NCBI GenBank assembly: GCA_963801605.1
Contig: CAWDFP010000004.1
Location: 1 to 39,642 of the forward strand
Direction: 5' to 3'
Origin: an uncultured candidate division Zixibacteria bacterium
GTDB taxonomy: Bacteria; Zixibacteria; MSB-5A5; UBA10806
Length of the DNA stretch: 39,642 nucleotides
Part shown: positions 1 through 39,642 of the stretch, piece by piece
Layout: each line of letters starts with the position of its first letter
Numbering within the stretch: position 1 is the stretch's first letter
The notes under the pieces: model-generated
Told to the model about the DNA's origin: nothing
What the model saw: only the letters and a program-made list of their open reading frames with translations
Database searches by the model: none
Translations under genes and position numbers: made by a program

Positions 1-551
1 GTGTTATGCCTGACCTTGAGCCGAGTACGTATTGTTTTTGAGTTCAATCATATCGCATGGCGTGAAATTTTTAACCACCCAATCGCGATTCATGAAGATG
101 CAGCAGCAATTTGCCGCCAGGCTTTAGCGCCTTATAAAGTTGTTAAGTACCGTTTGATTATCCGATTCCTTCTCGAAATATCCAAATGAGGTCCAGATAT
201 TACCGGCGGCTTCGAATTGGGAATCGAAATTGATCGGATCGCATATCGGCCTGAATGGTCGTAATCGGAAGTTTTATGCTTTTTACTTTTTTGAGTCCAA
301 CTCAGCGAGATACTGGCCTGTGATATCCACTCCTGTAACCTTTATACCCTTTCCTAGCCAGCGGAATGGAAATCCGTCCAATACCACAAGGGCAATCGAG
401 GAAACTCATTGCCTGGCTTGAGACCGAGCTTACGAATGATATAAGCAGACTTCGCGATTAGTAGCTCTCCCGGAATTATTCCGAAAAGAGGCCGAAATGC
501 CGGGAAGAAATCAATCCACCAGTCTTTCGATTTTGTATTCATTTTTCTCAT
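1..551 (-). CDS. Class I SAM-dependent methyltransferase, tandem copy B (3' end beyond window; frameshifted)
   Basis: ORF 354..551 (KDWWIDFFPAFRP...IIRKLGLKPG) parallels the gene at 602..1354. DNA similarity continues across frameshifts to the window edge (e.g. gccgccggtaatatc and ctttataaggcgctaaagcctggcggc on the - strand). Confidence 0.75.
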
Positions 552-601
552 CCTGTTTTCCTGCAGTTAGCAATAACTGAAAATAATGCTGCAATTGGGG
601 A

Positions 602-1354
602 TTAGCCTTTCTCCCCGATTACAAACATCATCCTGTTATTTGACCCAATTGGGTCATCTTTAGTTGAACCATAACCTTGAATATTTTTGAATCCAGCAGT
701 GATCATCATATTATAAAGCTCATGATAATGAGTAAATCCTCAACCGTAATCGTAATCTCACGTTCTTTGCCATCTTTTAAAAACTGCCAACTGGGAAATA
801 TGAGTTGATGGTCTTATAATCGATTTCACGGCTTTGAAATACCCTGATATTTTCCACTTCTATCCAGTCTCGGGGAACGAAATTCTTGATTATCCAGTCG
901 CGGTTAATCGTATGAATCAGCGCTCTTGCCTCCCGGCTTGAGCGCCTTATAAAGCTTTCTCATCACCAGCATATTATCGGATTCACGCGCGAAATATCCA
1001 AATGATGTCGATATGTTACCGGCGGCATCGAATTCGTTTTGAAAATCTATGCGGCGCATATCACATTCTCTAATGTTTACTGGGAGTTTTAACCGCTTCG
1101 ATTTTACCTCCAGTTCATCGAGATATTCCCCAATAATATCCACTCCGGTTACCTTTATTCCTTTTCTTGGCAAGCGGAATGGAGATCCGTCCAATACCGC
1201 AAGGGCAATCGAGAAAGCTCATCCCCGGTTTGAGACCGAGTTTGCGAATAATAAAAGCAACCTCGCTATTGGTAACTTTTGCGGGCATTCCGGCCAAAAT
1301 CGGTCGAAATGCCGGGAAGAAATCAAACCACCAGTCGGATTTCTGAGTGGCCAT
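602..1354 (-). CDS. Class I SAM-dependent methyltransferase, tandem copy A (frameshifted)
   Basis: Joined ORFs 1115..1354 and 904..1194. Motifs FLDCPCGIG (motif I), VTGVD, CDMRRIDF, TSFGYF, ALKPGG. Hand-read C-terminus ...MITAGFKNIQGYGSTKDDPIGSNNRMMFVIGEKG* stops at 602-604. RBS AGGAGG upstream of the start. Confidence 0.8.
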
Positions 1355-1528
1355 ACACCTCCTGCTATGCTTGGATACCTTTAGCGCCTCGAGGTTAGAT
1401 TACTACGACATCAATTAGCCCGGCAAGCGAAAAGTACGGTGATTATACAATCAGAGCCTAACACTATTCCTCGTATCGATAAGGGCAGATACTTGTAAGC
1501 GACGGCAGCCGGCCGCGCCGCCAGCGGG

Positions 1529-1609
1529 GCATGCTTTTCCGACAAAGTCGGAATAGGCATGTTCTCGAAAGAGAACATGCCGACCGCGACTCCGTCGCGG
1601 AAAGCATGC
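1529..1609. repeat. Perfect four-way-junction (cloverleaf/cruciform) palindromic element, REP-like
   Basis: Outer stem GCATGCTTT (1529-1537)/AAAGCATGC (1601-1609) encloses three perfect hairpins: TCCGAC-AAA-GTCGGA, GGCATGTTCTC-GAAA-GAGAACATGCC and CCGCGAC-TCC-GTCGCGG. Confidence 0.75.
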
Positions 1610-1639
1610 ACCGTCGGCTGCTACGCCGGCCCGGGCAGC

Positions 1640-1665
1640 AAAAAGGGGCGAGATAATCTCGCCCC
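1640..1665 (-). terminator. Rho-independent terminator of acyl-CoA synthetase gene
   Basis: Hairpin GGGGCGAGA-TAA-TCTCGCCCC followed on the - strand by TTTTT, about 25 nt past the stop at 1690. Confidence 0.75.
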
Positions 1666-1689
1666 CGCTAAACCATATCGTCACTGGTA

Positions 1690-3799
1690 TTAAGATTTCA
1701 GTACGAATCTGGCATCGACAGCCATCGAGATACGCCCATCGGGCATAACGATGAAGGGGTTCACATCAAACGATTCGAATTCCGGGAAATCGCCGGCCAA
1801 TTGCGACGAGACGGAGTATCGTTTCCTCGAGCGCTTTGATATTTACTGGAGCTGAGCCCCTGAAACCGGTCAGGAGCTTATATCCTTTGACAGACCTTGA
1901 CTATTTCGGAAGCATCGCGCTCAGTAAGCGGCTATACCTTGAACGCCACATCTTTCATCAATTCGACATTGATACCGCCAAGGCCGAACATCATGAGAGT
2001 TCCTACCGATGGGTCCTGGCTCATACCGATAATGGTCTCGACACCGCCCGTAACCATCTCCTGCAGCATAACACCGGCGAAAATATTATCTATCGTAAAT
2101 TTGCGTTTCATCTCGGCAAACGCCGCCATTACTTCATCGCGCGTTTTAAGATTCAGCGCTGACACCACCGGTATCGGTTTTGTGAACCACCCGGGTATCA
2201 TCGATTTTCATCACTACAGGTAAATTCAATGTTTCCCAAGGTGCGATCTCATGTCGGCCTCACTCACCGCTCGCATGCGCCCAGGGACTTTGATGCCATA
2301 AGCAATCAGAATATCAAGCGCATCCTGGCCGAGGATTACTTTTTGTCCTTTAAGTCTATCGATAATATTGCGGACTTTCGCGTTTATCGACTGAGAATAT
2401 AGGTGTCTTTCGCCTGCGGTCTCTCCTTTATGGCGCGATATTGTACCATCGCCGCCATTCCCCTGGCCGCGCCCTCGGGGAACGCGTAGACTGGGATACC
2501 ATTGGCGATAAAATCCTCGGTTCCGGCAATACCGCTCGGCGATCCCATCAGGCAAGCGAACACGGTTTTGCCATTCTGGATATTTCTTTACGCGCTCAAT
2601 TACAGTGTTGATAACGGCCTTATGATCCACCAGGATCGGCGGCACGAAGATAACAATGACAGCATCGACATTGGGGTCTCTTAGCGATGCCTCCACAGCG
2701 GCGCCGTAAGCCTCGGGGCCACCCGATGCTATAACATCGATAGGATTATTCACCGCCGCCATTGGCAGGAGATTGGCACGCAAATAGGCAATGGTCTCCG
2801 GCTCGAAACGGGCCATCTTCAGACCCAGCGTCTCCAGCGCATCGGTGGCCATGACGCCGGGGCCGCCGGCGTTGGTGATCACAGCAACTCTATTGCCATT
2901 GGGCAATGGTTGATTCGATAGCCCCATTGCCATATCGAAAATCTCATCTATTGAGGTCGCCCTGTATTATCCCGCATTTATCAAAAAAGGCGTTGGTGCC
3001 GACATCGCCGCCCGCCAAGACTCCCGTATGGGAGCTGATAGCCTTGGCGCCAGATTCGGTCCGGCCAGCCTTGACCGCCAAGATCGGTTTATGGGGAGTA
3101 ATTTCCCTGGCGACCTCCAAAAATTTCCTGGAATTTTCGAATATTTTCGAGATAAAGCAGGATCACCTCGGTATTGGGATCATCTTGCCAGTAACGGAGA
3201 ACATCGATATCGGAAATATCGGCCTTATTACCGACAGAAATAAACATCGACAGGCCGAGATTAAGCCTGTTGGTGTAGTCAATCACTACCTCACCCAACG
3301 CCCCCGACTGCGACATGAAGGCAATCTTGCCACGCAGAGGATTGAGCTTGGAGAAGGTACCGTTAAGAGAATTGGCGGGATCGGTGTTTAGCTGGCCATA
3401 ACAATTGGGGCCAACCATCCGCATTCCGTAGCGTTTGACAATCTCAATCAGTTCGCCTTCTTTGAATATTCCCTCGCCACCGATCTCTTTAAATCCGGCG
3501 GTAATGGTGACTATGCCTTTTATGCCTTTCTGGCCGCATTCCTCGAGCGATGGTTTCACAAGATCGCGCGAAACCACAATAATCGCCAGGTCGATTTTTT
3601 CCGGCAGGGCGGTGACATTGGGATAGCATTTGAGCCCGAGGATCGTATCCGCTTTGGGATTGACTGGATAAATCTGCCCCTTGAAATTAAAACGCAGCAG
3701 GTTATTCAGGATAACATAGCCGATTGTCCCCTCTTTGGTGGAGGCCCCGACAACCGCTATGGTTTTCGGTTTGAAAATATTATCGAGCAGATTTGTCAT
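1690..3799 (-). CDS. Acetate/acyl-CoA ligase (ADP-forming), fused alpha+beta, CoA-binding + ATP-grasp (frameshifted)
   Basis: Joined ORFs 3089..3799 (IAVVGAS, YPVNPK, MVGPNCYG, SQSGA, SVGNKAD), 2226..2933 (ITNAGGPG, NNPIDV) and 1932..2201 (LQEMV, MFGLGGINVE). C-terminus ...MAVDARFVLKS* stops at 1690-1692. Confidence 0.9.
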
Positions 3800-3948
3800 C
3801 GTTTTTCTCCTTTTTCATTATCGTGAAATTAGTCACAAATCGATAAATGAGCAAGGAAAAAGCCGATGAGGTTATCAATAGGTATGGATCCTATTTCGAG
3901 ACAAATATCGGAAAATAGAAAGGCCCTATGCAATAGGGCAAGCGATGA

Positions 3949-4764
3949 TTAAACGAAAATAGGCCCGCCGAAAATACGCCGACCCGGGAAATGGCAGAAG
4001 CTAACGCTTCTACGCGCCCAGATTACATCGTATTTGAATTCCTCTTTGATGATGCCATCTGGGAAGAATGGCCCGATACCGTTTTCGACCTGCTGCAGAA
4101 AATTTTCGAGAATATCAGGCTCCATGGCATCGCCGATGAAGGATTTAGAGCGTTGCCAGCGAATATAAGTTTCCAGGTCATATGTTTTCGAATGATAAAA
4201 CCGTTTCTGGCCGATATCGTGGAAACGGCCATCGTTGAGAAGCATACCTATATAGTCGGCGTCCATGAATTTGGGGTCGTAATTGGGGTTGTACTTATAA
4301 GTCAACTCTTCAATAAAAGCTTGATGCGGCTCTTTGAGATCTTTCCGTCGATACCAAAGCAAGACGATTCCGCCACCCGGCTTGAGGACCCGTACCATTT
4401 CAGAGAGGGAACGCTGACGGTGCATCCAATGGAAGCCCTGGGCGACAGAAATTATATCGCATGATTCCGTTTTGATCGGAATAATTTCGCCACAACCGCA
4501 AACAGGCTGAAAACATAAGTCTTTATAAAAATTTGTCCCGGCGCGGAGCAAAACCGATGAGCGGTCGATCCCGGCTACCAGTCCTGCTTCTCGCCCGCAA
4601 GCTAAAAGCTGAGTGAACAAACCCGAGCCGCAGGCGATATCGACTATGACAGATTGTTGATCGATTGAAAATAATTCGAATAGAAAACTTTTGATATCAA
4701 TAGGATACCCGGGCCTGGAGCAGGCGTAATCATCGGCGTATTTCTCGAACAGCGGTTTATCCAT
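3949..4764 (-). CDS. Class I SAM-dependent methyltransferase (Methyltransf_11-like)
   Basis: RPGYP N-terminal motif, VDIACGSG motif I, VAQGFHW, RVLKPGG. Confidence 0.85.
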   Translation of the reverse strand: MDKPLFEKYADDYACSRPGYPIDIKSFLFELFSIDQQSVIVDIACGSGLFTQLLACGREAGLVAGIDRSSVLLRAGTNFYKDLCFQPVCGCGEIIPIKTESCDIISVAQGFHWMHRQRSLSEMVRVLKPGGGIVLLWYRRKDLKEPHQAFIEELTYKYNPNYDPKFMDADYIGMLLNDGRFHDIGQKRFYHSKTYDLETYIRWQRSKSFIGDAMEPDILENFLQQVENGIGPFFPDGIIKEEFKYDVIWARRSVSFCHFPGRRIFGGPIFV

Positions 4765-5004
4765 ACCTCACCCTTCCGTGCCAGAAGACATAGACAAACC
4801 CGATATCCCACGCTTAAGATAGAAGTCTTAAACGGTTTGTAAAGAGATATTTTTGACGATGATTAACTTTTTCGCGGTACATATCGGTGTCATGGATAAT
4901 TATCTCACTCTATCTCAACATTTAACTTTATAATATTGAAGACGTTATCGTATAATTCAAGGGAAAAGCGAAAAGATTAATATTTCTGGAATTGAGGTAG
5001 ATTT

Positions 5005-5712
5005 ATGAAAAATAGGGTATCTGAAATGGCCGAATGCCAGATATGTCACTCCAAGTTTAGCCCCGATGAGCTCTTGCCGGCAACTTTCGTACACGGCGGA
5101 GTTTTGGAGATAATCAAAGGGAAATTTCCGGGCTGGTCCGATACGGGGCATATCTGTTTTAAAGACCTCAATAAGTACCGGGCAGAATATGTACAGGACG
5201 CCATGAAACAGGAAAAGGGGGATTTGACGGAGCTTGATAAAGAGGTCCTTCAAAGCCTGAATCAGGATGATCTGATATCAAAAAACTTGGGCACTGAACG
5301 AATAGAAAAAGTTACCCTCGGCGCTCGGCTGGCCGATTTGATAGCATCATTTGGCGGCAGTTGGAGATTTATTATTCTATTCGGGGTACTATTAATGGGT
5401 TGGATCATCCTAAATACCGTCTTTTTGATGCAAAAGCCATTTGATCCTTTTCCATTTATTTTGCTAAATCTGATCCTATCCTGTCTGGCGGCTATTCAGG
5501 CGCCGGTAATAATGATGAGCCAGAACCGCCAGGAGCAAAAAGACAGGTTGCGGTCGCAGAACGATTACAAGATTAATTTGAAGGCCGAGATAGAGATCAG
5601 GAACCTTAACGCCAAGATTGATCTGCTCCTGACACATCAATGGCAGAGACTGCTCGAAATCCAGCAAATCCAGATGGAACTGATGGAGGAGATGACAAGG
5701 AAGGGGAAGTGA
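5005..5712 (+). CDS. DUF1003 domain membrane protein
   Basis: FGGSWRFI, FDPFPFILLNLILSCLAAIQAPVIMMSQNRQ, NLKAEIEI signature; N-terminal CxxC...C. Confidence 0.9.
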   Translation: MKNRVSEMAECQICHSKFSPDELLPATFVHGGVLEIIKGKFPGWSDTGHICFKDLNKYRAEYVQDAMKQEKGDLTELDKEVLQSLNQDDLISKNLGTERIEKVTLGARLADLIASFGGSWRFIILFGVLLMGWIILNTVFLMQKPFDPFPFILLNLILSCLAAIQAPVIMMSQNRQEQKDRLRSQNDYKINLKAEIEIRNLNAKIDLLLTHQWQRLLEIQQIQMELMEEMTRKGK

Positions 5713-5776
5713 AGGTATCTATATATTGGATGATGAATTATGGTGACATTACAATTCTAATGTGATTGTTTTTCTT

Positions 5777-6160
5777 TGTCATTCCCGCAATCTTTAAGCG
5801 GGAATCTAATCTTTCAATAAATCGTCGTACAAATCTTTCCATTCAGGATTCATCTTCTCAATCAATTCTATTTTCCAGCGCCTATTCCATTTTTTCAACT
5901 GCTTTTCTCTTGATATTGCCGATAAGGAATTTTCAGTTTGTTCAAAATAAACAAGTTTATGGACTTTATATCTTTTTGAGAATCCATCAACCAAATCATT
6001 TTTGTGTTCGTATACTCGTTTGATTAAGTTACTTGTGACACCAATGTAAAGAACGCCGTCACGCCTGCTTGCCAGAATATAAACATAGTATGATTTCATA
6101 ATAATTAATGACTAAAATTCCCTGAACTTAGATTCCCGCTTAAAGATTGCGGGAATGACA
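5777..6160. mobile_element. Putative minimal element: GIY-YIG gene bracketed by perfect 33-bp inverted repeats
   Basis: TGTCATTCCCGCAATCTTTAAGCGGGAATCTAA (5777-5809) is the exact reverse complement of TTAGATTCCCGCTTAAAGATTGCGGGAATGACA (6128-6160). Each copy is itself a hairpin (ATTCCCGC-N9-GCGGGAAT). Confidence 0.6.
5806..6099 (-). CDS. GIY-YIG nuclease family protein (small, stand-alone)
   Basis: YYVYIL...LYIGVT..LIKRVYEHK, LVYFE, AISREKQLKKWNRRWK, NPEWKDL. Confidence 0.92.
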   Translation of the reverse strand: MKSYYVYILASRRDGVLYIGVTSNLIKRVYEHKNDLVDGFSKRYKVHKLVYFEQTENSLSAISREKQLKKWNRRWKIELIEKMNPEWKDLYDDLLKD

Positions 6161-6211
6161 GGAAGGAGAGGAGGAGAATGGTGGGGAGTAGCAAGAGCGT
6201 CTGATGACACA

Positions 6212-8034
6212 TTATTTCACCAAAACCAGCTTTACTAACGCTTGCCCCTCCGCTGCTACGCGCGCGAAATAAATGCCGGACGAAACCCCGCTGGCATCCC
6301 AGAGCGCTCGGCCGTGGGGGGCATGGAGTGAAGTGATAATTCTTCCAGTGATATCGTAAATCTCAATCTCAGCATTTTCGTTTCCTGAAAGCGTTATCGT
6401 AGTGGCGGAATTGAAGGGGTTAGGATAAGCGGACATTGAGATTTCTTTTGGCAATTGCTCCTCATTTCCTTCTATCGCGGAATATCCAGGAAGATAAGTG
6501 AAGGAAAATACGGAATCAGGCGCGTTTGATGGTGAATTGGAAATGTTTTGCCATTTGTCAGTAATACTATAATAGTAGTAAATCGTCTCTCCGCTATCTA
6601 CCTCAGGAATAATTCCATAATAGGTATAGGCTCCCGTATAATGCATGGAATCCGAGTTAAATGAAGTACCATTTGTAGAATAATGAATATGGCAGGAAAG
6701 TTCATAAGGAGAAGCGATGCCGTCTTTGGCTATGAGCCTAACCGAATATGGTCCCCTCAATGTATCAATAATCGGAAATATATAGTGATTTATCAAATAA
6801 GGTGGAATGGAGTCTGGCAAATTAAGCGTATTAATAAAAATTGAATTCTTACAAATCCCTGCACCAACCCGAAACGCATCCTCATCTCCATCCCCGTCAA
6901 AATCACCTACCGCAATACTCCTAGTATCGCCCGATTGGCTCGGCAACCTTAATTCAGTTTGATCGCTAAAATGCCCAGTCCCGTCATTAATAAATAGGAA
7001 ATCAGGATGATCGTTAATCGTACCTAAAATTAGGTCATCATCTCCGTCATTATCAAAATCAGACGCCTTTATATCGTACGGCAAACCATTTCCGGTTGGA
7101 AAAAATGGTCCCCTTGCTTCGGATTCATCGCTAAAATGCCCTGCTCCGTCATTTATATAGAAGCCTAATCTATAGGCAAATGATTCTACAATATCGAAAT
7201 CACCGTCATTATCAATATCCGAAAAATTAATAGATGGCGAATATAGGGTTGATTGGGGCAACCCGGCTGAAGTCTCGTCAATAAAATAGCCTGTACCATC
7301 ATTAATGAAGAGCCTACGGCCACTGCGGCCGTTATTATCATATGAAGCTAAAATGTCGGGATCAAGGTCGCCGTCGACATCTGCCATTTTTATGCAGCGA
7401 TATAATGTGTCGATAACAGGTAGCCTATAAATCTCGTCATTAAAGTAACCCAATCCATTATTTATCCATAATCTATGCGATCTTGGCGCTACTATGTTGC
7501 CTAGAAGGCAGATATCAATATCGCCATCTCCACCAATATCGGCATAGTCTCCTGTTAGAGAATTGGATGTGTCACGTGGTAATCTCCCCCAATCAATACT
7601 AAAAATACCATTCCCGTTATTAATAGCAATATAATCTGTCTTATAATTATAATTCACCTTAAAAGCATCAAGGTCACCATCGCTATCAATATCAAAAAGT
7701 AGGTCGACAGACGTTTCATCATTTCTTTGGGGGAAATACGCCTGGAATCGGTAAGTATGAAATAACCGTCTCCGTTATTTATAAAAAGCTGTGCGTTGCC
7801 CGGGAGACCTGTAATATCCGGAAATTGCCCCACCAATAGGTCTGGGGTACCGTCGGCATTTACATCTCCTTCGGCGACCGACAATGAGACTGATACGGTA
7901 TCGGAAAGCCTAGCCACAGACTCGTCTATCAATTGCCATTCTTCCTGCGCAAATGAAGACAAATATAGTAAAGCTATAAAAGCAAATACTGCCGGAATAC
8001 AAATATAAAGTTTTCTATCATTCCCTGATTGCAC
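6212..8034 (-). CDS. FG-GAP/VCBS repeat protein with T9SS type A C-terminal sorting domain (frameshift near 7650-7750)
   Basis: Signal peptide ending LSSFA|QEE. Repeated D(V/F/I)DxDGDxD and (F/Y/W)INDGxGxF motifs. C-terminal AYPNPFN...IYDITGR...SSGIYF...KLVLVK. Joined ORFs 7654..8034 and 6212..7657. Confidence 0.85.
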
Positions 8035-8081
8035 AGTAACCTGCTTTGCGGAATGATTTGAATGGTTATATCCAAACTACC

Positions 8082-9329
8082 TTACCCGCTCATGCTTTCG
8101 AGGAACTTGGCGTTGGTCTTGGTCTTCATCATGCGCTCGAGCAGGAATTCCATGGCCTCCACCGGGTTCATCTCGGTGAGGAATTTTCTCATTATCCAGA
8201 CCCGGTTTAGTTCATCGGCGGTCATGAGTAGTTCTTCTTTACGAGTACCGGAACGGTTGATATCCATGGCCGGGAAGATACGACGGTCGGCAAGCCTGCG
8301 GTCGAGCACGATTTCCATGTTGCCGGTGCCTTTGAACTCCTCGAAAATAACGTCATCCATGCGGGAGCCGGTTTCAACCAGCGCCGTGGCGATAATGGTC
8401 AGCGATCCGCCTTCTTCGACATTTCTGGCGGCACCGAAGAAACGTTTCGGTTTCTGCAAGGCGTTGGAATCGACACCGCCCGAGAGAATCTTGCCGGAAT
8501 GCGGCACGACAGCGTTGTAGGCGCGCGCTAAGCGGGTGATGGAATCAAGCAGAATGACTACATGATTCTGATGTTCAACCAGACGCTTGGCTTTGTCGAT
8601 CACCATCTCGGCTACCGTAACGTGACGGTCGGCAGGCTCATCGAAAGTCGAGGAGACGACCTCGGCCCTGACCGAGCGCTTCATATCGGTAACCTCTTCC
8701 GGGCGCTCATCGATGAGGAGCACGATCAGTTTCATATCGGGATGATTGGTGGTGATAGCGTTGGCGATTTTCTGCAGGATAATTGTCTTGCCGGCTTTCG
8801 GCGGCGAGGTAATAAGACCGCGCTGGCCGCGGCCGATAGGTGTCAGCAAATCCATGATGCGGGTAGTGGTGTCCTTGGAGTCGTGCTCCAGGCGGATTTT
8901 ATCCTGCGGATAGAGCGGAGTCAGGTTATCGAAAAGCACCTTGTGCTTGGCGATTTCCGGATTCTCAAAATTGACGGCCTCGATTTTCAGGAGCGCGAAA
9001 TATCGTTCGCTTTCCTTTGGGGGACGAACCTGCCCGGAGACCGTGTCGCCGTTACGCAGGTCAAAACGCTTGATCTGTGATGGGCTGACATAGATGTCAT
9101 CGGGACCGGGAAGATAGTTATAATCGGGGCTGCGCAGGAATCCGTAACCCTCGGGCAGGATTTCGAGCACGCCCTCGGCGAAGATCAGACCGTCCTGCTC
9201 GGTTTTGCCCTCGAGGATTTTGAAGATTAGCTCCGATTTTCGAAGGCCGGAGATTCCGGGAATTTTGAGTTCCTCGGCGAGTTCAGTCAACTCTGCGATT
9301 GTTTTCGATTTCAGTTCGACAATGTCCAT
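8082..9329 (-). CDS. rho: Transcription termination factor Rho
   Basis: [51 protein letters not shown]; 415 aa, intact. Confidence 0.99.
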
Positions 9330-9390
9330 GATAGTATTCCTCGTTAATATGAAAAAGCAGGCAAAGATAGAAGTCTATGTCGCGGGATGA

Positions 9391-9732
9391 TTATTCTATG
9401 GTTTCGATGGGAGCATCGCCCCAGAGCTTTTCGAGCGCATATCGTTCTCGCACCTCGGGACGGAAGATATGAACCACCACGCTGACATAATCGAGAAGCA
9501 CCCAATTGAGCGCCTGATACCCCTCCTTATGCCAAACCTTTACTCCTTTATCTCTTAGTTTATCAACAATGTTATCGGCGATTGCCTTGACGTGAACGTC
9601 GACAGATCCTGTGCAGATAACGAAATAATCAGCTACATCGGATGCTTTGCGCAGATCGATAATTTTGATATCGATTCCGCTTTTATCCAGAGCAGACTTG
9701 CTTACCGCCCTGGCGATACTCTTGGGGGTCAA
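9391..9732 (-). CDS. rsfS: Ribosome silencing factor RsfS (Iojap)
   Basis: ADYFVICTG, HVKAIAD, WVLLDY, VVHIF, RERYALEKLWGDA. Confidence 0.95.
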   Translation of the reverse strand: MTPKSIARAVSKSALDKSGIDIKIIDLRKASDVADYFVICTGSVDVHVKAIADNIVDKLRDKGVKVWHKEGYQALNWVLLDYVSVVVHIFRPEVRERYALEKLWGDAPIETIE

Positions 9733-9733
9733 A

Positions 9734-10252
9734 TTAAAGCGACGCCTCCTTTGTTCCTTTAAGTTTGGCTACATATATGCCGTAATCCTTGCCGGCGATA
9801 ACTGTGACATCGATATTCAATAAGTTTTCTTCGAGCCTTAATACGATAACATCTTTTTCCAATATGCCCAGCCTGTTGGCCACTCCACGGGCTTCATCGG
9901 ATATTTTGGATGTGCCCTTAGTCGAACCGCGTCGATCCACGACAGTGGTCTTCTCGAATGTGGCCAGTGGAGTATCGCCTTTTTCGATTATATCGTAAAC
10001 CTGGGTACTATCCCCCGGCATGAGAGCATCGGCCAGCTTTTGGGCAGCGCCGCTGTCGCCGCAGCCATTGAGTACCTGCAATGTCACACTCGTCGGCGGC
10101 TTGATACTTTGATGCACGCTTTTCGCCGGACTCCAGAAGAGCGATCCGATGAATACTACTATAACCAGTAGCAGGAAAACTATTATCCATCCTGCGAAAC
10201 CGGAAAAAAACGACCTATTAGGCCTGGCCCTGAGATTATTATGTTTTTTCAT
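9734..10252 (-). CDS. LytR C-terminal domain membrane protein
   Basis: Single N-terminal TM helix, QVLNGCGDSGAA, IDVTVIAGKDY; commonly adjacent to rsfS. Confidence 0.8.
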   Translation of the reverse strand: MKKHNNLRARPNRSFFSGFAGWIIVFLLLVIVVFIGSLFWSPAKSVHQSIKPPTSVTLQVLNGCGDSGAAQKLADALMPGDSTQVYDIIEKGDTPLATFEKTTVVDRRGSTKGTSKISDEARGVANRLGILEKDVIVLRLEENLLNIDVTVIAGKDYGIYVAKLKGTKEASL

Positions 10253-10305
10253 TCAATAGATTGATTGGGGTTGAGGAGGGTACACCCCGCGGGAAATGAT
10301 TTTGT

Positions 10306-10761
10306 TTAGTGATAATCCTCCCAGAATCCCGGGTTATAGTAACCGTTGTAGCCTCCGTAATTGGTGAAAGGTACCTGACGGACATCGAGCCGGAAATTGA
10401 AATTCGGCGATGGTCTCCAGTCGACAGAGACGCCGGGGATAAATGTCCCGGATTTGGATACTCCCGAACGGCTGGAAAGCATGGCGCCGGGATTATGCAA
10501 AAATCCCAGATCGAGCCTGACTTTCAATGGACTGGCTATCGTGTATTCAATTGAATTGAGATAGTATCCCACACTGCTGCTGCCGCCCCGTCCCGAATAA
10601 TAGCCTAACGTATAGCTCTGGCTCATTTTTAATTTAGAGGGATCGAAAAGAGAGAAACTCTTTTTAGATAAGTAGCTTGTATCCTTCAGGTCAGTACGGC
10701 TCTGCGCAAACACAGTTGCCGCCGTAAACAGCAACACCAAACAGAAAACCATTTTTTTCAT
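10306..10761 (-). CDS. Exported hypothetical protein
   Basis: Signal peptide MKKMVFCLVLLFTAATVFA|Q; beta-strand-rich mature part (FDPSKLKMSQSYTLGY, VDWRPSPNF). Confidence 0.75.
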   Translation of the reverse strand: MKKMVFCLVLLFTAATVFAQSRTDLKDTSYLSKKSFSLFDPSKLKMSQSYTLGYYSGRGGSSSVGYYLNSIEYTIASPLKVRLDLGFLHNPGAMLSSRSGVSKSGTFIPGVSVDWRPSPNFNFRLDVRQVPFTNYGGYNGYYNPGFWEDYH

Positions 10762-10817
10762 AATTTCACCATCGGAATTATATTTTCAAAAGACCCTCTT
10801 GTCAAATGATATTACAG

Positions 10818-11571
10818 TCAAGGGGTCGTTCTTGTTCCCCTATTTATGAGGTTCTCGACCATCGCCAGTTCATCGACTGAGTTTATCCCGAACCCTTCCA
10901 TGGGGTCATCGGCGACTAAAGCTCCTACTTTTTGCCCCTGATTCACCAAAATCGCGATGGAATCGGTCAGATAGTACTCCTTTTGGTCATTATCGGCACT
11001 TAAGCGTCCTAAAACCGGCTTTAGCTGCTCCCAATCGAAACAATAAGCGCCGGTATTGACTTCGTTTATCCGACGGGTTGCCTCATCGGCATCGCGAAAC
11101 TCCACAATCGCCTTGAGCAGTCCATGTTGATCTCGGACAATCCGTCCATAGCTGCCGGGGTCATCAAGCTTGACTGTCAGGACCACAGCGGCGGCGCCAA
11201 GCTTATGTCGTTCCGCCACCAGGTTCTCGATAGTCTCGGCCTTGACCAGCGGCATGTCGCCGCAGAGAACCACCAGATCGCCCATGAAACCATCAAGGAG
11301 CGGTTCGGCCATCATGATGGCGTGCCCAGTGCCAAGCAGTTCGGCCTGCAAAGCAAACTCGACCCGGGCCTCTTTCAGGGACTCGCTGAACCATTTCGGC
11401 CTGATGGCCGATAACGAGAATCTGACGGTTCAGCCCCGCCTGTCTGGCGGCATCTATGACATATTGGACAATAAAACGGCCGGAAAGTTTATGCAAAACT
11501 TTCGGCAGGTCGGATTTCATCCGTTTTCCTTTGCCGGCGGCCAGAATAAGGGCAATTTTATCGTGGTTCAA
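10818..11571 (-). CDS. Sugar-phosphate nucleotidyltransferase, GlmU N-terminal (uridyltransferase) domain only (frameshifted)
   Basis: Joined ORFs 11293..11571 (LAAGKGKRMKSDLPKVLH) and 10818..11351 (LGTGHA, GDMPL, YGRIVR, EVNTG, EYYLTD, GINS). About 250 aa, no hexapeptide domain. Confidence 0.88.
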
Positions 11572-11622
11572 GCTATAGTCCTCTAATAAATGATTTCGGA
11601 GGTGAATACTGACTACTTGAGG

Positions 11623-11971
11623 TCAGACTTGCTTGTTTTTGGAATCGACCTTGACGACGACCGGTTTGTGCTTATCGGCTTCCTCGGGTGTCATCTGGCT
11701 GTAGCTGATGATGATAATGAGGTCGCCGGGCTGGCCCAGACGGGCGGCGGCGCCGTTAAGCTCGATTTTCCCGGAGCCGGCCGGGGCCTCGATAGCGTAG
11801 GTTTCGAAACGATGCGCCATTATTGATATTGACCACATGGACCAGCTCATACTGACGGATATTGGCCGCCTTGAGCAGGACCTGATCGATAGAGATAGAG
11901 CCCTCGTAATTGAGGTTGGCGCCTGTAATGGTGGCGCGGTGGATTTTCGATTTCATCATATTTATCAACAT
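11623..11971 (-). CDS. panD: Aspartate 1-decarboxylase proenzyme (frameshifted)
   Basis: [21 protein letters not shown] self-cleavage motif, [15 protein letters not shown]; joined ORFs 11756..11971 and 11623..11850. Confidence 0.95.
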
Positions 11972-12124
11972 ATCAGTCCGTTAATCTAATAGTATTAAAC
12001 GTTTTGGCAAGCAGAAAAGCGAGGCTCGCCGTACAAGGTTTCCTAATAAGGGATTAACTATGGTACGTTTGCGCGGGTTCCGGGGCTTTAATTCCGATGG
12101 GGCAGCCGATAGTGCACATAATAT

Positions 12125-13224
12125 TTACAAGTTGCGCGCCTCGTCTTTTATATTTAGCCTTTCCAAAGCAACGGACAAGTGTTTATCATAATCAAGGAAT
12201 CCCAGATACTCCGGTTGAGTTCTATTGGGATAACACGCTATCCAAAATGCTTGCGAAATTTCGATACAAAGCTGTGACGTTGTTTTAACGATATTAATCC
12301 AATCGTCGGGTTTTCTCGTTATCATTTCTTTTCCAGGCGAATAATGCGTTGCTGAATCCCTTAATAATTTCCTTTCTTCAAAAAAGACTTTAAAAGGATT
12401 CTTACGCTGTTTAATATCCGATAGAACAATTGGGGATGCCTTATCACTACGTATTATAGACGGATACTTTTCTATTTTAGATTCAATTGAAAGATATCTT
12501 CCCTTTTTCATACCACTTAGTATTTCTAAGTCATTTGAAGTTAGTATTTCCTTATTTTTTTTAAATAGTCATAACCTATACTGTTTACAAACGCTTCTAA
12601 AAACGAATAATAGCCTTGTAGGGCTATTCTGGATAATAGGGCAACATTTTGATTTAATGAATATAACTTATATATTATATCCTTAATTCTAATTTCATCA
12701 TCTATATTTGAATGTAGCTTATGAAATTTATGCATATCATTATATGCTTGCTCGGTTAGCGCGAGTAAATAAAATGCGTCTCTTAACAAAAATTCTTCTT
12801 CAACATTGGCTGAACCAGCGTGATGGCCAATACCAATTTTGGTATGATAAGGTAAATCGTCAGGGAATCCAAAATTGGAACAATCCATAACGCCTTGTAA
12901 CCAACCATACTCTAAGCCAAATGAATACAGTTCTTTGCTATTTTTGAAGAATGAATTAAATTCATGATTAATCTGGTTCATATCAACTTTTAGTTTGGCA
13001 AAATCCATATAATAATTAACAACCTTTTCCAATAAAGATAATGTCATCGGCCCCTTTTTGATTAAATCTGTTTCATCGGCGTGTTTTAAAAATTCCCAAG
13101 CTTCAATTAGCGAATTCTTTATTTCAATATTCCCAATTCCGGCTTTTGTTGGATTTAGCGAAGTCATAAGCTGTAAATATGGCAAATATAATGCTAATTT
13201 AATTTTAATCTGCTTTGTATCCAT
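12125..13224 (-). CDS. AT-rich hypothetical protein with C-terminal HEPN-like domain (frameshift in homopolymer run at 12555-12562)
   Basis: Adding one base to the 8-nt run joins ORFs 12541..13224 and 12125..12511 (DYLKKNKEILTSNDLEILSGMKKG). Has YSFLEAFVN and the RDSATH Rx4H motif. Confidence 0.6.
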
Positions 13225-13374
13225 AATTTCTATTCAAGTTGAACGGGCGGATTTGACGGAACGGGATCATACAATTAATTTTTTGAAATCGCATTACATT
13301 TGGCCTCCGAGTAAGGGAATACCCTATTTCAAAATAGCTCCCAACGTGAAATGTTTCTATATTAATATTATTAC

Positions 13375-13388
13375 TTGACTTAAGTCAA
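13375..13388. promoter_or_regulatory. CRP/FNR-family (FNR/HcpR-like) operator
   Basis: Perfect palindrome TTGAC-TTAA-GTCAA; TATATT -10-like hexamer at 13410-13415; upstream of an Fe-S protein gene. Confidence 0.6.
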
Positions 13389-13449
13389 TGCCTATCGTCT
13401 CGATTTTAGTATATTATTCGCAGTTAATGATACCACGCTCTGAAAGGAT

Positions 13450-14174
13450 ATGCTAATGCTACGGAAAATAGTCTTAATCGATGAAGAGAAATGCGATGGC
13501 TGCGGCGATTGTGTGCCATCGTGCGCCGAGGGGGCCATTCGCATTATCAACGGCAAAGCCAAACTAATCAATGATGCGCTCTGCGATGGTATCGGCGCCT
13601 GTCTCGGATATTGCCCGCAGGGGGCCATTACAATAGTTGAGCGAGAGGCGTTAGCGTTCGATGAGGAATTTGCCGATCAAAATGTTCAAGCTGAATTTGA
13701 AAAAACTCTCTCGGAACCGATCTCATACCCGGCTTGCCCGGCAGCCTGGCGCGGATGTTAAAAGCTGAGAAAACGGATGTTAGCCCAATTCCCGATACCG
13801 CGCGCAAGTCGCATCTGGAAAACTGGCCCATACAGCTTAAGCTGGTGCCGCCATCGGCGCCATATCTCAAACGAGCCAGTCTCTTAATCTGCGCTGATTG
13901 TGTCCCGTTTGCCTTAGCCGATTTTCACGAGCGGTATCTCGATGGCCGCGTCCTTATGGTCGGCTGCCCCAAGCTCGATGATCTGGAATTCTATTTTGAA
14001 AAGCTCAAGGCCATATTCGCGAACGCATTTCCGAAAGATATCACGGTGTTGCGGATGGAGGTTCCCTGCTGTTATGGTATTGTGCGGGCGGTTGAAGAGG
14101 CCCGCGACGCCGCAGCGCCGGGGACACCGGTGAATGTTATTACGATATCTGTGAATGGGGAGATTGTTGCGTAG
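13450..14174 (+). CDS. 4Fe-4S ferredoxin-domain protein (FrdX-like, family often linked to hcp) (frameshift near 13740)
   Basis: CDGCGDCVPSC and CDGIGACLGYCP clusters, then WPIQLKLV, ICADC, GCPKLDD, MEVPCC. Confidence 0.88.
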
Positions 14175-14467
14175 TTAATAAAGGGGCGGCTGTAGAACTA
14201 TGATGCCTGCTTTTTACAGGCAGATCACGGAAGCCAAAAGCTGCCACCGGAAGCTTAAGACTAAAATAATGCCCTTGGCCATATAATTATCAAAACCATG
14301 TCATCAGTGGCTGGATCAGGTCACCTTTTCGAAATTCAAACGGGGAACTACGGGTCCGGGTGAATCCGTAGAGGATTTCCCACTTCAACCAGTACTAAAA
14401 ATAGATTTGCGTCGCGATTAATCGCATATTATAATTAAATCATCATAAACATTAACCTGGAGGAGCC

Positions 14468-15891
14468 ATGAATCCAAAAAAGTTGCTGCTTGTTGCGATA
14501 CTATTTGCCGCTCTGACATTATCAGGGAAATGCAGCCTGATCAATGTCTCCGGAGATGTCAGCGGAGTCTGGAATGTCGACTCAGTCATGGTGGTGGGGC
14601 CAATCATGGTACCATCGGGCGATACCTTGCTTATTCATGCGGGCACAACTGTCTATGTACAATGCTCCAGCATGAGTTATGTTTTCAGAGTAGAGGGCAC
14701 GTTGATAGCAACTGGCAGGCCGGAAAACCCAGTAGTATTCACCAGGGGGGATCAATGGCTGTTCTGGCATATCGATTTTCATAATAACGCTTATGGGAAT
14801 TTTACATATTGTGAATTTTTATACGGCCGCTGGGGATATAACAATGGAGGCGCCATAGCCGCGGATTCATCGAATATTAAACTGGATCATTGCCAAATCG
14901 TAAGCTGCGGGGCACTTTATTCTGGCGGAGCCATTTATTGCAGCTATTCCAACCTGCGGGTATCAAATAGTTTAATCTCGAATAATTATCTGGGGGACTA
15001 CCCGGAAAATCCCGATGCATGCGGAGGCGGCATATACTGCAATTACTGCGACACTGTAGCCATAGTCAATAATCAAATTATCGGCAATATCATTATAGGA
15101 TTCGGATTTAATTTATCAAACGCCAAAGGCGGCGGCATGTATCTCGCAAACAGCCAGCAACCGGCCATATTACCGGCAATCTTATGCTGGGTAATGTCGC
15201 GTCAAGCGACGCCGGCTATGTTGGATTGGCAGTTGGCGGCGGAATATACTGCGATTGGGCGACCATTGAGAATAATACAATCGTGGGCAATCTGGCACGC
15301 TGTTTGGGTTCTTCCTATTTGATCAGCGGCGGAGGGTTAGCTGCCGGCCCGGATAATACGGTACTTAACAATATCATCTGGGATAATTGGGCCGATTCCT
15401 CAGCCCAGATTTATGGCCAGCCGCAGGTTACCTATTCCTGCATAGCCGGCGGATGGTCCGGCATTGGCAGTTTCGATTTAGATCCCCAGTTTTGCGGCCC
15501 ACTTTACGGCGATTACCATATTTCAGCGCAATCGCCCTGCGTCTCCGGCGGGTACAATGGAACCCGGGTTGGAGCGTTTGAGGTGGGATGCGATAATGAA
15601 GCCGTAATATCTGATCCTGTTACACCGAACGATTTTCGCCTATACGGCTGCTATCCCAATCCCTTCAATATGGCAACCACTATCAGCTTTGATTTATTTA
15701 CGACGGGCCATGTCCGGATTACAGTCTATGATTTGACAGGAAGCCTGGTTGAAACGGTAGTGGAGGCAGGCATACAAGCCGGGTATCACGAGATAACCTG
15801 GTCGCCTAAAGATATTTCATCGGGCATTTATTTCTGCAACATTTCAACCGGCAATTTTTCCCAAACTCAAAAGATGTTACTGGTAAAGTAG
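14468..15891 (+). CDS. Right-handed beta-helix (Pmp-like GGAI repeat) protein with T9SS type A C-terminal domain (frameshift near 15170)
   Basis: Signal peptide; GGAI/GGGIY repeats; NNIIWDN, DPQFC, SPC; C-terminal YPNPFN...VYDLTG...SSGIYF...KMLLVK; RBS GGAGG. Confidence 0.85.
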
Positions 15892-16023
15892 ATTTCTTAT
15901 TTTATGCTTGTATGGTGTCAAATCTCGGCAATTGATGCCACCGCAGTGGTTTGATTCGGGCCCGGTCGCCTTTAGGCGGATCGCCACGTCGTTCAAATGG
16001 ACTCCCCGCGATGACAAAATAAT

Positions 16024-16054
16024 AAAAAGCCGGGAACCGCATGGTTCCCCGGCT
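16024..16054 (-). terminator. Rho-independent terminator after secA
   Basis: Hairpin AGCCGGGAACC-GCAT-GGTTCCCCGGCT with a T-run on the - strand. Confidence 0.65.
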
Positions 16055-16098
16055 ACTTGAACTGGAGCAACATCAGGACGGCCGCCACCAAGTGAATT

Positions 16099-19000
16099 TT
16101 ATGCCCCTTTGCCGTGGCATTGTTTGTATTTCTTACCGCTGCCGCAGGGACAGGGGTCATTCCGTCCCGGAGTCTTATCGACTCGTATCGGTTTTTTCTT
16201 CTCCTCGCCACGCTCGGCGGCCTCTGCCATCGGACCGCTGTACTCCTCACCGCCGCCGGCGCGAATTCCCATCCCAATCGCCGATTGCTTGGCGGCCACC
16301 ATCTGGCTATGAGGCATGCGGGTCGGCTCGGTAGGCGGGCTTCATCTTGTAGATCATCCCCAGCACTTCCTCATCGATTTTCCCCATCATCTCCTCGAAC
16401 GCCTTGAAAGCCTCCTTCTTGTATTCGATTACAGGGTCGCGTTGGCCGTAAGCGCGCAAGCCGATACCGGTCTTGAGCTGATCCATCTCATAGAGATGCT
16501 CTTTCCACTGGGTATCGTATACTGAGAGGAAGGCGAACCGCTCCAGGCGGCGCATCATCTCCTCGCCTATGATATGCTCTTTCTCATCGTATATCTTGAT
16601 AGCGGCATCGATAATATGCTCGATCAGCTTATGCTGGTTGAGCTTGCCGAATCTCCTCATCGGAGTAGCGGATATCGAGCAGGAATATCTTGCGCAGTTC
16701 CTCGCGCAGTCCCATGAAATTCCAGGACTCGGCATACGATTTCTCGGGGCAATGCTCCCAAACCTTATGTTCGACAATCTCGCGCACCATCGCCTGGGCC
16801 TCTTCTTTGAGGTTTTTGCCCTTGCAGGAAATCGTTGCGACGGCCATAGATGACCTCGCGCTGGGAGTTCATGACATTATCATATTCCACCAGGTTCTTT
16901 CCTGATGGAGAAATTGTTATATTCGACCTGTTTTCTGGCCCGCTCGATAGCCTTTGTCACCATAGCGTGATTGATCGCCTCTCCCTCTTTCCAGCCGAGC
17001 GTATCCATAACACGCTCAATCCGTCCGCCGCCGAAGATGCGCATCATGTCGTCTTCCAGCGAGAGGTAGAAAGACGGAGCCGCCGGGGTCGCCCTGACGA
17101 CCGGCACGGCCTCGCAACTGACGGTCGATCCGTCGGGATTCGTGCAGGTCGGTGCCGATAATATGCAGTCCGCAGGGGACATCATCATCGCATTTCAGTT
17201 CTTTATAGAAGGGGCATTCCTGACCGTCTTTCATTCGCGATATCAAGCATGCAGATAATTCGATTTCACAACTTCCGGCGAGAGCTTGATATCGGTACCG
17301 CGGCCCGCCATGTTAGTGGCGATTGTAACAGCGCCCGGCGTTCCGGCCTTGGCGACAATCTCGGCCTCCTGCTGATGGAACTTGGCGTTGAGGACTGAGT
17401 GGCCTATCCCCTGACGTTTCAGCATGCGGGATAACGTTTCGGAGACCTCGACAGATATAGTGCCGACCAGAATCGGGATATTCTTTGTTGTGGAGACGGA
17501 CGATCTCCTCGATGATGGCGTTATATTTCTCGCGACGGGTGCGGTAGATGGTATCATCGAAATCGATTCGGCGCACCGGCTGGTTGGTCGGGATAACCAC
17601 GACATCGAGTTTGTATATCTCCCAGAACTCGGCGGCCTCGGTCTCGGCGGTACCGGTCATACCCGAGAGCTTCTTATACATCCTGAAAAAGTTCTGGAGC
17701 GTGATGGTCGCCAGTGTCTGAGTTTCACCCTCGATCGTGACGCCTTCCTTGGCCTCGATCGCCTGGTGCAGACCATCGGAGTAACGCCGGCCGGGCATGA
17801 GGCGTCCGGTGAACTCATCGACAATGAGGACTTTGCCTTCCTGCACTACGTATTCGACATCCTTCTCGAACAGCTGAAAGGCGCGCAGAAGCTGGTTGAT
17901 AGCGTGATTCTTCTCCGATTTCTCGGAATGCAGTTGATATAAATCCTCTTTCTTCTTGGCTTTCTGTTCAGGTGTCAGCGAATCGATCTTCGTCGATCTG
18001 ATGCAAGCCATCGGTGATATCCGGCACCTCGAACAGACGCTGGTCCTCGGCGGATAGCATCTTGAGGCCTGGTTCGTTCAGATAGACTGTATGTTCGCGC
18101 TCATCGATTGTGAAATAGAGATGCTCATCGACCTCGTGCAGAATCTTATCGCGACGGTAGGCCAGTTCGCGTTCTTCTGACCAGGTGGCGAACGCCCTTC
18201 TCCTTGTAGAGCTTCATCAAGCGCTTATTCTTGGGGGCGCCGCGATGCGCTCATCAGCAATTTCTCCGAGGCCTCGACTCTTTGCCCTCATCGAGCAGCT
18301 TTTCGGCTTCATCGATCAGGCTTATGAGCAGCTGGTTTTGACGCTTGACCACGTTGGCAACCAGCGGCCGCATCTCATTGAAACGGAAATTGAGTGTCGA
18401 TTCCACCGGGCCGGAGATGATGAGCGGCGTCCGGGCTTCATCGATCAAGACAGAGTCAACCTCGTCGATGATGGCGTAGGCGAAGCCGCGCTGCACCTGA
18501 TCCTCGGTACGGATCGACATATTATCGCGCAGGTAATCGAAACCGAATTCGTTGTTGGTGCCGTAGGTGATATCGCAATTGTACTGCTCGCGACGTTCCG
18601 TCGTTGTTCATCTCGTTCTGGATACAGCCGACAGTCAGGCCGAGGAACTCGATAGATCTTCCCCATCCATTGCGAGTCGCGCCGGGCCAGGTAATCGTTG
18701 ACAGTGACCAGATGGGCGCCCTGCCCGGTGAGGGCGTTGAGATAGAGCGGCATGGTGGCGACAAGGGTTTTGCCCTCGCCGGTGGCCATCTCCGCGATCT
18801 TCCCCTGATGCAGCACGATACCGCCGATAAGCTGGACATCGTACGGGACCATCTCCCATTTGAGCTGCAGGCCGGAGACATCCCACGATTGGCCTACATG
18901 CCGACGACAGGCCTCTTTGACCATGGCGAATGCTTCGGGCAGTATTTCCTCGAACTTCTCCTCCAGCCGTTCGCGATGCGCTTTGCGGTATAGCTCCGGC

Positions 19001-19213
19001 TCCATGGCCGAGCGGTCGAGTTCCTGATCGAGTATGTCGAGATGGGCCTTGAGTTCGGCTCGGAACTCGGCGGTTCGTTTGGGGAACCAGTCATCGGGTT
19101 TATCTTTGAGGGTATCGAATATCTCGTTGATTTCGTCGACAAGGGGGCGCAGTTTTTTGACATCGCGGTCCGACTTGTTGCCGAAAGATCTTCTGTATCG
19201 CTTTCATTACCAT
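16099..19213 (-). CDS. secA: Preprotein translocase ATPase SecA (multiple apparent sequencing frameshifts)
   Basis: Fragments carry [92 protein letters not shown] and C-terminal [19 protein letters not shown]-terminus [19 protein letters not shown] read by hand; start 19213 or 19207. Confidence 0.97.
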
Positions 19214-19743
19214 TATCTTAGTCCTTTTGCAATCGTCTCTACTACCATAGGCGCATTTATAGCCATGCCATTAGGCAGTATATAGGGATATATATGGTCA
19301 TTCAAGCGAAAAGTTGCAGGGGGGAGAGGGGTATGCCGGCCGTATGCATTCTAACTGATGGCGTCAGATAGGGGGCCCACGCTAAAAGCGCCCTTCAAAT
19401 TCAAAGCTCCAGGCGTTGTTGCGGAGAAGGGACGGTGAAAGCGATTGAAATTTAGTCTATAATATTCTACTTCATCCCGTTGCTAATGATATGGGGGGTC
19501 AATGCAGCTTTCTGGCATTTTGCACAAAAATGGTGCGGGTTAGAATAGTGTGTCAAAATGGCAGAAATATGTAATACCGTCAAAGCGTAGGGGGTTAATG
19601 CAGTGTCGAATTTCTAGAATTTAATAGATTAAGAAAATAGTCATTGAATATTTATAATAATATCTATAAATTGTAGTAAATACTTAACAAAATAAATTCT
19701 GGGGAATATTGATAATTTCAATTTAAAATTAAGGAAAACGAAT

Positions 19744-20310
19744 ATGGCAGATATAAGCTGGCAGGGAAAACAAACACTAAAATCATATTCTTACAACTGT
19801 GGCTATTGTGGTAAATCCTTGGCATCTGAAAAAGGATACGAGGGTAGTAATAGCAGGGGGGAAAGAGCATATATTTACATTTGTCATAATTGTAATAAAC
19901 CTACGTTAATAGATTGCGAAAAAATACAAACTCCGGCGCCCTTGCATGGAAACAATGTAGAAAATATTTCTGATGAAGGAGTTAGAGTTTTATATGAGGA
20001 ATCAAGAAAATCGATAGGTAATGGAAGCTATACTGCATCCGTACTTTGTTGCAGAAAAATACTAATGGCTATAGCAGTCTCGAAGGGAGCGAAAACGGGA
20101 GAAAGCTTTAAATCATATGTTCAATTTATATGCGATAATAATTATGTTCCTCCGGATGCGAAAGAATGGGTAGACAAAATCAGGGAAAAAGGTAATGAGG
20201 CAAATCATGAAATTGCAATTATGAGCGAAAAAGACGCGAAAGAAATTATTGATTTTGTAGAAATGATCCTAAAACTAGTCTATGAATTTCCAGCACGATC
20301 GAGAAAATAA
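19744..20310 (+). CDS. Zn-ribbon + DUF4145 (HEPN-fold) protein
   Basis: CGYC...CHNC, then YEESRK, SVLCCRKIL, IREKGNEANH (RxxGNxxxH); AT-rich. Confidence 0.8.
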   Translation: MADISWQGKQTLKSYSYNCGYCGKSLASEKGYEGSNSRGERAYIYICHNCNKPTLIDCEKIQTPAPLHGNNVENISDEGVRVLYEESRKSIGNGSYTASVLCCRKILMAIAVSKGAKTGESFKSYVQFICDNNYVPPDAKEWVDKIREKGNEANHEIAIMSEKDAKEIIDFVEMILKLVYEFPARSRK

Positions 20311-20417
20311 TATTTAAACAGTAATTAGTTTAAAATTAAGATATGAATAAGATTTACGGGGGTGATATTTAGAATATTAAAAATGCAATAAGTATTTTTT
20401 TATATTAGGGGGTATTT

Positions 20418-20630
20418 TTGGCGATAGGTTGGCAAATTCAATGGCTTGATCAATATTTATTATGGCGTTTTGCAGCTGACGCGATAGGATTTATAACGAT
20501 TCCGTTATTTCCAATATATGTTATTATTGAATGGTTATGGCATGGATGGCCTAAAGATATTACCTTTGCATTTTGTTTAGGATTATTGGGAATGTCAATT
20601 GGGATAATAGCTTATTTTATTAAAAAATGA
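20418..20630 (+). CDS. Small hydrophobic membrane protein (true start probably upstream, uncertain)
   Basis: Hydrophobic segments (FITIPLFPIYVIIEWLW; FAFCLGLLGMSIGIIAYFI); lies in the AT-rich island. Confidence 0.45.
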   Translation: MAIGWQIQWLDQYLLWRFAADAIGFITIPLFPIYVIIEWLWHGWPKDITFAFCLGLLGMSIGIIAYFIKK

Positions 20631-20710
20631 TAATTATTAAAGAAAGATTAGATTATCTTACAAAAGAATTTTAATTATCAAACAGGCAATTAATTTAAAA
20701 GATTATAAGG

Positions 20711-21250
20711 CTAAGTTAAAAGAGGAAAAAATTTTTCGGCATTTGCCTGGTCTAAAATTGCTTTTATCGTTGCCCGCCATAAGCATAAATGCATATCGTC
20801 CCATTGAGACTGTTTTAATCCTACAAATAAATTCTTTGTCGGAATGCTCTTGTTCATTAGTGTACAATCTGACGCAGAAAATGTGTCAATTTTGCAGGGA
20901 GTGTTAGAAATAAGAGTAGTTCCAGGTGTTGAAAGCATGAAGTCTAATGATCCTTTAAGTCTGCGGTCAATTGGTACGTTTTCTATTTCTTTGGGATAAG
21001 TTGAGAATGATATGTATAAATAGAACCTTCATTATCATAAGAACAAGAATATGATTTTTGGGTTATTCCAATATTTGTGCGGGAATTTTCAGATTCTGTG
21101 TCTTGAAAAAAATCTGGTTTCATTTGGAAATGAAGCACTAAAATGTGATTCTGGATATGAAAATAATTTCCATTGGGGCGTTGAATTGCAAAATAAAAAT
21201 GATAAGGAAAACAAGAATAAGAGAATAATACTTAGTTTGAAATATTTCAT
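20711..21250 (-). CDS. Exported, possibly lipoprotein, hypothetical protein (PsbP-like N-terminal motif; frameshifted)
   Basis: Hand translation from ATG at 21250: MKYFKLSIILLFLFSLSFLFCNSTPQWKLFSYPESHFSASFP; continues through frameshifts into ORF 20711..20938. Confidence 0.45.
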
Positions 21251-21416
21251 GTTTAGATAGTATTATATAAATGTTAAAATGTCAAACAATATAAAAGATA
21301 AATACTTAGGTGAAACCTTATAAAAATAAGCTTAAGCTATAAACGCCTTAAGTTAAAGGAAATCGTTCGCAACCCGATTAGTCCGGGAGCTTTGAAAAAC
21401 CAAGCCCTCCATTGTA

Positions 21417-21457
21417 TTCCCGGTGGCGTCGGGTTCGGGAACCCAACGCCACGGGAA
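21417..21457. repeat. REP-like GC-rich palindrome
   Basis: TTCCCG-GTGGCGTCGGGTTC-GG-GAACCCAACGCCAC-GGGAA near-perfect hairpin, not followed by a U-tract. Confidence 0.55.
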
Positions 21458-21507
21458 CGGCATGATATATCCACCAATGCGTATTAGCAGTGCCTCTACG
21501 GAATAAT

Positions 21508-21540
21508 AAAAAAGCCCCGGCGCATCATGCGCCGGGGCTT
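21508..21540 (-). terminator. Rho-independent terminator after kinase gene
   Basis: 13-bp stem AAGCCCCGGCGCA-TCA-TGCGCCGGGGCTT with a T-run on the - strand, 25 nt past the stop at 21565. Confidence 0.8.
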
Positions 21541-21564
21541 CCATGCAATGTCTCAAGGAGACAG

Positions 21565-23874
21565 TTATATAAGCTTACGCAAAATATCCGAGATATCACG
21601 GGCGCGCTGGAAACGCAAATCGGGGTCTTTCACCAGACCCTTACCGATAATCTTATCGAAGATGCGCGGGATATCGAGATTTATCTCCGATGGGCGCGGC
21701 GGCTCGGTGTGCAGTATCGAATAGATCAGGGCCGAGATGGTGTCGCCCTTGAATGGCTTTTCGTGGGTCAGGACCTCGTAGAATACGACTCCAAGCGAGA
21801 AGATATCGCTGCGACGGTCTACCGGCTGGCCGCGTAGCTGCTCCGGCGAGATATAGTTGGGAGTGCCCAAGCGCGGTCCCGGTCTGGGTCATCGAGGCCG
21901 ATTTATCCAGACGCGCGATACCGAAATCCATGACCTTGACCTTGTTGCCTTCGAGTATCATAATATTGGCCGGCTTAATATCGCGATGCACGATACCGTT
22001 CTCATGCGCGTAATCGAGCGCCTCGCAGGCTTGAATCATGACCCGCGAGATAGTGCGGTAGTCCCAATCGACATCCGCTTTTGAGGATGTTCTCGAGAGT
22101 GTTGCCCTCGAGATACTCCATGGCGATATACTGCATGGAGCCTTCCTCGCCAACATCGTAAATGGTTACAATATTGGGATGCGAGATTTTACCGGCGGCC
22201 TTGGCCTCGCGGATAAGTCTCTCCTTAAGCTCCATAGTCTCCATCTCATCGGCGCCCTGATCAATCCTGATGGTCTTTAGCGCCACCGGCCTGTCGATAG
22301 CGGGATCGAGACCATGATAAACCATCCCCATAGCGCCCTTGCCAATTGGACGAATAATCTTGTAACGTCCAAAATGGTCCGCCATCGGCTGGTTATCGAC
22401 CATCGAAACATAGGTATTTCTGAGTTGTGACGAACTGACGCGGTACTCTGAGAGGCATAGAGGGTCTCGGCCGAGCTGCCGGAATGCCCTGAGCGGCCGG
22501 TAAAGCCGGTTTCGGCGGCAGGGGCATATTGCGGCGTGGGAGCCGGGCGAGCAGGCTGATCTATCCAACTGGTGGTGGGAAGCGATTGGCCGGATGACAG
22601 AAGCGACTCGTAATCGACTTCCTCGTCCTCGGTCTGCTCCTTCTCTTTCGCTTCCTCGGTCATTTTGACTATTGGAGCGGCAATCAGAAAGAATATAATC
22701 TCCAGCACCGGATAGAGCGTCTTGGCTATCAAATTGAAAGATGAAAATAGTATATAATTAATATTCAATAGAACAATCAGGAACAACCCCAGAACCGCCA
22801 TTCTGTTAATCAGCGAAACTTGCGGCAATACCAGGGCGGTGAAAACGCCTATAACGATTAGAATGAGGAGATTGAAGTTTAGCTTGCCCGCGGCGCCTTT
22901 CAATGCGGAATCGTTAATAATATTTTCGATAACGTTGGCATCGAGTTCCAAGCCTGAGAGGTTTTTACTAACCGGTGTGGTGTAGACATTGGGAGCGCCG
23001 TAACCGTTATAGCCGAGAATTACCAGCTTACCGCTCAATTCCGCCGGCGCGGTTTGCTTGTTCATGATATCGGATGCGGAGTATGTCTTGAATGTCCCCG
23101 CAGGGCCGTTATAGTTGATATTCATCTGGCCGCGACTGTCTGTGGGCACCTTGCGCCCGCCCAGCGTGATACCACTGCCAACTGCGATTCCAAATTGGCT
23201 GGGATCAACTCCCATGAAATGGGCGGCGGCTGCCACCTGGATCGAGGGGAAGAACTCACCCCTGAATCCCACGATGAGCGGCTGCCATCTAATCTTGCGG
23301 TCGCGGTCGATTGAGACATTGACAAAGCCAAAGCGCTTGACCGAATCTGCGAGGGATAGCGGTGGTGAGTAAAATTTCATAGCCACCAGCGGCGGATACT
23401 TTGCGAACAAGGCGGCGTCATCGAATCGCCGGTAAGCGCTGTTGATGAATCCCGATGGCAAAAAAGCGCCAGGAGTGGCATCGGATTGGGAATAAGAGTA
23501 TCCCATGATGACGTTGCCAGCGCGCGCGATAGCGCGGCTCGTGAGTCATCGAATCCGGCTGCCTTCTGATAATCATCGGCCACAAAATTCATATCGAGTG
23601 CGATAGTCTGCGGTTTCTGGGCCGAGATGCCATCGATCAGCCGGGCGATCTTGTCGCGGTTCCAAGGCCATTTGCCCCCGGAGCGAAGACTGAGATCATC
23701 AATACCCACGATGACGATATCCTGTGTTACATCCTTCTTGCCGCGAAATTTGAGCATAGTGTCCTGAATGGACATTTCGATTTTTTCAAGGCTTTCATGG
23801 CGATCAAGATAGAGACTTATCACCAAGAGAGAGATGAGAATGTACAGGATAGATCCTGAGAATTTTTTGAGCAT
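21565..23874 (-). CDS. CHASE2-domain transmembrane Ser/Thr protein kinase (Hanks type; frameshifted)
   Basis: Joined ORFs: CHASE2 ([27 protein letters not shown]), three TM helices, Pro/Ala linker, kinase ([47 protein letters not shown]). Confidence 0.9.
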
Positions 23875-23952
23875 GACTTTAAGTCCTCTACGACCTGTTT
23901 AGAATTTCCGCAGGAACCCGGATGGGGTTCTATCATTATATCTGTAATACTA

Positions 23953-23979
23953 AAATCGGCATTTTTCATGAAACGTTTA
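23953..23979 (-). promoter_or_regulatory. Sigma28 (FliA/WhiG)-like promoter
   Basis: The - strand reads TAAA-N15-GCCGATTT (consensus TAAA-N15-GCCGATAA), about 80 nt upstream of the kinase ATG. Confidence 0.5.
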
Positions 23980-24176
23980 GAGGGAATGACGGGGATTTTA
24001 GACTATTAGCAGGAATTAGTGGGAAGTCAGAACAATATTGAAACAGGAGCGAAATCAACGGGGCAAGATTGAGCGATTTCGGAGAAAAGGCCGAGGAATA
24101 CAATCATAAACGCTAATAGAAGCGCAAAGAGAAAAAGCCTCTTGACTAACAAATCCGCCTCCGGATTATATAAAAT

Positions 24177-24905
24177 CTACCTACCGACAGCCAGACGTTC
24201 TATCAAATATTCGGGAAGCCCGATTTTAGCCATATCCTTTTGGGTAGCCTTGATATTGTATGAGACCCGTTTATGCCTGACAGTTTTATTTTCGACATCA
24301 TAAATGAGGTAGCAGCTGCGGGGATCGCCATCGCGGGGCTGTCCCACCGAACCGATATTGACCAGATAGCGCCGCTCTTCGGTTAATATCTCCTCGGTCT
24401 GCTTCGAAAGTATGATCTCGCCGGTTTTTTCCTGATAGACGATATAGGGCCGATGTGTATGACCAAGCATACAGATGCGTTGACTGTAATATTCGAAGCT
24501 GTCGGCGGCATCATCCATATCGAGTATGTAATGCCAGAGCTCCGGTTCTTTAGGTGATGAATGCACCAGTAAAATATCGTCGAATTCATGCTTGAGCTCA
24601 AAATCGGACATTATTCGGATGGTTTTTCGGGAGATGGAATTCTTGGTCCAACCCATCGATTCGGCGGCATACTGATTGAAGAAATCGGTCTCCATCAGGC
24701 CCAGAGCGGCATAATCATGATTACCCATCAGCTTGATAGAGGCCACATCGTTGATAAGCTTAACACTTTCGTCGGGGAACGGGCCATAACCCACGGCATC
24801 GCCCATAAAGAAGACTTTATCGAGTTTTTCCGATCTAAAATCGATAACACAGGCTTTCAAAGCCTCTAAATTAGCATGGACATCGGAGAAAAATCCGTAT
24901 TTCAT
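24177..24905 (-). CDS. Calcineurin-like metallophosphoesterase (PPP/YfcE-like)
   Basis: SDVHAN, GDAVGYG, GNHD, VHSSP, GHTH, NIGSVGQPRDGDPR. Confidence 0.92.
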   Translation of the reverse strand: MKYGFFSDVHANLEALKACVIDFRSEKLDKVFFMGDAVGYGPFPDESVKLINDVASIKLMGNHDYAALGLMETDFFNQYAAESMGWTKNSISRKTIRIMSDFELKHEFDDILLVHSSPKEPELWHYILDMDDAADSFEYYSQRICMLGHTHRPYIVYQEKTGEIILSKQTEEILTEERRYLVNIGSVGQPRDGDPRSCYLIYDVENKTVRHKRVSYNIKATQKDMAKIGLPEYLIERLAVGR

Positions 24906-25591
24906 CTGCTCTCTACGAAGCGGTAAACAGTCTTTCCTACCTGGATGATGTCATCATTTTTAAGAAGATAACGCTCCACTTCCTCACCATTGATTTTGGT
25001 TTTGCCCTTTTTGCCGAGATTGACAATCCAGAAACCCTCAGGTTCATTGACAATCTTGGCCTGGATGCCGGATAGGAACAATCCCTTGGCTTTGATATTG
25101 GCCAAGGATGATCTGCCGATTGTAATTACAGTTCTGTCTATGGAGAATTGCTCGAAATCGGCGCCAGCCTCACCCAACAGAAGCGAACCGCCGGCTTCCG
25201 AGGTAAGTTTCTTATTTCTTTGATCTTTGGCAAGAAGATCGCGCTGCTTTCTGGTTTGCAATACCATGGTGCCATCCATCTCGAAAGGAGAGGTGCTCTT
25301 ATCGGCTGCCGGATGAAAAACCAGCGTGAATTTACCGATATTGATGGCATCGTTATCCTTTAATACTTCTTCAGAGACCCGCCGAGAATTAACGAATGTA
25401 CCGTTAAGGCTTTCATTGTCGATAATCAACGCCTGATTCTCGTTGAACTCGATCTGGGCGTGACGACGGGAGACCCCGCGATTATCGAGCACGATATCGT
25501 TATCAGGGGTTCGGCCGATAGTGATCCGTTTCTTTTCGGTAATGAATTTTTCAATAACCTTGTCTTCGAATTTTACTATTATTTCCGGCAT
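24902..25591 (-). CDS. Tandem FHA-domain protein
   Basis: FHA1: IGR, SRRHA, SLNGTFVN. FHA2 (degenerate): IGR, SGIQA, TKING. Stop overlaps the phosphoesterase ATG. Confidence 0.9.
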   Translation of the reverse strand: MPEIIVKFEDKVIEKFITEKKRITIGRTPDNDIVLDNRGVSRRHAQIEFNENQALIIDNESLNGTFVNSRRVSEEVLKDNDAINIGKFTLVFHPAADKSTSPFEMDGTMVLQTRKQRDLLAKDQRNKKLTSEAGGSLLLGEAGADFEQFSIDRTVITIGRSSLANIKAKGLFLSGIQAKIVNEPEGFWIVNLGKKGKTKINGEEVERYLLKNDDIIQVGKTVYRFVESR

Positions 25592-25657
25592 AACTCCCTC
25601 CCTCAACGGGTCTCGCCACAATTTGGAATACGAGAATTAAAATGTCAATCGATAGTT

Positions 25658-25720
25658 GCGTCATAATGACGCCATGATAGCCAGAATGACCTTGCGACCC
25701 CTCTTGGCTTCTTTTATATT
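25658..25720 (+). promoter_or_regulatory. Palindromic operator plus sigma70-like promoter of dusB
   Basis: Perfect palindrome GCGTCA-TAA-TGACGC (25658-25672); TTGCGA (25692-25697)-N17-TATATT (25715-25720). Confidence 0.5.
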
Positions 25721-25729
25721 GTCGGAACG

Positions 25730-26740
25730 ATGTGGCTAAACTTTACGGGTTCAAAAGCGATCATATTCGCGCCCATGGCCGGAGTCAGCGATTCCCCAGC
25801 CAGAAAAATTGCCAAGGAGTTTGATACTGATATTGTTGTTTCGGAGTTGATCTCGGCGGAGGGGATAATCAGAGACTGCCATCGCACTTGGGAGCTAGCC
25901 CGATTCGATAACCCGGAACGTCCCATAGGCTTACAGATTTTCGGCGCCAGGCCAGAATCGATGGCCGCCGCCGCCGCGAAACTGGAATCGCTATCTCCGG
26001 AATTTGTCGATATCAATTTCGGTTGTCCGGCGCCAAAGATTGTCGGCAAAAACGGCGGCAGTTCGATTTTGAAAAATCTCGGTTTATTGAAAACTATCGT
26101 TCATGATGTCGTCAAGGCTGTCTCGCTCCCCGTCACTGTAAAAATGCGAGCCGGCTGGGATTTGAGCGACCTCACATATATAGAAGCGGGAAAAATTATC
26201 GAGGATTGTGGAGCCACCGCAATAACACTTCATCCACGTACCAAGGTTCAGGGATTTTCCGGCAAGTCCGAGTGGAGTATGATTACTGAGCTTAAGCAAG
26301 CTGTCAAAATACCCGTAATTGGCAATGGCGATATCCTTGAGCCTGAAGATGCCGCCAGGATGTTCGATGAAACCGGTTGCGATGCTGTCATGATCGGTCG
26401 GGCGGCTATGGGAAACCCATGGATATTTTCCAGAACAAAACATTATCTCTCGACCGGTCAAATTCTGCCGGAACCGAGTACGACGGATAAAATCGATCTG
26501 GCAATAAGACATTACGATATGATGATCGATTATTACGGGCTGCCGGCGGCGGTATATAAGATGAGATCACAAATCTGCTATTATCTGCGCGGACTGCCCG
26601 GCAATGCCGAGATAAAGCCGGTCATTATGAGACTTCTCGCGCCGGATGATATAAAGGATGCCCTTCGTCGATATCGCGATTCGCTGGAAAGCATAAACCC
26701 CGATATCCGAATCCCTGCCCAAGAGAGATATATTATATGA
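25730..26740 (+). CDS. dusB: tRNA-dihydrouridine synthase DusB
   Basis: APMAGVSD, QIFG, DINFGCP, VTVKMRAGWD, HPRT, IGNGDI, VMIGR. Confidence 0.93.
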   Translation: MWLNFTGSKAIIFAPMAGVSDSPARKIAKEFDTDIVVSELISAEGIIRDCHRTWELARFDNPERPIGLQIFGARPESMAAAAAKLESLSPEFVDINFGCPAPKIVGKNGGSSILKNLGLLKTIVHDVVKAVSLPVTVKMRAGWDLSDLTYIEAGKIIEDCGATAITLHPRTKVQGFSGKSEWSMITELKQAVKIPVIGNGDILEPEDAARMFDETGCDAVMIGRAAMGNPWIFSRTKHYLSTGQILPEPSTTDKIDLAIRHYDMMIDYYGLPAAVYKMRSQICYYLRGLPGNAEIKPVIMRLLAPDDIKDALRRYRDSLESINPDIRIPAQERYII

Positions 26741-27489
26741 AAGCCAACGATATAAGAGCGATACTTGATGAGGTCTCAAAGGGCAGATTATCGGTTGATG
26801 CCGCCAGCAAACAACTTAGCAATCAATCCTTCGAGGATCTCGATTTCGCCAAACTCGATCATCAAAGAACTATCAGAACAGGCATGCCAGAGGTTATTTT
26901 CGCGCCCGGTAAAACCGATGATCAGGTGGTCAAGATATTTAGCAGAATGGCTAAGGCCGGCTCTGATGTTTTAGTGACACGAGCCGAAAAGCGAGTGTTC
27001 GATAAAATCAAGCGTCGATACAAAAAGGCACAGTACAGCGATCTCGCTAAGACGATCTTCCTTTGCAAGATTAAAAAAGCAATAAGCGACGGCAAAATAG
27101 CTGTGGTTTCGGCCGGTACATCGGATATACCGGTGGCGGAGGAAGCGGCGATAACCGCCGAGGTCTTCGGAGCGGTTGTGGAACGTATTTACGATGTGGG
27201 AGTAGCCGGCATTCACAGGCTTCTGTCGCATTCTGAACAACTTCGTGAGGCAAAGGTGATAATCGTGGTGGCCGGTATGGAGGGAGCATTGGCCTCTGTG
27301 GTTGGCGGGCTAGTAGCCTCGCCGGTGATCGCGGTGCCGACCTCGATAGGGTATGGGGCGTCGTTTGGCGGCGTGGCAGCGCTATTAGCTATGCTCAATA
27401 GCTGTGCGCCGGGGGTCACGGTGGTAAATATAGATAACGGCTTCGGAGCTGCCATGGCGGCGCTGAAGATGATAAAGGTTAAGTCATAA
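26737..27489 (+). CDS. larB: Nickel-pincer cofactor biosynthesis protein LarB
   Basis: AKLDHQR, PEVIFAPGKT, AGTSDIPVAEEA, DVGVAGIHRL, AGMEGAL, PTSIGYG, SCAPGVTVVNIDNGFGAA. Confidence 0.95.
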   Translation: MKANDIRAILDEVSKGRLSVDAASKQLSNQSFEDLDFAKLDHQRTIRTGMPEVIFAPGKTDDQVVKIFSRMAKAGSDVLVTRAEKRVFDKIKRRYKKAQYSDLAKTIFLCKIKKAISDGKIAVVSAGTSDIPVAEEAAITAEVFGAVVERIYDVGVAGIHRLLSHSEQLREAKVIIVVAGMEGALASVVGGLVASPVIAVPTSIGYGASFGGVAALLAMLNSCAPGVTVVNIDNGFGAAMAALKMIKVKS

Positions 27490-27508
27490 TTTTCCGAGAG
27501 ATAATATA

Positions 27509-28668
27509 ATGTCACTAATCTATTTCGACTGCTTCTCCGGTGTAGCCGGAGATATGATTATCGGGGCGCTAATCGACGCCGGGCTGCCGCTTGGCGATCT
27601 CAAAGCCGAAATCGCCAAACTCGGCCTTTCCGGTTATGAGCTTACTACTCGAAAAGTCGTAAAAAATAAAATCTCAGGCACCAAATTTTCAGTCGAGGTC
27701 CGCGAAAAGCAGCCGGAACGTCACTTAAAAGAGATAAACAAGATTATAATTGGCTCAAAGCTCGATAACGATATAAAAGAGCGGGCCATGAAAATATTTT
27801 CTCGTCTCGGCGAGGCCGAGGCGGCTGTTCATGGCGAGCCAGTGGAAAAGGTGCATTTCCACGAGGTAGGCGCTATCGATGCCATAATCGATATCTGTGG
27901 TGCTGTCATCGGGCTGAAGATGCTGGGAGTCGATACGGTTTATTCGTCATCTTTGCCCCTTGGTAAGGGGAGTATCAATTCATCGCACGGGCAGATACCG
28001 GTGCCCGCCCCGGCGACAGCGGCCTTGCTGAAAGGCGTTCCAGTTCGCATCACCAATATCGATTCGGAGCTTACTACTCCTACCGGAGCGGCTATACTTA
28101 CAACCCTTGCAAGCTTTGCCGATCCCGGTCAGTTTACGCCTCGTCTGGTAGGATATGGCGCTGGAAGCAAATTGCTGACAGGGTTACCCAATCTACTGCG
28201 TATCATGATCGGCGAGCCATCAACGGTGTTTGACTCAGACACCATAACGACTCTGGAGACAAATTTAGACCGGATATCATCGGAAAACCTCGGCGGCCTA
28301 CTCGATAATCTCATGGCCTCTGGTGCGCTCGATGTTTTGTGGCGCCTATTACAATGAAGAAGAACCGTCCCGGGCACCTGCTTTCGGTCTTGTGCGAACC
28401 TGATAAAAAGGATAAATTGGCGAAAATCATATTCGGGAGCGGCAACACTCTGGGGATCAGGATTGGATCGAGTACCCGAATGAAGCTTCCCCGGAGGCAG
28501 ATCACGGTACCGACCTCCGGCGGCGATATCTCGGTGAAGGTGGCGGAACTCGATGGCCGCAAGCTGATATTCCCGGAGCATGATGACATGATAAAGGCAA
28601 TGAAGAAAGCGGCGCAAAGCTACGATGATATCTATTTTGAGATTCAGCGCGCGATAAGAAAGGAGTAA
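27509..28668 (+). CDS. larC: Nickel-pincer cofactor nickel insertase LarC (frameshift near 28338)
   Basis: YFDCFSGVAGDM, HFHEVGAIDAIIDI, PVPAPAT, ELTTPTGAA, LETNLD, then MKKNRPG and PEHDD in the second frame. Confidence 0.93.
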
Positions 28669-28670
28669 TG

Positions 28671-29663
28671 ATGGCAGGCATGGGAATCCTAACCTTTGCG
28701 GAGATAAAAGAGGGCAAACTTGCCGCTATAGCCAAAGAGACAGTAGGCACGGCCCGACGGTTAGCGGACTTTGAAATCGTGGAAAGTAACGGCGGTACTT
28801 ATTGGGGACAGTATTTCCAATCTGGCCGATGAATTGATTAAATATCGGCGCCGATAAAGTAATCATCTGTGAATCGCCAAAATTGGCGCAGTTTATAGAT
28901 GAGTCCTACGCAAAATTTTAGTCGATATAGCCAAAGAGCGAGAACCCGGCTGTTATCCTTGGTGGCGCCACATTCGAGGGGAAATTCCTGTTTGCCAGAC
29001 TGGCGGCAGCACTATCATCGGGGCTGGCCGCGGATATTACGGCGTTGGAGTGGGACGGTGATAACATCCTGGCAACCCGTCCCGCGTACGGTGGTAAGGC
29101 GATTCTGAAGGTCTCCCCTGCCGGCCCCGGGCCTCAAATGGCAACACTTCGCCCCAAGGCGTTTGGCTGATCCGGCAATTGATGATGGTCGTAGCGGCGA
29201 GAAAATCCAGTTTGTATTCGACGAAGCCAAGCACGGTTCGCGAGCGAAGGTGCTGGAGCATGTTTCGGAAGGCGGGCAGGAGATCAGCCTGACCGATGCC
29301 GATATTATTGTCTCTGGCGGACGGGGCATTCGCGCACCGGAAAATTATAACATGATACGCGACTTGGCAGCATCGTTGGGCGCGGCTGTAGGCGCCTCGC
29401 GCGCTATTGTCGATGCCGGTTGGATACCGTACGCCTATCAGGTCGGACAAACCGGCAAGACTGTCAACCCCAAGCTTTATATCGCTTGTGGAATATCGGG
29501 AGCGATTCAGCACTTAGTAGGCATGCAGTCATCGAAAACGATTGTAGCTATCAACCGCGATGCCGAGGCTCCTATATTTAAGGTGGCGACTTACGGTGTA
29601 GTCGGGGATATCTTTGAGATAATCCCGAAATTGACGGCGAGAATAAATCAGTTGAAGGGGTAG
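28671..29663 (+). CDS. etfA: Electron transfer flavoprotein alpha subunit (frameshifted)
   Basis: N-terminus [17 protein letters not shown] by hand; RPAYGG; C-terminal [36 protein letters not shown]. Confidence 0.9.
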
Positions 29664-29684
29664 ATTTTCACAATAAGGGTTATG

Positions 29685-29715
29685 AAAGGGCGACTCTAGT
29701 CGCCTTTTCTTTTTT
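29685..29715 (+). terminator. Rho-independent terminator after etfA
   Basis: AAAGGGCGACT-CT-AGTCGCCTTTT followed by CTTTTTT. Confidence 0.75.
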
Positions 29716-29772
29716 GTCTTGAAAATCATTGTTAAAGATACTGTATATAATGATGTCTATGAAAGGAGATTT

Positions 29773-31232
29773 ATGAAGATATCGCGAATAGTAATTGTGA
29801 CTGTGATAACTTTGCTGCTTCGAATGCCGCCGGTAACACCTCAACCCTGCCTAACCGCTTTGACCCTCTTCTGAAAACCAACTGGTATGGGATTTATATG
29901 CAGGGGATGAAAATGGGGTATGCAGAAATAGCGCTCGAAAAGATTGACACTCCAGTCCCGGGATGGCGCTACTCCAATATAATGACAATCATTATGAAAG
30001 CTGGTGGAGTGGAGTCAAAAATGCTCACCGAAGACTCTAAGATCTTTAAATCTCCAACAGGTGAATTATACTGTAATAACCTGATTATCACAAGCCCCAC
30101 AGGAAATATTCGAGTGAGTGGTCAAATCGATGGCAGCCAGTATGTAGTAGAATCCGATATCGGAGGCCAGAAGAACACAAAGTTATTTGACTATCCTCTT
30201 GATTATCTCGATAGCGTCTTGGTTGTCGAAATGCGAATTATCTCGGGTAAGGCGGCTGTCGGGAGATTCATTTACCAGCTCATCGTTCGAGGCTACTCCC
30301 CCGCTGACAGGAATTATTCACCAGTTGATAAAATTCAAATCAAAGCGGGATTATATATTCAACGGGCTGGCGACCTCGGCATTTGCTATCGAAGGTACAA
30401 TACAAGAAGCAAACATGCTTATTGAGGTGTTAACCGATTCCTACGGCAATAGCCTTGAGATGAACTTGGGAAATGTCATGATTCTAAAACTCGAAGATGA
30501 GGCCACCGCCAAAGACCTAAGTGCCACGTTCGATATGCTAATTGATAACCTGGTAATTCCAGATAAAAGACTGGACAATTCCCAGAACCTTAAATCGCTC
30601 AGGCTTAAAATAACCGGGATAGATACATCTGGATTACTTCAAACTGATATGCAGACAATCAAACCTCTTGCGGATGGTCTCGAATTAGATATCGTAGCCC
30701 AGGCTGTGCCCCCAAACCCTCCGACTCGCCCAATCACGCTAACCGAAGTTGCCGAGTACCTGAAAAGCGATCCATTCGAGCAATCTGATGACCCGCAAAT
30801 TATTGAACTTGCGGATAAAATTGTTGCGGGAGAAAAAAACTCCTGGGAGGCGGCCAAGAAAATCAATTCCTGGGTTTATCCAATATCGAAAAGAAATTCA
30901 CTCCCGATTTATCCAACGCTTTGCAGACATTAAAATCTCGACAAGGCGATTGCGGCGAACATACGGCGTTGGCTGTGGCTCTACTTCGAGCCGCGGGAAT
31001 TCCAGCCCGTCCGATGGTCGGATTGATGTATTGGGAGCCGGGCGGCGGATTCGGGTATCATGCCTGGGTCGAAGCTTACGTAGGTCAGTGGATACAGATG
31101 GACCCCACCTGGAACCAGGAGCTGGCCAGCCCTGCGCATATTGCATTAACACGCGGAGATATTATTTCGCAAGTAAGCGTCTTAATGAAGGTAATGGGGA
31201 AGGTGAAGATTGAGGTACTCGAAGCGAAATAG
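29773..31232 (+). CDS. Exported transglutaminase-like domain protein (frameshifted)
   Basis: RBS AAGGAG, ATG at 29773; WYGIYMQG N-domain; catalytic GDCGEH, YHAWVE, MDPTW (Cys-His-Asp); joined ORFs 29898, 30187 and 30921. Confidence 0.85.
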
Positions 31233-31326
31233 CTTAGATTTCTGTGCAATAGGACTCCGGAGCCCTACAGCACGATGAATTTACATCATATAGTGACTTT
31301 ATGATGAAATACTTTTCTTAAGAATA

Positions 31327-31348
31327 GGGGCGCATAGGAATGCGCCCC
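31327..31348. terminator. Hairpin between convergent genes (possible bidirectional terminator)
   Basis: GGGGCGCAT-AGGA-ATGCGCCCC; weak U-tracts. Confidence 0.5.
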
Positions 31349-31362
31349 CACTTTCCTTCGGT

Positions 31363-32734
31363 CTACATTTCGTCAAGCGACTTGATTGTAACCTTGCCGA
31401 TTGTCTTCAAGCTGTCCTGGACAGCCGCGGCATTCGAAACTATGCTAAAGACCAGATTTTCCATATCGATGTGATTTTTAGCAGCATTGAGTATATCGGC
31501 CTTACTCACCTTCTGGATATTCTTCGTAAAATCCTTGATATACGAAACCGGTAAGCCATACAGCTTAACCTTAATGATTTCATCTGTAACCTGCATGGGG
31601 GTTTCGAGAGTCATCGGATAAAAGCCGGAATAGAAGTTGATGGCATCGGTGTACTCGGCGTCGCTGACTTCGATCTCCTGCATCCCCTTGATAACCCTAA
31701 TCGATGCCCTGATGGCGCTCATGGTGGAGTCGTTTTCGGTGAAGGTATTACAGTAATAGGCGCCGGGCATGATATTCCACTCATTGGCAGTGCGGATATC
31801 ATAGGTCATACCGCCCTTTACGCGAACCTCTTCATTGAGCCGGGAAACGAAACTTGAACCGAGAATATAATTCATGAGGGTCATGGCGTAGTAATCGGGG
31901 TTTTCGCGAGTGATGCCGAAATGGCCAAAACGGATATTGGTTTGGGTAGCGTCCGATTTGTCTATTAGTAGAATCTTATAACCCTCGGGAGATGCCGGTG
32001 TAGAAATATTCAGAATCGGGATGCTACCTTTCTTCCAATTCTTAAAGGCAGATTCCATCTTCGTGAAAATTTCCGACGGCTTTAATATCGCCTGCTATTA
32101 CCAAAAAGGCGTTATTGGGACGGAAGTAATCGTTGTAGAATTTTACGATGTCATTTCTGGTGATTCCGGTTACTGATTTTTCAGTACCCTCGGTTGGATG
32201 CCCGTAAGGATGATTGCCGAATAGCGCAGAGTTAAAACCTTTTACGCAAAGACTATTGGCGTCGTCTTTAGATTGCACGATACCGCTGAGAGTTTGATTT
32301 CTAAGGCGTTCGACCTCGCTGGTATCGAAAACCGGATTGAGGACAATATCGGTCAGCAGATTTATCCCACATCGAGATGCTTGGACAGGACGCCATCGAA
32401 TATGATGATAGCATCGCGGTTGGCCGATGCATCAAGCGAGCCGCCCACGAAATCGATCTCCTCTGCGATCTGGGGAGCAGTGCGGGTCTTGGTCCCTTGA
32501 CGGAGCAGGCCGGCGGTGAAATTGGCCAGCCCAGCCTTATCGACTGGGGTCATAAGCCGAACCTGCCCTGATAACCATCTTCAATGTGATTGTAGGCAAC
32601 TCGTGGTTTTCTATTGCAACTACCACCAGGCCGTTGCTGAGAGTGTCCTCGGTGATCGGGGGCAGCTTGACCTCATTAGCGCCGGCCAGTGTAAAGGAGA
32701 AGATCACCAACATTATAGCGATGTATTTTTTCAT
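31363..32734 (-). CDS. M16 (pitrilysin-like) peptidase, non-catalytic subunit (frameshifted)
   Basis: Signal peptide; TLSNGL, KAGLANFTAGLLRQGT (no HxxEH), HPYGHP, YFRPNNA, SRLNEEVRVKGGMTY (R/Y pair). Confidence 0.88.
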
Positions 32735-32744
32735 AGTCACCTTC

Positions 32745-34089
32745 CTACTGCGCATCACTGGCGGCGCCGGCGGCTTTAGGCTGCTCGGGAATTAGAGTTA
32801 TAACGGTCCTCTTGGTATCCACCAGATATTTATTTACAACTCGCATGATATCCTCGGCGGTAACGGCCTGAACTTTGTCGGGGTAGCTGTAGATATTCAT
32901 ATAATCATCGGTATCGATTTCGAAGCTTCCCACCTGGCTGGCACGATCCTCATTGGATACTAAACCATTGATAAATTCGGCTTCCATCTGGTTTTTTGCC
33001 TTTTGCAATTCTTTGGCGGAAACAGGCTACCGTTTTGAGCTTGTCGATCTCCTCATAGATAGCTTTTTCAACATCTTTGATTTCGACTCCGGGAACAGCC
33101 TGCGCTCCCACAAAAAACAGTGAGGGGTTATTGTTAACCATAGCCTCACCCTCGATAAATAGGGCTTTCTGCTCGGTGTAGACGAGACGGTTATAAAGGC
33201 GCGATGATTCGCCGTTGAATAGGATATTTCCCGCAACCTTCAAGGGAACGATATCGGGGTCTTTGCCGGCGGGGATTTTATATCCCGCAAATAGTGCCGG
33301 TAATTGAGCTATACGATGAAAGTCGATTCTCTTTTCTCCAAGTTGTTCCGGCTCGATAGTCTTTACCGGTGGAGGAGTTAATTCGGCCTTTAGAGGTTTG
33401 TAGTACTTTTCCACCAACTTCATCGCATCCTTGGGATCGAAATCACCTGCAATAACCAGGAAGCTATTGTTGGGGGAATAATGAATGTGGTAATAGTCAA
33501 GGCAATCCTCAAGCGTAATGGCATCGATATCGGACCGGAATCCTATCGGCAGCCAGCGGTAAGGATGTGCTATAAAAGCGTTATTGAAAAGCTGTTCATA
33601 TAGGGCGCCGAATGGCGAATTATCGAAACGCCAGAGGCGTTCATTGATGACCACATTACGCTCGGAATTGAGATTTTCCTCGTTGATTTTGAGGTGCCGT
33701 GAGCGGTCGGCCTCCAATGCCACTACGATATCCAGCTTATCTGATGGGATCACCTCATAGTAGGTGGTGTTGTCGAACGCGGTCCAGGCGTTATTGATGC
33801 CGCCGTTACCATATATCAACCGGTCAAATTTATCCTTGGGATAATTATCCGTACCTTTGAACATCAGATGCTCGAACAGGTGCGAGATGCCGGTAATACC
33901 GGGACGTTCGTTTCTGCTGCCAGTCTTGTACCAGGCCTGCAATGTCACCGTAGCCGCCGAATGGTCCGGAATTAGAAGAACCATAAGCCCGTTATCGAGC
34001 GTATGTTTTTCAATCGGGAAAGCCAGTTCGGCTGCCGGTGAGACAGAGGTCAGGACAAGCAAAATTAGGGCGATAAATCTCACAATCAT
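32745..34089 (-). CDS. M16 (pitrilysin-like) zinc peptidase, catalytic subunit (frameshift near 33010)
   Basis: Signal peptide; LDNGL, GISHLFEHLMFKGT (HxxEH), NAWT, ERNVVINER, HPYRW, YSPNN, SSRLY. Confidence 0.92.
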
Positions 34090-34098
34090 GCTTTCCTC

Positions 34099-36476
34099 CT
34101 ATTTTATTTCCAAGTCAAACGGCGCTTTATAATAAAATCCCCCATTTCCTGCATCTTTCAGAAGTTCGCTAAATTGCGATTCCAAACTCTGCACACCAAA
34201 TGAGGGAAGTATGGACATGGCATAAATCGGAAATGATTCTATCTGCAATTCATCTTCGGGATCAATCTCGGCTTTCAAGCGAGCCTGTTCGATCGCCTCC
34301 CAGATGCCGCCATAGGTATCTATAAGACCGCATTGAAGCGCTTGCCGTCCGGTCCAAACCCGCCCTTGCCCAATAGCATCGATAGAATCGGCCTCGAGTT
34401 TTCTCCAAGTGCTGACCTTATTGACAAAATCATTATAGTAATCCCAGAGCATGGTATCGATAAGCGCCATTTCATCGTCGGAGGCGGGGCGATTGGTAGT
34501 CCTGATATCGGCATGCGCTCCTCTCTTTATCGTCTCATTTCTAACGCCGATCTTATCGTAAAAACCGGAGAGATCAGGCTTGCCCATCACCACACCGATT
34601 GAGCCGGTGATAGTCCCAGGAGAGGCTAATATCTCATCGCCGGGACAGGCGATATAGTAACCACCAGAGGCTGCCACGCCTCCCATAGAAACTACGAGCG
34701 GCTTTTTGCCTTTAAGCAATTCCAATTGGCGATAAATTTTCTCTGATGCAAAAACATCGCCGCCGGGCGAGTTCACTCTAAATACAACTGCTTTAATGGA
34801 ACGGTCGTAGCGAATCTTTTTCAAGGTATGAACCAGTGTTTCATCGCCAACAGTTTTTCCCTCGATAAGGCTACTCCCATTTTGACCCTGCATTATGGCG
34901 CCGTTGGCATAAACCACCGCAATCTTTTTAGGTTCGCTCCAGCGGGGATTATAATCCTTGATCGCGTAAAATTCGAGTAAATTAACCTGATTAAGATTCA
35001 TATCCTCGGCATTATCTCCGGCAATCTCATCGAAATGTTTGAGGCCATCGATAAGACCCGCCCGATAGGCCCTTTCTGATGTATAGGGCCCGGAATCTAT
35101 CAGGCTCCTGACTTTCTCAGGCAAAACTCCTACCGGCGGAGATGCCATCGACAAACTGCGCATAGAGATCATCGAGCAGCCAATCGATCTGCTCTCGCGC
35201 AGCGGGGGTTAGGGTTGTATCGGTGTAGGCGTCGCCATAAGTTTTATGCGGACCGGTGTGGACAAATTGCGCTCTGATTCCCAGCTTGTCCATGGTTCCC
35301 TTGTAGAATCTGGCATTAGCCGCTAATCCCTTTAGTTCCAAGAAGGCCGGTCGGATCCATGTAAATTTCATCGGCGGCGGATGCCAAATAGTAATCCGAG
35401 TTGCCCGCCACGCTCATAAAGACCGTTACTTTCTTACCATTGGCTCGAAATGCGGAGATAGCACTTCGGAGTTCCTGAGCCGATGCAAAATCAAGCTTGA
35501 TTCCGTCGAACTTTATGAGTAGGCCTTTGATTCTGGCATCTGTGGCGCCCCTGTGGAGGGCATTGATTACTGAATAAAAAGATTGCTTGCGGCCCCCGAA
35601 AGAGGAGCCTATTCCTGGGCTCTTCGGATATATTGTCACCCAGCTATATCTCCCCCGTTCTGTTTGGACCGGGACAGTCTCGCCGAAACGGACCATACCG
35701 ACTTCCATCGAGTAGGTACCACCAGCCCAATCTTTTTCATTACGCAGCTTTCCCTGGCCGCCGATTCTGGTCGTTTCAAAATCTAAAGTCATACCCATGC
35801 GCCATTGACCCTCGGAACGATATTCTCCTGAGAAGGAAACGCCGTGAAATGGGCCGGCCCCGACACGAACGCTGCTTTTCAGCTTTGAGAGTTCATCTCC
35901 TTCGAGCCAGCGAGCATCGGAGGAGATGGTAAACTTATCGCCGATCGGCCGCAGGGCCACGCCGGGCATGTAGAGACGTTTTTGTTTTATTCCGGCAAAT
36001 TTCGGTTCATTGATTCTATCGAAAACCAACCCCATCGAAACAATTGGGCGAGGCCGAAACATCATACCGAATTTCCAATCTCTTTTCTTATGATAGATTG
36101 GGCTGCCGCTCGAAAACCAGCTATAGGATAGGCCAACGTAGAAATTGGACAATACGCTATCGCCCATAGCCAGCGTATATTTCCGCCTGAAAATACCGCT
36201 GGAATGATTCAACCATTCGATACCGAAGAAGCTTCCTTTTGAGGAAATCATGGCGCCATCATCGCCTTTGTAGCTTGAATCGGTAAAGGTATGGGCATAG
36301 AGGAGACCCATAGAACTCCAGTATCCAAGACCCGCCGGATTTAGCATTCCTGACAGGCTGCGATCTACGGTCGCCACGGATTCAGAAAGATAATCGGCGC
36401 CCTCAACCATCTGCGCCGACACTTGTACGCTGAAAATACTTAAAATAATAAAAACAGCGAGAAAGGCGTATTTCAT
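34099..36476 (-). CDS. sppA: Signal peptide peptidase SppA (tandem S49) with N-terminal beta-barrel-like extension (frameshifted)
   Basis: S49 N-domain (ELRSAISAFRANGKKV, YYLASAADE, HTGPHKT) and C-domain (RVNSPGG, VAASGGYY, TGSIGV, GQGRVWTG). About 270 aa beta-rich N-terminus with LNPAGLG after a signal peptide. Confidence 0.88.
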
Positions 36477-36537
36477 CTCCACTCCTTGAAAAATTCCCTA
36501 TAGATAATAGCAGGCATGAATTGTCGTGGCAAGAAAT

Positions 36538-37686
36538 TTATCTGCCTTCTAACTCGATTACGCCGATACCGCTTATCTTAAGTTCAATCCGGCTACGGCC
36601 ATCGCCGACAAAACCCTCAAGGTGATTGGAATCGATATGCGTCGGCTTGAGAGTCATATCGGAAGCATGGATACGGCCGCCGTTATCGACAATAGCCACA
36701 ATCTGCGACGATAAAGACCGCGGCAATGTCACGTTAATATTATTATAATTATTGTAAATAAAAAGCTGGCTGTCTTCGATAAGGCTAAAATCCGCTTTTA
36801 TCGGAGAATAGCTGGTTTCGATTTTAGATTGTCCGTGAGTCAGGGAACAATCGCTGATTGTAATCGGGCTGAAGGTAGTTTCGCAAATCAGCTCGCCCGA
36901 GACATTTTCGACTTTGATTGGTGAATAGCTTGTCCTAAAGACTATGCTCCCATCGCTCGCCGTGATATCGTTGGCGCTGATTTGCGAATAGGTTGTATAC
37001 GCTTCCACGGGGCCTTTTATATTCGAAAGAGATATTGCCCCGCCAGTATTTTGGAAAATTGCGCTTCCCGTAGAGACCGTGATATCTGCGCCGCTAATAG
37101 CGCCATAACGATTTTCCGCCTTGATACTGCCTTCGATATCGGATAATTCCAACGCCGCGAATGAAGTCGTAATGTCGATAGGACCTTCGACATCCGTAAT
37201 GCTAATCGCAGAAAATGCCGCTTTTAGTACAACTCCCGCAAGCGGCCCGTTAGCCTCCAAACGCATAAATTGAATATCTCCCTCGATTCTCATTTTCTCC
37301 GGAATTTCGATCAAGATGTCAAGTGCGACCTGGTTGTTGGTTCCCTGCCAGGGAGCATCGAGCGGAGTGAGAATGCTAAGAACGGCCCTGTTATCGCCGT
37401 GGTTCTGCAATTTCATGGATATCAAGTCGAGGAAGCGCATCGCCTGGGAATCGCTTCCCGCCCTGGCGGTTTTTTTATAGTTGACCGTAATAGCGCCGTC
37501 ATCATGAGTTACTATGCCTATAGAGCCAGCAAGATTTTTGCACCCGTCAATTTCCAGCACATCCAACCCATCTGTAGAAATAAGCATATTACCTGTCTGG
37601 ATAACAGGCTCAGAAGCCCCTGCGAAGGCCAGGCAAGTCAGAACTGAAAGCAATGTCAGTGCAATAATTCTCATTTTTCGCGACAT
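36538..37686 (-). CDS. DUF4097-like beta-strand repeat (putative adhesin) protein
   Basis: Signal peptide; repeated (T/S)x(F/Y)(S/G/A)xI...(V/I)xG units; IEIPE motif; C-terminal GRSRIELK. Confidence 0.75.
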   Translation of the reverse strand: MSRKMRIIALTLLSVLTCLAFAGASEPVIQTGNMLISTDGLDVLEIDGCKNLAGSIGIVTHDDGAITVNYKKTARAGSDSQAMRFLDLISMKLQNHGDNRAVLSILTPLDAPWQGTNNQVALDILIEIPEKMRIEGDIQFMRLEANGPLAGVVLKAAFSAISITDVEGPIDITTSFAALELSDIEGSIKAENRYGAISGADITVSTGSAIFQNTGGAISLSNIKGPVEAYTTYSQISANDITASDGSIVFRTSYSPIKVENVSGELICETTFSPITISDCSLTHGQSKIETSYSPIKADFSLIEDSQLFIYNNYNNINVTLPRSLSSQIVAIVDNGGRIHASDMTLKPTHIDSNHLEGFVGDGRSRIELKISGIGVIELEGR

Positions 37687-37736
37687 AGTCTCGAATCTCC
37701 TGCTTAATATACGATAACCTGGGGGGGCTGTTGCAA

Positions 37737-38636
37737 CTAAAACTTATTAATTCTTGGGTCGTATATGGCGGCTGAAATGAGGTCGCCGATAGTTTTTAGC
37801 GATGCCGGAGAGCATTTATCGGGCGTATCCTCTTGGGTGTGCCAATAAGGATAGTCGAAATCAATAATGTCGATTGCTTTTATACGATTTGAGAGCAACG
37901 GAATATGATCATCCGAAATAGCGTGTTTTACCGAATCGTTGAAGGCCGTAATGCCTTTCTCTTTGGCGATTTGCCAGATATAATCATTAACGTCCTTAGC
38001 GTACTTTTCCGAGTAAGCCTCGCGGTAGATACCGAGATTGCTATCCCCTACCATATCAAGCAGGATGGCCGCCCGTGGCCTGTAGCCGCCGAGGTTCCTG
38101 GCAAAATAATAGGAGCCTAAAAACCAACCATCTTCACGCCCATTCAAGCCGTAATCTTCACCGTCGAAAAGCACTATATCAACTCCTACAGGTGGCGGGT
38201 TGGCCTTAAAGATTCGCCCCAACTCCAGCAAAACGGCGGTTCCGGATGCTCCGTCATTAGCGCCGATTATGGGCTCATTTCTTCTAAGTGAATCCGGTTC
38301 TTGCTCGGCTCGTGGTCGACTATCCCAATGAGCACATAGTAAAATTCTGCGTTTATTTTCTTTGTTGTAGGAGGCAATAATATTAACAAGATTTAGGGTG
38401 CTACCGGTCAGTGAATCATAATATGTAAACGGTTGCCGACGGCATATATCTGTTGTAGAAGACAGCGACTGGAAAAGAAAGTCGGCGGTCTTGTCATGGG
38501 CCGGAGAATTGGGGGCGCGCGAACCGAACTGGCATTGCGCTATCAGATCACCATACGCCCTGTTGCCATCGAACAATGGCGCCTGTTTCGCTGAACAGGC
38601 ACAAATCAGCAGCATAACGGGCAGGAGCTGTCTCAA
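37737..38636 (-). CDS. M28-family lipoprotein, glutaminyl-peptide cyclotransferase-like
   Basis: Lipobox-like ICAC; AHWDSR, GANDGASG, FDGEDYG, WFLGS, LLDMVG, SDDHIP, YWHT. Confidence 0.88.
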   Translation of the reverse strand: MRQLLPVMLLICACSAKQAPLFDGNRAYGDLIAQCQFGSRAPNSPAHDKTADFLFQSLSSTTDICRRQPFTYYDSLTGSTLNLVNIIASYNKENKRRILLCAHWDSRPRAEQEPDSLRRNEPIIGANDGASGTAVLLELGRIFKANPPPVGVDIVLFDGEDYGLNGREDGWFLGSYYFARNLGGYRPRAAILLDMVGDSNLGIYREAYSEKYAKDVNDYIWQIAKEKGITAFNDSVKHAISDDHIPLLSNRIKAIDIIDFDYPYWHTQEDTPDKCSPASLKTIGDLISAAIYDPRINKF

Positions 38637-39642
38637 AATCTAATCTCCGCAGTTATTCCAAGCTCTCTGATATGGTGCTTACGTTTTTGTATTGTATCGT
38701 TAGAATCATCCCAACGCGCCCTGATGCCGCCAGAGATAGAGCGAGAGAACTGATAATTCATACGCGGTTCGACGACCAGATTGCTTTTTTGGGAATCAAT
38801 GGATTTAATTCCTTCTGAAATTGATTCTGAACGCGTTTTCTTAACAGTAATATCGAGGTTCATGGAAAGCTGGCTGTTGAACTTGACCCTCTTCAATATC
38901 GGTAATTTCATGCCCTTGGGAGCAGCAAAACTATAGCTCAGCGAAAGCTTTAGCGTATTCTCAAAACCATAGGTATCGCGATTGGTTTGGCCTATACCGC
39001 GCAGATTCAGCGAAATAGTGTTGCTTTTATCATATCGCAAGGACACTTTAACGCTGTTTTTTAGCGTGATATTAATAGCTGCCAGCGGAGTCCAAAGCTT
39101 CGAGGTATCTCTTTTATATTTGATGCCGGTATCGGCTTCGCCATTTTCGTCGACCTTTCTGGTGTATGTCGATTGCAGGCCTACGGATGTTGAAAACTTC
39201 TTGAAGATGATAAGTTTTTCAAGCCCCGAAAGGGTCAGCGAAATATCGGGAAATGTGGTAGATTTGGCGGCAATTGGCTCTGTCGAGCTTCTGGTGACAC
39301 TTTTGCGAAGAGTGTAGCCGGTATTTATATCAATTCCATGACCGGGCTGAAAGCCGGAATCCAGTTCATAGGTATCTGTGAAAACAGATTGGTTAAGGGC
39401 TCCGAGCGAGGTAGTAGATTTAACTCTCGAGTTATGCCTTTCAGATAATCCGAACATATACTCCCAGCGCGGACGATCGAGTAAGCCCTGCACTCCCAGT
39501 CTCTTATCTTTAAGATATGAGCCTCGAACCGGTTTAATACTCCTAAAAAATCCGGTAAATTTATGATAGACCCAGGCCGGGGAACCAATACCAGGGCCTC
39601 CCGGAGATGCTTTCTCCTCTTTATCTTCTCCCTTCGTCTTTC
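38633..39642 (-). CDS. sprA: C-terminal part of a large outer-membrane beta-barrel, probably T9SS translocon SprA (5' end beyond window)
   Basis: The frame extends upstream of the tracked ORF to about the window edge. Amphipathic beta strands, RPRWEYMFG, WTPLAAINIT, YQFSRSISGG, terminal ...AEIRF. T9SS cargo genes occur in the same window. Confidence 0.7.
   Translation of the reverse strand, partial: KTKGEDKEEKASPGGPGIGSPAWVYHKFTGFFRSIKPVRGSYLKDKRLGVQGLLDRPRWEYMFGLSERHNSRVKSTTSLGALNQSVFTDTYELDSGFQPGHGIDINTGYTLRKSVTRSSTEPIAAKSTTFPDISLTLSGLEKLIIFKKFSTSVGLQSTYTRKVDENGEADTGIKYKRDTSKLWTPLAAINITLKNSVKVSLRYDKSNTISLNLRGIGQTNRDTYGFENTLKLSLSYSFAAPKGMKLPILKRVKFNSQLSMNLDITVKKTRSESISEGIKSIDSQKSNLVVEPRMNYQFSRSISGGIRARWDDSNDTIQKRKHHIRELGITAEIRF

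Follow-up and report, generated by a model that had tools for sequence, protein, structure and literature searches.

An SppA-type peptidase fused to a predicted FadL/PorV-like outer-membrane barrel in Zixibacteria and myxobacteria

SppA peptidases belong to the S49 family, and the cited literature, as far as its available text extends, places S49 peptidases at the inner or cytoplasmic membrane. E. coli SppA (protease IV, 67K type; MEROPS S49; TIGR00705; PDB 3BF0, 3BEZ) is a tetramer with an N-terminal helix as its inner-membrane anchor, and it degrades released signal peptides (available text of PMC9360617). The title of PDB entry 4KWB describes B. subtilis SppA with its own C-terminus bound in the active site. 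FadL-family barrels transport hydrophobic molecules, and FadL releases its cargo sideways into the membrane (available text of PMC12611786). Two barrels of this group, PorV on SprA and BamG on BamA, are adaptors on larger barrels, and BamG serves as a scaffold, not a channel (available portions of PMC12611786 and PMC12578637). Here, we describe a protein, barrel-SppA, in which a predicted barrel of this type is followed by a tandem S49 protease. The fusion is real, conserved and apparently undescribed: a literature search for SppA or S49 fused to a barrel (FadL, PorV, Myxococcus, Zixibacteria) returned no description, within a coverage that leaves out most subscription papers.

The barrel-SppA gene occupies positions 34099–36476 on the minus strand, like its parts and the neighboring window genes described below, of the window, the whole 39,642-nucleotide stretch of DNA that was analyzed; it starts with ATG at 36476 and stops at 34101–34099. 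Its product opens with a predicted cleavable Sec-type signal peptide (residues 1–21, 36414–36476). This signal-type N-terminus ends in VQVSA and is followed by Q22 (36413–36411), in agreement with an earlier note on this DNA, and its cleavage is predicted from the motif. A predicted N-terminal plug, or hatch (residues 22–56, 36309–36413), contains NPAGL at 36341 (Asn codon 36341–36339) and precedes a beta-barrel (residues 57–260, 35697–36308) with 14 predicted strands, a FadL/PorV fold and very short loops. The earlier note had allotted about 270 residues to the barrel; the domain is present, but it is only about 240 residues long (residues 22–260). A linker (35600–35696) leads to the N-terminal S49 domain (approximately 35000–35599; PF01343), and the C-terminal S49 domain, a conserved tail and the stop codon follow (34099–34999; TIGR00706). 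Both S49 domains are borne out by PF01343, which matches all three frame pieces of the gene, and by TIGR00706, which scores 208 bits on the C-terminal domain against a cut-off of 155. TIGR00705 could be scored only on the frame-broken fragments of the window (227, 57 and 41 bits; cut-off 311). No Pfam match was obtained in the first ~290 residues.

The C-terminal 500 residues of barrel-SppA match E. coli SppA, with which the protein shares the tandem S49 arrangement (30% identity; Foldseek E 2e-40). The catalytic residues are split between the two S49 domains, as previously proposed: Lys of HTGPHKT (35245–35243) lies in the N-terminal domain, and the nucleophile Ser of AASGGY (34668–34666) lies in the C-terminal domain. 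A second Ser, of TGSIG (34602–34600), is also in the C-terminal domain. The intact homologue P0002 has K411, S604 and S626 at the positions of E. coli K209, S409 and S431 (numbering from the chain offset). All 84 full-length fusions among the 150 best barrel-profile representatives keep the catalytic Lys and Ser. The two enzymes differ in their membrane attachment, given that the helix anchor of E. coli SppA corresponds to a predicted cleavable signal and a 240-residue barrel in barrel-SppA, whose catalytic part is also predicted to be periplasmic. The C-terminal tail carries a conserved motif (Pro, aromatic, x, hydrophobic, x, hydrophobic, x; window 34102–34122), with Pro in 73 of the 84 fusions, and is a low-confidence part of the AlphaFold2 (AF2) model.

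In the assembly, the barrel-SppA gene is spread over three frames. Frameshift-aware alignment to the intact homologues P0002 and P0003 places four breaks, two compensating indels in the linker (near 35644 and 35610) and two in the N-terminal S49 domain (near 35342 and 35125), and leaves no in-frame stop. Separate ORFs for barrel and protease were considered and rejected. ORF 35316–36482 holds the barrel and the first S49 domain in one open frame, and a search with barrel residues 30–275 against 570 longer candidate proteins gave 34 matches (25–85% identical), all of them 778–810 residues long and all with PF01343, one carrying the label candidate division Zixibacteria; the barrel–S49 fusion is therefore not an artefact. 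The breaks could also mean that this copy has decayed into a pseudogene, inasmuch as four indels are present and no read or contig crosses them; contigs of four public runs were aligned to the gene and none spans any of the four breaks, the five public DNA runs listed for the gene each containing at most 0.10 of its words and no RNA run being among those listed. Decay is nevertheless very improbable and was rejected. Frame changes occur in 9 of the 21 window genes that have an orthologue elsewhere in the bin, including secA with five, and the barrel-SppA gene is 71–88% identical to intact homologues in every segment. Because of these widespread frame changes, the four indels are, by this indirect judgement, probably sequencing errors.

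The bin itself consists of two related organisms, and the window is rich in indels and duplicates genes of contigs C6 and C11. The window genes rho (98% amino acid identity), secA, dus, larB/larC and an FHA gene recur on C6. The run sprA–M28–toast-rack–barrel-SppA–M16–M16 recurs intact on C11, with 56–73% protein identity and 65–68% DNA identity to the window run.

What is the nature of the N-terminal domain? AF2 modelled window residues 24–270 from a 37-row alignment as two short helices and 14 strands (pLDDT 91.4, pTM 0.87). Full-length P0002 (40 rows; pLDDT 86.0, pTM 0.84) was modelled with the same 14 strands followed by two S49 domains, with low confidence at residues 14–23 and 757–792. 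The full-length pTM, in a model built like the other on 37–40 sequences, hints at a fixed geometry between barrel and protease. In both models, the plug is formed by the two short helices ahead of strand 1. Its NPA motif, which in the barrel-SppA of the window lies at residue 25 of the mature protein, is highly conserved (N in 137, P in 142 and A in 134 of 143 rows). Among 48,161 solved chains, the barrel model best matches PorV (6h3i_F; Z 24.5, rmsd 2.9 Å, 243 residues aligned), followed by a FadL homologue (3dwo; Z 24.0), TodX (21.1), FadL (21.0) and chains of three Bacteroidota BAM complexes (21.6, 21.4 and 20.7), which we read as BamG from the available text of PMC12611786 and PMC12578637. 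The next fold class follows at Z 16.6, and identities to the top chains are only 9–13%. By this model comparison, PorV and FadL are tied as the nearest fold. Foldseek ranked generic porins high by E-value and gave the best TM-score to PorV (0.71–0.74); with the full-length model, it returned only SppA/ClpP folds. The domain thus folds in the model as a membrane-type barrel of the FadL/PorV class, as the earlier note had suggested from the NPA motif.

At the level of sequence, hhalign links the barrel profile to PorV-family proteins encoded in these genomes (probability 94%, E 1e-7). Among 59 barrel representatives, no match to PorV (PF19572) or a FadL-family Pfam entry was found at E up to 0.05, and three showed weak sub-cut-off matches to PorP_SprF, Porin_4 or TraF_2. 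A search of the PDB with the barrel profile gave no match at E up to 10. None of the 30 nearest ESM Atlas clusters has a name, and the nearest named ones are PorP/SprF, UPF0164, PorV and TraF_2 (0.89–0.90), which is a lead only. The barrel domain has no Pfam family despite 1703 matching clusters at 50% identity (E up to 0.001; 603 at E up to 1e-10).

The topology of the barrel bears directly on the location of the enzyme. In 154 aligned rows, the alternation of hydrophobicity is strong in strands 3–12 and weaker in strands 1, 2, 13 and 14. The loops after odd strands measure 6, 7, 9, 14, 8, 3 and 3 residues, the turns after even strands measure 2, 2, 2, 6, 2 and 2 residues, and strand 14 ends on the short-turn side. 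Short turns of outer-membrane barrels usually face the periplasm. Therefore, the C-terminal protease is predicted by the model to sit in the periplasm. Simple heuristics applied to 118 full-length homologues identified an N-terminal hydrophobic core in 109 and a lipobox pattern in none, and a 19-residue hydrophobic window (KD 1.8 or more) after residue 45 is absent from all 118. A signal without a later inner-membrane helix, combined with a 14-stranded barrel, points to an outer-membrane anchor, in line with the prediction of the earlier note.

We propose that barrel-SppA is a periplasmic SppA-type protease with an outer-membrane anchor and that its task is the clearance of short peptides close to this membrane. 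This reading is probable as a whole; its architectural part is very likely, and the substrate class is its weak step. Barrel-SppA would be exported by Sec and cleaved by SPase I, and its barrel would be inserted into the outer membrane by BAM, as for OmpA-type proteins, which are BAM-inserted and have a C-terminal periplasmic domain. The usual inner-membrane helix of SppA would be replaced by the plugged 14-stranded barrel, and the S49 parts would likely be periplasmic and suspended from the underside of the outer membrane. There, they may form an SppA ring whose opening faces the outer membrane, and they would likely remove short peptides that are unfolded or hydrophobic, the substrates being putative fragments of envelope proteins. 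The products could pass to other periplasmic peptidases, such as the neighboring M16 pair, and the barrel would mainly be an anchor or docking unit without a T9SS shuttle function. Several observations weigh against this proposal. The alternation is weaker in strands 1, 2, 13 and 14 of a barrel modelled on 37–40 sequences, M16 genes are not downstream in several other loci or in the Myxococcota locus examined, and barrel-only genes (see below) suggest that the barrel probably does more than anchor. If true, the proposal would place a self-compartmentalised protease beneath the outer membrane in many diderm phyla, at a site different from that of the S49 peptidases in the available text of the cited literature, and would give the FadL fold a fourth use besides transport, T9SS shuttling and BAM scaffolding.

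Alternatively, the barrel might be a gated channel through which peptides or lipopeptides from outside are fed to the protease chamber beneath it. Such a feeding device would fit the carriage of hydrophobic molecules by FadL-family barrels (available text of PMC12611786), the peptidase-rich neighborhood in the window, the retention of barrel-only derivatives and the high full-length pTM. However, the plug fills the small barrel, and FadL cargo exits sideways, not down the axis, according to the same text. FadL/TodX/TbuX/CymD channels (PDB 3DWO, 1T16, 3BRZ; Z 21.0–24.0) share the fold of the barrel model but have long extracellular loops and chains of 404–444 residues, compared with ~240 residues, loops of 3–14 residues and a C-terminal enzyme in barrel-SppA. 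Few lumen residues are conserved beyond Gly, Pro and NPA. We thus consider the feeding device unlikely. A broader variant, in which an SppA ring beneath several plugged FadL-type barrels has substrate actively delivered to its chamber by the barrels, in a widespread and undescribed system, is also unlikely, though less so. Its substrates would be clients stalled at an Omp85 machine, or peptides that are extracted from the outer membrane or drawn across it. If true, Zixibacteria, KSB1, Calditrichaeota, Poribacteria and myxobacteria would use it at the outer membrane as the equivalent of signal-peptide clearance at the inner one.

In the window, two M16 peptidase genes (31363–34089; PF00675/PF05193; one frame change each) lie directly downstream of barrel-SppA. 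A gene for a secreted toast-rack (DUF4097-like) protein (36538–37686) lies upstream, followed by an M28 peptidase gene (37737–38636; PF04389) and the 3' end of sprA (38633–39642). The 61-bp gap upstream of barrel-SppA contains a promoter-like site (36504–36532; 10 of 12 with a TG-extended -10), which is a hint only because the region gave 14 sites versus 13.4 expected. The toast-rack neighbor is conserved in the phylum: the window protein is 37–40% identical to own-order copies, and a homologue stands directly 5' of barrel-SppA in 18 of the 19 loci L031–L049. PF13349 matches four of these homologues, and Pfam gave no match on the window's protein. In the other orders of the phylum, the conserved context consists of a divergent patatin-POTRA-Omp85 gene, spoU, toast-rack, barrel-SppA and often an M16 pair; M16 genes follow in all five loci whose downstream gene of that size was scanned. 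The spoU methylase and patatin-POTRA-Omp85 genes are kept as neighbors across most of the phylum.

This context raises the alternative that the barrel is a docking adaptor, which would bind an outer-membrane machine, most plausibly Omp85, and park the protease where stalled substrates are removed. The patatin-POTRA-Omp85 gene is divergent nearby in 6 of 6 loci scanned (L031:4468–6960, L032:4114–6741, L035–L038), the nearest solved folds include PorV and three chains read as BamG, both adaptors on larger barrels in the available text of the sources cited above, and the less hydrophobic strands 1, 2, 13 and 14 could form an interface. Nonetheless, the Omp85-type neighbor is missing at the locus of the window's own order and at the one Myxococcota locus examined, and a ring of several barrels is hard to fit on one machine. 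BamG (PDB 9N2D, 9HJM, 9HJ3; Z 20.7–21.6) shares the fold of the barrel model, but it is a stand-alone protein with surface-lipoprotein-binding loops, whereas barrel-SppA lacks those loops and carries a periplasmic enzyme. BamG makes contact with BamA by way of an extended N-terminal tail. In our judgement, the docking adaptor is improbable.

A third alternative is a T9SS-linked peptidase, raised in the earlier note together with outer-membrane quality control, which would act on secretion tags or stalled cargo at SprA. PorV, the T9SS shuttle (PF19572; PDB 6H3I chain F), is the top structural match and shares 14 strands and the NPA plug with the barrel model. In addition, barrel-SppA is co-oriented with the sprA 3' end, which gives a weak TIGR04189 match and is 63% identical to the C-terminus of a 1999-residue SprA on contig C11; the gene run does begin with sprA, but two genes intervene. 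SprA matches in 201 of 201 phylum genomes, so that its co-occurrence with the barrel inside the phylum is uninformative. We compared the positions of the two genes in the 99 of 201 genomes that have both among the matches listed, leaving out barrel-only matches. The sprA gene lies about 3 kb upstream of barrel-SppA in 12 of 13 genomes of the window's own order and is adjacent in none of the 86 genomes outside it. In seven of those 86, the two genes share a contig at a distance of 82 kb to 2.4 Mb, and in 79 they are on different contigs, a number that fragmentation makes partly uninformative. No SprA-sized frame was found in 17 other-order loci of 20 kb. Thus, sprA is a local, order-level neighbor.

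Outside the phylum, the barrel matches in 63 of 101 Myxococcota genomes and SprA in 0 of 101 over the TIGR04189 cut-off, which also missed the B. thetaiotaomicron control; two weak SprA matches both fall in genomes without a barrel match. PF19572 does not match the barrel-SppA gene. PorV-family genes of the window's own genome are found at other loci, one directly behind a 1348-residue C25 (porU-like) gene. The barrel domain is ~100 residues shorter than PorV, is fused to a protease and has 11% identity to it. PorV binds C-terminal secretion tags on its extracellular loops, and the loops of 3–14 residues argue against such binding by barrel-SppA. On these grounds, a survey of synteny and co-occurrence with sprA, porU and porV indicates no general association. 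PorV orthology of the barrel was rejected on the lack of a PF19572 match and its presence in genomes without SprA over the cut-off, and T9SS dependence was rejected on the Myxococcota distribution and the own-order-only adjacency. A T9SS role as a general function is largely refuted and in our estimate highly improbable, and outer-membrane quality control is preferred over it. The window's genome contains nine C25 matches, and proteins with a T9SS C-terminal sorting domain are encoded at 6212–7657 and 15184–15891 of the window, one with FG-GAP repeats. At another locus (L052; G000:C6:1382362–1384623), directly behind the porU-like C25 gene, the PorV-family match is split (profile 7–46 and 49–239) within one 862-residue frame, with an insertion of roughly 530 residues immediately past the plug.

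Barrel-SppA itself is widely distributed. Of the 201 genomes of the phylum, which is named Zixibacteria from the labels of homologues, 196 have a barrel match, and most of the matching frames are about 800 residues long. Fused proteins carry the source labels KSB1, Poribacteria, Calditrichaeota and Myxococcaceae. The barrel was confirmed in 117 of 117 fused proteins tested. All 12 Myxococcota loci fetched are barrel–S49 fusions, and cultured carriers include Myxococcus, Corallococcus, Stigmatella, Archangium and Cystobacter. A DNA-pattern search with a single Myxococcaceae protein as the query led to one locus, and a search of a plasmid collection for barrel-SppA gave no match. The 150 best barrel-profile representatives comprise 84 full-length fusions, 20 partial ones, 23 barrel-only-like proteins that end near the barrel end without S49, and 23 other fragments.

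Barrel-only genes of 260–300 residues were identified at several loci (L038:9189–10013, L039:9828–10652 and L067–L071; L015, L017–L019 and L050). In family f11, 5 of 5 genomes have a gene that ends just past strand 14, and it still occupies the ancestral locus, with the toast-rack gene on one side and the M16 pair on the other. These genomes also carry a fused copy of another subfamily elsewhere, and the four readable copies have both Lys and Ser intact. Barrel-only paralogues are present in family f2 as well. Each barrel-only set groups with fused relatives (quick-mode tree, SH-aLRT 99), and a single clade of the eight barrel-only rows, a group chosen after the first tree had been inspected, was rejected (p-AU 2e-47; 28 rows, quick-mode tree). 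These trees indicate that barrel-only genes derived from the fusion at least twice. Retention of the barrel without the enzyme is a hint that the barrel probably has a role beyond anchoring. The fused copies of family f11 (L072–L076) form a distinct long-branched subfamily that groups with P0143, and they were possibly acquired from another lineage.

Is barrel-SppA the only SppA of these cells? The window's own genome has a short S49 gene without a barrel on contig C7 (G000:C7:175893–176640), which starts with a hydrophobic helix and is frameshifted in the assembly as well. An S49 frame of 298–345 residues is also present in each of ten further genomes of the phylum, and five Myxococcota genomes each contain one or two barrel-less S49 genes. 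A barrel-less S49 gene is thus present in all 16 genomes checked, which include kin and are not independent. Since the own-genome copy has a hydrophobic helix, the classical signal-peptide job is presumably covered elsewhere, and barrel-SppA appears from gene content to be an addition and not the cell's only signal-peptide peptidase.

The outer-membrane part of these proteins is hidden because they are annotated only as SppA. The copy in M. xanthus DK1622 (ABF87886.1/Q1D9H3, 832 residues), for example, is annotated as SppA 36K type. This protein was not found by name in the main text of the outer-membrane/vesicle proteome PMC3222651, as far as that text is available, or in the text and two supplements of PMC4158809, which weakly disfavors the proposed anchored protease. 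As M. xanthus DK1622 is genetically tractable, localisation, knockout phenotype and substrate can be tested in this strain. Some Myxococcota barrel matches lie in longer frames of 1152 (G218:C14:19017), 1046 (G258:C12:1564) and 1516 (G224:C147:7529) residues, and these proteins possibly carry extra domains.
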